Shown here: one piece after another, positions 1 to 64,000 of the stretch
Layout of the letters: the number at the start of each line of letters is the position of its first letter
How positions within the stretch are numbered: the first letter of the stretch is position 1
The notes under the pieces: model-generated
What the model saw: the letters and a program-made list of their open reading frames with translations, nothing else
Databases searched by the model: none
Told to the model about the DNA's origin: nothing
DNA from: an uncultured Hyphomonadaceae bacterium
GTDB lineage: Bacteria; Pseudomonadota; Alphaproteobacteria; Caulobacterales; Hyphomonadaceae
Length of the DNA stretch: 64,000 bases
Assembly: GCA_964352025.1 (NCBI GenBank)
Contig: CAYGPZ010000009.1
Coordinates: forward strand, 26,971-90,970
Reading direction: 5' to 3'
Made by a program: the position numbers and the translations under genes

Positions 1-144
1 TTTTTGTGGGATGGCCGAAGAGATTGGGCCTTTGAGTTTAGCTTACGAAAAATTGTGCTGAAGAGCTATTGTACCCGTGTAGAATAGTCTGAGCGCGGAT
101 GATTCTCCGGTGTGTGCCTATTAAAAATTATATGAGTATTGTTG

Positions 145-810
145 ATGAAAGTCATAGGGATTGAAAAATTGAAACATCGTTTTTTTATTGGTTTTCTATC
201 AATGATTTTGGTTGGATGTGAGACGGTCGAAAATGGCCAACAGCAAGCTCCGCCTTTGCCGCCGTCTGAAGAAGTTACACCAGTTGTCCCACCTCAACCT
301 GTGGAACGTGACTTGTCTTTGGGGCCAAGACCTAAAACAGTGCCAGTAGAACGTGTTGGTGAAAGTGAAATTCCTCCTGCTGTTCAAGGTGCTGTGTCTT
401 CTGCCTCAGTATCTGTAGAACGACCAAATCCTGAAAAAGGTGCATTGGCCGGTATAACGAGAGCGCACACATATGCGCTTCAAGCAAAAGGCCAGAGAGG
501 CTTGGAATGGTCTGATGGTTTAGCGCAACGTGCTTCTTTGCAAGTGAAGCAAATGCCTGATGGAATGTGCGCGGTATCAAAAGAAACTGTGCTTGGGGCA
601 GCAGGAGAAGCTGTTTATGTCGAACCATCCGGACTGGACAGCAAAGGAAATGCGCGTGCGGTCACATTATCAGTTAAAAAAATCGTCGATCGTTTTATGA
701 CCGCGAAAGAAGGTGCCTTTTCTATGGGAAATGCAGGCGCAAGTATTATTGGGTGCGCTATGACACAGTGCTCAAATCACGCTCAAATTGTTCTTTGCCG
801 GTTGAAATAA
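145..810 (+). CDS. Putative lipoprotein with C-terminal CAP/SCP (PR-1-like) domain
   Basis: ORF 139..810 with an ATG at 145. Hydrophobic N-terminus ends in a lipobox-like LVGC. Pro-rich linker (PPLPPSEEVTPVVPPQP). The C-terminal ~130 aa loosely resemble the CAP/SCP family. Product is recognition-level only. Confidence 0.5.
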   Translation: MKVIGIEKLKHRFFIGFLSMILVGCETVENGQQQAPPLPPSEEVTPVVPPQPVERDLSLGPRPKTVPVERVGESEIPPAVQGAVSSASVSVERPNPEKGALAGITRAHTYALQAKGQRGLEWSDGLAQRASLQVKQMPDGMCAVSKETVLGAAGEAVYVEPSGLDSKGNARAVTLSVKKIVDRFMTAKEGAFSMGNAGASIIGCAMTQCSNHAQIVLCRLK

Positions 811-938
811 AAGTACTAAATACATGGACGGGATGTGACCAGAAGTTCAAATGATGTTAACATCTAAAGGCTAGGTAGAGGTAGATATTCGTTTGTAACA
901 AGCTTGGTAGGGTGCGATGCACCCCAAGTGAGGGTTAA

Positions 939-1430
939 GTGCAGGTCACCAATCTCAATGCTGTAGATGTCCTAATTTACAGTCAGCACAAAAATCTCGT
1001 CCATCTAGAAAAAACAGCTCTTGAAGCTTTTGGTATCAGACGTGTCGAATCGGTAAAAACGCCTAAAGCACTAGAAGAGGCGATAAAGCATAATTTTCGA
1101 GACATCATAATAATCAACCACACGCCCGGACTGCCTATTGAGCCAACAGTAAGCAAAGTTCGCTCTGAAGCGGATGCATCAAACCCCTACGCGGTCGTTC
1201 TATTGATGACGTCCACGCCATCACGTCGAGTTGTCCGAGATGCTGTTATGGCAGGTGTAGACGGCGTTATGGCCTTGCCTTTTACTGGAAATGATTTGTG
1301 GCGTCAGCTCGTGCACTTTATCAATCGAAATCGTGCATTTGTAAGAACAGAAAAATACTTTGGGCCAGATCGCCGACGTCTTCAAAACATCAGATATGAT
1401 GGTGAAGAGCGTCGCGAAGAAGCTGCCTAA
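939..1430 (+). CDS. Stand-alone receiver (REC)-like protein with degenerate phospho-acceptor site
   Basis: GTG start with GAGGG about 6 nt upstream. Alternating beta/alpha pattern of a CheY-like receiver (DIIIINHTPGLP, VVLLMTSTPS, GVMALPF), but the acceptor Asp position reads Asn. Confidence 0.6.
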   Translation: MQVTNLNAVDVLIYSQHKNLVHLEKTALEAFGIRRVESVKTPKALEEAIKHNFRDIIIINHTPGLPIEPTVSKVRSEADASNPYAVVLLMTSTPSRRVVRDAVMAGVDGVMALPFTGNDLWRQLVHFINRNRAFVRTEKYFGPDRRRLQNIRYDGEERREEAA

Positions 1431-1431
1431 T

Positions 1432-2136
1432 TTAAGATTTTGCAAGAACAGAGTCTGCGACAAATCCATTTGTTAAACGCTCTTGGCCAAATGTGCTCAT
1501 CTGACCGTGACCCGGTATGAATCTCATATTATTTCCCAAAGGCCATAGTTTTTGAGTGATTGAATCCAATAATTGTTGGTGATTTCCGCGCGGGAAGTCT
1601 GTTCGACCTATAGAACCGTGAAATATAACGTCGCCGACAAATGCCAATTGCGCCACTTCATTGTAAATCACAACATGGCCGGGTGTGTGACCAGGGCAAT
1701 GGACGACGCCAAATGTCTGTCCAGCAAACTCTAGCGTGTCGCCATCATTCAAGTAGCGGTCTGATTTTGTATTGCGACCGTCTGTAATGCCATATTTTGC
1801 GCCTTGTGCTTCGATGTCATCTAAAAGCCATTGATCTTCTTCGTGCGGCCCCTCAATCGGAACATTCCATGTCTCTTTTAGAATTTGTGCTGCGCCTGCA
1901 TGGTCCAAATGTCCGTGGGTTAGCCATATCTTTTTGAGGGTTAGCCCAAAGTGCTTTAACGCGGCTTCTAACTGTTGAACATCTCCACCCGGATCAACGA
2001 AAACGGCTTCTTTGCTTTCTTCATCAAAGATGAGTGAGCAATTTTGTTGAAGTGGCGTGACAGGAATAATCTGAACTTTGAATGGAATGGGTGCATTCGC
2101 AGTGTGATTGGCTGGGTCAGATGGGGATGCTGTCAT
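1432..2136 (-). CDS. MBL-fold metallo-hydrolase (glyoxalase II-like)
   Basis: THGHLDHAG metal-binding motif, later HCPGHTPGH and a GDVIF..GSIGRTDF block. 234 aa. Confidence 0.85.
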   Translation of the reverse strand: MTASPSDPANHTANAPIPFKVQIIPVTPLQQNCSLIFDEESKEAVFVDPGGDVQQLEAALKHFGLTLKKIWLTHGHLDHAGAAQILKETWNVPIEGPHEEDQWLLDDIEAQGAKYGITDGRNTKSDRYLNDGDTLEFAGQTFGVVHCPGHTPGHVVIYNEVAQLAFVGDVIFHGSIGRTDFPRGNHQQLLDSITQKLWPLGNNMRFIPGHGQMSTFGQERLTNGFVADSVLAKS

Positions 2137-2329
2137 TATACTTCTTCACGTTTCAGGAGTGTTCGGACTTGTTTATATATAACGAAATTCGTGGGGCAAT
2201 GCTGTTTGGGTGAATAAGAATAGCTGGAATACTGCGAAGAAGTGTTTTTATTCCCACTGAGTCTGGTCTATGTTGCGTGTGCATTGGATTTAAATAAGAT
2301 CAATGTGGCCGGCTAGAGGGGAGATTAGC

Positions 2330-3292
2330 ATGCGTATACCAGCTTATTCACGTGGACGTCGTCGTCGCGGTGGCCTTCTTGGGGCGTTGGGTGGCCGTCT
2401 GCCAATTATTGGATTGGTCATAATTGGATTGGCATTTTATTGGTTTTCCAATCAGAAAACAGGAATTGCTGGGCGTAAGCAGATGGTGACCATGTCTGTT
2501 GAGCAGGAAGTTGCTCTTGGCGATCAGTCATATCTACAAATTCTACAGTCTCAGCCTGTCTTGTGCAAGCGGGGCGGTACGTCTTGTGACATCAATGAGC
2601 AAGAAGTTGTGCAGATTATCAATAAGATAGGTGAGGATATTGCCCGTGCTGCCGTTGAATGGGAGCGCGAAGGTGCGCCTGTTATTGGTCTAGGCAAACC
2701 GGCGGGACAAATTCCATCATGGGGAACATTGGCTGATAAATTCGAATGGGAATTTAAAGTCATTGCGTCTGACACGCCAAATGCTTTTTGTCTGCCGGGA
2801 GGCAAGGTCGCATTCTATACCGGAATCCTGCCCACAGCAGCTAATAAAGACGGTATAGCAACCATTATGGGTCACGAAATTGGTCATGCCTTAGCGCGTC
2901 ATGGTGCCGAGCGTATGTCTCAGGCGAAGATGATGCAGTTTGGTCAAATGGCCGTAGGTGCCAGTGTTGGCGATATGGGCGCTGGAGCACAGAGGGCCGT
3001 TATGGGCGCGTTTGGTTTGGGTGCCGATGTCGGTGTGATGAAGCCATTCTCTCGTTCACATGAGAGCGAAGCAGACATGATCGGCTTAGAGCTGCTCACA
3101 CGCGCCTGTTATGATCCGCGCGAGGCACCGCTTCTTTGGGGACGTATGGCGCAATTGGGCGGCGGGAAGCGTCAATCAGAGATTATGTCGACACACCCGG
3201 ATCCTGAAAAACGTGCGCAAGCCTTCATTGATGTTATGCCGGAATATATAGCGCTTTACGAAGAAAAATGTGGCCGCTTACCTCCAAGATAG
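2330..3292 (+). CDS. M48 family metallopeptidase (membrane anchored)
   Basis: HEIGHALARH zinc motif. Arg-rich N-terminus followed by one TM helix. ATG at 2330 preceded by GAGGGGAG; the track ORF starts at 2303. Confidence 0.85.
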   Translation: MRIPAYSRGRRRRGGLLGALGGRLPIIGLVIIGLAFYWFSNQKTGIAGRKQMVTMSVEQEVALGDQSYLQILQSQPVLCKRGGTSCDINEQEVVQIINKIGEDIARAAVEWEREGAPVIGLGKPAGQIPSWGTLADKFEWEFKVIASDTPNAFCLPGGKVAFYTGILPTAANKDGIATIMGHEIGHALARHGAERMSQAKMMQFGQMAVGASVGDMGAGAQRAVMGAFGLGADVGVMKPFSRSHESEADMIGLELLTRACYDPREAPLLWGRMAQLGGGKRQSEIMSTHPDPEKRAQAFIDVMPEYIALYEEKCGRLPPR

Positions 3293-3555
3293 AATTGGTT
3301 AATGGCACGGTAAGGAGTTGCTTCTTTTTGGAGCGCTAGTCGTTGAAGTGCTGTGTCTTTGTGCAGTGTGCTTAGGTCGTTAATTTCTACTAAGGTTTTG
3401 GTAGGGGTCACATCATTTCTAGTTGCTTTTCAGCTGTTTGTAGGAGCGGTATTTTTTGAAGGAACGTGTTCCTTTTTCCTGAAATATAGCTGTTTGGTTG
3501 TCGGGATTTTCCCGTAGGAAAAGAGAATTACAACGCTTTTCTACGGGGATTGCTG

Positions 3556-4599
3556 ATGAGTGCTTCGAATAGTCAAAGTGATATTTCTAGGGTTGTGCAG
3601 GGCACTGAGCGCGCGCGCAAGATAACTGATGGCAAGGTTCGTGATATCCAGCGCGTGAATGCAAGCCTTAGAATGTTAGCCTTTAACGCTTTGATTGAAG
3701 CTAAGCGGGTGGGGGAGCTCGGGGCAGGATTTGGCGTTGTTGCGGACGAGGTTAAGGGAATTTCCACTAGCGTGGACTCATTAGCGCAAAGCCTTTCAAG
3801 TGAACTTGTCGCAGAAATCAGCAGTCTTGAAACGACAGTCAAAGGCATGATCGCACAGGCCAACGGCAAACGCCTGATGGACCTTTCATTGAATGCTATT
3901 GAGCTGATGGACAGAAATCTGTTTGAACGTACGTGTGATGTGCGCTGGTGGGCAACAGATTCAGCGCTTGTTGATGCAGCTGATAATTCATCTGCTGAAG
4001 ATATCGAATATGCATGTAAACGGTTAGGCGTTATTCTAAGCGCATACACGGTTTATGTGGATTTGTGGCTTTGTGACATGAATGGAAAAGTCATAGCCAA
4101 TGGCCGTCCTGAAAGGTTTTCTGTGATTGGCGAAGATGTCAGTGATAAGTCCTGGTATCGGAATGCCAGACAATTGCATTCGGGTGACGATTATACGGTT
4201 GCCGATGTAACTGAAGAATATTTGCTACAGAATACTCAGATTGCGACATACGCAACAACCGTTCGGAAGGATGGAGATGCCAATGGAGAACCTATTGGGG
4301 TATTGGGTGTTCATTTTGACTGGAAACCACAGGCAGAAGCGATTGTGAACGGAATCCGTCTCAGTGATGACGAAGCTGAGCGCTCAAGTATATTATTGGT
4401 TGATAATCGAAATACCGTGATTGCGTCTAATGATCCGAATAAAAGATTGGGCGATAAAGTCGATCTTAAATGTACAGATCCAACGTCTGGCTATTATTCA
4501 ACACCAAAAGGCGAGACTGTCGGATACCACCTGACGCCTGGATATGAGACGTATGAAGGTTTGGGTTGGAAAGGCGTTATAATTCAACGCCCTTCTTAG
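3556..4599 (+). CDS. Soluble protein: short MCP signalling-tip-like helical segment followed by a Cache/PDC-like domain
   Basis: LRMLAFNALIEAKRVGELGAGFGVVADEVKGIS resembles the conserved MCP hairpin tip (LALNAAIEAARAGE.GRGFAVVADEVR). No TM segment. The C-terminal ~230 aa are mixed alpha/beta and sensor-like. Confidence 0.6.
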   Translation: MSASNSQSDISRVVQGTERARKITDGKVRDIQRVNASLRMLAFNALIEAKRVGELGAGFGVVADEVKGISTSVDSLAQSLSSELVAEISSLETTVKGMIAQANGKRLMDLSLNAIELMDRNLFERTCDVRWWATDSALVDAADNSSAEDIEYACKRLGVILSAYTVYVDLWLCDMNGKVIANGRPERFSVIGEDVSDKSWYRNARQLHSGDDYTVADVTEEYLLQNTQIATYATTVRKDGDANGEPIGVLGVHFDWKPQAEAIVNGIRLSDDEAERSSILLVDNRNTVIASNDPNKRLGDKVDLKCTDPTSGYYSTPKGETVGYHLTPGYETYEGLGWKGVIIQRPS

Positions 4600-4640
4600 A
4601 GAATTTAGATTCATTAGTTCGTAAAATTCATCATTGCACA

Positions 4641-4670
4641 AAAAAGCAGAGTGCGAGACTCTGCTTTTTA
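4641..4670. terminator. Bidirectional rho-independent terminator between convergent genes
   Basis: AAAAA-GCAGAGT-gcgag-ACTCTGC-TTTTT. A-run upstream and T-run downstream. Confidence 0.7.
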
Positions 4671-4687
4671 GTTTGAATATTGAATGA

Positions 4688-5917
4688 CTATTTTGAAGAC
4701 TTCATCAAATCTGCAAATCTTTCAAACAGATAGAATGAGTCTTGAGGGCCTGGGCTGGCTTCTGGGTGATGCTGAACAGAAATGATCGGCTTTCCAACGA
4801 CTTTCAATCCCGAATTTGTGCCATCAAACAAAGATATGTGAGATTGCTCGACACCTTCAGGCAGTGTGTCCGGATCGACTGTAAATCCGTGGTTCATAGA
4901 CACAATTTCTACTTTTCCAGTTTCTAGGTCTTTCACTGGGTGGTTCGCCCCGTGGTGACCTTGAGCCATTTTCTTGGTTTTAGCTCCAAGGCTAAGAGCA
5001 AGCATTTGGTGGCCCAGACAAATTCCTAGAATTGGCTTGTTGGATTCAATAATGGCTTGGATCATTGGCGCTGCATATTCACCAGTTGCAGCTGGATCAC
5101 CTGGTCCATTGGAAAGAACTATTCCGTCTGGATTAAGTGATAGTATGTCTTCAGCAGAGGCAGAGGCGGGTAATATAGTGGCGCGTGCACCAACATTTGC
5201 GAGGTTACGCAAAATGTTTTTCTTTACTCCAAAGTCTACGACAACAACATGGAACTGAGCTGATTCTAGATTTCCGTAACCATCTTTGATGTCCCAAAGT
5301 TCTTCTGAGTTTTCGAACTTCTCAGAGGTCGTGACCGTTTTGGCCAGATCCGCACCTTCAACGCCGCTCCAATTGCGGGCAGCTTCAAGGAGTGCTGTTT
5401 TGTCGATCTCACCATCAGGAGCGTTTATAACGGCTACTTTTTGCATGCCGCCTTCACGAATGCGATTTGTCAGTGCGCGTGTATCAACGCCGGAAATTCC
5501 GACAATACCTTTTTTTGTTAGCCATGCATCTAGATGGTCAGCTGCACGCCAATTGGCAGGTGTCGTGGTTTGAGCTCTAAAGATCGCAGCACGTGCAGCG
5601 GATTCTGCATTTTTACTGCTTTCTTCATTGTCTTCTTCATTTGCACCGACATTTCCAATGTGAGGAAATGTAAATAAAATAACTTGATCTGAGTAAGATG
5701 GGTCTGTCAGGATTTCTTGGTACCCTGTGATTGATGTATTGAAACACAACTCACCAACAGCAAGCCCACTTGCCCCTGAACCGCGGCCAAAAACGATCGT
5801 GCCATCTTCTAACGCGATTGCTCCAGTCGCTTTTTGTGGAGAATTCAAGGTGTTTTCAGATTGGTTTTCTGAATTAAACTTTGTGTTAGGGTCTTGATTG
5901 GCAACCTGTTTGGGCAT
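4688..5917 (-). CDS. carA: Carbamoyl-phosphate synthase small (glutaminase) subunit
   Basis: Full-length similarity to CarA. Class-I amidotransferase block [14 protein letters not shown] and HHPEASPGP. Confidence 0.95.
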
Positions 5918-6083
5918 AAGAGCGCGCCTTCTTGAATTATTACAGCGTGTTCATAACTATTGACTCACGACGTTTTTCGCACGTGAATAGAGACTTGAAG
6001 GATTATCAGTCAAGATGTGTAGACTTAAAACCTTCATTTTAGGTGATGAAAACGGTTCGACTATTAGCAGGACAAATAGATAA

Positions 6084-6584
6084 ATGTCACTTGCCTTAGA
6101 TCAAAAAGTTGAAGATGGCACAAAAATGCGTCTTCGTGAGGTGTTAAAAGCAGAACTTTCGAATGCTGAAGTCGGCGGTCAAGAGACGCGAGCAGCGACG
6201 TTGCGTCTGGTTTTATGTGCCGTACGCGACCGGGATATCAAGGCGCGTAAAAAAGACGAGAGCCGTGGATGTGAAGAGAGTGAAATCAACGCTATTCTGG
6301 AGCATATGATTGCGCAACGCGAAGCTGCAGCTAAAGACTATGACGACGCTGGTAAGATCGGGCTCGCCGAACAAGAGCGCGAAGAAATCGAAACATTGCT
6401 GGAATTTATGCCAAAAGCGCTGTCCTGCGAGGAAATCGAAAACGCGGCCAAGGATGTTGTTGGAGAATTAGAGGCAGAATGTCTAAAAGATCTGGGGCGC
6501 TGTGTATCTGAATTAAAGGCACGTTATCCTGATCAAATCGAATCTGCAGCAGCCAAGTCTGCAGTTAAAAAACTTCTTCTCTAA
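6084..6584 (+). CDS. GatB/YqeY domain-containing protein
   Basis: ATLRLVLCAVRDRDI...ILEHMIAQREAAAKDYDDAGKIGLAEQEREEIETLLEFMP pattern typical of YqeY. The start may instead be Met15 (6126). Confidence 0.8.
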   Translation: MSLALDQKVEDGTKMRLREVLKAELSNAEVGGQETRAATLRLVLCAVRDRDIKARKKDESRGCEESEINAILEHMIAQREAAAKDYDDAGKIGLAEQEREEIETLLEFMPKALSCEEIENAAKDVVGELEAECLKDLGRCVSELKARYPDQIESAAAKSAVKKLLL

Positions 6585-6662
6585 TTAGATTTCATTTTTA
6601 AGGTTAATTTTTTGACTGACGCGGCGTATATCCTACGCTAGAGTGGGATTCCGAGAGGTGTA

Positions 6663-8600
6663 ATGCGGTTTTCAGAAGCTTTCATTGATGAATTAAAAGA
6701 TCGTCTTCCGATATCTGGGTATATCGGACGCAAGGTTAAGCTTGTGCGTTCTGGAAAAAACTTCAAAGGATTGTCTCCCTTTAAAGATGAAAAAACGCCG
6801 TCTTTTTATGTGGATGACGAGAAGCGATCCTATAGATGTTTTTCGACCCAGCAATCGGGCGATATAATTTCTTATGTTCAGGAAACAGAAGGCTTAAGCT
6901 TTCAGGAAGCCGTTGAAAAACTCGTTCAGATGGCTGGCATGGATATGCCGACTGAAAGTGCTTCTGAAAAGAAACAAGTCAAAAAACGCAAATCTCTTTT
7001 TGAACTTATGGAAGCTGCCGTTGCATTCTATGAGGCTCAGTTAAGGGAAGATGTCGGACGAGAAGCACGGGACTATTTGCAAAAAAGTCGCGGACTGAAA
7101 GAATCTGCTTGGAAAAGGCACCGCATCGGATACGCGCCGGAAGGGTGGCAGACTTTACACGATCATTTGGTCAAACAAGGTGCTACGGCAAAAGAACTCT
7201 TGGAGATCGGGCTGGTTCGTCCATCCAAGAATACAAGCAAGCCTCCATATGATGCTTTTCGCCATCGTATTATTTTTCCAATTCTTGACCCGACTGGGCG
7301 TCCGATCGCTTTGGGTGGTCGTGCACTTGAGGCGAGTGAGGTGCTCAAAGAAAAGGGCATTCCAAAATACGTAAATTCGTCTGAAACGCCGTTGTTTCAC
7401 AAATCATCGGTCATCTATAATTATGGTCGTGCACGTGATGCAATTTATAAATTATCCCGCAATGCTGCGTCAGATGATCCGTTTGCGCGTGGCCTGATTG
7501 TTTCTGAAGGCTATATGGATGTGATTGCCATGGCGGAACACGGCTTTACGACAGCCGTTGCACCTATGGGGACTGCGCTGACCGAAGAGCAGTTGAAAAT
7601 GCTATGGCGGGGCGGTCCTGAACCAATCATGTGTTTTGACGGTGATGAAGCAGGTAAGAAGGCAGCTATGCGGGCTGTTGATCTGGCGCTGCCTATGCTG
7701 GAACCGGGTAAGTCAGTCTATGTGACGCTTCTGCCGCAGGGGCTGGATCCGGACGATTTGTTGAAAACAGATGGCGGAGTTGCTGGCCTAAGAGATTTAC
7801 TTAGAAACGCGCGGCCTCTTGTTGATTTGCTATGGGAAAGAGAATTGAAAAAAGAGCCACTCGATACGCCAGAACGTCGGGCAGGTTTCGAGGCGCGTCT
7901 CGATGAAGCAGTGGCAAGTATTTTAAATGAGCAAGTGCGTGCTGCTTATGTGCGCGAGTTGAAAGATCGCCGTTATCAATATTACCGAGATCAGCGGTCG
8001 AGTAAGCAGGGCAATAAAGACGACCGTCCATGGAAGTTTAAAGGGAATTCTCGTTATAGCGGACGCAATATTCCACAAGGGCCGATTGTTAAGTTAGCGG
8101 ACACGCGCGGCTTGGCAGGTCGAGGTGGCTTAGGTATGATTATACGTGCGATTGATAGCCCCGCATTGATGGAAGAAGCCAAAGAATTGCTCGCAATGGC
8201 TGATTTTGGAGATGAAAACCTAATTTCTCTAAGAAATGCGGCTTTAGATGTACAAGATTTTGGGGAAAAGGTTGACCGCGACGCAATTGCAGCCCATTTA
8301 CGGAGTCTTGGCCGCACAAGTTCTGCGAAACTGCTCGAAGAGTATCCTAATCAGGAGCCCATAGACCCATCTTCTACGATAGGGCGTGAGTGGCTCGCTG
8401 CACTGGAGCGTTTCCCAACTGTTGCGGCTCTGAGAGACGAGGCGGAGAGCGAGAAGAATGCGTTCGCTTCAGCTAACGGAGTCGAGGAACACAAAGCGGA
8501 ATGGGCACGTCGAAAAAGACTAGTGGCAGAGCGACAGGCATTGAAAGCGAAGTCACAAGAAATGTTGGACGATATTACCACAAGCAATTCACAGGATTGA
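6663..8600 (+). CDS. dnaG: DNA primase
   Basis: N-terminal zinc-ribbon region (PFKDEKTPSFYV), TOPRIM block (IVSEGYMDVIAM...CFDGDEAGKKAA). GAGAGG RBS. Confidence 0.95.
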   Translation: MRFSEAFIDELKDRLPISGYIGRKVKLVRSGKNFKGLSPFKDEKTPSFYVDDEKRSYRCFSTQQSGDIISYVQETEGLSFQEAVEKLVQMAGMDMPTESASEKKQVKKRKSLFELMEAAVAFYEAQLREDVGREARDYLQKSRGLKESAWKRHRIGYAPEGWQTLHDHLVKQGATAKELLEIGLVRPSKNTSKPPYDAFRHRIIFPILDPTGRPIALGGRALEASEVLKEKGIPKYVNSSETPLFHKSSVIYNYGRARDAIYKLSRNAASDDPFARGLIVSEGYMDVIAMAEHGFTTAVAPMGTALTEEQLKMLWRGGPEPIMCFDGDEAGKKAAMRAVDLALPMLEPGKSVYVTLLPQGLDPDDLLKTDGGVAGLRDLLRNARPLVDLLWERELKKEPLDTPERRAGFEARLDEAVASILNEQVRAAYVRELKDRRYQYYRDQRSSKQGNKDDRPWKFKGNSRYSGRNIPQGPIVKLADTRGLAGRGGLGMIIRAIDSPALMEEAKELLAMADFGDENLISLRNAALDVQDFGEKVDRDAIAAHLRSLGRTSSAKLLEEYPNQEPIDPSSTIGREWLAALERFPTVAALRDEAESEKNAFASANGVEEHKAEWARRKRLVAERQALKAKSQEMLDDITTSNSQD

Positions 8601-8648
8601 TTTGCCAGATACAGCTGGGCGAGAGCGTATTCTGGGCGGGAGATTTGA

Positions 8649-10697
8649 ATGACTAAAACACAAACCGATAATGAAGAAGTTGCTGAAAACCAGGATGGGC
8701 CAGTACTTGATTTATCGAATGCAAGTGTAAAGAAATTTATCGCAGCTGGTAAAGCGCGTGGTTTCGTTACACATGATGAATTGAACAAAGTTCTTCCATC
8801 GGACGAAGTAAACCCTGACCAGATTGAAGACATCATGTCTGCTCTGAGTGAGATGGGCATTAACGTTGTCGATTCTGAAGATGAAGTAGAAGAAAATTCA
8901 GAAGCCGAAGCGACTGGCACGAAAGTCACGAAAGCGAAATCCACCGCGGCGACAACAGGTGGCCGTTCGGATCGTTATGATCGTACTGATGACCCTGTCC
9001 GCATGTATTTGCGTGAGATGGGAACTGTAGAGCTTCTCTCCCGTGAAGGTGAGATAGCTATTGCCAAGCGTATCGAGGCTGGCCGCGATGCAATGATCCG
9101 TGGGCTTTGTGAAAGCCCGCTTACATTTGAAGCGATCATGGTCTGGCGTCAGGAGCTTGAAGACGAGCGGGTTCTTCTGCGTGACATTATCGACCTTGAA
9201 GCAACTTATGCAGCTGCAAATGGTGGTGTGCCAGATAACTCTGCTGCGGCTGTTGCTTTGGAAAAAGGTGAGCTGCTTCCAGAGCCTGTGAAAACACCTG
9301 AGCAAATTGCTGCTGAGAAAAAAGCTGAAGAAGAGGCTGCCGCTAAAGCAAAACGTATTGCTGATGGTGTTGAAGAGCCTGAAGACGAAAACAAAAACGA
9401 AGAAGACGATGACGATTTCGATGATGGCGGCGCAATGTCCATGTCCGCCATGGAAGCAGAGCTTCGCGAAGGCGTAACGGAAATTCTAGACAATGTAGCG
9501 TCAGAATTCCAAGCATACCGCCGTTTGCAGGAAAAACTGGTGACACGGCACCTTGAAGGTAAAGAGCTTTCTCCAAAAGATTCAGAGGAATATCTCAACC
9601 TTCAAAACGAGATTATCGAAAACCTCAAAAAACTTCACCTGAACAACGCCCGTATTGAGACATTGGTTGAGCAGCTTTACGCGATCAACAAGCGTTTGAT
9701 GAGCCTTGAAGGTGGATTGATGCGTCTTTCGGATGCGCATGGCGTGCCGCGTAAGTCTTTCCTCGACAATTACTTTGGTACCGAGCTTGAGCCGGATTGG
9801 GGAGAGCGCGTTTCTGCGATTTCCGCCAAATGGAAAAAGTTCATTGCGGCTGAAAGCAATAAAGTTGAAGAAATGCGCGCTGAAATTTCTGGTCTATCTC
9901 AGGAAATGGGCGTGCCGATTGAAGACTTCCGCCGCATTGTGGCGACCGTTCAAAAAGGTGAGCGCGAAGCACGCGTGGCCAAAAAAGAGATGGTCGAAGC
10001 CAACCTTCGCCTTGTGATCTCTATCGCCAAAAAATACACAAACCGTGGGCTTCAATTCTTGGATCTGATCCAAGAGGGAAATATCGGTTTGATGAAAGCG
10101 GTTGATAAGTTTGAATATCGCCGTGGTTACAAATTCTCGACATATGCCACATGGTGGATCCGTCAGGCGATCACGCGGTCTATCGCGGATCAGGCCCGTA
10201 CAATCCGTATTCCTGTGCACATGATAGAGACGATCAACAAGATCGTACGGACTCAGCGTCAAATGCTTCACGAAATTGGCCGCGAACCAACACCGGAAGA
10301 ATTGGCCGACAAGCTTGGCTTGCCGCTTGAGAAAATCCGTAAGGTTCTCAAAATCGCAAAAGAGCCAATCTCTCTTGAAACGCCAATCGGTGATGATGAA
10401 GATTCAAACCTTGGTGACTTCATCGAGGATAAAATGGCGCTTCTGCCTGTGGATGCGGCGATCCAGTCTAACTTGCGTGAAACAACAACACGCGTTCTGG
10501 CTTCGCTAACACCACGTGAAGAGCGTGTTCTACGTATGCGTTTTGGTATCGGGATGAATACAGACCACACACTTGAAGAAGTCGGTCAGCAATTCTCGGT
10601 GACACGTGAACGTATCCGTCAGATCGAAGCCAAAGCGCTCCGCAAACTGAAACACCCAAGCCGCTCACGTAAGTTGAGAAGTTTCTTGGATACGTAG
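8649..10697 (+). CDS. rpoD: RNA polymerase sigma factor RpoD (sigma-70)
   Basis: Region 2 ([41 protein letters not shown]), regions 3 and 4 ([30 protein letters not shown]), and an acidic non-conserved insert. Confidence 0.97.
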
Positions 10698-10698
10698 T

Positions 10699-11283
10699 AT
10701 GAAATTTGGGGGGATTTTATTTTTATTCTTAATTTGTGCAGCAATTTCACCTGTCGCTGCACAGGTTAGGGGAGAGCCCTTCCATACATTTGAGTTTGAT
10801 CCTCCCGCGGGACGCTATGAACCCGACAATGATATTGTGGGAGAGAGACTAAAGGCAGGGGCAGCAATTTTAGGGAAAGTTGTTCTAGTACGTTGTGAAA
10901 ATACAGAAAAATTTGGTGCTGGGTTCAGACTTAGAGTACGTGATGTAGCCAAGAAGAATTTATTTTATGCTGGTTTTGTGTGTGACCCGCAAACTGGAGA
11001 AATGACTGCAAATACCAAAGTTTATAAAAAACTACAGAGTGGTGAGTGGGAAAAAGTGAAAGAGGGCCAAAAAATGCCCATTGGTCGTAAGAATGAGATT
11101 GTCGAATTTACCGTCGAATTACGTGGCAAGATTTTATTTGGTAGTTATGGAGACTATTCTTTCCAAAGAGCATTAGATTTTGAACCGATCACTATTGAAT
11201 ACTATGGCTATGGAGCAAAGGGCATGGCTCAGTTCTGGGAAGAATATTTGCAGCTATCTTATTTAGAATATCAAATAAATTAG
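10699..11283 (+). CDS. Hypothetical secreted protein
   Basis: Cleavable signal peptide (ILFLFLICAAISPVAAQ). Beta-rich mature part with no recognised motifs. ATG lies 1 nt after the rpoD TAG. Appears more AT-rich than rpoD by eye. Confidence 0.55.
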   Translation: MKFGGILFLFLICAAISPVAAQVRGEPFHTFEFDPPAGRYEPDNDIVGERLKAGAAILGKVVLVRCENTEKFGAGFRLRVRDVAKKNLFYAGFVCDPQTGEMTANTKVYKKLQSGEWEKVKEGQKMPIGRKNEIVEFTVELRGKILFGSYGDYSFQRALDFEPITIEYYGYGAKGMAQFWEEYLQLSYLEYQIN

Positions 11284-11289
11284 TCATAA

Positions 11290-11327
11290 AAAGCCCGATG
11301 AGAAATGGTCGGGCTTTTTATTTTTTG
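11290..11327 (+). terminator. Rho-independent terminator
   Basis: AGCCCGA-tgagaaatgg-TCGGGCT followed by TTTTATTTTTT. Confidence 0.75.
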
Positions 11328-11402
11328 CAAAACGAGCCGTAAACACTGTGTGTTTGAATTCCTGATTGCGCCAATTAGAAAACACTCATAGAATTTTCTC
11401 AA

Positions 11403-13544
11403 ATGATGAGAAAAGGGCAGTTATTTATGGCTGCAGATTTCAATATCGATAGTCGACGGAATTTAGCGCGCTGGCTTAAAGGTAAGCCAATAGAGTGGAG
11501 TTCCATTTTAGCAGAACGTACCGCATTGCGTGTGCTGCCATTGATATCAGGCGTCTCTGAATCATTCCCTCATAACCCAAAACTGACGCTCGATGTTTTT
11601 AGAAGTGTGATTTGTCTGCGAAGTGGCTCGGCTGATGCATCTGCCATTGCGGCGACAATAGCGCGTTCTTCTGCGCGAACGGTGCGTGTATCTATAGAGC
11701 ATGACCCAGCTGCTTCAGCCTATGCTGCGGCGGCATTGAATGCGTTAAGTGCTGCTGGAAGCGCGGTGATTGAACGCGGTGGCAAGGCCATTGATGCAGC
11801 GTCTAGTGCGGCTGGTTTCTCTGTGGCTGCTGCCAATGCTGCTGCCGATTATTCAAATTCAGATATTGATGATGTTGATGCGGCTATGTGGGGCGCAATA
11901 CAGGCCGATTGTGAAACGCTGAAAATTGTCGGGTCGAAAGATCTTTCCAGCGCGCCATTATGGCTTACGCCAAGATTGGGCGTGATAGAGGGATTTTTGG
12001 GCCGTTTGTTTGATATGTACCAGAATATGGGCACAGACTGGCGATGTCTCGTGCCGTGGTATGAAGTAATTCTTGAAGCCAAGTGTGAAGAGTATTCGTC
12101 GAGCATATATAGCGAATTAGCAGCTGTATCAGAAGATTTCTGGGAGCGTCCGACTGATTTGGTAATTTCTGAAATTGCACAAATGCTGGGTTGGGATGGC
12201 GGTGATTTAGAAGAACCATCAGATGAAATTAGCCGACCATCTATCAAACCCATTTATGTGCCAGAAATGCGTGAAAGCATTGAAGAGCCACAAGATGTTG
12301 CGCCTGAAATATTAGAGATTGAGCCTGAGGATATTGAAGAACGCGACTTTTTCGTCTCCTATTCTAATAAAGATGTTCGCACCGCAAAATTGGTGAGTGA
12401 GGTTCTGGAAAAAGCCGGATATTCTACATTTGCGCAATTTAAAGACATCAAGCAGGGGGCTAATTTCGTTGGTCAAATGAATAAGGGGCTGGCATGTTCC
12501 AAACGCCTTATATCATTGCACTCTCCTGACTATGAGGCTTCCGAACATTGTCAGTCTGAATGGTCTTTTGCCTATAATGAGGACCCGAATGGGAAGCGAC
12601 GTAAATTAATCCAGTTCGTGGTTCGGCCGACCTCGCTAAATGCACTTGCTCGACAAGTTGTGTACCGCTCGCTGATTGGGTTGCCCGATCACAAGAAGCG
12701 CGAGGAAATTTTAGACGCTGTCGGTTATAGTCCTCCAAAGAGGTCTGTTGATGAGGCTGTTAAAGCGCTCGCCAGTCAGGCCAGCCCAGATGCTCAGCTG
12801 AGTGATGATTTTAAACTGGATGCTGGTCCCAATGCAAAGTTGGACAATCCGCTTGTCGATGTTGAATTGGCAGACCTTCCCATTATTCAGATTAGCGTAT
12901 GTAAAGTCCTTTTGCAGGGAGCACCCGGAAACGCCTCTAAGGTCGTGACGGCAGCACTTGAGGAATATAAATCCCATTTAGAGCAACGTGGTGCCAATCC
13001 TGTCGTCGGGCTGCTCGTGGCGCATGGACAGTCTATCTTGGCTGAATTTAATGGGCCGGATGCGATATTGTGGGAAGATGCAGGCATTCGCCAGCAAATA
13101 GATGCATTCTCTGCCAATCACGACCGTCTTATTACTCATTTCCCGCTAAACGCTGATCGCGAACGTTTGTATTCGGAAACGCGCGTCGACGAGTTGGCGG
13201 CTTCTGGGGACGCCCTTAAAGGTCCGATTGTGAGCACGATTGAGGAATTAAGACCAGTTATTGATGCGGGTATGGCAACACGCGAGTTTGAACAAACCTT
13301 TGAAGATATTGAGCAACGGCTTGAACTCATCGAAGCGTCGCCGCCAAGTATGACATCGCCGAAAGAGAACTATGATCGTGCAACACCAAGGAGCCGATTT
13401 GTGTTGCAGACATTGGGTTTCTTTGCTTCTGCACATAGCGTTGCAAATTCGACCCAGACAATTGTGAAGAGCGTGCAGGGAAGTGCTTTTATTTCTGCAC
13501 TCGCGACAGCCATTTCAAAAATGAAAGTGTTCTTATCTTTATGA
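11403..13544 (+). CDS. TIR-domain protein with uncharacterised N- and C-terminal domains
   Basis: Central TIR (~aa 314-440, nt ~12342-12722): RDFFVSYSNKDVRTAKLVSEVLEKAGYSTF...RLISLHSPDYEASEHCQSEWSFAY. The start may be Met9 (11427). Confidence 0.85.
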   Translation: MMRKGQLFMAADFNIDSRRNLARWLKGKPIEWSSILAERTALRVLPLISGVSESFPHNPKLTLDVFRSVICLRSGSADASAIAATIARSSARTVRVSIEHDPAASAYAAAALNALSAAGSAVIERGGKAIDAASSAAGFSVAAANAAADYSNSDIDDVDAAMWGAIQADCETLKIVGSKDLSSAPLWLTPRLGVIEGFLGRLFDMYQNMGTDWRCLVPWYEVILEAKCEEYSSSIYSELAAVSEDFWERPTDLVISEIAQMLGWDGGDLEEPSDEISRPSIKPIYVPEMRESIEEPQDVAPEILEIEPEDIEERDFFVSYSNKDVRTAKLVSEVLEKAGYSTFAQFKDIKQGANFVGQMNKGLACSKRLISLHSPDYEASEHCQSEWSFAYNEDPNGKRRKLIQFVVRPTSLNALARQVVYRSLIGLPDHKKREEILDAVGYSPPKRSVDEAVKALASQASPDAQLSDDFKLDAGPNAKLDNPLVDVELADLPIIQISVCKVLLQGAPGNASKVVTAALEEYKSHLEQRGANPVVGLLVAHGQSILAEFNGPDAILWEDAGIRQQIDAFSANHDRLITHFPLNADRERLYSETRVDELAASGDALKGPIVSTIEELRPVIDAGMATREFEQTFEDIEQRLELIEASPPSMTSPKENYDRATPRSRFVLQTLGFFASAHSVANSTQTIVKSVQGSAFISALATAISKMKVFLSL

Positions 13545-13659
13545 ATTAAGAAAGTGGTAGATGAACCTAACCTAAACGGAGCGTTTTAATCAGGTTCAAG
13601 TGCAGCGTTGAATATAAGAAAGAAACTAAAAATCAATCGGCTATAACAGGGGCTGTTAC

Positions 13660-14490
13660 ATGCAAGATTATCTCGATAAATTGGATATAAATCAGTATTT
13701 GCCAGGCGCAATTGGCGTCGCGACGAATATTTTACTCGCAATTGTTATTCTCATCATAGGTATGTGGATTGCTGGCGCGGTTAGTAAATTCGTGCGCGGT
13801 CTAGGTGAGAAACATGAGAAATTAGACAGTACACTGTTTAAGTTCCTCAGTAGCGTGGTCCGCTACGTTATCATGGCGTTTGTTGTGATTGCAGTGTTGA
13901 ATCGGTTTGGTGTTGAAACAACCTCTATTGTAGCATTGTTGGGTGCGGCTGGTTTGGCAGTTGGTTTAGCGCTTCAAGGGGCTATGTCTAACCTTGCTGC
14001 TGGTGTGATGTTGATGCTGTTCCGCCCTTATAAAGTTGGCGATTTTATCGATGCTGCCGGTCGTTTTGGTAACGTGACAGAGATTGATCTGTTCACGACA
14101 ATTCTTCAGACATTCGACAATCAGCAAATTATTATTCCCAACAGCCAAGTATGGGGTGAGCAGATCGTGAACCATTCTCATCACCCGGTGCGTGGTGTCG
14201 ATATGGTCGTCTCTGTTGCTTATGGTGAAAACACTGATGAAGCTCGCAAGGTTATTGACGGCGTATTGGCTGGGAACGCACATGTGTTGGCTGATCCGGC
14301 TCCATTTGTTGAAGTCGAAACTCTAAATGAAAGTTCTGTTGACTTCAGAGTGCGTCCATTTGTGAAGGGCGAGAATTATTTCGACGTTCTTTATTCGGTT
14401 CCTGAGCAAATGAAGAAAGCTTTGGATGCTGCAGGAATTGAAATTCCATTCCCGCACCGCAAAGTGATTGTGGTCAATCAGGACAAATAA
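13660..14490 (+). CDS. Mechanosensitive ion channel, MscS family (small)
   Basis: Three TM helices, then PYKVGDFIDAAGRFGNVTEIDLFTTILQTFDNQQIIIPNSQV, the typical MscS beta-domain. Confidence 0.9.
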   Translation: MQDYLDKLDINQYLPGAIGVATNILLAIVILIIGMWIAGAVSKFVRGLGEKHEKLDSTLFKFLSSVVRYVIMAFVVIAVLNRFGVETTSIVALLGAAGLAVGLALQGAMSNLAAGVMLMLFRPYKVGDFIDAAGRFGNVTEIDLFTTILQTFDNQQIIIPNSQVWGEQIVNHSHHPVRGVDMVVSVAYGENTDEARKVIDGVLAGNAHVLADPAPFVEVETLNESSVDFRVRPFVKGENYFDVLYSVPEQMKKALDAAGIEIPFPHRKVIVVNQDK

Positions 14491-14512
14491 TTTAGACTGT
14501 AGATTTTAGAGA

Positions 14513-14543
14513 AAGCCACTCAATCAAATTGGGTGGCTTTTTA
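14513..14543. terminator. Rho-independent terminator
   Basis: AGCCACTC-aatcaaatt-GGGTGGCT followed by TTTTT. Confidence 0.7.
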
Positions 14544-14554
14544 TATTTGGAGCG

Positions 14555-14695
14555 TTATTTATTTTTAAATTGGCAATAGTCTGGTTTGGATTTACCATCA
14601 TCATTTGCTGAAGCTTGTGTGCCCACCAAAATCGCAGCACCACATGCAAGCCAAAAGCAGAGTGCAAACGCAAGACCTGTTATGCGTGTAACCAT
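14555..14695 (-). CDS. Small (46 aa) single-TM protein
   Basis: Internal ATG of ORF 14555..14779, preceded by GGAGGAG-TTTTTT. Sequence MVTRITGLAFALCFWLACGAAILVG, then a charged tail containing one Cys. Confidence 0.45.
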   Translation of the reverse strand: MVTRITGLAFALCFWLACGAAILVGTQASANDDGKSKPDYCQFKNK

Positions 14696-14831
14696 AAAAA
14701 ACTCCTCCATACAGGCTATTCTGATGAGCCTTTTCGTACTTTGTATACAAAACATGTCCGTGTTAACCATTTTGCGCAAGGTGTTTAAAGGTTAATTTTT
14801 TGTATTGGTTCGTTCTTCTGGGAGGCTTGTG

Positions 14832-15254
14832 ATGGCATATCAACGTTCGTTTTGCGTTGAGACAAATGGTCAAGGGTTGTATGAATTCACAAGTAATGTT
14901 GTTGCTTTCGTAGCAGAAAGTTCAATGATTTCGGGTGTTTTGACACTTTTCGTACAGCACACATCTTGTTCAATACTCATTCAAGAGAATGCAGATCCCA
15001 GTGTTCAGGTTGATCTGCAGAACTTCTTCTCTAAATTAGTTCCCAATGGTGATGATTCATCTATGGAATGGCTAACTCATACATTTGAAGGCCCAGATGA
15101 TATGCCAGCGCATATAAAATCAGCGCTTTTACCAACGTCAATTTCTATTCCGATTGTTAACGGCCGATTGGCACTGGGACAGTGGCAAGGTATCTATTTG
15201 TTTGAACATCGAGATGCCCAAATGCAGCGCAATATTATAGCGCATATTTCGTGA
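14832..15254 (+). CDS. yjbQ: YjbQ/UPF0047 family protein (secondary thiamine-phosphate synthase)
   Basis: GVLTLFVQHTSCSILIQENADPSV...HIKSALLPTSISIPIVNGRLALGQWQGIYLFEHR is typical of YjbQ. GGGAGG RBS before the ATG at 14832. Confidence 0.85.
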   Translation: MAYQRSFCVETNGQGLYEFTSNVVAFVAESSMISGVLTLFVQHTSCSILIQENADPSVQVDLQNFFSKLVPNGDDSSMEWLTHTFEGPDDMPAHIKSALLPTSISIPIVNGRLALGQWQGIYLFEHRDAQMQRNIIAHIS

Positions 15255-15298
15255 TATGAATTGGAATTTGGAAAGACAAAGTGAGAGCTTAGGTGAAA

Positions 15299-15589
15299 AT
15301 GGCACAAATAGAAGCTGATAAACTGGAGTTATGGAATAAAGCTTTGACGCGAGCTGCATTGAAGCAAGCCGTAAGGGTGAAATTTTCTAAATCTGTGACG
15401 CCTAAAGATAACTCGATTTCTTACGAGCTGGCATCATATGATGCTTCAGATGAACCGATAGGCGATGATAGAGATTATGATCTTTTAAAAGCTGTCATGA
15501 CGCCTTTAGAAAATCTGGCTGACACAGTGCAAGATGATAGTTTTTCAATGTCACTTGATTTGGTTTCCGGTGTTCTGAAGCAAAACTAG
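15299..15589 (+). CDS. Hypothetical protein
   Basis: ORF with AGGTGA before the ATG at 15299. Acidic, with no recognisable motif. Confidence 0.4.
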   Translation: MAQIEADKLELWNKALTRAALKQAVRVKFSKSVTPKDNSISYELASYDASDEPIGDDRDYDLLKAVMTPLENLADTVQDDSFSMSLDLVSGVLKQN

Positions 15590-15695
15590 AGGTCTTTTCA
15601 AGATTTTCATATGTGATGAGAAAAAAGCTCGACATCAAAGTTAAGCTGTCTACTTTTACTTATTAAATATAAAATGCGAAAACCTTGAGGGCTTT

Positions 15696-17399
15696 ATGAC
15701 GATCAAATCTATAATTGTGCTTTCACTTGCTTCTGTGCTCGGTGCATGTGCGAGTTTAACATCTCAAGACAATTCTGAAGCGGTGGAAATTCTCGAAAGC
15801 GCAAATTCAAAGACGTCACTTCCTGCTATTATTGAGGAAAACCTTAGTCCACGTGCTGAGCGTATAAAAGCCGATATTTCTTATCTGTCTAGTGATGCAT
15901 TGGAGGGGCGTGAAACAGGATCGCCGGGTTACGCGTTGGCGGCTGAATACGTCATTGGGCAGTTTGAAGAAATCGGTATTGCGCCCAAAGGTGAAGAGGG
16001 CAAATACACCCAGTCCGTTCCGTTTATCTCAGTGGTTCGAGATGAAGATGGCAATACTATGCAGCTATGGTCTGCATCAAACGAGGCGGTCGAATTTGTA
16101 GATGGCGAAGATTACGTTGTATCTGCTTCATCTCAAAGTGAAGAGTCGGGTGTCAAAGCTCCGATCGTTTTTGCGGGTTATGGCGTTGTTGCGCCTGAGC
16201 ATGGCCTCGCACCATATGAAAACCTCGATGTTAAAGGTAAGATAGTCGCTGTTTTGTCAGGGACACCTGGTGGTATTCAAACAGAAGAACGCGCCTATTA
16301 TGGAGCACAAATTGCACGCGAAATGTCCGAACTCGGTGCCATTGGTGTTGTCACTATTGAAACTCCGGTTGGTGCAAAGCGTTTTCCTTTTGCGAGAGCA
16401 GTCCAGTCTTCGACAACACGTAAATCGATGAAATGGCTCGATGTTGATGGCAAGCCGTATACAACAGCGCCAAATCTACAAGTGTCAGCCTATGTGTCTC
16501 AAGCTGGCGCAGAAAAGCTGTTCTCAGGCTCCAAGATGAGTTGGTCTGAAATATTAGCTGTCATTGAAGATGATACGGCTAAAATTGAATCCTTTGAATT
16601 GCCATACACAGTCGCCATCAATCAGTCCTCCAAGCATTCAGAGATTGCATCTGATAATGTGCTTGGAATTATTGAAGGCGCTGATCAAGAGTTGAAGGAT
16701 GAATTTATTGTTCTTTCTGCACATTTGGATCACATCGGAATCTCTCAAAAATCTCTTGAAGATGACGTTATTAATAATGGCGCACTTGATAATGCGGCAG
16801 GTGTATCGACCCTGTTGGAAGTAGCGCGCATTATGAAGTCAGGTGACACACCAAGACGTTCTATTGTGTTCGCCGTTGTGACTGGAGAAGAGAAGGGGTT
16901 GTTGGGGGCACAGTATTTTGCACAAAATCCAACTGTGGATCGTGAAGGCATTGTTGGAAATGTAAATCTTGATATGCCCGTGCTGACTTATGACTTTACC
17001 GATGTTGTCGCATTCGGTGGTGAACGTTCAACAATGAAGTCTGCTATTGAAGATGCGATTCAAGAGTTTGGCGTGACGCTTGGAGAAGATCCATTTCCGG
17101 CGCAAGGATTGTTTACACGGTCTGATCATTACCGCTTCGTAGAAATCGGTGTGCCATCTGTTTTTCTTGCGACCGGATTTGAAAATGGTGGTGAGGAAGC
17201 TTGGGCAAACCACTTTGCCAATAATTATCACAAGCCCTCAGATGAAGTTGATAATGGCTTATTGTTCAATGCGGCGGACAAGTTCGCATCTATCAACGCA
17301 AAAATTGCACTTACTCTTGCGAATCAAGATGAGCGTCCGAAATGGATTAAAGATGATTTCTTTGCTCTAAAATTCGGCGGTGTCATGGTCTCTGAATAG
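15696..17399 (+). CDS. M28 family metallopeptidase with PA domain (lipoprotein)
   Basis: Lipobox LGAC. PA-domain insert. Zinc ligand blocks LSAHLDHIG, GALDNAAGVSTLLEVAR, VVTGEEKGLLGAQYF and SDHYRF. Confidence 0.85.
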   Translation: MTIKSIIVLSLASVLGACASLTSQDNSEAVEILESANSKTSLPAIIEENLSPRAERIKADISYLSSDALEGRETGSPGYALAAEYVIGQFEEIGIAPKGEEGKYTQSVPFISVVRDEDGNTMQLWSASNEAVEFVDGEDYVVSASSQSEESGVKAPIVFAGYGVVAPEHGLAPYENLDVKGKIVAVLSGTPGGIQTEERAYYGAQIAREMSELGAIGVVTIETPVGAKRFPFARAVQSSTTRKSMKWLDVDGKPYTTAPNLQVSAYVSQAGAEKLFSGSKMSWSEILAVIEDDTAKIESFELPYTVAINQSSKHSEIASDNVLGIIEGADQELKDEFIVLSAHLDHIGISQKSLEDDVINNGALDNAAGVSTLLEVARIMKSGDTPRRSIVFAVVTGEEKGLLGAQYFAQNPTVDREGIVGNVNLDMPVLTYDFTDVVAFGGERSTMKSAIEDAIQEFGVTLGEDPFPAQGLFTRSDHYRFVEIGVPSVFLATGFENGGEEAWANHFANNYHKPSDEVDNGLLFNAADKFASINAKIALTLANQDERPKWIKDDFFALKFGGVMVSE

Positions 17400-17424
17400 T
17401 TTTTAATTTTCTATTTAATGTTGA

Positions 17425-17460
17425 AGCAGCGTTTTCTTGTTCGAGGACGCTGCTTTTTTA
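17425..17460 (+). terminator. Rho-independent terminator
   Basis: AGCAGCGT-tttcttgttcgagg-ACGCTGCT followed by TTTTT. Confidence 0.8.
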
Positions 17461-17666
17461 TTATAAATATAAGTGACTTATGTATCCCGGCACTGGGATT
17501 GTGACTTTTTTGTAAAAAGGGAAAAAAGTTATAGAAGCGCCTTCCAAAGCGTGTTATACGTATTTGCATGTTAGCGGGCAGAAGGTTTGCAATATCGGGT
17601 AGCTTGATATGCATTTCCATTGAAATAGATCCGCAGCATTTTATTTCACTTTAAAGGGTCATGAAA

Positions 17667-17993
17667 ATGAAAAAATCTAACTTGCTTACAGCTTCTCTTA
17701 TTCTTGCTGCAACTTCATTGGTCGGCGTAATGCCAGCTTCTGCTGAAGAAATTGTTGTTACAGAGCGCGTAATCCCCGAATACCCAGCCAAAGCGGAACG
17801 TTTCAACAAAGAAGGCAGTGTCGAGCTAGCTTTCGACATTACTGAAGCTGGTCTTGTTCAGAACGTTCGTGTTGTTGAATCTAAAAACTCAAAGTACTTT
17901 GATAAAGCAGCAGTCGAAGCGATTTCTCAGTGGAAATTTGAGCAAGGCGCACCAAACGAAGGTGTAAACGTTATTGTTGACTTCGAGCTATAA
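17667..17993 (+). CDS. Secreted TonB C-terminal-domain protein
   Basis: Signal peptide (ASLILAATSLVGVMPASA) followed only by a TonB_C-like domain (EYPAKAERFNKEGSVELAFDITEAGLVQNVRVVES...AAVEAISQWKFE). Confidence 0.7.
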   Translation: MKKSNLLTASLILAATSLVGVMPASAEEIVVTERVIPEYPAKAERFNKEGSVELAFDITEAGLVQNVRVVESKNSKYFDKAAVEAISQWKFEQGAPNEGVNVIVDFEL

Positions 17994-18041
17994 TAATTTT
18001 GAAAAATACTGTATTTCCTGCTTAGAAATATAGTTTTGAAA

Positions 18042-18071
18042 AAGGGGAAAGCTTACGCTTTCCCCTTTTTT
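18042..18071. terminator. Bidirectional rho-independent terminator
   Basis: AAAA-AGGGGAAAGC-ttac-GCTTTCCCCT-TTTTT between convergent genes. Confidence 0.8.
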
Positions 18072-18072
18072 A

Positions 18073-19143
18073 TTAGCAGCAGCTTCCGCCTGAGGCGGGT
18101 GGTGAAGATGTTGTTAAATCACTACTTGCAGTACCAAACACGTCTACAGGCGCACATCCAGGGAAGACTCCTAAATGGGTTTTGCCTTCTCCAACAATCT
18201 CAAAATATTTAGCAAACCGAGTCGCTGTCAGCATTTTTAGGGTGTTGTTGCATACAGGGAAAACGCGTCCGGCTTCAATTTGGTGTTCGGCATCAAGATC
18301 GAAAATGCATTCCATACCTGGCGCACCGCCTTTATATATAACGGCCTGACCATAGTCTTCACACGCCATATCCAATCCATCTAATTTCATAAGGCGTGCA
18401 GTGACGGATGCAAACTTGATAGGATTTAGCATTTCCTGAATTTTAGGGTGCAGTATAGCAAGAGGGCGATGTTCTGTTGTGCGCGGGTCTTTAAAGCCAG
18501 CTTCTTTTGCCATCGATAAAAAGTCATTCCAGTAGAGCGCGCCGGAAAGGCATTCCCCATATAGGATTGGGTCGTTGACGAGTTCTTCAGGTACACGACG
18601 GTCTGCATACACATCAGAGAAATAGAGTTCACCACCTGGTTTTAGAAGATTGTAGGCGGCTTTAAATACGGCTGGTTTATCGGTGCAAAGATTGATCACA
18701 CAATTTGAAATGATGAGATCAAAGCTATTTGGTTCGAGATCCAGTTCGCCAAGTTTTTCTAGATATCCTTCGACAAATCGTGTGTTGGGTTTGTCGTAAC
18801 CAAATTGCTCGGCGTGCCATCCTTCATATTCTCTGGCAATTGCAAGCTGTTCTGCTGTCATATCAACGCCAGTCACTGATCCATTGGGGCCGACGAGTTT
18901 TGCTAGTGCAAATACATCGCGTCCTGCGCCTGAACCAAGGTCGAGTACTTTTAAGCCTTCAAGTTCGCTGGGAATGACAATCCCACATCCATAATAGCGT
19001 GTTGCGACTTCATCGTGCACTGCACCTAGGGCTTTGCGAATGTGTAGGGGAGGCGCGGCTTCGGTGCAGCAAGCATCCGTTTTTAAATCGGAAGAGTTTT
19101 GAAGTGTTTGGCCATAATAGTCTTTGACTTCATCTTGTTTCAT
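18073..19143 (-). CDS. arsM: Arsenite S-adenosylmethionine methyltransferase-like protein
   Basis: SAM motif VLDLGSGAGRD. ArsM-type cysteines (DACC near the N-terminus, ISNCVINLC, YGECLSGALY). C-terminal GGSCC. Confidence 0.8.
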   Translation of the reverse strand: MKQDEVKDYYGQTLQNSSDLKTDACCTEAAPPLHIRKALGAVHDEVATRYYGCGIVIPSELEGLKVLDLGSGAGRDVFALAKLVGPNGSVTGVDMTAEQLAIAREYEGWHAEQFGYDKPNTRFVEGYLEKLGELDLEPNSFDLIISNCVINLCTDKPAVFKAAYNLLKPGGELYFSDVYADRRVPEELVNDPILYGECLSGALYWNDFLSMAKEAGFKDPRTTEHRPLAILHPKIQEMLNPIKFASVTARLMKLDGLDMACEDYGQAVIYKGGAPGMECIFDLDAEHQIEAGRVFPVCNNTLKMLTATRFAKYFEIVGEGKTHLGVFPGCAPVDVFGTASSDLTTSSPPASGGSCC

Positions 19144-19484
19144 CTGGCTGCCTTTTAGGGTTCGATAAGGTGTAATCTGATATAGAAGCTATAAGTTTGG
19201 CACGTTTTATAGGGCATTCTCGGTAAAATAAACTGACATGTATGTGACAATTAGTAGAATCTCTATTTCTTATTAGTCACTATGAATTCAGTATTGATAT
19301 GTTATAGGAAACCGAAATTTGCTGCATCTGCGAGATATGTAGTGAGAAAATTGTAGTGATGACTTTGATTATTTAAGCGTTTGTCACCATATATTTTGGA
19401 GTGATTTGGTAAGCTGGGAGCGTGAGTATTCTTAGCTTATTGGAGTATAGCGTTTAAGATGACGTTGAATAGAAAGGGATTTAG

Positions 19485-19844
19485 ATGTTTCTGACCATGT
19501 TGAGAGCGAAACTACACCGCGCAACTGTGACTCAGTGCGACCTTCACTATGAAGGCTCCATTTCTATCGATAAAGATCTGCTAGACGCATCCGGCATTCT
19601 TGTAAACGAGCGTGTGGATATATGGAACATCACTAATGGCGCGCGTTTGTCGACCTATGCTATTGAAGCGCCACGTGGTTCAAAGACATTTGGTGTGAAT
19701 GGTGCTGCGGCTCGTCATTTCCAGTTGGGTGATCGTATCATTGTAGCGACTTTTGCTCAGATTGAAGAAGAAAAAGCGCGCCAGCATGCGCCTACAGTTG
19801 TCATGCTCGATGACAAGAACGAGATCGTTCCCCACATTGCTTAG
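19485..19844 (+). CDS. panD: Aspartate 1-decarboxylase
   Basis: [25 protein letters not shown], including the self-processing G-S site. 119 aa. Confidence 0.95.
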
Positions 19845-20075
19845 GGCCGTGTTTTGGCCGCATAAGGTTTTGTGCGGAATAATACGATGAGAAAACCTTT
19901 TTATAAACGTGGACGTCCTCTCGTCCAATTGTGTGCTGCCATACTCGTTCTGGTAGCATTTTTTATTTTTCGAATGTTTATATCTATAGAATAGGTCGGA
20001 AATTTTTGCCTACTATATAGTTAATATTATGTGATTAATAAATTAACTTAATATGCTCGAAAGTGTAGAGTGTGT

Positions 20076-20116
20076 CTGTATGGTTAATATTGAAGTATTG
20101 ATGGTTAACCATACAG
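20076..20116. repeat. 12-bp perfect inverted repeat (CTGTATGGTTAA / TTAACCATACAG) in an AT-rich upstream region
   Basis: Arms at 20076-20087 and 20105-20116 with a 17-nt spacer, about 85 bp upstream of ORF 20200. Surrounded by several TTAAT/TTAAC pentamers. Confidence 0.5.
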
Positions 20117-20199
20117 TTGTATGAATATCGAATACTTTGTGTTATTTTCGTCACCCTAAATAAAAAGAATATTGATGGTTTTTCGTATATTAGAAAAGG

Positions 20200-21246
20200 G
20201 TGTGTGTGGTGAATCCATATGGACGTTTCCTCGTCGTATCCAATGCTATTTCGGCAGCGTTGGTACTGACATTAGTAAGCTTGGTTTCAGGACCAGCTTT
20301 TGCAGCCTATAAAGCTGCACAATTTCAAGCAGATTTTGCGCCATTTGTGGCAGCCGGAGCTGCATTGGGAGTCACAATAGTTGTTTGGCTTGCATTAACA
20401 GATGCAGTTTTGCCATTCTTCTTCCGTTATACTTCAATTCGTCGCGTAATCTTGGGCAAGCACTATATGGAAGGTACTTGGATTCAGGCTGAAAAGCACG
20501 AAGGTACCCCAAGAATGGCTGTTATAGAGATCCAGCCTGCCGGGACTTCATTTCGTTTTTCTGGATATGCAGTGGATGAGAATTTGGATGTTCAATCCAA
20601 TGTAGTGATGGAATTTTCAAAGTTTGACTGGCCATTCATGACGTACAAGTTCCGTAATAGTCTTGCAGATAATGCAGATCAGGGGCGTGAAGGTGTTGGG
20701 GAAATTCATTTTGAAGCAAACCGTCATGCGCCGCGCTCTTATAATGGTTTTGTGCAAACCGTGAATAGTCTTGGGCGCGTCAAGATTGAAGGTGTGCGTC
20801 TAAGGAAAGGTCGCGAGATTAAAGATCTTAGATCACTAGAATATCGTGCTGAAGTTATCGACAAGTATTGGGGCTTATTCTTCGAGCGTGGAAATAGAAA
20901 AGCCCGCATGCGTGGAAAAGGAATTGGCGGATTTAATACAGCGAATACTGTTGATGTCGCGCCACAAGCTCAACCTGAAGCAAGAGTGTCTACTGCGCCT
21001 GCCTCAGCACGTCCTACTCCAAAAACAAATATGGCAAGCGAGTCGAACTTAGAGCATGAACGTCGTGTTTCATCAGATACTCCGGATGATTTTGGTCCAG
21101 TTGTACCTAGACGTCGTGCATCTGATTGGACAAAAGCAGATGAAGTTCTTGAGTTTGAAGATCTTGAGGATTTATTAGAAGACCCAGTTGAAAATTCAGC
21201 AGGATCGACAATGGAAATTTCTGGAAAAGCAATTTTACGGAAATAA
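20200..21246 (+). CDS. Hypothetical membrane protein: two N-terminal TM helices, beta-rich domain, disordered acidic tail
   Basis: TM1 AISAALVLTLVSLVSGPAFAA. TM2 FVAAGAALGVTIVVWLALTDAVLPFFF. About 150 aa predicted beta-rich, then a Pro/Ala/Glu/Asp-rich tail. The start may be the GTG at 20206 or 20209. Confidence 0.6.
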   Translation: MCVVNPYGRFLVVSNAISAALVLTLVSLVSGPAFAAYKAAQFQADFAPFVAAGAALGVTIVVWLALTDAVLPFFFRYTSIRRVILGKHYMEGTWIQAEKHEGTPRMAVIEIQPAGTSFRFSGYAVDENLDVQSNVVMEFSKFDWPFMTYKFRNSLADNADQGREGVGEIHFEANRHAPRSYNGFVQTVNSLGRVKIEGVRLRKGREIKDLRSLEYRAEVIDKYWGLFFERGNRKARMRGKGIGGFNTANTVDVAPQAQPEARVSTAPASARPTPKTNMASESNLEHERRVSSDTPDDFGPVVPRRRASDWTKADEVLEFEDLEDLLEDPVENSAGSTMEISGKAILRK

Positions 21247-21267
21247 AAACTCCAATAGAATTGAAGA

Positions 21268-21300
21268 AAGCCGTTGCGTTTCTGCGCAACGGCTTTTTTG
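21268..21300 (+). terminator. Rho-independent terminator (copy A of a repeated hairpin)
   Basis: GCCGTTGCG-tttct-GCGCAACGGC followed by TTTTTT. Near-identical to the hairpin at 22298-22321. Confidence 0.8.
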
Positions 21301-21312
21301 TATTTTTGTCGC

Positions 21313-21444
21313 TTATTTCCAAATAAGCTCAAATTGCACTTTGATTGTTGAAGTATATAATTTTATACCTCCGAATATAGGTATACTCGCGCCAGTCATC
21401 AGCTCCATATTTGATCCTATTATAAATTGAGGATGGAGGGTGTT
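21313..21444 (-). pseudogene. Decayed 3' fragment of a SIMPL/DUF541 paralogue
   Basis: The minus-strand frame reads ..HPQFIIGSNMELMTGASIPIFGGIKLYTSTIKVQFELIWK*. It aligns to the C-terminus of the intact gene at 22340..23134 (YPQPKMMARMEMADTASTPIAAGEISYSSTMNVQFELVKK*). It is followed by the same hairpin. Confidence 0.6.
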
Positions 21445-21492
21445 CTAGCTCTTTTGCTTATACCTTATATCTCGGCAATTCTGGAGTATTAC

Positions 21493-22272
21493 ATGCCCAA
21501 AAAACTGAAACTTCTTGTCACTGGACTGAATGGTGTTGTGGGGCAGGTTTTGTTCCCTGCTTTGGAAGAGCGCTATGAAGTTAGTGCGTTATCTCGCAGT
21601 GGTGTTAAAGGCATTCCGCCAGAACGCGTTTTCAAAGCCGACATTGGAGATATAGATACATTGTATCCCGCGATGAAAGGGATTGATGTTGTACTAAACC
21701 TCGCTGCCGGTGGTGGTCAGAGTAGTGCTGAAGGTATGGATGCTGGTTGGGACGTGATGCTCCGTGACAATATTGTCGGCGCTTACAACGTGCTTGAAGC
21801 CGCAAAACAGTCGGGTGTGAAACGCGTCATTCTCGCGAGTTCAGGTGCGGTTGCAAACGGCTATGAGTTAGAGGAACCTTACAAGAGCTTGGTGTCCACA
21901 GAAGATATTCCGCTTCCAGAATCATGGGAGATGGTCGATGAGTTTGCTGAGCCAAAGCCGGTGTCACTTTATGGTGTAACGAAACTGTTTGGTGAGGACC
22001 TGGGTCGATACTATGCAGCAACAACCGACATGTCGGTTATAAACCTGCGGATTAGCTATTGTTTAAAAGAGGACGAAGCAGGCGCTGGCCGTGGGCAAGC
22101 GAATTGGTCGAGCCACCGAGATATCCGACAATTGACGACTTTGTGTATCGATGCGCCTCCGGAAATCAAGTTTGATGTTTTCTGGGCGACATCTGACAAT
22201 AAGAAGCTTTTCCGTGACAATTCGCACGCTAAAAAGGTTCTCGGTTACCGTCCGCAGGATGGCGTAAAGTAG
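21493..22272 (+). CDS. NAD-dependent epimerase/dehydratase family protein
   Basis: Rossmann motif LLVTGLNGVVGQ and catalytic YGVTKLFGE (YxxxK). GGAG RBS before the ATG at 21493; the track ORF starts at 21427. Confidence 0.85.
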   Translation: MPKKLKLLVTGLNGVVGQVLFPALEERYEVSALSRSGVKGIPPERVFKADIGDIDTLYPAMKGIDVVLNLAAGGGQSSAEGMDAGWDVMLRDNIVGAYNVLEAAKQSGVKRVILASSGAVANGYELEEPYKSLVSTEDIPLPESWEMVDEFAEPKPVSLYGVTKLFGEDLGRYYAATTDMSVINLRISYCLKEDEAGAGRGQANWSSHRDIRQLTTLCIDAPPEIKFDVFWATSDNKKLFRDNSHAKKVLGYRPQDGVK

Positions 22273-22295
22273 GACGCCGATTATTCTATTAAAAA

Positions 22296-22326
22296 TAGCC
22301 GTTGCGTTTCTGCGCAGCGGCTATTT
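22296..22326. terminator. Terminator hairpin (copy B), shared by convergent genes
   Basis: GCCGTTGCG-tttct-GCGCAGCGGC. On the minus strand it is followed by TATTTTT, so it serves the SIMPL gene. Confidence 0.7.
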
Positions 22327-22339
22327 ACATAATCGTAGT

Positions 22340-23134
22340 CTATTTCTTTACCAGCTCAAATTGCACATTCATTGTCGAAGAGTATGAAATCTCCCCAGCC
22401 GCTATTGGTGTGCTCGCTGTATCTGCCATTTCCATACGCGCCATCATTTTAGGTTGAGGGTAGGGAGAGTGGTTGCCTGCTTCATTCATTGAGATGATTC
22501 TAGAAACCTTATAGCCGGCGGCGTTTGCGTATAGCTCTGCTTTTGCCAGGGCATCTTTAACAGCTGCGGCACGGGCTTTTTTCATTGCTTCCGACGAATC
22601 TTCAAGCCCAAAAGAAATGGAGTTGATTGTGTTGCCACCAGCTTCCACAACAACGTCGAGCACGTCACCTACTTTGGCTAGGTCACGCACGGTCGTGCCA
22701 ACAGTGTTTGCGGCTTGATAGCCGATTAGCTTGGGAGGGGAATTGTTACGCGAGCTGTAATCATAGCGTGGATTAAGCGATATATTGCCGGTTTGCATGT
22801 CCTTCTTTGCAATGCCAGCCTCTTCCAAAGCCTCGAAAACACCAGTCATAAGCTGAGCTTGTTTTTTCATGGCTTGGGAAGCTGTCGGTGCATCGACGTT
22901 AACGCCCAGCGATATCGAGGCGATATCTGGTACGACTTCAATTTTTCCTTCACCGGTGAGGTTGAGCGTTGTTTCCTGCTGGATCGTAGGAGCATTTTTG
23001 ACAATATCCTGCATTGGTTGGGCTCCTGCGCTTAGGGGAAGTGAGGTGCAAGCCGTCACCAGTAAAATTGCCGATCCAGCACCCAGATATCTTGCTTTGA
23101 ATTGGTTGAACTTAGATTTCACTGTTGTGGCCAT
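22340..23134 (-). CDS. SIMPL domain (DUF541 / BP26-like) periplasmic protein
   Basis: Signal peptide, and overall similarity to the 26-kDa periplasmic immunogenic protein family (GEGKIEVVPDIASISLGV...AAGEISYSSTMNVQFEL). Confidence 0.85.
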   Translation of the reverse strand: MATTVKSKFNQFKARYLGAGSAILLVTACTSLPLSAGAQPMQDIVKNAPTIQQETTLNLTGEGKIEVVPDIASISLGVNVDAPTASQAMKKQAQLMTGVFEALEEAGIAKKDMQTGNISLNPRYDYSSRNNSPPKLIGYQAANTVGTTVRDLAKVGDVLDVVVEAGGNTINSISFGLEDSSEAMKKARAAAVKDALAKAELYANAAGYKVSRIISMNEAGNHSPYPQPKMMARMEMADTASTPIAAGEISYSSTMNVQFELVKK

Positions 23135-23323
23135 CAGTCTGCTCCGTTAAAATTATGTGCTCGTAGTAAAAATGTTTAATAGGGCGAGCATAAGGCGAAT
23201 GATTCAGGAATTAGCGGTCCGTATTCTCATTCTTCAGTGAAAACACAATTATTTATCGAAAATTACAATTCCGGGACTTCACGAACGGTACAAAATGAGT
23301 AATGTGCGCTTTCTCTCTTTTGG

Positions 23324-23400
23324 GGGCCTGTAGCTCAGTTGGTTAGAGCAAACCGCTCATAACGGTTGGGTCGGGGGTTCGATTCCCTCCGGGCCTACCA
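23324..23400 (+). tRNA. tRNA-Met (anticodon CAT), elongator type; tRNA-Ile2 (lysidine) cannot be excluded
   Basis: A 77-nt cloverleaf folded by hand. Acceptor GGGCCTG/CGGGCCT, D-arm GCTC-AGTTGGTTA-GAGC, anticodon arm AACCG-CTCATAA-CGGTT, T-arm GGGGG-TTCGATT-CCCTC, encoded CCA. It lacks the initiator features (1:72 mismatch, three G:C pairs in the anticodon stem). Confidence 0.9.
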
Positions 23401-23407
23401 AAAGAGA
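23384..23407 (+). repeat. att-like direct repeat, left copy (tRNA 3' end plus 7 nt)
   Basis: TCCCTCCGGGCCTACCAAAAGAGA, identical to 30346-30369. Confidence 0.75.
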
Positions 23408-23440
23408 GTAATTCCTTGAAAATAAATGCTTTTTGTAGTC

Positions 23441-23471
23441 TGGTGGGACGATTTATTTGGTATGGTGGGAC
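23441..23471 (+). repeat. Two direct copies of TGGTGGGAC, 22 bp apart, just inside the left att-like repeat
   Basis: 23441-23449 and 23463-23471. The same GTGGGAC heptamer recurs at 30254-30260 and, inverted, at 30303-30309. Confidence 0.6.
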
Positions 23472-23605
23472 TGTTAGGAGAAATTGAATTCTCTTATATC
23501 TCTGTTTTTTATAGATAAATTATATAAAGTGTGACGCCAATCTGGATTCGAAACTGATGAGCTAAAAGTAGAGCGCTTTTATAGAAAAAGCTTTTGGTTT
23601 CAAAC

Positions 23606-24364
23606 TCATGCCGTGATGACTTTTACTGACTTCAAGGCAGAACTTAGATTTTCAGGTGGCTCGGTATCAGTGACGAGTGTTTCAATGCGGTCAAATTCGC
23701 ATACTTTTACAAGTCCGCGTTTCATGAATTTTGAGCTGTCAGCAATCAGAACCAATCGCGTTCCCGTTGAAGCGAGGGCGCGGGCGAAGTCTGCTTCCTG
23801 AAGGTGGAAATCACATACGCCATGTTCTGGGTGTAGGGCCGATGCACCAATAATCACCATATCGGGCGTAAATCGTTTCACAAAGTCGATTGAATCTGCG
23901 CCTAACGTGGACATTGTAATGTCGGAAACTTCGCCACCAGCTAGATAGACGCGATTATTATTGCGGCCTGAAACGGACCTAACAATCTCAAGCCCATTTG
24001 TAATAACAGATACATTGCGCTGATGAACCATGCTGCGCGCAACCCATAGCGCGGTGGTGCTGCTCTCAATTGCGACTGTCATACCGTCTTTGATCAGGTC
24101 TGCAGTTTCTTCGCCTATGCGTTTCTTCGCATCGGCTTCTTCATGTTGGCGCTGGCGAAAAGGGGTCTCAAATAAATTTTCAGGAAGTCTTACGCCGCCA
24201 TGGATTTTTTGCACATAGCCCATAACTTCCAAATGTTTGACATCACGCCTAATGGTTTCGTCTGAAACTTCAAATTTTTCAGCGAGCTCTAAAATAGTGC
24301 AGCTGCCTTCTTCCTCGAGCGCAGTGAGGATTGAAAGTTGGCGACCTGAAGGATCTAAAGACAT
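23606..24364 (-). CDS. DeoR/GlpR family transcriptional regulator
   Basis: N-terminal wHTH (RQLSILTALEEEGSCTILELAEKFEVSDETIRRDVKHLEVMGYVQKIHGG) plus a DeoR C-terminal sensor domain. The start is placed at the internal Met (MSLDPSG); the track ORF extends to 24526. Confidence 0.85.
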   Translation of the reverse strand: MSLDPSGRQLSILTALEEEGSCTILELAEKFEVSDETIRRDVKHLEVMGYVQKIHGGVRLPENLFETPFRQRQHEEADAKKRIGEETADLIKDGMTVAIESSTTALWVARSMVHQRNVSVITNGLEIVRSVSGRNNNRVYLAGGEVSDITMSTLGADSIDFVKRFTPDMVIIGASALHPEHGVCDFHLQEADFARALASTGTRLVLIADSSKFMKRGLVKVCEFDRIETLVTDTEPPENLSSALKSVKVITA

Positions 24365-24527
24365 TCTAATAAAACCCCTGATTTCATTACTCTGCATTTC
24401 GCGTGGCATTTGGATGTAATTGCAACAGAAATACGAATATTTATCGTTTTTTTCTCTTAAACCTAATCTTATGACAAGAAAACCACAAACAGCAGTTTCC
24501 ACACCTAAATCAACATAAATCCACACA

Positions 24528-24545
24528 ATGTCACAAACCTGTTAC
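24528..24545 (+). promoter_or_regulatory. Pho-box-like direct repeat (ATGTCAC-AAAC-CTGTTAC)
   Basis: Two 7-mers with 11-bp periodicity, resembling the E. coli PhoB consensus CTGTCAT-N4-CTGTCAT. A TATCTC hexamer lies about 10 bp downstream. The site is about 120 bp upstream of the TonB-dependent receptor ATG. Confidence 0.35.
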
Positions 24546-24667
24546 GGATTTCTCCTATCTCATCACGTGTAGATCGATTTTATTTGGATTTGTGTGGTTT
24601 TGTGACAGTTTTATGTTGCCCATCCAAATCTTCTGCGAATTTCACACATCTTTCTGAGGGGAAAGTC

Positions 24668-27055
24668 ATGAAGAGAAGATTTCAACTCGCTTTGTTAGCA
24701 AGCGCTAGCTTAGCTTTTACATCTAACGCTTTTGGTGATGCGGCTGCTGTAGCGGATGATGCATCCATCGAGATGGACACGATTGTTATCGTTGGAACAG
24801 GTAAAACTTACTCAGCTCTGGAAACAACTGAGAGCATGGTTCTTCAACAAGCACCTATCACATCTGTACTGGCTACAATTGATAATCTTCCAGGTGTGAG
24901 CGTTAATGAAGGTGACTCATACGGGTTTGACGATTGGTCGACATCGCTTGCGCTTCGTGGCTTCCAAACAAACCTAGGTGAGCAGCAAATCGGTATCACA
25001 ATTGATGGTCTACCAAATGGTGGATCAAACTATGGTGGTGGTTCCAAAGCTAATCGTTTCATCGATCCAATGAATATGGGCGGCGCGATTGTATCACAGG
25101 GTACTGCAGATATCGCATCTCGTTCAAATGAAGCTCTTGGTGGAACAATAGATTTTCAAACTCAGAGCCCACTTGAAGACGAGCGTGTACGCTTTGGTGC
25201 GTCTTTAGGTGATCATGATGCACAACGCTTTGCAGTTCGCTATGACACAGGTCTGTTCTTCAACGATACGACCAAAGCCTGGGTGTCTTTGACATCCCAA
25301 ACAGCGACAGACTTTCTGGAAGGTTCTGCAGAGAACGAGCGCGATCACTTCGCGGCTAAGATTGAGTCAAACCTAGGTAAACTTGACCTTACAGGTTATG
25401 TTTCTTTCGATGATACACACGAAGACAACTATCAGCGTATCTACACTGCTGCTCAGTTTGAGAACAACCCAAATTCAGATGGCCTAACGGGTGAGTGGAC
25501 AGGTATTCCTGCAATCGACCAAAACTATCGTCGTGGTTGGTCAACACTTCGCGAAAACCTATTTGCATATGTAAAAGCTGACTATGAAGTCATGGATGGC
25601 TTGAACATTAATGGATCAATCTATCGTCACGATAATGACGGACGTGGTGATTGGGTTCCTCCTTATATTGTCGATTTGACAGGCGCAGTTACCGGTACAC
25701 CAGGTAATCTTTATTCTTATGTTGGATCTGATGGTCTTTCCGCTGATGCATTAGATGCAGATGCGTCACCAGTTCACTCATACCGTCACACACACTATCA
25801 AAAAGAGCGTACTGGTTTCACAGCGGATGTGGACTGGACAGCAGAATTCGGCGCAATCGAAAACACGGTTCGTGCTGGTATCTGGTATGAAGATGCAACT
25901 CGCTATGAATATCGTGACTGGCACGAAATATCTGATGCTCGCGTTGGGCACGCTTTTAACTCTACACCATATTGGGTCCAGTATGATCGTGACTTCCCAC
26001 AATCAACATTCAAGTGGTATTTAGAGGATCAAATTAAATTTGCAGACTTCACCGCGACTTTGGGTATCAAGCAGTTTACAAACGAGATTGAGCGTCAAAA
26101 CAATTTTGACCTAACATCGACAACAGAAAACTTCACTGTCGATTCTGAATCGGACATTCTGTTCTCTGGTGGTCTGTCTTACGCACCTTCAGCTGTAAAA
26201 GGTCTAGAATTCTTTGCAGGGTATGCAGAGAACTACAAAGCTCTGACAGATACTGTTTTTGAAGTACTGGTTACTTCAATTCCTGATCCAGAAACATCTG
26301 AAGCGGTAGAAGCGGGTGTTCGCTTTGCAAGTGATCGTTTCACAGCTAGTGCAGTTTACTTCCAGAACGATTTTGAAAACCGTCTTGTAACGCTATCAAA
26401 TGCGATGGTGGATGGAATTGATTTCCTTGAAGCTTCTAATGGTGGATTTGCCAATGTTGGTGGGATTGAATCAACAGGATTTGAGCTTGCTGGGACATTA
26501 GAGGTAAATGACAACCTTTCACTCTATGCTTCTTACACGAATAATGACGCGACTTATCTTGGTATTGATAGTTCGGTTCTTTCTCCTGAAGCATTGGCTG
26601 GTTTGTCTGACGCACAAATTGCTGACGCAGTAGCGGCGTTGAACGACAATGCAGGTATCTGGGAAGGAAACCCGGTAGCTGGTATTGCGGACAATATGTT
26701 CGTTGTTTCTGCAGATTTCACTAAAGAAAACTTCTTTGGTGGTCTTTCCACAAAATATACAGGCGAGCGCCCAGTGGCTGTTGGAAGAAACTTTGCACGT
26801 ACAGATGCAAATGGCGCAACAGTCGCTCCAGTCTCACGTGCCTTTGGAACTTTCGACACTGATGAGTTCTGGGTCGCTGACCTTTACCTAGGTGTAAGAG
26901 GTGAGCAGCTCGGAGAGAACTTTGACGGTCTGGAATTCGTTCTGAACGTCAACAATCTGTTTGATGAAAGCTACTTAGGTACAATCGCATCAAACTCTGG
27001 TGCTTGGATTGGCGCACCACGTACTGTTGTATTCTCAATTACAGCAGATTTCTAA
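24668..27055 (+). CDS. TonB-dependent outer-membrane receptor
   Basis: Signal peptide MKRRFQLALLASASLAFTSNAFG. TonB-box-like DTIVIVG. Plug domain. Beta-barrel ending in ...VVFSITADF with a terminal Phe. Confidence 0.9.
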   Translation: MKRRFQLALLASASLAFTSNAFGDAAAVADDASIEMDTIVIVGTGKTYSALETTESMVLQQAPITSVLATIDNLPGVSVNEGDSYGFDDWSTSLALRGFQTNLGEQQIGITIDGLPNGGSNYGGGSKANRFIDPMNMGGAIVSQGTADIASRSNEALGGTIDFQTQSPLEDERVRFGASLGDHDAQRFAVRYDTGLFFNDTTKAWVSLTSQTATDFLEGSAENERDHFAAKIESNLGKLDLTGYVSFDDTHEDNYQRIYTAAQFENNPNSDGLTGEWTGIPAIDQNYRRGWSTLRENLFAYVKADYEVMDGLNINGSIYRHDNDGRGDWVPPYIVDLTGAVTGTPGNLYSYVGSDGLSADALDADASPVHSYRHTHYQKERTGFTADVDWTAEFGAIENTVRAGIWYEDATRYEYRDWHEISDARVGHAFNSTPYWVQYDRDFPQSTFKWYLEDQIKFADFTATLGIKQFTNEIERQNNFDLTSTTENFTVDSESDILFSGGLSYAPSAVKGLEFFAGYAENYKALTDTVFEVLVTSIPDPETSEAVEAGVRFASDRFTASAVYFQNDFENRLVTLSNAMVDGIDFLEASNGGFANVGGIESTGFELAGTLEVNDNLSLYASYTNNDATYLGIDSSVLSPEALAGLSDAQIADAVAALNDNAGIWEGNPVAGIADNMFVVSADFTKENFFGGLSTKYTGERPVAVGRNFARTDANGATVAPVSRAFGTFDTDEFWVADLYLGVRGEQLGENFDGLEFVLNVNNLFDESYLGTIASNSGAWIGAPRTVVFSITADF

Positions 27056-27146
27056 AACTCAAAAACTGAAGCAAACTGGAGGACGAACACTATCCCTGTT
27101 CGTCCTCATTCTTCGTTCTAACAATTGCTTTTCTGGAGATAAGAAA

Positions 27147-28835
27147 ATGAGTTTCTCACGTCGTCAAACACTGGGTATAATGGCTGCTGGTGGCCTCGCT
27201 GCCTGCTCACAATCTAAACTATCTCCTGAAACAGATACAAAACCAAAACCTTCAGATGGTGACGTGTTTTTGCATGGAGTTGCCAGTGGTGATCCTAAAG
27301 CAAATAGTGTGATAATCTGGAGCCGCGTGTCGGGGCAATCAGAACCCGTCACTGTGCTATGGGAAGTCTCACAAGATCGAGATTTCACGAACACTACTCA
27401 ATCTGGTGAGACAACGACTTCAGAAGACAAAGACTTTACAGTCAAAGCCGACCCGAATGAGTTGGTTGCAGGTGAAACATATTTTTACCGCTTTAAATTG
27501 GGCGACAATTATTCTCCAATTGGTCGCATGAAAACTTTGCCAGAGGACGAGCTTGATAAATTAGGTATCGCACTCGCGTCTTGTTCTAATTATGCATTTG
27601 GCTTTTTCAACGCATATGACGCTATTGCAAAAGATGATGCGATTGATGTCGTTCTCCATACGGGAGACTACATTTATGAATATGGAGGTGAAGATGGATG
27701 GGGACATGAGACAGCCAAAACCATTGGCCGTGTGCACGCCCCTAAACACGAGATAATTTCGCTAGATGATTATAGAAAGCGTCATGCACAATATAAGACA
27801 GATGCAGGTTCAATGGCGATGCACGCTGCACATCCGCTAATCTGTATTTGGGACGATCATGAAAGCGCAAATAACCCATGGAAAGATGGCGCTCAAAATC
27901 ATACCGATGCAACAGAGGGCACATGGGATGCGCGTCGCGAAGCTTCCGTGCGAGCCTATTATGAGTGGATGCCTATTCGTGAGCCAGAAGGGGACCAAAG
28001 CCGAGAAGAAGCATGGCGGACTTATGTGTTTGGTGATCTGGCAAGTTTGATCACGATGGAATGTCGTCATACGGGACGTGATCAGCAGGTTGATTATCTA
28101 AAACATGTAGCCAGTATTACATCTGATGAAGCCCGCAATAAATTCATGGCTGAAGTCATAAACGATCCAAGTCGTGAAATGATTTCAGCACGCATGAAAG
28201 ATGTCCTGAAATCTAGCCTTGGCCAATCCGTTGAAAACGGCGAACCATGGCGCTTGATTGGAAATACGTCTCCAATCGCACGTATGCCAGTTCCGGATGT
28301 GTCTAAGCATGGCATCACACCTGATATGAATAAAGATCCTGCTGGTATTTGGACGCAAGCATTATTCTGGAAAGGGAAGTGGAACTTACCGTTCTATACC
28401 GATACGTGGGATGGTTATCCGGCCGCGAGAGAAAATTTATACGCGCTCTCAAAGGAAGTAGGCGCGAACGATCTTTTATTCCTGACAGGCGACAGTCACT
28501 CATTCTGGGCGAACGACCTGAATGATGAAGATGGAAACGCAATGGGAATTGAGATTGGTACAGCGGGTATCTCTTCTCCGGGTGATTTCGTCGAAAGCGG
28601 CTGGCCAGATGATGTCGCTGAGAAGTTAGACCGCATTTTCGAGAAAGAGCTAGACGAAGTGAAATGGACTGACAATCTACACCAAGGCTATGTCAGAGTT
28701 GTTTTGACAAAAACTCAAGCTGTTTCAGATTTTGTGACAGTCGATACAGTTCTGTCGACTGATTATAAGACCAAAATTGTTCACTCAGAAACTGTCCAGA
28801 GACATTCAGATTCAATTGCGTTTCTAGAAACTTAG
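27147..28835 (+). CDS. phoD: Alkaline phosphatase D family protein (Tat-exported lipoprotein)
   Basis: Twin-arginine motif SRRQTLG plus lipobox LAAC. PhoD blocks GVASGDP..NSVIIWSR, VLHTGDYIYEY, WDDHE, LTGDSHSFWAN. Confidence 0.9.
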   Translation: MSFSRRQTLGIMAAGGLAACSQSKLSPETDTKPKPSDGDVFLHGVASGDPKANSVIIWSRVSGQSEPVTVLWEVSQDRDFTNTTQSGETTTSEDKDFTVKADPNELVAGETYFYRFKLGDNYSPIGRMKTLPEDELDKLGIALASCSNYAFGFFNAYDAIAKDDAIDVVLHTGDYIYEYGGEDGWGHETAKTIGRVHAPKHEIISLDDYRKRHAQYKTDAGSMAMHAAHPLICIWDDHESANNPWKDGAQNHTDATEGTWDARREASVRAYYEWMPIREPEGDQSREEAWRTYVFGDLASLITMECRHTGRDQQVDYLKHVASITSDEARNKFMAEVINDPSREMISARMKDVLKSSLGQSVENGEPWRLIGNTSPIARMPVPDVSKHGITPDMNKDPAGIWTQALFWKGKWNLPFYTDTWDGYPAARENLYALSKEVGANDLLFLTGDSHSFWANDLNDEDGNAMGIEIGTAGISSPGDFVESGWPDDVAEKLDRIFEKELDEVKWTDNLHQGYVRVVLTKTQAVSDFVTVDTVLSTDYKTKIVHSETVQRHSDSIAFLET

Positions 28836-28923
28836 AAGCGGCATCAAAACTGACATAACATACTGCTAGCCTCAGATGATTGTTCATTTGGGGCTGACAG
28901 TGTTTTATCCTTTTTCTTACATC

Positions 28924-30204
28924 ATGAAAATTCGAGCCAATTCGCTATTCTTCGTATGTGTTGCGGGGCTTGCGTCTTTCTCAGCCTATTTTTCGATGTA
29001 CGCTTTTCGTAAGCCCATTACCGTCGCCACATTTGAAGGTGTCGCTCAGGTATGGGGATCCTTAGATTATAAGGTCGCTGTTATTTTGTTCCAGCTGCTG
29101 GGATATGCGCTGTCTAAATGGATCGGGGTGAGGGTGATTTCCTCTCATCAACCCCATCAGCGTGGCTGGATGATTATTTGTTTGATTTTCATTTCCTGGC
29201 TCGCTCTTTTGGGTTTTGCTGTCATCCCGGCACCTTGGAATTTGACGATGGTGTTTATCAACAGTCTACCACTGGGCATGATTTGGGGATTTGTCTTTGC
29301 GTGGGTTGAGGGCAGGCGAACAACTGAAATTCTAAGCGCCATATTGTGCGCTAGTTTTATCTTTGCATCAGGTGCGGTAAAGTCCGTTGGGGCTTGGCTG
29401 ATGCATGTTCACAACGTATCCGAAATATGGATGCCAGCCGTCACTGCTGCAATTTTTACATTACCACTTCTTGTTTCAATTGCCGCGTTATCCCATTTGC
29501 CGCCTCCATCCTCTCAAGATGTTTCGGAAAGACGCGCGCGTGTCGCCATGACTGGCAAGGATAGACAAAAAAGCATCAAAATGATTGGCATCCCAATGCT
29601 CTTGCTCATTGTGTCATACATTTTGTTGACGGCTTTTAGAGACTTTAGAGCAAGCTTTGCTGCAGAAATCTAGACTGATCTTGGCTATGATAAAGCTATT
29701 GCTGCCTTCACTTATAGTGAAATTCCAACGACAATTGGCATATTGATATTGCTCGCCTTTCTAACTTTTGTGCGGAGTAATAAACGGGCCTATAAACTCA
29801 TCAACATATTCATTGTGCTGGGATTTTGTATCATTGGCTTATCTACGTTTGCGTTCCAAAAACATATGATCTCACCCATGCTGTGGGTTACCCTAACCGG
29901 AACAGGACTATATCTGGCCTATGTGCCGTTTGGGACAATCCTGTTTGATCGCTTGATTGCCGAAACGGGGGCTGCCGGAAACGCCGGATTTCTTATCTAT
30001 TTAGCAGATGCCTTTGGATATACGACAAGCTTGGCCGCCCTACTTATCCGTCAATTTGCAGTCCCCGATATCAATTGGGCGACTTTTTTCATGGGACAAG
30101 CCTATTTCACATCTGTGATAGGAGTCGTTTTTGCAATTGCTTCTGTTATCGTGCTGTCTTGGCGAAATGGATCCGATAGACATCCAATGACGATTATGAA
30201 TTAA
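28924..30204 (+). pseudogene. 12-TM MFS-fold-like transporter interrupted by a single in-frame TAG (resembles DUF5690-type proteins)
   Basis: ORFs 28876..29673 and 29743..30204 are in the same frame, separated only by the TAG at 29671-29673. Together they give a 6+6 TM topology with a central basic loop. Confidence 0.6.
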
Positions 30205-30243
30205 GGCAGAGGGAGTTAGTACCAACTCTTGCCCATTTAAGTC

Positions 30244-30309
30244 CTATTGAAAAGTGGGACACTTTGAAACAAAACAATGCGGTTTTATGCGGTATTTCAA
30301 TAGTCCCAC
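30244..30309. repeat. Composite inverted repeats (CTATTGAAA-A-GTGGGAC ... TTTCAATAG-TCCCAC) just inside the right att-like repeat
   Basis: CTATTGAAA at 30244-52 pairs with TTTCAATAG at 30295-303. GTGGGAC at 30254-60 pairs with GTCCCAC at 30303-09. Confidence 0.55.
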
Positions 30310-30345
30310 TTTGTGTAGTGATTTGAATGTATTAATTTTTGTGTA

Positions 30346-30369
30346 TCCCTCCGGGCCTACCAAAAGAGA
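30346..30369 (+). repeat. att-like direct repeat, right copy
   Basis: TCCCTCCGGGCCTACCAAAAGAGA. The sequence immediately upstream shows no further tRNA homology. Confidence 0.75.
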
Positions 30370-30527
30370 ATTTCAAGGGTATCAAAATGATATCAAATTA
30401 CCCTAAAAATTACAGAAGCATTTGATGAAGCTGAAATAACTCCGCTTGGCTTAAAGTTTGGGAATTATGCTTAGAGCTAAGAAAGTGTTTTCAGAGAAAG
30501 TTGAAGATTGACTCTTTCTGCTAAATA

Positions 30528-30542
30528 GAACAAAAAGAGAAC
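30528..30542 (+). promoter_or_regulatory. Alphaproteobacterial LexA (SOS) box
   Basis: GAAC-AAAAAGA-GAAC, which is GTTC-N7-GTTC on the other strand. It ends 2 nt before the imuA ATG. Confidence 0.7.
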
Positions 30543-30544
30543 AA

Positions 30545-31285
30545 ATGTCTATTTTGTCCTTGATACCTGACCAATATGCGTCATCCAAAGTTTCACTTGT
30601 CAAGGTGAGAGAAGAAGCTGCTTTTCCATTTGGATTAGCAGAAAAAGGGCTGCATGAGTGCGTTGAAAACAAGTTTGGCGATATGAGCGCTTTAGCGGGC
30701 TTTGTGCTTGCGAATGTGAAGTCTAAAGGCGCAATACTCTGGGTAAAGCAATACAAGCTAACACAAGAGCACGGCGCTCTTTTGCCGAGTGGGACCAGAA
30801 CTTTCCAAAATACCAACTCTCCTTGTTTACATGTGAAAACGTCCAAACGGATGGATGTTCTTTGGACGGTTGAAGAGGGCATTAAATCGGGCGGAGTTAG
30901 TCTTGTCATTGGTGAGGTCGATGAAGCTGACTTTACAGCGACGCGGCGGTTGAAGCTGGCAAGTGAACGCTATGGTGTCCCTGTGGTTCTGCTTATGCCT
31001 CATACACGCGAAGGTATTAGCGCATGCGAGACACGTTGGCGGATTAGCAGCAAGCCATCTAAGCCCAATCCATATGATGTAAAGGCACCAGGATTTTCAT
31101 GCTGGCAGGCCAAGCTGGAGCGTTGTCGACCAGCCCCGGCACGCGTTGGGGACGTGTTTGATCTGGAGTATGATGATGAAGCGTTATCTTTACGCGTGGT
31201 TTCCGGAATGGCCGCTAGACAGGCTAAGACGCACAAAACGTCAGCAGATGCAGATAAGGCCATCAAAATCAGCAAAACCGCCTAA
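30545..31285 (+). CDS. imuA: ImuA-like translesion-synthesis accessory protein (RecA/SulA-fold)
   Basis: First gene of the cassette preceding imuB and dnaE2. GLHEC motif region and size (246 aa) fit ImuA. Confidence 0.75.
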   Translation: MSILSLIPDQYASSKVSLVKVREEAAFPFGLAEKGLHECVENKFGDMSALAGFVLANVKSKGAILWVKQYKLTQEHGALLPSGTRTFQNTNSPCLHVKTSKRMDVLWTVEEGIKSGGVSLVIGEVDEADFTATRRLKLASERYGVPVVLLMPHTREGISACETRWRISSKPSKPNPYDVKAPGFSCWQAKLERCRPAPARVGDVFDLEYDDEALSLRVVSGMAARQAKTHKTSADADKAIKISKTA

Positions 31286-32759
31286 GCCCATTCCATTTGT
31301 ATTGGTCGAAAAAGGGCCGCATGGCGTGAGGGTGGCGGCGGTAAACCGTACAGCACGGAAGTTTAATATACATCGTGAGCTTGCCTTCACAGATGCGCGG
31401 GCACGTGCACCTGATTTGATGTTTGAAGAGGTTGATCGAGCAGCTGATAGAGCAGCATTGCAAAAACTAGCCGATTGGATGGTTCGTTTCTCTCCTCGTG
31501 TCAGTATGGATGGTGATGATGCGATTGTTATGGAGACAACGGGGCTTGATCATCTATTTGATGGGGAGATCAAGCTGATTGATCAAGTGAAGGCGCGTCT
31601 GAAGCGGAATGGTTATAACGCGCAAATTGCCATTGCAGGTACGCTTGGTGCAGCTAATGCGTTGGCGCGTTTTGGTGTCTATTCTGAAGGTGTATTTATC
31701 AGTCAGCCTACGCAGGAAAAACAGGACTTAGCTCAATTACCTGTTCAGGCATTACGTTTGTCAGATAAGACTGTTCAGCTTTTGCGTCGCTTTGGTTTGA
31801 CACGTATTGAGCAGCTTTATGGATTAGACCGCAAAGCATTAGCGCGGCGTTTTACATCCCGGGAAGCAATTGATGCTGTTGTCTTGCGGCTCGATCAGGC
31901 TTTGGGCGTCAGGCATGAACCTATCAAGCCCCTTATCCCAGAACCTGAATGGGCGGTGCGTTTGCCATGTCCTGAACCTGTGGCGGCACAAGAAGGTGTT
32001 GAGTATGCATTAGACCAGCTTTTACCGCAGCTATGTCAAAAGCTGGATACGCATGGTTTAGGCGCTCGTGATTTTTATTTTCATAGTTTTGGTGTTGATG
32101 GAAAACACTCTTATATCAATATCTCATCTGCGAGTGCGGTTCGCGATGCCAAACATATCAGGAGACTACTCAAAGAGCATATTGAGGAGATTAATCCGGG
32201 CTTTGGTATTGATCTGTTTATGCTCTGCGCAGCACGTACAGAACGTATTGATCAGGATGTGCAGCCTTTATCAGCGGATATGACAGGCGGTTTTGATGAA
32301 GAGGCTTTTATACGTTTAGCCGACCGTCTGGCTGTTCGTCTGGGCGATAAAGCTGTCCAGATGCCGATATATAATGAGAGCCATATTCCAGAGCGTGCTG
32401 AAGGTTATGCAAAGTTTGAAACGCATTTGATGAAAGAAGCGAGTGCGTCACAAATTATGGGGCCGCGTCCTTTGCGTTTATTTGATGTACCTGAACAGGT
32501 TGAGGTCGTTGCAGAAGTGCCAGATGGACCACCTGCGCGGCTGATATGGCGGCGCGTCATGCGCAAAATAGTGCGCGCGGATGGGCCAGAGCGTATCGCG
32601 CCGGAATGGTGGAAGCTTACAGAAAAAGGAGCACGAGCACGCGACTATTATCGTGTGGAAGATGAAGAAGGCTATCGTTACTGGATTTATCGTGATGGCC
32701 TCTATGATGATAATCGCGGCGGACCACCTCAATGGTATGTGCATGGGCTGTTTGCGTGA
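31170..32759 (+). CDS. imuB: ImuB, Y-family DNA polymerase-like protein
   Basis: MKRYLYAWFPEWPLDRL N-terminus typical of ImuB. It overlaps the imuA 3' end. The start is one of three consecutive ATGs at 31170-31178. Confidence 0.85.
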   Translation: MMMKRYLYAWFPEWPLDRLRRTKRQQMQIRPSKSAKPPKPIPFVLVEKGPHGVRVAAVNRTARKFNIHRELAFTDARARAPDLMFEEVDRAADRAALQKLADWMVRFSPRVSMDGDDAIVMETTGLDHLFDGEIKLIDQVKARLKRNGYNAQIAIAGTLGAANALARFGVYSEGVFISQPTQEKQDLAQLPVQALRLSDKTVQLLRRFGLTRIEQLYGLDRKALARRFTSREAIDAVVLRLDQALGVRHEPIKPLIPEPEWAVRLPCPEPVAAQEGVEYALDQLLPQLCQKLDTHGLGARDFYFHSFGVDGKHSYINISSASAVRDAKHIRRLLKEHIEEINPGFGIDLFMLCAARTERIDQDVQPLSADMTGGFDEEAFIRLADRLAVRLGDKAVQMPIYNESHIPERAEGYAKFETHLMKEASASQIMGPRPLRLFDVPEQVEVVAEVPDGPPARLIWRRVMRKIVRADGPERIAPEWWKLTEKGARARDYYRVEDEEGYRYWIYRDGLYDDNRGGPPQWYVHGLFA

Positions 32760-35700
32760 ATATATCTTATGCTGAACTCGCCGTTACGACGAATTTCTCT
32801 TTTCTGCGCGGTGCCAGCCGTGCTGAGGAGCTTGTTGTGCAGGCTAAAGCGTTAGGCTTGTGTGCGATTGGTATTGCTGATCGTAATACATTAGCTGGCG
32901 TGGTGCGTGCGCATATGGCTGCTAAAGAGCATGGCGTACGGTTGCTGATTGGCGCACGGTTGGACCTTACCGATGATATAAGCTTGTTGTGCTATCCGAC
33001 GGACCGCGCTGCTTATGGGCGTTTGTCGCATTTATTGTCGGATGGAAAAATGTGCGCGCCCAAAGGTGAATGTCATATCTCACTTGATGATGTTGCAGCC
33101 AAAGCTGAAGGGCAGATTTTTATAGTCATCCCACCGCTAAATTTGGATGATGATTTTGAAGATAAACTGACCAAGATAATAGAGATTCTAGGGCATAATC
33201 TGTATCTAGCCGCATCTTACCGTCATGGCGGTAAAAACTGTGAAAGCCTCGCGCGATTAAGCGCTATGGGAGCAAAGCATGGCGTACCGCTGATTGCGAC
33301 GAATGATGTGCTTTATCATCTACCTAATAGACGGCCTTTACAGGATATTCTCACCTGTATTCGAGAGCATGTTTCATTAGATCAAGCAGGTTATTTGCTT
33401 GAAGCTAATGCCGAACGACACCTTAAACCGGCGGCTGAGATGGAACGTTTATTTCGTGGTTTTGAGGACGCGATTGCGAATACGAAAAAAGTCGTTGATG
33501 CGTGCCAGTTTTCGCTTGATGAATTGCGATATGAATATCCTGATGAGCCTGTGCCAAGCCATAAAACACCTCAACAGCATTTGTTTGATCTGACATGGCA
33601 AGGTGCGAAATGGCGCTATCCTGAAGGTGTACCAGATAAGGTGCGTGCATCATTGGAGTATGAGCTTGATCTTATTGAAGAGCTTAATGTAGCACCGTAT
33701 TTTTTGACTGTGCACGATATTGTGAAATGGGCGCGCGAGCAGGAAATATTATGTCAGGGGCGCGGATCGGCTGCAAATTCAGCGGTGTGTTTTTGTCTGG
33801 GAATTACTAGTGTTGACCCATCAATTCATAATCTTCTTTTTGATCGTTTCTTATCTCGCGAACGTAAGGAGCCACCCGATATTGATGTCGATTTTGAGCA
33901 TGAGCGACGCGAAGAAGTCATCCAGTATATTTATGCGCGCTATGGTCGCCATCGTGCGGGCCTAACCGCGACTGTGATTAGCTATCGTCCAAGGTCCGCT
34001 GTGCGGGAGGTCTGTAAAGCTTTTGGATTGAGTGAGGATGTCGCAACAGCGCTCGCTAAAACAAATTGGGGCGCTTACGGCAAAACTATTTCAGATAAGC
34101 AGGCAGGTGAAAGCGGCTTGGACCCGCACAATGAAACCATTCGCCGCGTTCTATTCTTTACGCGTCAGATTATCGGTTTTCCGAGGCATTTATCCCAGCA
34201 TGTTGGCGGCTTTGTTTTAACGCAAGGGCCTTTGGTTGAAACTGTGCCTATTGGCAACGCCGCTATGGAGGATCGCACCTTTATTGAGTGGGACAAGGAC
34301 GATATCGACGCGCTGGGTATTATGAAGGTGGATGTGCTGGCTCTAGGCATGCTCAGCTGTATTCGTAAATGCTTTGATATGCTCCGACTGTATAAGGGGC
34401 AAGACTATAATCTAGCGACATTACCTCAAGAAGATCCCGTCGTTTATGACATGCTATGTGAAGCCGATAGTGTCGGTGTGTTTCAGGTTGAAAGCCGTGC
34501 GCAAATGACCATGTTGCCACGGTTAAGGCCGCGCACATTCTATGATCTTGTCATTGAAGTTGCGATTGTGCGACCTGGGCCCATTCAGGGCGATATGGTG
34601 CATCCCTATTTGCGGCGCAGGAAGGGGATTGAGCAGGTTAGCTATCCATCGCCATCGCCTGAGCATGGTCCGGCCGATGAACTTGAAAACATATTAAGTC
34701 GTACCTTAGGTGTGCCGCTTTTTCAGGAACAAGCCATGCAGGTGGCGATTGATGCAGCTAAATTTACGGCTGATGAGGCAAATGGTTTACGCAAAGCAAT
34801 GGCGACGTTTCGGCGTAATGGAACAATGGGGCTGTACGAAGACAAATTTATAAACGGGCTGGTGAACCGTGGGTATGAGCCAGACTTTGCTCAGGCCTGT
34901 TTTAATCAGGTAAAAGGGTTTGGAGATTATGGTTTTCCTGAAAGTCATGCGGCCAGTTTTGCGTTATTGGTTTATGTGTCGTCATGGCTGAAATGCCATC
35001 ATCCAGAAGTGTTTTGTGCAGCCATTTTAAATTCTCAGCCCATGGGGTTTTATGCGCCAGCTCAGCTGGTACGCGATGCGCGAGAGCATAATGTAGAAGT
35101 ACGTTCTGCAGATGTGAATTACTCTAATTGGGATAGTATTTTAGAGCCCAGAGAGGATGGACATTTTGCTGTACGTTTGGGGCTAAGGCAGATTGAAGGC
35201 TTGAGCGAAACACAGATACAAATTCTGGAGGAGCTAAGAGCTGGAGGATATGAAACACCTGAAGAGTTACGCCAGCGGACTGGGTTGCCGCGCGGAGTAT
35301 TAGAGCGATTGGCTGCGGCAGATGCGTTTCGATCGATGGGATTAGATAGGCGCGAAGCTTTGTGGGCTATTCGCGGGCAGGCCCAAGAAGCTCCCGCAGA
35401 ATTATTTGCTGTATCAGAAGTCAAAGAACAGGGGCTGGAGCCTGAAGTTGAGCTTCCTCAAATGCCTATGTCTGAGCATGTCATGCAAGATTATCATGCC
35501 ACACGATTGTCTTTAAAGGCGCATCCGCTTTCCTTCTTGCGTGAACGGTATGCCAAGATGGGGATGTGCTCGGCAAAAGACATATATGACTTCCGCAGTG
35601 GGACGCGTGTGATTGTGGCGGGACTTGTTCTCGTGCGACAACGTCCGGGTACGGCGTCTGGAGTTGTATTTGTGACTTTGGAAGATGAGACCGGCGTGGC

Positions 35701-35989
35701 CAATCTTATTGTGTGGCCAAAAGTGATGGAACGTTTCCGACCTGTGGTGATGGGCGCGTACCTCATTGCTGTAAGAGGGCGGGTTCAAACAGCAGACAAT
35801 GTCACGCACATCCTAGCGGAAGAGGTGATTGATCGTACACTGGATCTAGAAACCCTCACAGAAGATGCGCAATACGTGCAGGCAAAAGGAAAAGAGGGCA
35901 AAAACTGGCCAGCTTATGGGCACAGATCACAAACGGCCAAGCACCCTAGGAATGTGAGAGCTATACCAAGCAGTAGAGATTTTCATTGA
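32756..35989 (+). CDS. dnaE2: Error-prone DNA polymerase (DnaE2 / ImuC)
   Basis: SYAELAVTTNFSFLRGAS PHP-domain N-terminus, with Pol III alpha core blocks throughout. The GTG start overlaps the imuB TGA (GTGA). Confidence 0.95.
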   Translation: MNISYAELAVTTNFSFLRGASRAEELVVQAKALGLCAIGIADRNTLAGVVRAHMAAKEHGVRLLIGARLDLTDDISLLCYPTDRAAYGRLSHLLSDGKMCAPKGECHISLDDVAAKAEGQIFIVIPPLNLDDDFEDKLTKIIEILGHNLYLAASYRHGGKNCESLARLSAMGAKHGVPLIATNDVLYHLPNRRPLQDILTCIREHVSLDQAGYLLEANAERHLKPAAEMERLFRGFEDAIANTKKVVDACQFSLDELRYEYPDEPVPSHKTPQQHLFDLTWQGAKWRYPEGVPDKVRASLEYELDLIEELNVAPYFLTVHDIVKWAREQEILCQGRGSAANSAVCFCLGITSVDPSIHNLLFDRFLSRERKEPPDIDVDFEHERREEVIQYIYARYGRHRAGLTATVISYRPRSAVREVCKAFGLSEDVATALAKTNWGAYGKTISDKQAGESGLDPHNETIRRVLFFTRQIIGFPRHLSQHVGGFVLTQGPLVETVPIGNAAMEDRTFIEWDKDDIDALGIMKVDVLALGMLSCIRKCFDMLRLYKGQDYNLATLPQEDPVVYDMLCEADSVGVFQVESRAQMTMLPRLRPRTFYDLVIEVAIVRPGPIQGDMVHPYLRRRKGIEQVSYPSPSPEHGPADELENILSRTLGVPLFQEQAMQVAIDAAKFTADEANGLRKAMATFRRNGTMGLYEDKFINGLVNRGYEPDFAQACFNQVKGFGDYGFPESHAASFALLVYVSSWLKCHHPEVFCAAILNSQPMGFYAPAQLVRDAREHNVEVRSADVNYSNWDSILEPREDGHFAVRLGLRQIEGLSETQIQILEELRAGGYETPEELRQRTGLPRGVLERLAAADAFRSMGLDRREALWAIRGQAQEAPAELFAVSEVKEQGLEPEVELPQMPMSEHVMQDYHATRLSLKAHPLSFLRERYAKMGMCSAKDIYDFRSGTRVIVAGLVLVRQRPGTASGVVFVTLEDETGVANLIVWPKVMERFRPVVMGAYLIAVRGRVQTADNVTHILAEEVIDRTLDLETLTEDAQYVQAKGKEGKNWPAYGHRSQTAKHPRNVRAIPSSRDFH

Positions 35990-36071
35990 AGTCTCTAGAT
36001 ACGGATATTGATGTTTCTTCTTCCGAACTTTGGAGTTCAATCAGTTTAGCAGATGGTAAAAGATGCTTTTC

Positions 36072-37442
36072 CTAGTCTTTTGCCATTTTGACTTCGAGGA
36101 CTGATCCGGGCTGGATGAGGATTTCTTCTTGTCTGAGCGGGATATCAATTCCGGCTTCCTTGAATAGATCCCAGACTGATAGCATGACCGCCGAACCGAC
36201 ATTATTGATGCCGTTTTGAGGGTCTTCTATCCAGAAACGACATTCGAGTTCTACGGCTTCATCTCCAAATTCCATGACAAGACAATTAGGCGCAGGGTCT
36301 TGCAGAACGCGGTCAACTTTAGCTGCACCGTCCATGACTAGTTTGGTCGCCATACGAAGGTCAGTCTCGTACTCAACGCGCAAACGGCGTTTGACCCGCA
36401 CGCGGTTGTCTGAATAGCTCCAATTGACCACTTTATTGGTGACGAGTTCCTCGTTTGGAATCAGGTGTTCTTTGCCGTCACGGGTTATGACAGAGGCATA
36501 TCGAAGCCCTAATGAGTTCACCACACCGTAAGTTTCATCAACTTCAATAACGTCGTCTGGTTTGATGGATCGGTCCGTTAGCAAAATGATGCCAGACACA
36601 AAATTGGCCACGATTTGCTGCATACCAAATCCAAGACCAACACCTAACGCACCCCCTAAAACAGCCAAGCCACCAAGGGGAATATTTAGGGATGTCAGTG
36701 CAAGGATGACCGCGCCGAAGAATAGACCAACGTGCGTTGCATTGGATATCAGCACGCGAATAGATGGTTCAACGCGTGGCAAAGTATCTATGCGAGATCG
36801 AAGCTTTTTGGAAAGCCAGTTTGCGCCATAGAGGAATAGAGCTGAGAAAAGGATGGCTCGCACAACAAAAGGGATAGTGATTTGTTGATCGCCAAATGGG
36901 ATGCCGTGCGTATCAAGCCATGTCATTGTTGGAGACAGCAGGCCAAACACATTCAGCCCAGCAACTATCCACGCAAGCCACGTGACGGGCTTTCTATATT
37001 CGGCGGGAATGACAAACGTTGCAGCGCGAATAATGACCCACGCCAAGGCGAGAGAACTGGCCAACCTCACAAATGTTGTCGGATATCCCATGCCTTCTAG
37101 AACTGGGAGACCTATAAACATTCCCGCTAACCAAATGAGTGGGCGGACGATTTGGAGGGCTGGAGATGCAAATTTACGCGTGATGTTTTCGGGTAGTTTG
37201 GAGAGGCCCGCTCTTAGCCAACTTCTAAATATCGGAGAGATAACAATGCCGAGGAATAAAACCCCCAATATGGCTCCAAATTGAATGAGCGTTGAAGGCT
37301 GAAGAAGTTCTGCCTGTACCCAGTCTAGAACGTTTTCGCCTATTTCTATGCCGCGCTTTTTTAGATCATCTACATTTAATCCGGAAACCGCTTCGGTATC
37401 CGATTTTTGAATTTTTGCAAGGAAAGAAGATAAAAGCGACAC
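36072..37442 (-). CDS. Mechanosensitive ion channel family protein (large MscS-like)
   Basis: Multiple TM helices, then IKPDDVIEVDETYGVVNSLGLRYASVITRDGKEHLIPNEELV, the MscS beta-domain. Confidence 0.85.
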   Translation of the reverse strand: MSLLSSFLAKIQKSDTEAVSGLNVDDLKKRGIEIGENVLDWVQAELLQPSTLIQFGAILGVLFLGIVISPIFRSWLRAGLSKLPENITRKFASPALQIVRPLIWLAGMFIGLPVLEGMGYPTTFVRLASSLALAWVIIRAATFVIPAEYRKPVTWLAWIVAGLNVFGLLSPTMTWLDTHGIPFGDQQITIPFVVRAILFSALFLYGANWLSKKLRSRIDTLPRVEPSIRVLISNATHVGLFFGAVILALTSLNIPLGGLAVLGGALGVGLGFGMQQIVANFVSGIILLTDRSIKPDDVIEVDETYGVVNSLGLRYASVITRDGKEHLIPNEELVTNKVVNWSYSDNRVRVKRRLRVEYETDLRMATKLVMDGAAKVDRVLQDPAPNCLVMEFGDEAVELECRFWIEDPQNGINNVGSAVMLSVWDLFKEAGIDIPLRQEEILIQPGSVLEVKMAKD

Positions 37443-37697
37443 GAAACATGTCCTCCAGAATAGTTGCTGGAATTCTGTTTAAACTGATTTGTGCAGTAAG
37501 GAAGGGGGTAGTGTATATGACAATTGCAAAAGAGTTTTTGACAAGTCGCTTTTTTTTATTTATTCGAGCTGCACAAATTTGACACGGAATTACTATGAAA
37601 CAGCGACGAAGAAAATCTAGCTAAAATGAACGGCAAGCGTGTGACCTCTATACGTCTAGCTCTGCCAAACCGTGATTTTCTTTGAAAGTATTGCTGT

Positions 37698-38249
37698 ATG
37701 TCCGTTTCTTCTCGGATTGTTGATCCATCATTCCCATCCTTTTCCATTTGCTCTGAACGAGCTGAGCACGCCGTCGGTATTGAACAACTTTATGATCGTT
37801 GTTTCGGTCCGGGTCGGTACGCAAAAACAGCTGAACGTTTGCGGGAAGGTAATCAGTCTCTAATCGATATGTGCAAAGTCGCTGTTGATGATGATGGAAT
37901 TGTCGTAGGTGCAGTCAGATTGTGGCCGTTGCAGGTGGGACAAACAGGTCGGGCTGTTTTTGTTGGCCCTGTAGCCGTCGATAATAAATATCGTGGTAGT
38001 CGGCTTGGGCTTATTTTAACGCAGGAATGCTTGGCATTGGCGACACAAGCAGGCTGGCCGATGGCGCTTCTTATTGGAGATGAGCCATATTTTGGAAAGC
38101 TGGGTTTCTCAAGTATTGCGACTTCAGATTATATCCCGCCGGGATATGTTCCCCCAAACCGTCTTTTGGCTCTGGAGTTGGAAAAGGGTGCGCTAGAGAA
38201 AAGCAAAGGGATAATTAGCGTCCCTCGCGTCTCCATACCCAAAGCATAA
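37698..38249 (+). CDS. GNAT family N-acetyltransferase
   Basis: VGPVAVDNKYRGSRLGLILTQECL acetyl-CoA-binding motif (Q/RxxGxG/A-like). Confidence 0.75.
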   Translation: MSVSSRIVDPSFPSFSICSERAEHAVGIEQLYDRCFGPGRYAKTAERLREGNQSLIDMCKVAVDDDGIVVGAVRLWPLQVGQTGRAVFVGPVAVDNKYRGSRLGLILTQECLALATQAGWPMALLIGDEPYFGKLGFSSIATSDYIPPGYVPPNRLLALELEKGALEKSKGIISVPRVSIPKA

Positions 38250-40260
38250 GTGCAATAAGCAATCCCATTCCTAGAACACCGGGAATAAGAGCAGTCGCTT
38301 GAGATGATCTGACAGCGTAGGCTGAATTGCGCTTTAGTCCTGCCCAATTTGATCCAGTTATATCCCCTTTGGAGGATACGCGTCTGAGTTCAGGAAGGTC
38401 TGGCGTTGCTGACTCACCAATACGGAATAGTCCTCCTTTCGTCGCGTCAGCAACAGGGGCAAGAACGCGCGTTGTGGAGTCTACATTCATATATTCACGT
38501 GGGTTTGCAGGACCATTTAAAGCGACTGTCTCGACATTTCCGGAGGTTGCTTTGTACATGCCTAGATCAGAGGTTTCGACGAATGCTTCAAACAGGCCAG
38601 TTTCAGTTGCTGTCCACTGAGCTGTTAAAGTTTCACCAGAAGGCGTTGTTACTTCCAATTGGGCCGGATTGTCCGATAAGGACCTTAGGCTGGCGACCAT
38701 TTGATCTCCATTGGATGCCAATGTCAGAAGCTCTTCTTCAAGTTCAGGCTCTTTCATGAGCCAGTGAGCTGTTCGTCTGAGAAGTTCTGAATAGGGGCCG
38801 CCGCCATCATGACCACGCGCCCACATCCAAAGTTGATCAGACAATAAGACTGCGACGCGACCATCACCTACACGGTCTAACACAAGTAATGGGTCATCAT
38901 TATCTGCTTTTAGAACGGTTTCACCGGAAGCAGCCTTGGCTTCCACATAACGTTCCCAACGGCCCCAGTCTTTCTCATCAGATAGCGTAGAGGTGACGGT
39001 ATGGCGCTCTCCTAATTCTGTACGTAAAACATTGAAACTACGTTCAATTATACGTCCAGTGGGTTGGGCTGGTAGTATGGCTGCAAGCGGTGTTCGGTAA
39101 ATAGATGACGGCAATGCATAGGGTGGTCCAGTCGCAACGAGTAGAGCACCACCATCGGCGACAAATCTTGCAACGCCATCAAAATAAATCATCGGTAGAA
39201 CATTGATGCGCTTATACTGATCAAAAATTATCAGATCAAAATCATTCAGTTTTTCAACGAATAATTCGCGTGTGGGGAATGAAATCAACGCCAATTCATT
39301 TAACGGTGTTGGGTCCATTTTGTGCGGCGGACGCAAGATGGTGAAGTGCACAAGATCGACGGCTGGATCTGTCTTGAGCAGGTCACGCCATACACGAGCC
39401 CCTGAGTGTGGTTCCCCTGTGACGAGTAGGACGCGTAGTCTATCCCTGACGCCTGATATGTTGGTGGCCGTTCGGTTATTGGCGAGCGTGAGTTCGTTTT
39501 GTCCTTCTGGAACTTCAGCGACGACCAAATTGGAACCACGTCTGGGAATTTCCAATGTGATTTTGCGATTTACGCCTGTGCGAACATTTTGGATCGATAC
39601 GGTTTCACCATTGATAGATATATTGACGTTGACGGATGGAGATGAAGAATCCTCGACCCGAATTGTCAATTCAACGGCTGTTCCGACTATGCCAAAATTG
39701 GGACTAGATACAATTTCGACATGCCTATCTTGTTCGCCCTTTTCACCAACGATGAGGGAGTGAACAGGGCCTAGTGATTTCATCTCGTCTTTTGAGGCAG
39801 GTAAATCGTGGATTTGACCGTCTGTTATGAGGAAAGAACCTGCAATGCGCTCGCGTGGTGCATCAGATAGCGCTGAATTTAGCGCTTTATAGACATTGGT
39901 TGTGTCACTTTCTTCAGACGTTTTCGCGATACGTAATTCTAAATCTTCAGACGCTTCTATTTGCTGTTTTAGATCGTCGAATGCGGCTTGCGCGGTTTCA
40001 CTTCGAGATCCAAAGCCCATGCTTTCTGATTGGTCCAACACGATTGCGACGATGTCTTTTAGGCTTTCCCTTTGTTCCTTCACCCATAGCGGGTTGGAAA
40101 GGGCAATCGTGAGAAATGCAAATCCGAGCGCGCGGGTAAGCCATGCGCGCCCTCTGAGAAAAACATATAGCCCCCATATTAAAACCGAAACAGCTACAAA
40201 TCCCCATAACCAAGGCGAAGGGATGAAAGGATCAAATCCAAGACGTGAGGCTTCAATCAT
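38215..40260 (-). CDS. Membrane protein, last gene of the MoxR/DUF58/DUF4159 operon (N-terminal TMs, vWA-like start, class-I amidotransferase-like middle, C-terminal TM)
   Basis: N-terminal TM pair, DIVAIVLDQSESM (vWA MIDAS-like), LRVLLVTGEPHSGARVW...FDLIIFDQY, C-terminal TM anchor. ATGA overlap with the upstream gene. Confidence 0.65.
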   Translation of the reverse strand: MIEASRLGFDPFIPSPWLWGFVAVSVLIWGLYVFLRGRAWLTRALGFAFLTIALSNPLWVKEQRESLKDIVAIVLDQSESMGFGSRSETAQAAFDDLKQQIEASEDLELRIAKTSEESDTTNVYKALNSALSDAPRERIAGSFLITDGQIHDLPASKDEMKSLGPVHSLIVGEKGEQDRHVEIVSSPNFGIVGTAVELTIRVEDSSSPSVNVNISINGETVSIQNVRTGVNRKITLEIPRRGSNLVVAEVPEGQNELTLANNRTATNISGVRDRLRVLLVTGEPHSGARVWRDLLKTDPAVDLVHFTILRPPHKMDPTPLNELALISFPTRELFVEKLNDFDLIIFDQYKRINVLPMIYFDGVARFVADGGALLVATGPPYALPSSIYRTPLAAILPAQPTGRIIERSFNVLRTELGERHTVTSTLSDEKDWGRWERYVEAKAASGETVLKADNDDPLLVLDRVGDGRVAVLLSDQLWMWARGHDGGGPYSELLRRTAHWLMKEPELEEELLTLASNGDQMVASLRSLSDNPAQLEVTTPSGETLTAQWTATETGLFEAFVETSDLGMYKATSGNVETVALNGPANPREYMNVDSTTRVLAPVADATKGGLFRIGESATPDLPELRRVSSKGDITGSNWAGLKRNSAYAVRSSQATALIPGVLGMGLLIALMLWVWRREGR

Positions 40261-43121
40261 TGTGGATCTTGTGCCTCCTGTTGATCGCGTTGTTTGCGCA
40301 TCGATTCAAAAAAGTCATCTAAGTCTTGTGGGTTTCCTGAATCGGGTGAAGGCAGAATTGTTTTTCTACGGTTTGAATTGTTTTTCGGCTCGAAAGAGTT
40401 TTCTTGATCCAGCCTTTGTAAAAGCGCCGGAACGTGCACTTGGTCTTCTTTGTAATTTCCGGTGAGCACACACATAACCAGATTGATACCAAATCTGTAG
40501 GCGCGCTCTCTGTTTGTTTCCTGCCCATCCATAAGGTTGAGGGGACGTTTGTTTTCGTCAATCGCCCAAGCACCAATCCAGTCTGATGCGCCAATGTACA
40601 CACGAGAGACTCGATCTCCAAGTGAGTTTGCACCCTCTGAGTGGTTGGCTTCGATCCATAATTGACCGCTTGCTATCCGGCCGGGAAATTCATTCAAAAG
40701 ATAAAAGCTGCGTGAGAGAACATGGTCAGGTGGTGTCGGTTGCAGCGGCGGGACGTCTAACCCTTTCAATACATCCTTCAATCGGCTGCTAACTTTCTGT
40801 CCGGGAATCGCGTCTCGTGTGTCGATCACGAGCGAGCCGCCATTTCGAAGATATGAGTTTAATGCCTCGATTTCCTCTGGGCTAAGCGCGGCAGCATTGC
40901 GGGGTGGTGCGTAATAAATCATCGGATATAAATCCAACGGATCAACACCTAGCTTAACCGCGTGCGGAGCAGCTGGCTCTACGGATGTGCGTCTGTAGAG
41001 CTCTAAGTTCAGGCCAGTCAATCCAGCCTTGAGCTGGAGGTTGAGAGAAGGGGTATCTGTTTCAACATACGCAAAGCGCATTTGGAGAGCGGCTTCTCTT
41101 TGCTTGGCAGAAATGTCTTGTTGTTTAGCGCTTTGTGCGACAGCTGGGTCGACTGCAAAAATATAGCTCCCGAACATAACAACCATAACCGTAAGTGCAT
41201 GTCTGGAGAATTTTCTGAAACGTCCTGTCACCAGTAATGAAATAATGACGTCCACAAGAAGGAGTGCAAATGCCAACATCAAGAATATCCCCTCCAAACC
41301 TCTTCTTGTTTGGCTTAGCGCCTCTTCAAATACAAGTGCGTTTGATGGCCATTCGACTTGATTTACAGGCGCGAAATTACCGACATTTAGTGCGCGACTA
41401 CCTTGTGGGCCTTGGTATAATCCGGGGGGAGTAGCTTGCGATGGAATTGAAGTCGCGAAATTTTCTGTCGACACAGGTTTGGTATCACCTGATGGAGCAT
41501 TGAGAGCACCAAAAGCATCTAAAACGCGGTGTGGCGCTAGGTTTCCTTCATTGGAAGGCGTTTCCTGTCGTTTCCCATTTCCAGACGCTGCTGAACGTCT
41601 CAACATGGAAACAAATGCACCATCATATGGAAGGTCTGACCAAAGCGGTGTGGCTGTTACATGAAACAATATGATTGTGCCACGTCCCAGAGTTCTAGCG
41701 GTGACTAGAGGGGTGCCATCTGACAGCTTCGCCCAAGTTTTTGCTGCCAAGTCGGAAGAAGGTTGAGCGAGGACCTGTTTGCGCACCAATATAGATTCTT
41801 CAGGTGTTTTTATGCTGGCAAACGCTTTGGTTTCAGGAAATGTAGCAATTGTTTGAGGCTTTTCCCACGCCAATGCACCACCTAGTGCACGCGTTGCTGG
41901 CCGAAGTTGGGTCGGTGTTAAAATTTGCGTATTAGCAGCGGCCAGTTTGGGGCCTGCAAACCGAATAAGTGCTCCGCCGTCTTTGACCCAATCTTCAAGT
42001 TGTTTTGCTAACGGGTGATCAATGAGAGATCTGTCGCCAAGAATTATTGCATCGGGTGAACGCGCAAGCATATCTCCCAGATCGCCTTCCATTAATTGCG
42101 CATGGGGAGCGAGTGCTTTGCGCACATAATAATATTCTTCGAGCAATGGCTGATCGCTAATTGAAGGATCAGCAATTGCGACAGAAGGCGTATTAGACGT
42201 GTCATCCCACAACCAAACTTGCCCAGCAGAAGAAGAACCAAGAACTCGAAACCGAGAGACTTGGTTGAGTATCGCTGCGGGAATAGAAAATTCAGCTGTC
42301 GCCAAATCTTGGTCTGTTTCAAAAACGGCAGTCGTCGTTGCGAGGCTAAGTCCGGCGTTGTTTTCGGCAACCACTCTTGCTTCTTGACGGTCTGCGCTGG
42401 CAATTCTTTTTAATTCTACCAAAGCGCCATTGGGGACAGTTTGTGCGCTTGTGATGGCATAGCTTGCTTTGGGAGCAAAACTATAGATTTCAACATTTCC
42501 GATGTCGGACAGGTATTCTGTTAGGCCGTTGGTTCCTGTATGCTCAAAGCCATCACTCATCCACAGAATATGAGACGGTTCAAAATCTGCTTCTTGGATG
42601 AGAGATAGTGTTTCTGTGTGATTGGGAGACCAAGGCGATGGCGCTGTCAATTGCAGCCGTTTACGTAAATCTTCAGCACCTAAAGCAGTGTCCAATTCTC
42701 GTTTTAAAGACGCTGAAAATATAATCCGAATATCGCCGCCTGTATCGGTCACCTGATCTGTAGCTGAAGAAATTGTTTTCGTGATGTCGGACCATTGATT
42801 TGCACTTGTCCATCCATCATCAACAATAACAAGTGTTGATGTATTGCTGGCCACCGCGTTTTGCGGAACGGGTTGGAAGACAGGTTGAGAAAATCCAATT
42901 ATGGCTGCTGCGGCGGCGGTAAATCGCAATGCTATAATCCACCAAGGTGTATTTGCCGGTGTTTCTTCATCTGGATTTAGTCCATCCAAAAGAGCGAGCG
43001 ACGGCAGTGTAGCACGCTGAGGTGCGGGAGGTGTCGCGCGCATGAGCCAGAATATAATAGGCAGAGCGATAAGGCCTATTAGAGCCCAAGGCTGTGCGAA
43101 AAACAGAGGACCTATATTCAT
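40257..43121 (-). CDS. BatA-like N-terminal double-TM domain / DUF4159 domain protein
   Basis: The N-terminus FAQPWALIGLIALPIIFWLMR..PP resembles the aerotolerance-regulator N-terminal domain. The C-terminus (SFYLLNEFPGR...IGASDWIGAWA...AYRFGINLVMCVLTGNYKEDQVH) resembles DUF4159. Confidence 0.7.
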   Translation of the reverse strand: MNIGPLFFAQPWALIGLIALPIIFWLMRATPPAPQRATLPSLALLDGLNPDEETPANTPWWIIALRFTAAAAAIIGFSQPVFQPVPQNAVASNTSTLVIVDDGWTSANQWSDITKTISSATDQVTDTGGDIRIIFSASLKRELDTALGAEDLRKRLQLTAPSPWSPNHTETLSLIQEADFEPSHILWMSDGFEHTGTNGLTEYLSDIGNVEIYSFAPKASYAITSAQTVPNGALVELKRIASADRQEARVVAENNAGLSLATTTAVFETDQDLATAEFSIPAAILNQVSRFRVLGSSSAGQVWLWDDTSNTPSVAIADPSISDQPLLEEYYYVRKALAPHAQLMEGDLGDMLARSPDAIILGDRSLIDHPLAKQLEDWVKDGGALIRFAGPKLAAANTQILTPTQLRPATRALGGALAWEKPQTIATFPETKAFASIKTPEESILVRKQVLAQPSSDLAAKTWAKLSDGTPLVTARTLGRGTIILFHVTATPLWSDLPYDGAFVSMLRRSAASGNGKRQETPSNEGNLAPHRVLDAFGALNAPSGDTKPVSTENFATSIPSQATPPGLYQGPQGSRALNVGNFAPVNQVEWPSNALVFEEALSQTRRGLEGIFLMLAFALLLVDVIISLLVTGRFRKFSRHALTVMVVMFGSYIFAVDPAVAQSAKQQDISAKQREAALQMRFAYVETDTPSLNLQLKAGLTGLNLELYRRTSVEPAAPHAVKLGVDPLDLYPMIYYAPPRNAAALSPEEIEALNSYLRNGGSLVIDTRDAIPGQKVSSRLKDVLKGLDVPPLQPTPPDHVLSRSFYLLNEFPGRIASGQLWIEANHSEGANSLGDRVSRVYIGASDWIGAWAIDENKRPLNLMDGQETNRERAYRFGINLVMCVLTGNYKEDQVHVPALLQRLDQENSFEPKNNSNRRKTILPSPDSGNPQDLDDFFESMRKQRDQQEAQDPQ

Positions 43122-44002
43122 CTTGCGGACCCTCGATTTTCTAATGGCACACTCAACCAGTGCGCAATATGGGCGAGTGTTGGTCCAGCATTGTCTTCTG
43201 TTGAATGGAACGCAGAGTACCAGCCGATAGAGTTGGCTAATTCTTTGATTTTAGTCTGTCTTTCAGAAAAACGCGCAAGGTAATCTTGTTTGAGGTTTTC
43301 CGCGCGTCCGACTAAGCGCTCTCGTTTGTTGTTTGGAGAGAAGAAATTAATCCGGCCCTTGAAGGGGTAGTTTGCTTCAATGGGGTCATAAACCATCAGT
43401 AGGATACCGGTTTGATTATTTGAAGCGAGTTGTTGGATCCAATTCTTTGTTTCTTCCAATGGACGATAAAAATCTGATGCGATGACAATGGTCGCAGGCG
43501 TTTTGTTGACTGCTGGCAAAGCAGATGACGCGTCATTATTCCATAAATCTTCTGCGATGTTGATTGCAGCCTTAGACCCTATATTTGGCTTACGCTTGCT
43601 CCCTAAGGCACCGCAACGATCGCCTGTATTCGCTATTGTATGAGAAAGCGCCGTCAGAATTGTGAGTGCGCGACTGGCTTTAGTTGGAACATCAGGACTG
43701 CCTTTCCAATCAAAGCCATTGGATGGATCAACCCAGAAAAGAAAATTTCGTGCAGTTTCCAGCTCGGTTTCGCGAACAAAGAGTTCATCACCACGTGCAG
43801 ATCTGCGCCAATCAACTCGGTCTGCGCTGTCTTCATGACTAAATTTTCTATATTGCCAGAAGTCTTCACCCTGACCAGATTGGCGGCGGCTTGCTGCCCC
43901 TAGATGAGATGCCGAAGAGGGAGCTACTTTCATGAGTAGGTTTGGAAGCTCTTTTGCGAGAGCTTCAGCATCTGATTTTATCTGATTTAAAGGCGTTTTC
44001 AT
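43118..44002 (-). CDS. DUF58 domain-containing protein
   Basis: GEDFWQYRKFSHEDSADRVDWRRSAR motif typical of DUF58 (GE..FR.YR.Y..GD..R.IDW..SAR). Lies directly downstream of MoxR. Confidence 0.8.
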   Translation of the reverse strand: MKTPLNQIKSDAEALAKELPNLLMKVAPSSASHLGAASRRQSGQGEDFWQYRKFSHEDSADRVDWRRSARGDELFVRETELETARNFLFWVDPSNGFDWKGSPDVPTKASRALTILTALSHTIANTGDRCGALGSKRKPNIGSKAAINIAEDLWNNDASSALPAVNKTPATIVIASDFYRPLEETKNWIQQLASNNQTGILLMVYDPIEANYPFKGRINFFSPNNKRERLVGRAENLKQDYLARFSERQTKIKELANSIGWYSAFHSTEDNAGPTLAHIAHWLSVPLENRGSAR

Positions 44003-44010
44003 CAGCTGGA

Positions 44011-45000
44011 TTAGGATGCTTTTCTAGCCAGATCTGCAATTAGGTCGGAAATAGATTCACCTTGACCGGTTGGATCAAAGTTTAAGGACATTCTGTGCGC
44101 CAAAGCAGGTTCAGCGAGTGCTTCTACATCATCAATAGAAGGTGCAAAACGGCCGCGCAGTAATGCACGTGCGCGGGTTGTCAGCATGAGAGATTGTCCA
44201 GCCCTTGGCGATGGTCCCCATTCTACGCGGTTTTGAATACGAGGATCATCTGATTGTTCTGGGCGAGCCGATCTAGTGAGTTCTAAAATAGAATTAACTA
44301 CTTTTTCAGGCACTGGCATATCGCGCACAAGCTGCTGGATCATCATAAGGCGTTTAGGATCAAGCGCGGCATTGATGGTTTTGTCTGCTCCGCTCGTTGT
44401 TTCAATCAGAATTCGACGTTCGGTTTCGGCATCTGGATATCCAACATCTATTTTTAGGAGGAAACGGTCTAGCTGAGCTTCAGGAAGTGGATATGTGCCT
44501 TCCTGTTCAACAGGGTTTTGGGTGGCCAAAACATGGAATGGCGCGGGAAGGTCGTGACGAACGCCTGCGATAGTAACGTGATGTTCCTGCATGGCCTGCA
44601 AAAGAGCAGATTGTGTTCTTGGGCTGGCGCGGTTGATTTCATCAGCCATGAGCAAGCTGGTAAAAACAGGACCTTTAATAAAACGGAATGAACGTTGTCC
44701 GTCTGCTGATTCGTCCAGAACCTCAGACCCCAGAATGTCCGAAGGCATCAAATCTGGTGTAAATTGAACGCGTCCCCAGTCTAATCCCAGTGCTTTTGCT
44801 GTTGCATCTACGAGACTTGTTTTTGCAAGGCCCGGAGCACCCACTAGCAGTGCATGGCCACCTGCAAGTACGGCGGATAAAACAAGTTCGACAACATGGT
44901 CTTGCCCGAAAACGGCTTTGCCAATTTCTGTTTTGACATCTCCCAAAGCAGCGATCACTGCATCTGTATCTGCGACAATATTAGAGTTTGTATCTGTCAT
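44011..45000 (-). CDS. MoxR family AAA+ ATPase
   Basis: Walker A GAPGLAKT, Walker B LLMADEINRA, and sensor blocks ATQNPVEQEGTYPLPEAQLDRF. Confidence 0.92.
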   Translation of the reverse strand: MTDTNSNIVADTDAVIAALGDVKTEIGKAVFGQDHVVELVLSAVLAGGHALLVGAPGLAKTSLVDATAKALGLDWGRVQFTPDLMPSDILGSEVLDESADGQRSFRFIKGPVFTSLLMADEINRASPRTQSALLQAMQEHHVTIAGVRHDLPAPFHVLATQNPVEQEGTYPLPEAQLDRFLLKIDVGYPDAETERRILIETTSGADKTINAALDPKRLMMIQQLVRDMPVPEKVVNSILELTRSARPEQSDDPRIQNRVEWGPSPRAGQSLMLTTRARALLRGRFAPSIDDVEALAEPALAHRMSLNFDPTGQGESISDLIADLARKAS

Positions 45001-45076
45001 GTTGCGGGCTTCATATTATGTTAAAAGAATGTTTTAGCTAATATAGTCGGGCAAAACCAAGGCGAAGAAGGTCTCT

Positions 45077-45679
45077 ATGAAAAAAATAGATGAAGAAAGT
45101 TCAAAAGAGACGATTTCCGATCCATTACAAGCTGTTTTGGCAGCTTTGAAAACAGAGATAGGTGCAGATGGCAAAAAAAAATTACCGCCTGTGCATTTAT
45201 GGAACCCGGAAAATTGCGGCGATATTGGTATGGAAATACGCCGAGACGGCAGTTGGTGGCACGATGGCGGCATAATTGGCCGCAAGAAAATCGTGGAATT
45301 ATTCTCGACTATTCTGCGTAAGGATGATGACGGAATTTTTCTTGTCACGCCGTATGAAAAAGTGGTCGTTCACGTCGAAGATGCGCCTTTTATCGCAACC
45401 CGCATTGATAAAAAACAGATTGAGGGTGAGCAAAACCTAATCGTTACAACCAATGTTGGTGATGTTTTCGTCATCGATAAAGAACATCCACTGCGAGTGG
45501 CAACAGATGTTGAGACCGGCGAACCAGCTCCCTATGTTGAAGTAAGGCACGGTTTAGAAGCAAAAATCGCCAGAGCGCCATTTTATGACCTTGTTGAATG
45601 GGCAGAACCTTTGACGGACAATAAAATTGGTGTGTCTTCCGCTGGAAGCATATTCGAATTGGGATCGATTGAAGATTGA
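45077..45679 (+). CDS. DUF1285 domain-containing protein
   Basis: LPPVHLWNPENCGDIGMEIRRDGSWWHDG..I.R..IV.LFSTIL pattern. Conserved position upstream of the CoA pyrophosphatase gene. Confidence 0.7.
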   Translation: MKKIDEESSKETISDPLQAVLAALKTEIGADGKKKLPPVHLWNPENCGDIGMEIRRDGSWWHDGGIIGRKKIVELFSTILRKDDDGIFLVTPYEKVVVHVEDAPFIATRIDKKQIEGEQNLIVTTNVGDVFVIDKEHPLRVATDVETGEPAPYVEVRHGLEAKIARAPFYDLVEWAEPLTDNKIGVSSAGSIFELGSIED

Positions 45680-46321
45680 ATGAGTTTTACGAATAAAGAA
45701 GATTTCCTATCTCGCGCTCGCCGTCATTTAGCAGACCCATTTGATCGGCTCTATGCGAATTTAGAGCCATTGGAGCCAGAAAACCCGTTTGTTCCAGGGG
45801 ATGGCAGCGGATTACCCATTCAACGGCTAAGACCTGCTGCAGTCCTATTTGGTTTGATAGATCAAGGAGATGACTTTGGTGTCGTCTTCACTCAACGCCC
45901 TCAAACGATGAAAGCTCACGCCGGACAGATAGCACTGCCGGGCGGGAAGCTCGAGAATGAAGAAAGTGTCGCTGAAGCTGCATTGCGTGAGGCGGAAGAA
46001 GAAATTGGCGCAGATCGAAATCAAGTTGAATTGATTGGGCAAGCTGAGCCCTACCGAACTAATTCTGGTTTTTGTGTATCCTTGGTCGTCGGTCTTTTAC
46101 CACAGAATTTTGAACCTGTTCCTTGCCCGCGTGAAGTGGATGAGGTGTTTGAAACGCCTTTGTCGTTTTTGATGTCACCTGAAAACCATGAAGAGCATGT
46201 CAAAGAGTGGGGCGGAACATCGCGGCGTTACTATGCAATGCCCCATAATGGTCGATTTATATGGGGCGTAACGGCTGGAATGATCAAATCTCTGTATGAA
46301 CGCCTTTACGAAACGCCATAA
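45680..46321 (+). CDS. CoA pyrophosphatase (Nudix hydrolase)
   Basis: Nudix box GGKLENEESVAEAALREAEEEIG. The ATG abuts the upstream TGA. Confidence 0.85.
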   Translation: MSFTNKEDFLSRARRHLADPFDRLYANLEPLEPENPFVPGDGSGLPIQRLRPAAVLFGLIDQGDDFGVVFTQRPQTMKAHAGQIALPGGKLENEESVAEAALREAEEEIGADRNQVELIGQAEPYRTNSGFCVSLVVGLLPQNFEPVPCPREVDEVFETPLSFLMSPENHEEHVKEWGGTSRRYYAMPHNGRFIWGVTAGMIKSLYERLYETP

Positions 46322-46403
46322 ATTGGGGCACATATTACATTATATTTAGTCAATATTTGGCATATAGATTGAATGTCTTAGGCCAACAGACAAGGAATTT
46401 TGT

Positions 46404-46823
46404 ATGACGCGCCGTATATTGATCGAACTTGCACTTTTCATGATACCGTTTCTGGTCTTCTTCATGTATCGTGCAGCATCAAAAAATATGAGTGTTAAAG
46501 ATAGGTGGCCATTAATGTGGCTGGTTATCGCTGGTGGTGCCATTGCTGGTGGCGGTTTGATTATTAAAGCGCTCAGTCATCCCTCCGATAAAGGCTTATG
46601 TCTTCAGGCTGCGAGATATGAAAATCGGGTATTTATTCCGGCTCAAAAAGTTCCTTGTGATGAAGTTATTACGCCAAAAAGCAGTGGTGCAACATCTGCA
46701 GCTGGCGCTGATAGTGAAGGTGGTGAGGCTTTAAAATCGACCGCTCGAAAATTACCAACCGTTATGGAGCCGGAAACGTCTAGCTCTGAAGATGCTGAAG
46801 AGACTGGACCAGATGGCAATTGA
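46404..46823 (+). CDS. Hypothetical two-TM membrane protein
   Basis: Two hydrophobic helices (LIELALFMIPFLVFFMY; LMWLVIAGGAIAGGGLII) and a low-complexity acidic tail. Confidence 0.5.
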   Translation: MTRRILIELALFMIPFLVFFMYRAASKNMSVKDRWPLMWLVIAGGAIAGGGLIIKALSHPSDKGLCLQAARYENRVFIPAQKVPCDEVITPKSSGATSAAGADSEGGEALKSTARKLPTVMEPETSSSEDAEETGPDGN

Positions 46824-48087
46824 ATTAATGAACAGATTGCCTGTTCAGCCTTGGATGCAAGCCGATGGCGCACGCCGTGTTATGCGCGCATTGAACGCGA
46901 ATGCGCCGGATAGTGCGCGTTTTGTAGGGGGCTGTGTTCGCAATGCTTTATTGGGTGTTCCTGTTTCTGACATCGACATTGCCACCAAGTGGGAGCCTGA
47001 AGAAGTTGTTCGTCGGTTGAGGGCCTCGGATATTGCAGTTCACCCAACTGGGATAGAGCATGGGACTGTGACGGCAGTTGCAAACCACCAGATATATGAA
47101 GTGACAACTCTTAGGCGTGATGTGTCTACGGACGGCAGGCGTGCGACTGTGGCGTTCACTCAAGATTGGGCAGAAGATGCGCAACGCCGTGATTTCCACG
47201 TCAATGCACTTTATTGCGATATGATGGGGGATCTTTTAGATCCTACCGGACAAGGCATATCCGATCTTCGTCATCAGAAAATTGTATTCATTGGCAATGC
47301 TGACCGTCGTCTGGAAGAAGACTATTTACGAATATTGAGATTTTTCCGTTTCAATGCCTGGTATGGTTCTGGACGTATAGATACTGACGGGTTGAGTGCC
47401 TGTATGCGGCAAAGGGCTGGGCTGGACAGCATTTCGGTTGAACGCGTTTGGTCCGAGATTAAAAAAATTCTCTCAGCAAAAGACCCACGTATTGTTGTAG
47501 AAGCCATGTCTCAGACAGGTGTTCTTCAATTTGTTTTGCCCGAAGCGAGTGGATTGGATTTGTTAAATTCTTTGGTCGCGTTGGAATTGGAAGAAAACCT
47601 AGAACCAGACCCTTTCTTAAGGCTGCTCTCTCTTTATCCAAAAGATTACAATATCATAGCGGCTGATGTGCGCCGTTTGAAAATGTCGAATAAAGAGAAA
47701 AAACGTCTTCTGGATACGGCATCTGATGCGACGGATTTTTCAAAAGAGTTTTCAGCAAGAGAATTTCGCAAAGCAATTTATGCTGCCGGTAGAGATGTCT
47801 TTTATGGGCGCGCATGCTTAGCTTGGGCGGTGCGTGGTAAGGACACGAACCATCGCTATTGGCGAGTATTGTTGGATGCCGTCAATAAATATGAACGCCC
47901 AATATTTCCTATAAGTGGAGAGCATATTATTGCTGTTGGTGTTCCCGAAGGAAGGCCTGTGGGCGAAGTGCTTCTACGTGTGAAGCAGTGGTGGATTGAT
48001 TCTGATTTTCCTTTGGATATCGCGCTCATCGCACGTCAGATGCGAATATATGCTGATGAAATAAAGCAAAGAGAAAACTCTCAATAA
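46813..48087 (+). CDS. cca: CCA-adding enzyme / poly(A) polymerase-family tRNA nucleotidyltransferase
   Basis: GGCVRNALLGVPVSDIDIAT and RRD..VNAL head-domain motifs. The start is placed at the Met overlapping the upstream stop. Confidence 0.85.
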   Translation: MAIELMNRLPVQPWMQADGARRVMRALNANAPDSARFVGGCVRNALLGVPVSDIDIATKWEPEEVVRRLRASDIAVHPTGIEHGTVTAVANHQIYEVTTLRRDVSTDGRRATVAFTQDWAEDAQRRDFHVNALYCDMMGDLLDPTGQGISDLRHQKIVFIGNADRRLEEDYLRILRFFRFNAWYGSGRIDTDGLSACMRQRAGLDSISVERVWSEIKKILSAKDPRIVVEAMSQTGVLQFVLPEASGLDLLNSLVALELEENLEPDPFLRLLSLYPKDYNIIAADVRRLKMSNKEKKRLLDTASDATDFSKEFSAREFRKAIYAAGRDVFYGRACLAWAVRGKDTNHRYWRVLLDAVNKYERPIFPISGEHIIAVGVPEGRPVGEVLLRVKQWWIDSDFPLDIALIARQMRIYADEIKQRENSQ

Positions 48088-48102
48088 TAGGTGAGTTGCG
48101 TT

Positions 48103-48351
48103 CTAAAAGTCTGGATTGTCGAATAGGCCAGTCCAGCGAGCACCTTTTTGAAGGCCGAAAATACCACCCAAAATAGCAGAACCACCAATGCACATAAATG
48201 CGATCGCTTTTGCGACTATTTGGTGGTTTTCTTCCATGGCGAGCAATTGTTCATTCAGCCCGCCGTAAATGATGACGCCCAAAACGAGTCCGACCATGCC
48301 CATAAAGAAGGACACGACAAAGGTCGCGATTGCTTTTAAAAACGTGAACAA
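48103..48351 (-). CDS. Small hydrophobic membrane protein
   Basis: 82 aa with 2-3 predicted TM helices. No recognised family. Confidence 0.45.
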   Translation of the reverse strand: MFTFLKAIATFVVSFFMGMVGLVLGVIIYGGLNEQLLAMEENHQIVAKAIAFMCIGGSAILGGIFGLQKGARWTGLFDNPDF

Positions 48352-48459
48352 TCAATCTTCTCCGACAGTCCAGATTTCTCTACATTGGACATTTAAGGCT
48401 GCTATAATTTCTATGATGGCGAATAAGTTGGAAATTGCCAAGCTTCATTGAAGCTTTGA

Positions 48460-49353
48460 CTAGGGCCATTTTACAACTGGTGGCATTGAAGAAAGAATAG
48501 ATTTGACGTTTCCGCCTGTCTTTAGGCCGAAAGTTGTTCCACGGTCATAAAGTAGATTGAATTCAACATAGCGTCCGCGTTGAATAAGTTGTTCATCCCG
48601 ATCAGCCGCATTCCAGCTCTGATTCATCCGGTTGCGGACTATCTCTGGGTAGCTGTCTTTAAAGGCAAGTCCGACATCTTTGGTGAATGCAAGGTCTGCA
48701 TCCCAGTCGCCGCTATCGTGTCTATCGTAGAAAATACCACCAATGCCGCGTGGTTCATCACGGTGTGCAAGATGAAAATATTCATCGCACCAGTCTTTGA
48801 AACGCGGATAATCGGCGGCTTCATGCTTGTCACATGCGGTTTTCATTGATTCGTGAAATGCGATGGCGTCAGGGTTTTCCTGATTGCGTTGATTATGCAT
48901 GAGCGGTGTGAGGTCCGCGCCGCCACCAAACCATGACTTAGATGTACATATCATACGTGTATTCATATGAACGGCGGGAACATGCGGATTGTGCAGGTGC
49001 GCAATGAGAGAAATTCCGGATGCCCAGAATTTACCATCATTTTCTTCAGCGCCTGGAATTTGTTTGCGAAAATCTTCCGAAAATTCACCGAAGACTGTGG
49101 AAGTGTGGACGCCGACTTTTTCAAACAAGCGACCTTTCATCATTCCCATTGTTCCGCCACCAAGGTCTTCGTTGTCGTCGCCCCGTTTCCAAGGCGTCAT
49201 CTCGAATTTGCCTGCTTCGCCTTTGTAAAGTGGTGGAGCAGCCTCTAATTCCAACGCTTCGAATGAGGCAATAATGTCTTTTTGCAATTGCTCGAACCAT
49301 GCTCGGGCAGTGGATTTGCGTATTTCCATTTGTTCTGGAGATATATCTGACAT
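48460..49353 (-). CDS. hemF: Oxygen-dependent coproporphyrinogen III oxidase
   Basis: Full-length similarity: [40 protein letters not shown]. Confidence 0.95.
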
Positions 49354-49487
49354 GGTAAAAGCCTAACTAAACTTGGATTATTCAACGAAAGCTGACGGAT
49401 GGATGATATATTTTTCCAATTTGTCTTAGCGTCGATAATCTTTTTGTCTATGAGTGGTGTCGAGATTCATAGGGAAGGTAATGAGAC

Positions 49488-50087
49488 ATGCACATGAAGA
49501 ATATTCAGCTGACTATAATATCGGCTATCGCGATAGCTCTTTCAGCATGTGGCAAAGAAGAAGCCTCATTTATCGAGAAGGCCTGTATTAGCGAAGGCAC
49601 GGACGTTGCTGAATGTGCGTGTATGGCTGAGGCGCTTCAAAATAATATTTCTGACGAACTTTATGCTGAACTTGAAGGCGTTGCTAAAGACTCAGGTGCG
49701 CAAGCTGTAGCATTGAAAATGATGGATTTTTCTGAACAAGAAAAACACGAAATAGGGGCGGCGGTCGCAAATGGATGTGCAGAAGCCTTTCAAGATTCAA
49801 GCGAACCTGAAGAACCTGTCTCAACTGATTTAAGTTCAATGACTCCAGATGAAGCCATGATTGCGGCATGTCAGGTAGATGGCAACACATCCCAAATGTG
49901 TGGATGCTGGGCAGCGCATGTCAAACAAAATGTTTCATCATCTAAGTATGAACTTATGGCGCAAGGCGCGAAAAGGTCTGGCAATGATGGGCTAACCTCT
50001 GCCGTAAGAGGCATGAGCGATGAAGAACAAATGTCTGTTGGGGTTGTTCTTATGGAAGCTGGTACAATCTGCGGCGAAGCAAATTAG
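49488..50087 (+). CDS. Hypothetical Cys-rich lipoprotein with an internal duplication
   Basis: Lipobox LSAC. Two ~70-aa repeats share AC-x(8-9)-CxC...N(I/V)S...Y...AK.SG...(D/S)xxE(Q/K)...G...C(A/G)EA. Confidence 0.55.
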   Translation: MHMKNIQLTIISAIAIALSACGKEEASFIEKACISEGTDVAECACMAEALQNNISDELYAELEGVAKDSGAQAVALKMMDFSEQEKHEIGAAVANGCAEAFQDSSEPEEPVSTDLSSMTPDEAMIAACQVDGNTSQMCGCWAAHVKQNVSSSKYELMAQGAKRSGNDGLTSAVRGMSDEEQMSVGVVLMEAGTICGEAN

Positions 50088-50093
50088 TATAAT

Positions 50094-50131
50094 AAGCAGG
50101 CCAATATCCTTGCGAAATACTGGCCTGCTTA
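50094..50131. terminator. Hairpin between convergent genes (weak T-tract)
   Basis: AGCAGGCCA-17 nt-TGGCCTGCT. Confidence 0.5.
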
Positions 50132-50134
50132 AAC

Positions 50135-50593
50135 TTATTTAGGCAATTGGCCAGTTTGTCTGAGTGCTTCGTGTAGTGCAATTGCTGCACTCACGGACAC
50201 ATTCAGAGAGCGTGCTTCGGGATTTAAGGGAATCACACACCTCACATCGGCCGAATCATGGACGTCATCTGGGACGCCAGCGCTCTCTCTGCCGAACAAA
50301 AGTGTGTCACCTGATTCGAATTTTGTCTCTAAAAGTGGCGTTGCACCCTTTGTTGTAAATAAAACAAGACGTCCTTTCTTGCGATCAGGCGAATTTTTAA
50401 AGGCTGTCCAGCTATCATGGTGTTCAACGTCCACCATAGGCCCATAATCCATTGCAGAACGCCGTAACGCCTTGGATGTTAGGGGGAAGCCACAAGGGCC
50501 GATTATATCCACTTTTGTCGAAAAACATGCCGCAATTCGGAAATTAGAGCCAAGATTTTGTGGAATGTCAGGTTGATAGAATGCGATCTGCAA
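50135..50593 (-). CDS. trmL: tRNA (cytidine/uridine-2'-O)-methyltransferase, SpoU/TrmL family
   Basis: 152 aa. IAFYQPDIPQN.G...R and LLFG.E..G.P, with C-terminal SLNVSVSAAIALHEA typical of TrmL. Confidence 0.85.
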   Translation of the reverse strand: MQIAFYQPDIPQNLGSNFRIAACFSTKVDIIGPCGFPLTSKALRRSAMDYGPMVDVEHHDSWTAFKNSPDRKKGRLVLFTTKGATPLLETKFESGDTLLFGRESAGVPDDVHDSADVRCVIPLNPEARSLNVSVSAAIALHEALRQTGQLPK

Positions 50594-50712
50594 TGTAGGT
50601 GCTTCTCCTAATATATTTTCTGGGGCTGTTGCGACATCGCGTCACCGTGCGCTTTTCGTAGCTATCTATAGAAGTTCTTGCAATAACTCCAATTGCGCTA
50701 GGGGTCTGTACG

Positions 50713-51282
50713 TTGTCTGACGCACACACATCAAATACCAAAGAAGATGGCGAAACTCGCCGTGACTTTATACACATTGCCGCTGGTACGGCATTCGCTG
50801 GTGGTGCCGCCGCCGTTGCATGGCCTTTCGTCATGCAACTGGGGCCTGCTGCTGATACTAGAGCTGCATCAAGTGCAGAAGTTGATACATCGAAAATTCC
50901 CGTAGGTGGCGAAATTCGTGTGTTGATTGGTGGTAAACCTTTCTTCGTACGTCGCCGCACAGACGCTGAAATAGCGGCTGCGGAAGCTGTAGATGTGAAC
51001 AAACTTCCTGATCCGGAAACGGATTCGGATCGTTTGGTTCCAATGCAGAATGGTGAACTTAACAAAGCTATTCTTGTGACATCAGGTGCTTGTACGCACC
51101 TTGGTTGTGTGCCTGTAGGGCCAGCACAAGGTAGCACGGGTGATTTTGGCGGTTGGTACTGTCCATGTCACGGTTCGCACTATGACACGTCTGGACGTAT
51201 TCGTAAGGGACCGGCACCGACCAACTTGCCAGTGCCAACTTACGCATATTTGTCTGACTCTCTCATCAAAATTTCGTTGTAA
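50713..51282 (+). CDS. petA: Ubiquinol-cytochrome c reductase Rieske iron-sulfur subunit
   Basis: Tat-like TRRDFI. Rieske boxes CTHLGCVP and [11 protein letters not shown] start with AGGGG upstream. Confidence 0.93.
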
Positions 51283-51295
51283 GGGGACCTATCGC

Positions 51296-52774
51296 ATGAG
51301 TGGACCGTCTACATACGAACCAAAAACCGGCTTTGAAAAATGGCTCGATACGCGCCTGCCGATTATTAGGTTTGCAAACGACACGGCGATTGATTTTCCA
51401 ACGCCAAAAAACCTGAATTACTGGTGGACTTTCGGGGGTATCCTCGCAATCTGTCTCATTATTCAGATCGTTACAGGTATTGTTCTGGCCATGCACTATG
51501 TGCCGGACACAACGAAAGCGTTTGCTTCGGTTGAGCGTATTATGCGCGATGTGGAATTTGGATGGTTGATCCGTTATATCCACGCAAACGGTGCATCCAT
51601 GTTCTTCTTGGCCGTGTATATTCACATGTTCCGTGGTCTTTACTATGGATCATATAAAGCACCGCGTGAGGTCCTTTGGATCTTGGGTGTTGTGATTTAC
51701 TTGATCATGATGGGAACAGCATTCCTTGGTTACGTGCTTCCATGGGGACAAATGTCTTACCATGGTGCAAGCGTGATCACATCTTTGATCGGTGCTATCC
51801 CGTTGGTTGGTGATACTGTGAAGACATTCCTTCAGGGTGGTCCAGCGATCGGTGACCCGACATTGAACCGCTTCTTCTCACTTCACTATCTATTGCCATT
51901 TATTATCTTTGGTATTGTTGTACTTCACGTATGGGCTTTGCACGTACCAGGAAACAACAACCCGACCGGTGTATCAGTTAAGGATGTTAAGAAGGACACT
52001 ATTCCTTTCCACCCTTACTACACAGTGAAAGATGGTTTCGCGATCCTCGTTTTCTTGATGATCTTTGCATACTTCGTGTTCTACGCGCCGAATGCTCTTG
52101 GTCACACAGACAACTATATCGAAGCTAACCCGCTACAAACGCCTGCACACATTGTTCCTGAGTGGTATTTGCTACCATTCTACGCAATCTTGCGTGCTGT
52201 TACTTTTGACATCGGTCCAATCGATGCGAAACTAGGTGGTGTTATCGCCATGTTTGGTGCCATTGCGATTTTGTTCGTCCTTCCTTGGTTGGACACATCA
52301 AAAGTACGTTCAATGCGTTACCGTCCATTGGCGAAACAATTCTTTGTATTGTTTGTTGTTGCGGGTATCGGATTGGGCTTTGCGGGTGCAAACAACCCTG
52401 ATGATCACTTTTTCCCTTTCCGCGAAGATAAACTAGTTGTGGCCTATACTGATGAAGCAGGTGAATCTGCTAAGTCTGAGTTGTTCTCAGATTATCACGA
52501 TGCCGAGCACTTCATTGAAGGCCTTCCTGTGACAGCTAAACCAAGCTTGGAAATCTCTAAAGCTGGTTTCAAATGGTTATGGATCGCTCAAATTCTAGGG
52601 CTTTACTACTTCGCTTACTTCCTCGTTATCCTGCCAATCCTTGGTGTGACTGAAAAACCAAAACCGCGTCCAGCATCTATCGCTGACAGCGTTTTGGGTC
52701 ACAAAAAGGCTTCAAAGGGTGGTACGCCAATCCCAGGTTCTGCGTCTGCTTCTGCAGCACGTGATGACGCTTAA
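51296..52774 (+). CDS. petB: Cytochrome b (with an insertion and a C-terminal extension)
   Basis: [36 protein letters not shown]. The ATG at 51296 (MSGPSTYEP) lies after the petA stop; the track ORF starts at 51140. Confidence 0.95.
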
Positions 52775-52788
52775 GGAGATTTGACACT

Positions 52789-53697
52789 ATGCGTATTTTC
52801 AAACTCCTCGCTATTGCCGCTGCATCAGTTGGCCTCGTGACATCTGCTCACGCGGCAGGTGGTGCAAAGCACGCACATCCTCCTGAAGAAGGTTGGACGT
52901 TCGAAGGTAATTTTGGTTATTTCGATCAAGCCCAGCTTCAACGTGGTTACAAGGTGTACAGACAAGTCTGTGCATCATGTCACTCAATGGATTTGCTGCG
53001 TTTCCGTAATCTTGGGCAAAAGGGTGGACCATTCTATGATCCAGCCTACCCAAACCCGAATGACAATCCGATTGTAAAACAGCTTGCAGCTGATGCTGCT
53101 GAAGTTGACATTATCAATCAGGAAGATGGTTCAGATGATGTACGTGTTCGTAACTCATCAGATCCTTTCCCGAACCCATATGCAAATGCTGCTCAAGGGC
53201 GTTACGCGAATAATGGTGCACTTCCACCTGACTTGTCTGTTATTACAAAAGCACGTCATGGCGGAGCGTCTTACCTTTACTCGTTGTTGACAGGTTATCC
53301 TTCCGAAAAAGATATGGCGACTAAGTATGCTAAGCTGACTGTTCCTGATGGTCAGTATTACAACCCATACTTCCCGGGCGATGTAACACCTAACTGGGAT
53401 GGCGACCCGCGTCACCGTCACTATGATGGTTCAGAGCACGACAAAAACATGCTTCCATCAGGTGGTATGTTGGCTATGGCTCCACCATTGTTTGACGACA
53501 TGATCGAATTTGATGATGGTACGCCAGCAACTGTGGATCAAATGGCTAAAGATGTGTCTGCATTCCTTGCATGGGCAGGTGAGCCTAAAGCAGAAGTACG
53601 TAAGAAGCTCGGCTTCAGCGTCATGATCTATCTCTTGATCCTGACAGTGCTAGTATTCCTATCTTACAAACAGCTTTGGCGGAATGTAGAACACTAA
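52789..53697 (+). CDS. petC: Cytochrome c1
   Basis: Signal peptide, haem motif CASCHS, PPDLSVITKAR, and a C-terminal TM anchor. Confidence 0.9.
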   Translation: MRIFKLLAIAAASVGLVTSAHAAGGAKHAHPPEEGWTFEGNFGYFDQAQLQRGYKVYRQVCASCHSMDLLRFRNLGQKGGPFYDPAYPNPNDNPIVKQLAADAAEVDIINQEDGSDDVRVRNSSDPFPNPYANAAQGRYANNGALPPDLSVITKARHGGASYLYSLLTGYPSEKDMATKYAKLTVPDGQYYNPYFPGDVTPNWDGDPRHRHYDGSEHDKNMLPSGGMLAMAPPLFDDMIEFDDGTPATVDQMAKDVSAFLAWAGEPKAEVRKKLGFSVMIYLLILTVLVFLSYKQLWRNVEH

Positions 53698-53726
53698 CGT
53701 TCCTCTCCAATTCTGATGAAATTAGA

Positions 53727-53760
53727 AGGGCCGTAGTGTGGAAGCACTACGGCCTTTTTC
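53727..53760 (+). terminator. Rho-independent terminator of petABC
   Basis: GGCCGTAGTG-tggaag-CACTACGGCC followed by TTTTT. Confidence 0.85.
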
Positions 53761-53794
53761 TTTATTGGCCATCTAGAACAAAGGAGGTTGTATA

Positions 53795-54289
53795 ATGGCA
53801 CATTTGAACTCTGATTCAGCTATTCGTGATTTGACGGAGCGTTTGCTACAACAACAGCTTCCCAAAGATGAATGGACACATGAAGCCCACTTGGCGGCAG
53901 CAATCTGCCTGCACGTGGAGTATCCCAATTTTGATCTGAAAACGAATATGAAAGCAGTTATCTGTGCACATAATGAAAGTGTGGGAACTCCAAATTCAGA
54001 CACTGACGGTTACCACCACACAATAACGTTATTCTATGCGTATTTAGTTGAAGTCGTGTGTCTAAAAAATTCTGCTACATCTTCTTTGAGCGAAATTCTT
54101 GGAACGGTGATGAATTCTCCAATGGGAGATCGAAAATACACGTTAAAGTTTTATTCTAGTGAGGTTTTGTTTTCTGTGCTAGCGAGAAAACAATGGGTTG
54201 AACCAGATGTGAAATCATTGGATTTTATCAGCGAAGATATAGAGAAAAGTATCCTAGCAATGTCAGTTGATCGGAGCGAAATGAAATGA
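53795..54289 (+). CDS. Hypothetical protein
   Basis: Strong RBS AAGGAGG. 164 aa with no motif I recognise. ATGA overlap with mtnP. Confidence 0.5.
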   Translation: MAHLNSDSAIRDLTERLLQQQLPKDEWTHEAHLAAAICLHVEYPNFDLKTNMKAVICAHNESVGTPNSDTDGYHHTITLFYAYLVEVVCLKNSATSSLSEILGTVMNSPMGDRKYTLKFYSSEVLFSVLARKQWVEPDVKSLDFISEDIEKSILAMSVDRSEMK

Positions 54290-55161
54290 GTGAATGGACT
54301 CTTGGTGTAATCGGTGGCTCTGGTCTTTATGAGATTGATGGTGTTGAAAATGGTCGCTGGGAACGCGTAGAATCACCTTGGGGTGAAGCATCTGATGAAG
54401 TTTATCGCGGTAGCCTGAACGGTATTGATGTCGTCTTTCTGCCGCGTCATGGTCGAGGGCACAGTATCTCGCCATCTCATTTGAACTATCGCGCGAATAT
54501 TGATGTTCTAAAACGCTGTGGTGTGACGGATATATTGTCTCTATCTGCTGTTGGATCTTTGCGCGAGGATTATAAACCGGGCGATTTTGTCATGGTCGAT
54601 CAGTTTATTGATCGCACATTTGCCCGTGAAAAAAGCTTTTTTGGCGATGGCGTCGTTGCGCATGTATCTATGGCGCATCCAGTGTGTGAACGATTAGCCA
54701 ATATGGCGGCCGATGCAGCCGATATTGAGGACGTCACTGTGCACCGTGGCGGGACTTATCTGGTGATGGAAGGACCGCAATTTTCTTCATTGGCAGAGTC
54801 CACATTATATCGCCAATGGGGCTGTGATGTGATCGGCATGACCAATATGCCTGAAGCAAAACTCGCGCGGGAAGCCGAGATGTCTTATGCCACGCTAGCA
54901 ATGGTGACGGACTATGATTGCTGGCATGAAGAAGAGGACAATGTCTCTGTGACGAATGTGTTGGAAGTCCTAAAAGGAAATGCAGATTTGGGGCGGGCGA
55001 CAGTCAAAAACCTGATTGCTGCAATGTCCAAACAAGATCGTTCATTGACCAAGCAGGGTATAGAAACCGGACTTGATTTTGCGTTGATAACACCACCTCA
55101 TGCACGTGATCCAGAAACGTTGAAGAAGCTGGATGCAGTTGCTGGAAGAGTCCTTAAATGA
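54286..55161 (+). CDS. mtnP: S-methyl-5'-thioadenosine phosphorylase
   Basis: IGVIGGSGLY...FLPRHGRGH..SP..LNYRANI, GTY..MEGPQFS..AES, GMTNMPEAKLAREAE. Confidence 0.9.
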   Translation: MSEWTLGVIGGSGLYEIDGVENGRWERVESPWGEASDEVYRGSLNGIDVVFLPRHGRGHSISPSHLNYRANIDVLKRCGVTDILSLSAVGSLREDYKPGDFVMVDQFIDRTFAREKSFFGDGVVAHVSMAHPVCERLANMAADAADIEDVTVHRGGTYLVMEGPQFSSLAESTLYRQWGCDVIGMTNMPEAKLAREAEMSYATLAMVTDYDCWHEEEDNVSVTNVLEVLKGNADLGRATVKNLIAAMSKQDRSLTKQGIETGLDFALITPPHARDPETLKKLDAVAGRVLK

Positions 55162-55799
55162 GCGTGAAACTTTATATCGGAAACAAGAATTACTCGTCTT
55201 GGTCAATGCGGCCATGGCTGTGTCTGAAAAAGGCTGGTATCGCCTTTGAGGAAGAGGTTATTCCTCTGGATGCGCCAGGTTTTAAAGAGAAAATTCTTTC
55301 TATTTCAGCAGCGGGTACGGTCCCGATTCTGGTTGTTGATGGTGTTGTGGTAACTGAGAGCCTCGCAATCGCAGAATGGGCAGCAGAGCAAAATTCCACG
55401 CTGTGGCCTAGTGATAGTCTAGTGCGCGCTGCAGCGAGTTTGATGCATGCTGGGTTTAGCGAATTGCGCAAGCATTGCTCAATGAATATACGGGCTAAAT
55501 CGACGAGAGAAGTACCTGCTTCAGCAATGGAAGATGCGGCACGGATTGACGCATTTTGGAATGTGTGGCTGGAGAAATATTCCAGTCCAGAAAAACCATT
55601 TTTGTTTGGAGAATGGTCTATTGCTGACGCGTTTTATGCGCCAGTTGTGACACGGTTTCAAACATTTAGTATACCTAGGTCCCAGCGCGCTCAAAGTTAT
55701 ATTGAGGCAATGGAAGCTGAAACAAACTTTAAGATATGGTCGCAGGCGGCTGCGAAGGAAGAATGGAAAATTGAATGGGCTGACGCAGATTTAAGTTAG
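55158..55799 (+). CDS. Glutathione S-transferase family protein
   Basis: N-terminal thioredoxin-like fold (LYIGNKNYSSWSMRPW...VPILVVDG..V.ESLAI.EW). ATGA overlap with mtnP. Confidence 0.8.
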   Translation: MSVKLYIGNKNYSSWSMRPWLCLKKAGIAFEEEVIPLDAPGFKEKILSISAAGTVPILVVDGVVVTESLAIAEWAAEQNSTLWPSDSLVRAAASLMHAGFSELRKHCSMNIRAKSTREVPASAMEDAARIDAFWNVWLEKYSSPEKPFLFGEWSIADAFYAPVVTRFQTFSIPRSQRAQSYIEAMEAETNFKIWSQAAAKEEWKIEWADADLS

Positions 55800-55825
55800 C
55801 CTGAGCATTTTTGTGAAGGTGTCAT

Positions 55826-56383
55826 GTGGCGTTAGAACGTGTTCGATTTGATATTGGGGAATATGAGTTAATCCCGTTGGAGGAAGCTGATCCGACTGCG
55901 ATTGCGGATTTTCATATGCGCAATAAAGAACGTTTTGCACCATATAGCCCATTAAGGTCGAAATTTTATTTTACAAAACCTCATTGGAAAAAAGCGTGCA
56001 CACGATCAAGACGGGAACGCAAAGCCGAAACAGCACTAAGGTGGGTTTTGGTTTTGAAGGAAGATGTTATCGGGCAAGTGAGTCTGGATCAGATTTTTAA
56101 AGGTGTTCGCCAGTCTGGTTCGTTGAGCTATTTGTTGGACGAAGCCCATGAAGGCAGAGGTTTGATGACGCAAAGCTTAGATCGTGTTTTAAAGTTTGCG
56201 TTTGAAACATTGAACCTTCACCGTGTGACGGCAAACCATATTCCTGAAAATGAGAAATCAGCTTCTGTTCTTGAACGACTTGGTTTTGAAAAAGAAGGTT
56301 ACGCAAAATCTTTTCTGAAGTTAAATGGCCAGTGGAAAGATCATGTTTTAAATGCACGTATTAATCCCGACCATGTTGGATAA
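55826..56383 (+). CDS. GNAT family N-acetyltransferase (RimJ/RimL-like)
   Basis: [49 protein letters not shown]. Confidence 0.8.
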
Positions 56384-56409
56384 GACAAATACAAAGTTTA
56401 GGTAGTTTT

Positions 56410-56937
56410 ATGGATATTAGATCATTAATTCGCACAATTCCTGATTACCCAAAGCCGGGAATTATGTTTCGTGATGTCACGACATTAATGGGGCACCCTC
56501 AGGGGTTTCGTCGGGCCGTAGATGAATTGGTTCAGCCATTTGCTGGTTTGAAAATTGATAAAGTTGCGGGAATCGAAGCGCGTGGATTTATTCTAGGTGG
56601 CGCTTGTGCACATCAATTATCTGCTGGGTTTGTACCTTTGCGAAAAAAAGGCAAGCTTCCATATGATGCGATTTCCCAGTCTTATGAATTAGAATATGGG
56701 ACAGATGAATTGGAAATGCATGTTGATGCGGTTGCTGAAGGCGAACGCGTTTTGATTGTAGATGACCTAATTGCGACAGGTGGAACAGCGGAAGCGGGTA
56801 TCAAATTACTCCAAAAAGCGGGTGCAAAAGTGGAAGCTGCGATTTTTCTTGTAGACCTTCCAGAATTGGGCGGAAGTCAAAAAATTCAAGATTTAGGCGT
56901 CCCAACACAGTCTTTGATGGCTTTTGATGGACATTAA
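56410..56937 (+). CDS. apt: Adenine phosphoribosyltransferase
   Basis: [18 protein letters not shown] and PRPP motif [14 protein letters not shown]. Confidence 0.93.
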
Positions 56938-57080
56938 TCGTGTTTTGCCAAGGTTTCAGAAAGGATTAGTGCGTGATAAACGCATATGAAACGTGTTTGA
57001 CCCATTGACCCGAGGGCCAATGCATCACACCTAATGTGTACAACTATTTTTCCCGAAAGCTCTGGGAGCACTATACGATA

Positions 57081-57677
57081 ATGACTATTAGACTCGACGA
57101 CGAACAAAACGAAAAGCCACTTGGCGAACCAAATGCGTTTCTTGAGGAAGCGCTATTTAAAGCACGGACTATCTTGCTGACTGGTGGTATTGACGACAAT
57201 CAGGCGCGTCGTGTCTGTGAACGTCTTTTAGCACTTTCTTCTGAAAGCACAGATCCGATCCTGTTAGTGTTGTCTTCACCCGGCGGTCACGTTGAATCAG
57301 GTGACATGATCCACGACATGATCAAGTTCGTGCCCGCAACCGTTAAGGTATTGGGTACGGGATGGGTTGCTTCTGCTGGTGCTCTTATTTATTCGGCAGC
57401 GCAAAAAGAAAACCGCTTTGCTTCACCTAATACTCGCTTCCTTCTTCACGAGCCGCGTGGTGGAGTCGGTGGACAAGCTTCTGATGTTGAGATTCAGGCA
57501 CGTGAAATTATTCGCATGCGTGAGCGTTTGAACAATATTTTCGCTGATGCGACAGGTAAGCCTCTTAAGAAAATCAAGGAAGATACAGATCGTGATTTCT
57601 GGATGAGTGCTGAAGAAGCTGTGAAATATGGTCTTGTTGGCAAGATCGTCACATCACAAAAAGAGATTATGGGTTAA
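57081..57677 (+). CDS. ClpP-family serine protease paralogue (orphan, no clpX adjacent)
   Basis: Aligns by eye to ClpP: SSPGGHVESG, GWVASAGA (Ser), FLLHEPRGG (His), DTDRDFWMSAEEAVKYGLV (Asp). Confidence 0.85.
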   Translation: MTIRLDDEQNEKPLGEPNAFLEEALFKARTILLTGGIDDNQARRVCERLLALSSESTDPILLVLSSPGGHVESGDMIHDMIKFVPATVKVLGTGWVASAGALIYSAAQKENRFASPNTRFLLHEPRGGVGGQASDVEIQAREIIRMRERLNNIFADATGKPLKKIKEDTDRDFWMSAEEAVKYGLVGKIVTSQKEIMG

Positions 57678-57700
57678 ATTCTAAGACCCAAGATAGATTG

Positions 57701-57733
57701 AAAAAGCCGCTCCTATTTGGGGCGGCTTTTTTT
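57701..57733. terminator. Bidirectional rho-independent terminator
   Basis: AAAAA-GCCGCTCC-tattt-GGGGCGGC-TTTTTTT between convergent genes. Confidence 0.8.
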
Positions 57734-57745
57734 ATTCCTAGCGCG

Positions 57746-58777
57746 TTAGCTTTGCGCTTGTGTTTTAGAGAATGTTTTTCGGTTCAATCCTTTGAAAAAG
57801 CCAATGGGCACCGAGATGAGTGCGCAAAATGGGAAAAGCACAAGGAATCCGATGAGCGGCGTATAAAAGGCAATGTCACCCGCAGCCATCGCATCTGTGC
57901 CGTCAAACTCAGTTGAGCCAGCCCAAGCAAATAGGGCCGTCACGACAAGCGTTATGCCCATGACCCAGCGTGTTGGTGAATCAAAGTAGAAAGTTGACTT
58001 TCGTTTCGCCAAACGTCGCCCAGCAACAATAAGGGATCGACCAATTACCAATCCCAATCCTGTAAACAAGAATGCGAGTATTGTGTTCAGCACTAGGTTT
58101 TCTACATCTCCGAGCGTTTCGTCATACATGTCTGAGAAGTGCGCCAGTGCACCTAGGATAACTGCCGCTACGCCTGATATGATGAAGGAGGTAATCCAGA
58201 ACGTACTTAAAAAGCTACGTTGTTTCTTTTCTTCCTTTAGAATTTGCGCGACCGACTTATTATTGGGTTGCGCATTGATACCTGCAGCGATGGTGCTGCG
58301 CTTGATATCAGCAGCAGCTTCCAATGGTGCGCCAAATGGGTTGGTTTCACCTTCGATTGGGGCATCCTCTTCGACGTGACCTGAAGCCGTGCGTCCAACG
58401 AGACCTTCTAGACCAAGCCAGATATCTTCAAGCACACCTTTGTCTTTTCCATCCCATCCCTTCAAAGCGACAGTATGGATTTGACGAAATCCCAAAGGCG
58501 GAAGTGAACCATCAATTGAAATAGGTAAAAGTCTGTTTCTGTCACGTCCAACCGCTGCTTCATCTCTTACCCAGTGAGATGCGCGAGATTTGCCGGACCA
58601 AAGCACGATCACGGCTTTGGCACTGTCGAGCAGTTCTTCGATCATGGTTGTGTAATCATCGCCGGCGATGAGGTCTTTGTCCCACCAAACGTCATAGCCT
58701 TCTTCGATTAAATGTTCGGCTATGATTTTAGCCGCGCCTTTATCGACATGAGAGTAGGATATAAAAACATCCGCCAT
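57746..58777 (-). CDS. TIR domain fused to a four-TM C-terminal module
   Basis: MADVFISYSHVDKGAAKIIAEHLIEEGYDVWWD...AVIVLWSGKSRASHWVRDEA (TIR), then four hydrophobic helices. GGAGA RBS before the ATG at 58777. Confidence 0.8.
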   Translation of the reverse strand: MADVFISYSHVDKGAAKIIAEHLIEEGYDVWWDKDLIAGDDYTTMIEELLDSAKAVIVLWSGKSRASHWVRDEAAVGRDRNRLLPISIDGSLPPLGFRQIHTVALKGWDGKDKGVLEDIWLGLEGLVGRTASGHVEEDAPIEGETNPFGAPLEAAADIKRSTIAAGINAQPNNKSVAQILKEEKKQRSFLSTFWITSFIISGVAAVILGALAHFSDMYDETLGDVENLVLNTILAFLFTGLGLVIGRSLIVAGRRLAKRKSTFYFDSPTRWVMGITLVVTALFAWAGSTEFDGTDAMAAGDIAFYTPLIGFLVLFPFCALISVPIGFFKGLNRKTFSKTQAQS

Positions 58778-58902
58778 TGGCGTATCTCCGTGTGGTTCCA
58801 ACGCATTAACCTTAGCTTCGCGACGTTATTTTGCAAATAAAACTATTATGGCAATCGCCTCGCGCTCTTGCTACGCGCGCCAATAGGTTTTAGGCAGCAC
58901 AG

Positions 58903-59910
58903 ATGAATTATAGACACGCATTTCACGTCGGCAATTTTGCAGACATTCTCAAACACCTTGTCCTAACCTTATGCATTGAGCATTTGAAGAAAAAGGATAA
59001 GCCGTTTCGTTATATCGATTCTCACGCTGGTATTGGTCGTTACGATCTAACTGGCGATGAAGCGAGACGTAGTCCTGAATGGCAAGAAGGTATTGCGCGT
59101 TTATGGGCAGCGTACAAAGCAGACGAAATTCCGGCCGATGTCTTGGAAGTGCTGAAACCGTATTTGGAAGCTGTGTCCGAAATTAATTACGATGCTGACT
59201 TAGATGCTTATCCGGGGTCTCCCGATCTTGCTGCAACTTTGATGCGTGAACAGGATGCATTGCGTCTGACTGAATTGCACCCTGAGGATAAAGAAACGCT
59301 CTCAGATCATTTCTTCCGGGACAAACGCGTCAAGATCGAGAACCGTAATGGGTATGAAGCGCTTAAAGCTTATATGCCGCCACCAGAGCGCCGCGGTGTC
59401 GTGCTTGTCGACCCGCCGTTTGAACACCGCGATGAGCTCGCTCATATGGCGAAGGGCGCAATGGGCGGTATATCGCGCTGGCCAACAGGATGTTTCATTT
59501 TCTGGCGTCCCTTAAAGGATATGGAAAATACAGAGAAATTCGATGATGGTCTCGCAGAGTGGCTGTTGGACGACATGAATTTCTCACCCGAAAAAGTCTT
59601 GCTTGCGGATTTATGGGTCAAAGAAATCGTCGAGCCGGGACCTTTGTGCGGAGCCGGTGTCGTTGTTGTAAATCCACCTTATGGATTGCAGGAAGCGCTC
59701 TTGAAAGTGCTGCCGTGGCTTACAGAGCTATTGCAACAGGATGACGGTGCCGGATGGCGGATAAATGCACCAGAAATCGAACCTGACTATGTCGATGAAG
59801 AACGACTTCAGGACGAAGAAGAACCATCATCTGAATATAATCCAGATGATGGCGATTTTGAATTGGAATCAGAAGACCTTAAAGACTTGGGGCTGTCTGA
59901 AGACAATTAG
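58903..59910 (+). CDS. rlmJ: 23S rRNA (adenine2030-N6)-methyltransferase RlmJ with an acidic C-terminal tail
   Basis: MNYRHAFHVGNFADILKH N-terminus and VLVDPPFE motif typical of RlmJ. Confidence 0.85.
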   Translation: MNYRHAFHVGNFADILKHLVLTLCIEHLKKKDKPFRYIDSHAGIGRYDLTGDEARRSPEWQEGIARLWAAYKADEIPADVLEVLKPYLEAVSEINYDADLDAYPGSPDLAATLMREQDALRLTELHPEDKETLSDHFFRDKRVKIENRNGYEALKAYMPPPERRGVVLVDPPFEHRDELAHMAKGAMGGISRWPTGCFIFWRPLKDMENTEKFDDGLAEWLLDDMNFSPEKVLLADLWVKEIVEPGPLCGAGVVVVNPPYGLQEALLKVLPWLTELLQQDDGAGWRINAPEIEPDYVDEERLQDEEEPSSEYNPDDGDFELESEDLKDLGLSEDN

Positions 59911-59922
59911 CTGTTAATTGCC

Positions 59923-61191
59923 TTATTGCGATTGCGAACCTATTTGGAAAAGTCGTCCTTTTTCCGTGTAGAAGACCAAGCCTAATCCGATAGCAATAGA
60001 GATCGTGTTACCGATATATATTGGTGCGAGTGTTCCATCATACCTACTCGCGATCCAGCCACCAAACAGAGCGGCTAAGAATGCACCGGAAAATCCGTAA
60101 AGTGCAGACGCTGTACCGGCAATGTGACCAACAGGTTCCATCCCGATTGCTGAAAAATTGGGCCCGATAAAGCCAAGACACAGGAATGACAAGAATACGA
60201 ATATGTAGAACAATATGAAGCTCTCATTGCCTGAAGATGCAATGACTGCATATGTCGCGTTCACGCCCAACATCAATATGAGGGAAGCATGAGACAGGCG
60301 CCTCATTCCGTACTTTCCAACCAGTTTGGAATTTAGCAAATTGGCAATTGCCATGCCGAGTGCAGTTCCTGCAAACCAAAGTGGAAAATTGTCTCCCTTG
60401 TGGAATGTTTCGCTATAAATTTGTTCCGATGCGCTGATATAACTAAACAGAGCACCAAAGATAAATGCTGACGAGACTGAGTAACCTACGGCGAGTTTAT
60501 TTGTGAAAAACTCGTGATACGACTTAGCTATTCTCTTTGGCTGAAGAGGGGTTTTGTATTTCGGGTTCAAAGTTTCTGGAAGTCTGAAATAAGACCAGAC
60601 AGTCATGATGCCGCTATAGATGACAAGAGCCCAGAAAATTGTTCGCCAATCACCAAATAGTAGAATGCCTTGACCGATGCTCGGAGCAAGTATCGGAGCC
60701 GCCATAAATATGAGCATGACAATAGACATTATTTCTGCCATCGCGCGACCACTATAGCAGTCTCTAGCAACAGCAGCGGCAACGACGCGAATTGCTCCAG
60801 CTGAAGCCCCTTGCGCTATTCTAGCCCATATCAGCATTTCAAAAGATGGGGCCATAAGACAGGCAATGCTAGCGAGCATGTATACGCTTAAGGAAATGAT
60901 GAGAATTGGCCGACGTCCAAATCGATCAATAAGCGGGCCATAGAATATTTGCGATATTCCCATTCCCATAAGATAAACAATCACCACTTGCTGGCGCAGA
61001 TTGTCATCTTCAAACTTGAACACATTCTGGATGTCACCAAGGGCAGGCAACATAATATCTACAGCAGTCGCATTTAGCGCCATTAGACTTGCAATAATAC
61101 AAACAAATTCCCAAACAGGTAGTCGTTTGAAGTGTAATTCAGGTTCTTGCTTACCTGATTGCTGTTTTGAATTCGCGTTCAAATTGCTCAT
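59923..61191 (-). CDS. MFS transporter, Bcr/CflA-type drug efflux
   Basis: 12 TM helices. GPLIDRFGRRPILI motif between TM2 and TM3. Confidence 0.85.
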   Translation of the reverse strand: MSNLNANSKQQSGKQEPELHFKRLPVWEFVCIIASLMALNATAVDIMLPALGDIQNVFKFEDDNLRQQVVIVYLMGMGISQIFYGPLIDRFGRRPILIISLSVYMLASIACLMAPSFEMLIWARIAQGASAGAIRVVAAAVARDCYSGRAMAEIMSIVMLIFMAAPILAPSIGQGILLFGDWRTIFWALVIYSGIMTVWSYFRLPETLNPKYKTPLQPKRIAKSYHEFFTNKLAVGYSVSSAFIFGALFSYISASEQIYSETFHKGDNFPLWFAGTALGMAIANLLNSKLVGKYGMRRLSHASLILMLGVNATYAVIASSGNESFILFYIFVFLSFLCLGFIGPNFSAIGMEPVGHIAGTASALYGFSGAFLAALFGGWIASRYDGTLAPIYIGNTISIAIGLGLVFYTEKGRLFQIGSQSQ

Positions 61192-61296
61192 ATAGTTCCT
61201 AGTATTGTAAGGTGCCGGGGAACGTAGCCCCGAATTTGAGGCGATAATACATATCGTAGTGAATTTTACGATGCATAAAGGAAATAGATACTGCTT

Positions 61297-62136
61297 ATGA
61301 CACGTTTGAATTGTGCATGTATTCAGGTTTGTGCTTCGGAAAATATCGATGAAAATATTCGATCGGTTACATCCCTCATTAAAGATGCTGCAGCGAATGG
61401 TGCTCAGTTTATTCTGACACCAGAGAATACCAGTTTTATGGACATGCGCTCAGGCGCGACACGTAAAATTGCGGTTCGGCAAGAGGATGATAAATGCCTC
61501 AAAGTGCTAATGCAGCTAGCTAGCGAATTGGAAATCTGGCTGCAGATAGGGTCTTTAGCTGTCTTATCTGAAAGTGGCGAGAAGCTCGCAAACAGATCGT
61601 TTTTGATATCCCCCCAAGGAAAGATCGTCGCTCAATATGATAAAATACATATGTTCGACGTCGATGTCGGAGATGGCCAATCCTATAGAGAGTCCAAAAG
61701 CTTCCAAGCTGGCCAAAATCTAGTTCTTGCGAAAACGGAAATTGCAAATATCGGAATGAGTATTTGCTATGACTTGCGGTTTCCTCACATGTTTCGCGAA
61801 TTAGCTCAAGCGGGTGCGGAATTGATGACGTTGCCTGCTGCTTTTACGAAGATAACAGGACAAGCGCATTGGCATTCGCTGATCCGAGCGCGCGCTATAG
61901 AGAATGGCGTATTTATCTTAGCTGCAGGACAAGGGGGCACACATGCCGATGGTCGGGAAACGTTTGGGCATTCTATGATTGTATCTCCATGGGGAGAGGT
62001 TCTGGCTGAGGCAGATACCGAGCCGTGTTTCATAAATGCTGAAATCGATCTGGATATGGTATCCAGCGTACGCAAAAGCCTGCCATCGCTAAAGCATGAC
62101 CGTGAGTTTGAGTTGACCGTCAAAGACGTTAACTAG
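61297..62136 (+). CDS. Carbon-nitrogen hydrolase (nitrilase superfamily) protein
   Basis: Glu-Lys-Cys triad contexts: ILTPENTSF, YDKIHMFD, MSICYDLRFP. Confidence 0.85.
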   Translation: MTRLNCACIQVCASENIDENIRSVTSLIKDAAANGAQFILTPENTSFMDMRSGATRKIAVRQEDDKCLKVLMQLASELEIWLQIGSLAVLSESGEKLANRSFLISPQGKIVAQYDKIHMFDVDVGDGQSYRESKSFQAGQNLVLAKTEIANIGMSICYDLRFPHMFRELAQAGAELMTLPAAFTKITGQAHWHSLIRARAIENGVFILAAGQGGTHADGRETFGHSMIVSPWGEVLAEADTEPCFINAEIDLDMVSSVRKSLPSLKHDREFELTVKDVN

Positions 62137-62314
62137 CGATACACCACAGGCCTGTGCATATTCCTGTTGCGAGTTGAAAAACAACATCTAGTGCACCGCC
62201 AATCAATAAAATTGGAAGGCCAACCCAGAGAAATGCCAGCCATATCGCCATAGGGGTTATGCGTGGCTCTTTAAGTGTATAGCCGGAGATCGTTTTTACT
62301 TTCGGTTTGGCCAT
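62129..62314 (-). CDS. Small hydrophobic protein (61 aa)
   Basis: Two predicted TM helices. Overlaps the 3' end of the nitrilase gene by 8 nt. Weak support. Confidence 0.35.
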   Translation of the reverse strand: MAKPKVKTISGYTLKEPRITPMAIWLAFLWVGLPILLIGGALDVVFQLATGICTGLWCIAS

Positions 62315-62394
62315 ATGTAATATTGCCTTTCATCGCAGAACAGTAGAGTGTAAGCGGGTTCACTGTTAACCATAACTGACTAATAATTTGTTTC

Positions 62395-63345
62395 ATGAAT
62401 GATGTCCTCCAGGTTCGTTGGAACCAAATTGAACGAACTCAATGGGATTTAGCGCACGCCAATGCATGCGCTGCCTATCAGCAGGATTGGGCGTATGGCG
62501 ACGTTCTTGAAAAGCAAGGCGCGAAAGTCTGGCGCGCATCTGTTTCCGGTGAGGATGATTCACTTATCGCGTTAGCGCAGATTATTTCTCGGCCATTCGC
62601 TGTTTTAGGACAGTTTGCATTGTGCACGCATGGGCCAATTTGGCTGGAAGATGTCAACGCGGAAAGCAAGCGTTTTGTTTATAGAGCCTTGAGCAATGCT
62701 ATCCCCGTAAAGTGGCCGAGGCTTGTGGTGTTTACACCTGATGAGCCTCATGACGCCGTTAAGCCCATTTCCAAAATTAACAGAGTTATGACTGGCGAGG
62801 CAACTGTCCGTATAAATTTAGAGCAGGATACTGAATCTTTGCGTCTAGCAATGGATCAAAAATGGCGAAACCGCCTGGTTGCCGCTGAAAAGTCTGATCT
62901 GAAGTTTGTGAAGGGTGGCTCAAAACCTGCTCAATATCGTTGGCTCTTGGATTTGGAAGAAACGCAGAGAGAAAAACGTGGATATAAAGCCTTACCTGCA
63001 GCGCTGACTTTGGATTGGCAAATGTCTAAGTCGACAGGTTCAAAGGTCAATGAAATGCAGGGTGTTTCGGTCTATCGAGCAGATAAAGGTAAGGATTGTG
63101 CCGGTGCGATGCTCGTCTTGGAGCATGGGGCAATGGCAACATATCATATAGGCTGGTCGTCCGAAGATGGACGCAAGCAAGGAGCACACAATCTATGCTT
63201 ATGGAATGCATGTTTGGATTTAAAAGCGCGTGGTTTTAAGCGTTTTGACCTTGGTGGTGTGAATACACAATCAGGTGCGGGTATTGCTCGTTTTAAAATA
63301 GGCACAGGCGGTGAAGTATTTCAGCGCGCCGGTGCCTTCGTTTAA
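62395..63345 (+). CDS. FemAB-like / GNAT-fold acyltransferase
   Basis: C-terminal block GAMATYHIGWSSEDGRKQGAHNLCLWNACLDLKARGFKRFDLGGV resembles the FemAB/BioF2-like acetyltransferase family. Confidence 0.6.
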   Translation: MNDVLQVRWNQIERTQWDLAHANACAAYQQDWAYGDVLEKQGAKVWRASVSGEDDSLIALAQIISRPFAVLGQFALCTHGPIWLEDVNAESKRFVYRALSNAIPVKWPRLVVFTPDEPHDAVKPISKINRVMTGEATVRINLEQDTESLRLAMDQKWRNRLVAAEKSDLKFVKGGSKPAQYRWLLDLEETQREKRGYKALPAALTLDWQMSKSTGSKVNEMQGVSVYRADKGKDCAGAMLVLEHGAMATYHIGWSSEDGRKQGAHNLCLWNACLDLKARGFKRFDLGGVNTQSGAGIARFKIGTGGEVFQRAGAFV

Positions 63346-63349
63346 GTGA

Positions 63350-64000
63350 TTAAACGTTGAATTTAAAGAGCATGACATCACCATCTTGGACGATGTATTC
63401 TTTACCTTCTTGGCGAACCTTACCGGCTTCTTTTGCGCCTTGCTCACCATTGTATTTTACGTAGTCTTCATACGCAGTGGTTTCAGCGCGGATAAAGCCT
63501 TTTTCAAAGTCACCGTGGATTACACCAGCAGCTTTGGGAGCTGTGCAACCTTCAGGGATTGTCCAAGCACGTGTTTCTTGCGGGCCACATGTGAAATAGG
63601 TTTGAAGGTTTAGAAGTTTGTAACCAGCGTGGATGACGCGGTTTAGGCCTGGCTCTTCCAGACCAAGTGTTTCTAAAAATTCGTCAGCTTCTTCATCATC
63701 TAGAACAGCAATTTCACTTTCGATTTTCGCCGAAATAGCAACAGCTTGTGCGCCTTCTTTTTCTGCATGAGCGAACACTTTAGCAGAGAAATCATTTCCG
63801 TCTGCCGCACTGTCTTCATCTACATTGGCAATGTAGAAAACAGGCTTAGATGTGAGCAGTTGAAGCATACGCCATGCTTTTTGCGTATCAGCATCATCTG
63901 GGATGTCAGCCGCACGTGCCGGTTTACCATCCTCAAGCTGCGCCATTGCGAGATCTATAAGTTCTAAAGTGAGCTTTGCGTCTTTATCGCTTCCGCGAGC
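63350..64000 (-). CDS. ychF: Redox-regulated ATPase YchF (C-terminal part; gene runs off the window)
   Basis: [42 protein letters not shown], and C-terminal [11 protein letters not shown]. Confidence 0.9.

Follow-up and report, generated by a model that had tools for sequence, protein, structure and literature searches.

The open reading frame at 11403-13544 of the window (the whole 64,000-nucleotide stretch of DNA analyzed here) encodes a TIR-domain protein built of three modules: a helical N domain, a central TIR domain that looks catalytic, and a helical C domain. What is new about this protein is that such a TIR is joined to two domains for which neither Pfam, NCBIfam, and PADLOC nor the solved structures offer an equivalent. 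TIR enzymes are a shared immune currency of bacteria, plants, and animals, and it is the sensing of the threat that tells the systems apart. We favor the reading that the protein is a single-chain sensor-effector, in which the variable N domain would serve as the sensor that controls a TIR NADase in defense. We give this reading a probability of roughly 40%, and the defense role is not proven. The parts of the gene and of its surroundings that are needed for the argument are listed here.

11286-11321, plus strand: intrinsic terminator upstream of the TIR gene, at the end of the dnaG-rpoD-194-aa-ORF unit (14-bp stem, then a T run)
11403-13544, plus strand: longest ORF, encoding the three-module protein (713 aa)
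11427, plus strand: probable true start ATG, with AAGGG just ahead (gives 705 aa)
11430-12188, plus strand: N domain (aa ~10-262; profile match, i-E 2.6e-68)
12207-12332, plus strand: acidic disordered linker (aa 269-310, pLDDT <50)
12348-12680, plus strand: TIR domain (aa 316-426 by Pfam; fold over aa 314-440)
12558-12560, plus strand: codon of the putative catalytic residue, Glu386, invariant in the family
12711-13541, plus strand: C domain (aa ~437-712; profile match, E 1.2e-103)
13660-14490, plus strand: mscS-type mechanosensitive channel gene (Pfam MS_channel domains)
14510-14548, plus strand: strong intrinsic terminator 3' of mscS (15-bp stem, then a U run)

The 713-residue frame is present where the first-pass annotation of this DNA had placed it. 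Translation likely starts at the ATG at 11427, and the resulting 705-aa version matches P0001 of the protein database at 100% identity. The gene lies in core genome (dnaG, rpoD, mscS), its neighbors being carA, yqeY, dnaG, rpoD, the gene of a 194-aa secreted protein, and those for MscS, YjbQ, and an M28 peptidase. It had been described as a transcription unit of its own with a terminator upstream. The terminator is there (dG -20.7 kcal/mol, z -5.0; none of 200 shuffled sequences folds equally well), but the separate unit did not hold up: there is no terminator-like fold in the gap between the TIR gene and mscS (13540-13662, z -0.76), while the one after mscS is strong (dG -22.6 kcal/mol, z -4.96) and probably marks the end of the unit. 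The TIR gene is therefore probably co-transcribed with mscS. Comparison of the neighbor clusters across loci found this adjacency to be confined to the present organism, so that a functional link is not implied and, as a general feature, is ruled out. Two other candidate features of the locus were considered and set aside. A recent horizontal insertion is unsupported, the G+C content being like that of the surroundings and flanking repeats being absent; and a small downstream “immunity” ORF, which turned up in two loci only through crude ORF calling, is no general feature.

The TIR assignment, already made in the first-pass annotation, is borne out by profiles and predicted structure alike. 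The Pfam family TIR_2 (PF13676) matches aa 316-426 with an E of 5.8e-20 and 72.4 bits against a gathering cutoff of 28, and PF01582 (TIR) also passes its cutoff, narrowly. As had been reported, the protein has the motifs DFFVSYSNKD (aa 315-324) and ASEHCQSEW (aa 379-387) as well as the acidic linker. In the AlphaFold2 model of the full-length protein (mean pLDDT 78), aa 314-440 take up an alpha/beta TIR fold with flavodoxin-like strands and helices. When the full-length model was compared with the PDB by Foldseek, the central domain met TIR structures only; 46 of the 50 best matches were TIR domains, with a probability of 1.00 and a TM on target of up to ~0.75.

The top sequence match among solved structures is Cat1, a CARF-TIR NADase (E 0.0028). 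The glutamate that had been placed at the catalytic position, Glu386, aligns with E74 of Cat1, and S319, N322, and S380 align with S7, N10, and S68, the residues being identical in all four cases. Cat1 that carries N10A, S68A, or E74A no longer brings about the induced growth arrest in vivo (PMC12162218). Across the present family, F316, F317, S319, Y320, N354, F355, V356, Y377, S380, C383, and E386 are invariant (alignment A1). It should be kept in mind that a Glu at the same position is also found in non-enzymatic TIRs of animal TLRs, as in the alignment with TLR15; the Glu is necessary, but not sufficient, for catalysis. By the residues that mark NAD+-cleaving TIRs, the central domain of this protein looks catalytic.

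Helical domains on either side of the TIR had been described as unrecognizable, and this description is accurate. The model is helical over aa 18-261, where the pLDDT is mostly 80-95, and over aa 492-708. Neither flank of the full-length model yields any Foldseek match in the PDB better than E 0.05, and neither has a match in Pfam, NCBIfam, PADLOC, or the PDB sequences, where profile searches with the N domain and with the C domain gave nothing but noise. The N domain consists of an Ala-rich helical bundle and a Trp-rich subdomain, with the motifs RxALRVLP ... PLW ... WxxWxxWYExxLxG, whose residues are invariant or nearly so in alignments A1, A2, and A4. The linker that follows is longer in this protein than in its relatives and shows as an insertion in alignment A1.

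The C domain starts with a short beta hairpin (LDAGPN..D.P), continues as a helical bundle, and ends in a conserved helical hairpin rich in small residues. Modeled alone, it reaches a pLDDT of 84 and a pTM of 0.82, and the fold has no match in the PDB (best E 0.33, TM <0.25) or in BFVD. The hydrophobic segments that had been noted at its end are indeed helical, but they lie below the transmembrane threshold (max KD19 1.49) and are modeled as packed helices of the bundle with a pLDDT of 94-97; a C-terminal transmembrane anchor was rejected for this protein. The C domain also exists without a TIR. It is found, preceded by a different front module, on Rhizobium/Agrobacterium (Ti/At) plasmids, one of which carries it between PIN_12/DndB and an ABC-3C SIR2 system with an integrase alongside, in what is a defense island, and another next to VapBC, an integrase, and IS110. 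The C domain may be a scaffold, oligomerization, or regulatory module that is co-inherited with the TIR.

The protein had been called an orphan, and this no longer applies. The protein database contains 12 full-length relatives, there are ~30 genomic loci, and the family from which the N domain comes is very large. Profile A2, which has 246 positions and defines this family, matches the protein over positions 2-246, so that both the RxALRVLP start and the Trp-rich PLW...WxxWxxWYExxLxG end are covered, and it collects 5,337, 3,815, and 1,024 representative proteins at E 1e-3, 1e-10, and 1e-30, respectively. Family members carry one to four tandem copies of the N domain (one to three in the TIR subfamily) fused to diverse C-terminal parts, a TIR being a rare one. 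In P0149, a distant relative, the place of the TIR is taken by a KAP P-loop NTPase with weak similarity to QatA, and this fusion is all that Pfam and NCBIfam found in ten N-domain relatives. Most of the proteins have no recognizable enzymatic effector, only helical C-terminal parts, and many of the non-TIR relatives have TM-like helices at the C-terminus. Profiles of two other C-terminal classes gave only designed proteins or helical-bundle noise in the PDB, and a protein search with the N-domain alignment returned nine matches, all of them “hypothetical proteins”. The family has so far been seen only in alphaproteobacterial contexts.

The full N-TIR-C protein is known from ~30 species, nearly all of them Alphaproteobacteria; the carriers are for the most part free-living bacteria from soil and water, or MAGs. 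The relatives are at most 36% identical to it over long alignments, and up to 41% over the TIR and C domains alone. Among 185,579 species genomes we found at least 30 intact or decayed N-TIR-C loci and at least 2 further loci with distant TIR-only relatives; the scan was pattern-based and the counts are lower bounds. Frameshifted copies and leftover fragments are present in several genomes, and such sporadic, often decayed loci fit a dispensable gene. In Rhizobiaceae the gene occupies one slot, rpoD ... DUF930, and a slot after dnaG-rpoD is common to this window and four Rhizobiaceae, with hypervariable content. An old resident gene would fit the conserved post-rpoD slot. This conservation comes near to the universally syntenic core gene that the first-pass annotation would have counted against its proposal, but the gene itself is sporadic and often decayed and the content of the slot is far from constant.

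The modules of the protein have different histories. In relatives that share the slot, the TIR is 84-90%, the C domain 70-84%, and the N domain 21-33% identical, and the identity jumps sharply across the N/TIR border; in one Rhizobiaceae pair a TIR of 90% identity stands beside an N domain of 24%. In another pair the N domain (54%) and the TIR (73%) are kept and it is the C domain that differs (27%). Pairs of both kinds mean that the modules recombine at the domain borders. The dN/dS is 0.03-0.13 for the TIR and 0.08-0.18 for the C domain, with the pairs L010/L011 and L023/L024 left out for wrong TIR coordinates. By these ratios both domains are under purifying selection, which indicates a functional gene. 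For the N domain the gene-wide dN/dS is raised to 0.13-0.36, yet stays below 1. An N domain that is swapped or hyper-diverged in close relatives behaves as the sensors of immune receptors do, and the pattern supports a sensor or regulator role; we infer that it is a sensor or specificity module. The earlier suggestion that the flanks are sensor and regulator is strengthened by this contrast between a diverging N domain and a conserved TIR and C domain, whereas its defense part finds no backing in the gene neighborhoods.

Under the reading that we favor, the protein would be a stand-alone, cytoplasmic chain of N sensor, TIR effector, and C scaffold. The C bundle would most likely keep it in an inactive assembly or supply a surface for oligomerization. 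The N domain would be bound by a trigger, for which a protein from a phage or another invading element is the most plausible candidate, and this would free or cluster the TIR domains, so that a composite active site could arise between adjacent TIRs, as in SpbK and Cat1. NAD+ would then be hydrolyzed, possibly with a cyclic-ADPR-type product, and the growth of the cell would halt.

Several known proteins have features of such a design. SpbK, an abortive-infection protein of Bacillus subtilis, resembles the present protein in being one gene with a TIR and a non-TIR part and without a partner gene; it is a TIR NADase whose TIR domains are clustered by a phage portal protein, which leads to activation (PMC12847820). 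Outside the TIR, however, similarity between the two is undetectable, the flanking domains and the N-TIR-C order of modules differ, and SpbK is carried on the mobile element ICEBs1, whereas the gene here is chromosomal among core genes. Cat1 shares the active-site residues, but it is a protein of type III CRISPR loci that senses cA4 with a CARF domain, and here there is neither a CARF domain nor a CRISPR context. DSR2 and DSR1 are reported to be single-protein SIR2 NADases with a large helical domain that binds a phage structural protein (PMC11087589, PMC10973363); the likeness is that one chain combines NAD+ degradation with a large domain made up of helices alone. Their enzyme has the SIR2 fold, and in the searches run, their helical domain is not detectably related to those described here; moreover, DSR2 is a tested defense protein, whereas ours is known from sequence and model. 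In SARM1 (ARM-SAM-TIR), a helical regulatory domain and an oligomerization module are combined with a TIR NADase in one chain. Its TIR structures are among the Foldseek matches of the present TIR, but SARM1 is eukaryotic and has another domain order, and no ARM or SAM was detected here.

Other described systems can be set apart by their hallmarks. For CBASS, Pycsar, and type III CRISPR, there is no SAVED, STING, or CARF domain in Pfam and no cyclase or cas gene nearby, and the SAVED_TIR match in PADLOC covers the TIR only (aa 315-394, E 0.001). For the STAND or NLR-like proteins (Avs, bNACHT, NB-ARC), no NTPase domain was found in Pfam, NCBIfam, or PADLOC. For SPARTA and the short pAgo TIR-APAZ systems, there is no pAgo among the neighbors, and the Aga_TIR match (E 7e-4) is again confined to the TIR.

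It is worth pointing out how little the genomic context has of defense. The statement of the first-pass annotation that no partner of a described TIR system is nearby was correct: no SIR2, SLOG, Macro, STING, SAVED, pAgo, or STAND gene lies within ~5 kb. The enrichment of homologs beside defense genes, which it had raised as a check, was not found. The 150 genes within 3.5 kb across 30 N-TIR-C loci are housekeeping or metabolic, no defense gene recurs among them, and the PADLOC domain matches are scattered and weak. The N-TIR-C genes show no link to mobile elements; location in islands of defense genes or mobile elements is limited to the plasmid-borne relatives that have the C domain in common with them. 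No member of the family was seen in a full-family scan of the IMG/VR viral contigs or in a phage collection searched by tblastn. Of 32 E. coli TIR proteins tested, 12 (37.5%) defend against phage, sensing diverse phage components (PMC11350192). These proteins are a precedent for the defense reading, and that only this share is antiphage counts against it.

This context leads to the first of the alternatives, a lineage-specific cellular role outside immunity. The N family would be a resident alphaproteobacterial protein family, for example a membrane-associated scaffold or an envelope or stress factor, and the inserted TIR a protein-interaction module or an NAD+-linked regulator that acts on the physiology of the cell itself. 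The lack of an enzymatic effector in most N-domain proteins means that the basic role of the family may be non-immune, and the TM-like helices of many members are in keeping with this. The family is also chromosomal and nearly absent from plasmids and phages; the N-TIR-C genes are solitary amid housekeeping genes; the slot beside rpoD is conserved, and purifying selection acts on the TIR and C domains. The probable co-transcription with mscS can be added to these points, but it goes with an adjacency unique to this organism. A housekeeping scaffold, on the other hand, would not usually show border-wise swaps of modules or extreme divergence of the N domain beside a TIR of 90% identity, and its gene would not be expected to be so sporadic and so often pseudogenised. 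The invariant catalytic constellation and the presence of the C domain in plasmid defense or mobile islands also speak against it. On balance we regard a cellular role as somewhat unlikely.

A second alternative is that the TIR makes a cADPR-type or related signal, as ThsB of Thoeris does, for an effector that is encoded elsewhere or for its own C domain, which would respond to it. Apart from the conserved active-site residues, this draws on the best of the weak profile matches, the Thoeris models ThsB1 (E 1.5e-4) and ThcB4 (E 7e-7), both of which cover the TIR only, and on the constant co-inheritance of the C domain with the TIR in this subfamily. The ThcB4 score of 28.4 bits is, however, far under the NCBIfam cutoff of 220, and ThsB proteins are without the flanking domains found here. 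In known signaling TIR systems the sensor and effector genes are adjacent, and neither a ThsA-type partner (SIR2/SLOG or Macro-TM) nor any other conserved partner gene is present among the neighbors in the window and the 30 loci. A signaling role of this kind thus appears improbable.

Finally, we consider it very improbable that the protein is a secreted effector of the BtpA/BtpB/TcpC or polymorphic-toxin type, with a eukaryotic host or a rival bacterium as its target and the N domain in a trafficking role. In favor of this, several carriers are plant-associated Rhizobiaceae, the N module is shared by proteins with different C-terminal parts in a superficially toxin-like manner, and BtpA TIR structures are among the Foldseek matches, but BtpA ranks only 30th among these (E 0.022), with dozens of other TIRs at least as close. 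The 705/713-aa protein has neither a signal peptide nor a TM segment, no secretion-system gene was found near the TIR gene in the window or the 30 loci, a conserved downstream immunity gene is absent, many carriers are free-living, and the variability is the reverse of that in polymorphic toxins, with the N domain varying and the TIR and C domains conserved. The Btp-type effector offered in the first-pass annotation finds no support; BtpA/TcpB of Brucella is likewise an alphaproteobacterial TIR protein with a similar TIR fold, but it is small, secreted, and made by an intracellular pathogen, and the present protein and its context give no sign of secretion or of a target in a host.

If the N domain is a sensor, as our preferred reading has it, there would be a new receptor class in rhizobia, agrobacteria, methylotrophs, and sphingomonads, in which phage defense is poorly studied, and immune genes could persist as mosaic alleles in core-genome slots, beyond the reach of “defense island” searches. 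One may go further and propose that the N domain defines an unrecognized, very large class of single-chain immune receptors of Alphaproteobacteria, a proposal that we put forward as speculative and would not expect to hold in full. Were it true, the hypervariable and tandemly duplicable N domain would be the module that senses the invader and would be paired with interchangeable outputs, namely a TIR NADase and its C scaffold, a KAP NTPase, or helical parts, the last of which in many members, unlike in this protein, end in membrane-anchoring helices. The receptors would be held as mosaic alleles in fixed chromosomal slots, such as the one downstream of rpoD, and not in mobile islands, which would explain why island-based discovery missed them. 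Should the protein turn out to be non-immune, there is still a large uncharacterized protein family and a rare case of the recruitment of a TIR into it. As a separate observation, the window holds a second TIR gene, at 57746-58801 on the minus strand, which had been reported before and is real.

The product of the TIR gene consists of a TIR domain set between two helical domains, the N domain and the C domain, with the following layout (residues numbered on the 713-aa ORF; domain limits from AlphaFold2).

11403-13544, + strand: TIR gene ORF, 713 aa
aa 18-261: helical N domain
aa 269-310: acidic linker, disordered
aa 314-440: alpha/beta TIR domain
aa 492-708: helical C domain, with a short beta hairpin ahead of it

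The likelier start is the ATG at 11427, which has AAGGG ahead of it and gives a protein of 705 aa. This 705-aa protein is the sole 100% match in a database of 5.8 billion proteins, where it is recorded from one NCBI contig and one sequencing run. The AlphaFold2 model, made from 12 family sequences, has a mean pLDDT of 78 and falls into the four parts listed. The first-pass annotation had recognized a TIR domain from its motifs, all of which are found in the protein, and the Pfam search agreed: aa 316-426 match TIR_2 with an E of 5.8e-20 (72 bits vs. a cutoff of 28). Beyond TIR_2, nothing in the protein rises over the Pfam threshold, PADLOC and NCBIfam give weak matches only, all within the TIR, and a Foldseek search of the PDB with the model returns TIR domains only. 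By sequence and by fold, the domain belongs to the TIR_2 family. The putative catalytic glutamate, Glu386, is encoded at 12558-12560, where it had been placed at first reading. The top sequence match among solved structures is Cat1, a CRISPR-associated NADase, and S319, N322, S380 and E386 align to Cat1 S7, N10, S68 and E74, respectively. These Cat1 residues line its NADase pocket, and the induced growth arrest is lost in vivo in N10A, S68A and E74A (PMC12162218). Throughout the TIR-gene family E386, S319 and S380 are invariant. It should be pointed out that E386 also aligns with the Glu of the TLR15 TIR, which is non-enzymatic; the residue is therefore necessary for catalysis, yet no proof of it.

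The protein had been called an orphan, a description that has to be given up. There are 12 full-length relatives, with identities of at most 36% over long alignments, and 32 loci came out of a scan over 185,579 species, each represented by one genome; this is a lower bound since the scan was pattern-based. Thirty of these hold intact or decayed genes of the N-TIR-C order, all alphaproteobacterial, in Rhizobium, Agrobacterium/Allorhizobium vitis, Bosea, Methylocystis, Methylobrevis, Hoeflea, Sphingomonadales and soil metagenome-assembled genomes (MAGs); the other two, outside the Alphaproteobacteria, match the TIR in part only. Frameshifted copies occur at loci L008, L015, L022, L031 and L035, and two Bosea loci (L034, ~9896-10291; L036, ~9839-10471) keep TIR fragments only, in the slot where other Bosea (L012-L014) have the intact gene. 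The split MAG copies and the Bosea fragments indicate gene decay or assembly errors, and some of the frameshifts may be MAG assembly errors. Neither 2.9 million viral contigs nor the phage collection yielded an N-TIR-C member.

In the window and in four Rhizobiaceae the TIR-family gene comes after dnaG-rpoD. At seven Rhizobiaceae loci (L006, L007, L010, L011, L020, L025 and L029) it is followed on the 3' side by a DUF930 gene, the single conserved downstream neighbour in Rhizobiaceae, whose product is Pro-rich with an N-terminal TM segment. The slot bracketed by rpoD and the DUF930 gene is variable: at the four Rhizobiaceae loci rpoD is 93-95% identical, while identity among the TIR-family genes occupying the slot is just 30-73%. 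The part that differs is the N domain in most close pairs and the C domain in one.

Identity by domain between relatives (L, genomic locus; P, database protein), and where it changes
L007 vs L011: N 24%, TIR 90%, C 84%; at the N/TIR border ~30% to 95-100% within ~20 residues
L010 vs L011: N 21%, TIR 84%, C 70%; at the N/TIR border ~20% to 85-95% near aa 280-315
L002 vs P0004: N 33%, TIR 78%, C 84%; at the N/TIR border ~28% to 80% near aa 520-557 of L002
L007 vs L020: N 54%, TIR 73%, C 27%; drop at ~aa 450

The dN/dS ratios (Nei-Gojobori) are 0.03-0.13 for the TIR, 0.08-0.18 for the C domain and 0.13-0.36 for the N domain, and dN is higher in the N domain than in the TIR by a factor of 2.5 to 17. 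Taken with the domain identities, these values show that the TIR and C domains are constrained functional units and that modules have been swapped at domain borders. A variable N domain on a conserved TIR is what one would expect if a specificity or sensor module were joined to a conserved effector.

Both flanking domains also occur apart from the TIR. An N-domain profile (aa ~9-262), searched against 1.84 billion representative proteins, gave 5,337 matches at E ≤ 1e-3, 3,815 at E ≤ 1e-10 and 1,024 at E ≤ 1e-30. In the top 150 there is little or no variation in the Trp-rich motif PLW...WxxWxxWYExxLxG, so the matches do not come from alanine richness alone. The domain is present in 1-4 tandem copies. 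A TIR is found in 11 of the 146 newly found representatives; many others have the C domain and no TIR, and the rest belong to two other all-helical C-terminal classes, often with TM-like C-terminal helices. Every named copy is a "hypothetical protein", and ten representatives searched in Pfam and NCBIfam gave no match besides the KAP P-loop NTPase to which the N domain is fused in the database protein P0149 (L038 8001-10940; Pfam E 5e-22; weak QatA similarity). The P0149 gene lies on an alphaproteobacterial chromosome with housekeeping neighbours. The sampled N-domain genes stand alone amid alphaproteobacterial housekeeping genes (GcrA, MucR), and the domain is nearly missing from plasmids. 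One protein made of the N domain only (P0163, L039 7001-7981, 326 aa) is encoded at one end of a prophage-like block that includes an Ig-repeat tail-fibre-like gene, a gene for a GH108 lysozyme and numerous small ORFs; ~6 kb away is an S24 repressor-like gene.

The C domain, modelled alone, gives a confident structure (pLDDT 84, pTM 0.82) with no match in the PDB (best E 0.33, TM <0.25) or in BFVD. On Rhizobium/Agrobacterium Ti/At plasmids it is found (E 1e-50) behind a different N-terminal module of ~230 aa, also unrecognised. In Rhizobium sp. K1/93 pTiK1_93 (L043, 600-14500) the C-domain gene lies between a PIN_12 protein, DndB and an ABC-3C system (ABC ATPase, MComp1, SIR2) adjoined by an integrase, an apparent defence island; in A. 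tumefaciens pAtK224b (L042, 6302-7810) it adjoins VapBC, an integrase, a recombinase and IS110.

By analogy with characterized TIR proteins, we put at roughly 40% the reading that the TIR-gene protein is a single-chain sensor-effector. The N domain would bind a trigger, which is probably a protein of an invader; the C bundle would keep or assemble the protein; and the clustered TIRs would cleave NAD+ and halt growth. In SpbK, a phage portal protein clusters the TIR domains and so forms the NADase site (PMC12847820), and in Cat1 the active site arises between stacked TIRs (PMC12162218). SpbK and DSR2, both single-gene NADase sensors, appear closest in this proposed working, and neither seems to share its non-catalytic domains with the TIR-gene protein. 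There is also evidence against an immune role. At 30 loci, the 150 genes that lie no more than 3.5 kb from the TIR-family gene are housekeeping or metabolic, including translation GTPases, ABC transporters, CrcB, LysR regulators, SoxYZ and biosynthetic enzymes, and only a few scattered domain-level PADLOC matches occur among them. The enrichment of defence neighbours that was to be tested for at first reading did not appear. This neighbourhood, the core-genome location and the absence from phages and, as N-TIR-C, from plasmids all argue against immunity; so do the want of a recognisable enzymatic effector in most N-domain proteins and the report that, of 32 E. coli TIR proteins assayed, no more than 12 gave protection from phage (PMC11350192). 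A rival reading is a cellular role peculiar to the lineage, in which the TIR would serve for interaction or regulation; we think it unlikely. It is improbable that the TIR makes a signal whose receiver is unlinked or intramolecular. The earlier statement that no partner of a known TIR system is nearby stands: the neighbours in the window and at the 30 loci, and the protein itself, lack the tested hallmarks of Thoeris, of CBASS, Pycsar and CRISPR TIR effectors, of SPARTA and of STAND/NLR TIR proteins, and the ARM and SAM domains of SARM1 were not detected by Pfam. A secreted effector of the Btp or toxin type is more improbable still, the variability of the family being the reverse of that of polymorphic toxins. 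The TIR effector is of a familiar kind; the two flanking domains, the way they are exchanged as modules and the mosaic alleles in a fixed slot are new.

Other features of the window are as follows.

10699-11283, + strand: 194-aa ORF, starting 2 nt past the rpoD stop, with a signal-peptide-like N-terminus
11286-11321: strong terminator ahead of the TIR gene (z -5.0)
14510-14548: strong terminator after mscS
57746-58801, - strand: second TIR gene, on its own with a ClpP-like protease gene on one side and rlmJ on the other

Upstream lie carA, yqeY, dnaG, rpoD and the 194-aa secreted protein; the genes downstream encode an MscS channel, YjbQ and an M28 peptidase. The 194-aa protein has no Pfam match and was seen in no other organism, and it is not a conserved neighbour of the TIR gene at other loci. 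The gene had been taken for its own transcription unit. The upstream terminator is indeed there, but none was found between the TIR gene and mscS (13545-13659) and a strong one follows mscS, so the two are probably on one transcript, a pairing unique to this organism. The G+C of the gene is that of its surroundings, and no flanking repeats marking an insertion were found. The window itself suggests an alphaproteobacterium with a G+C of ~45%; its carA-yqeY-dnaG-rpoD order is that of Rhizobiaceae, and its rpoD is 63-64% identical to those of Rhizobium and Methylocystis.

The second TIR gene, already noted as unrelated, is present. Its product has an N-terminal TIR_2 (aa 11-120, E 2.8e-22) with the Glu kept in SHWVRDE, then three or more TM helices of strong hydrophobicity and a weak holin-like match, which make it a candidate TIR-TM membrane effector. 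It is the clearest defence-like gene when every protein of the window is scanned with PADLOC; the scan gave no complete defence system. There was one strong single-model match, to MzaA (E 1.7e-75), and further ones to RT_UG29 (2.9e-40), RTasDnaG-like (8.1e-29, presumably DnaG) and mad2. Ten large ORFs run singly were all negative, and these four matches are probably housekeeping genes at domain level. The sole Rfam match of the window at gathering thresholds is a tRNA gene at 23324-23397 on the + strand.
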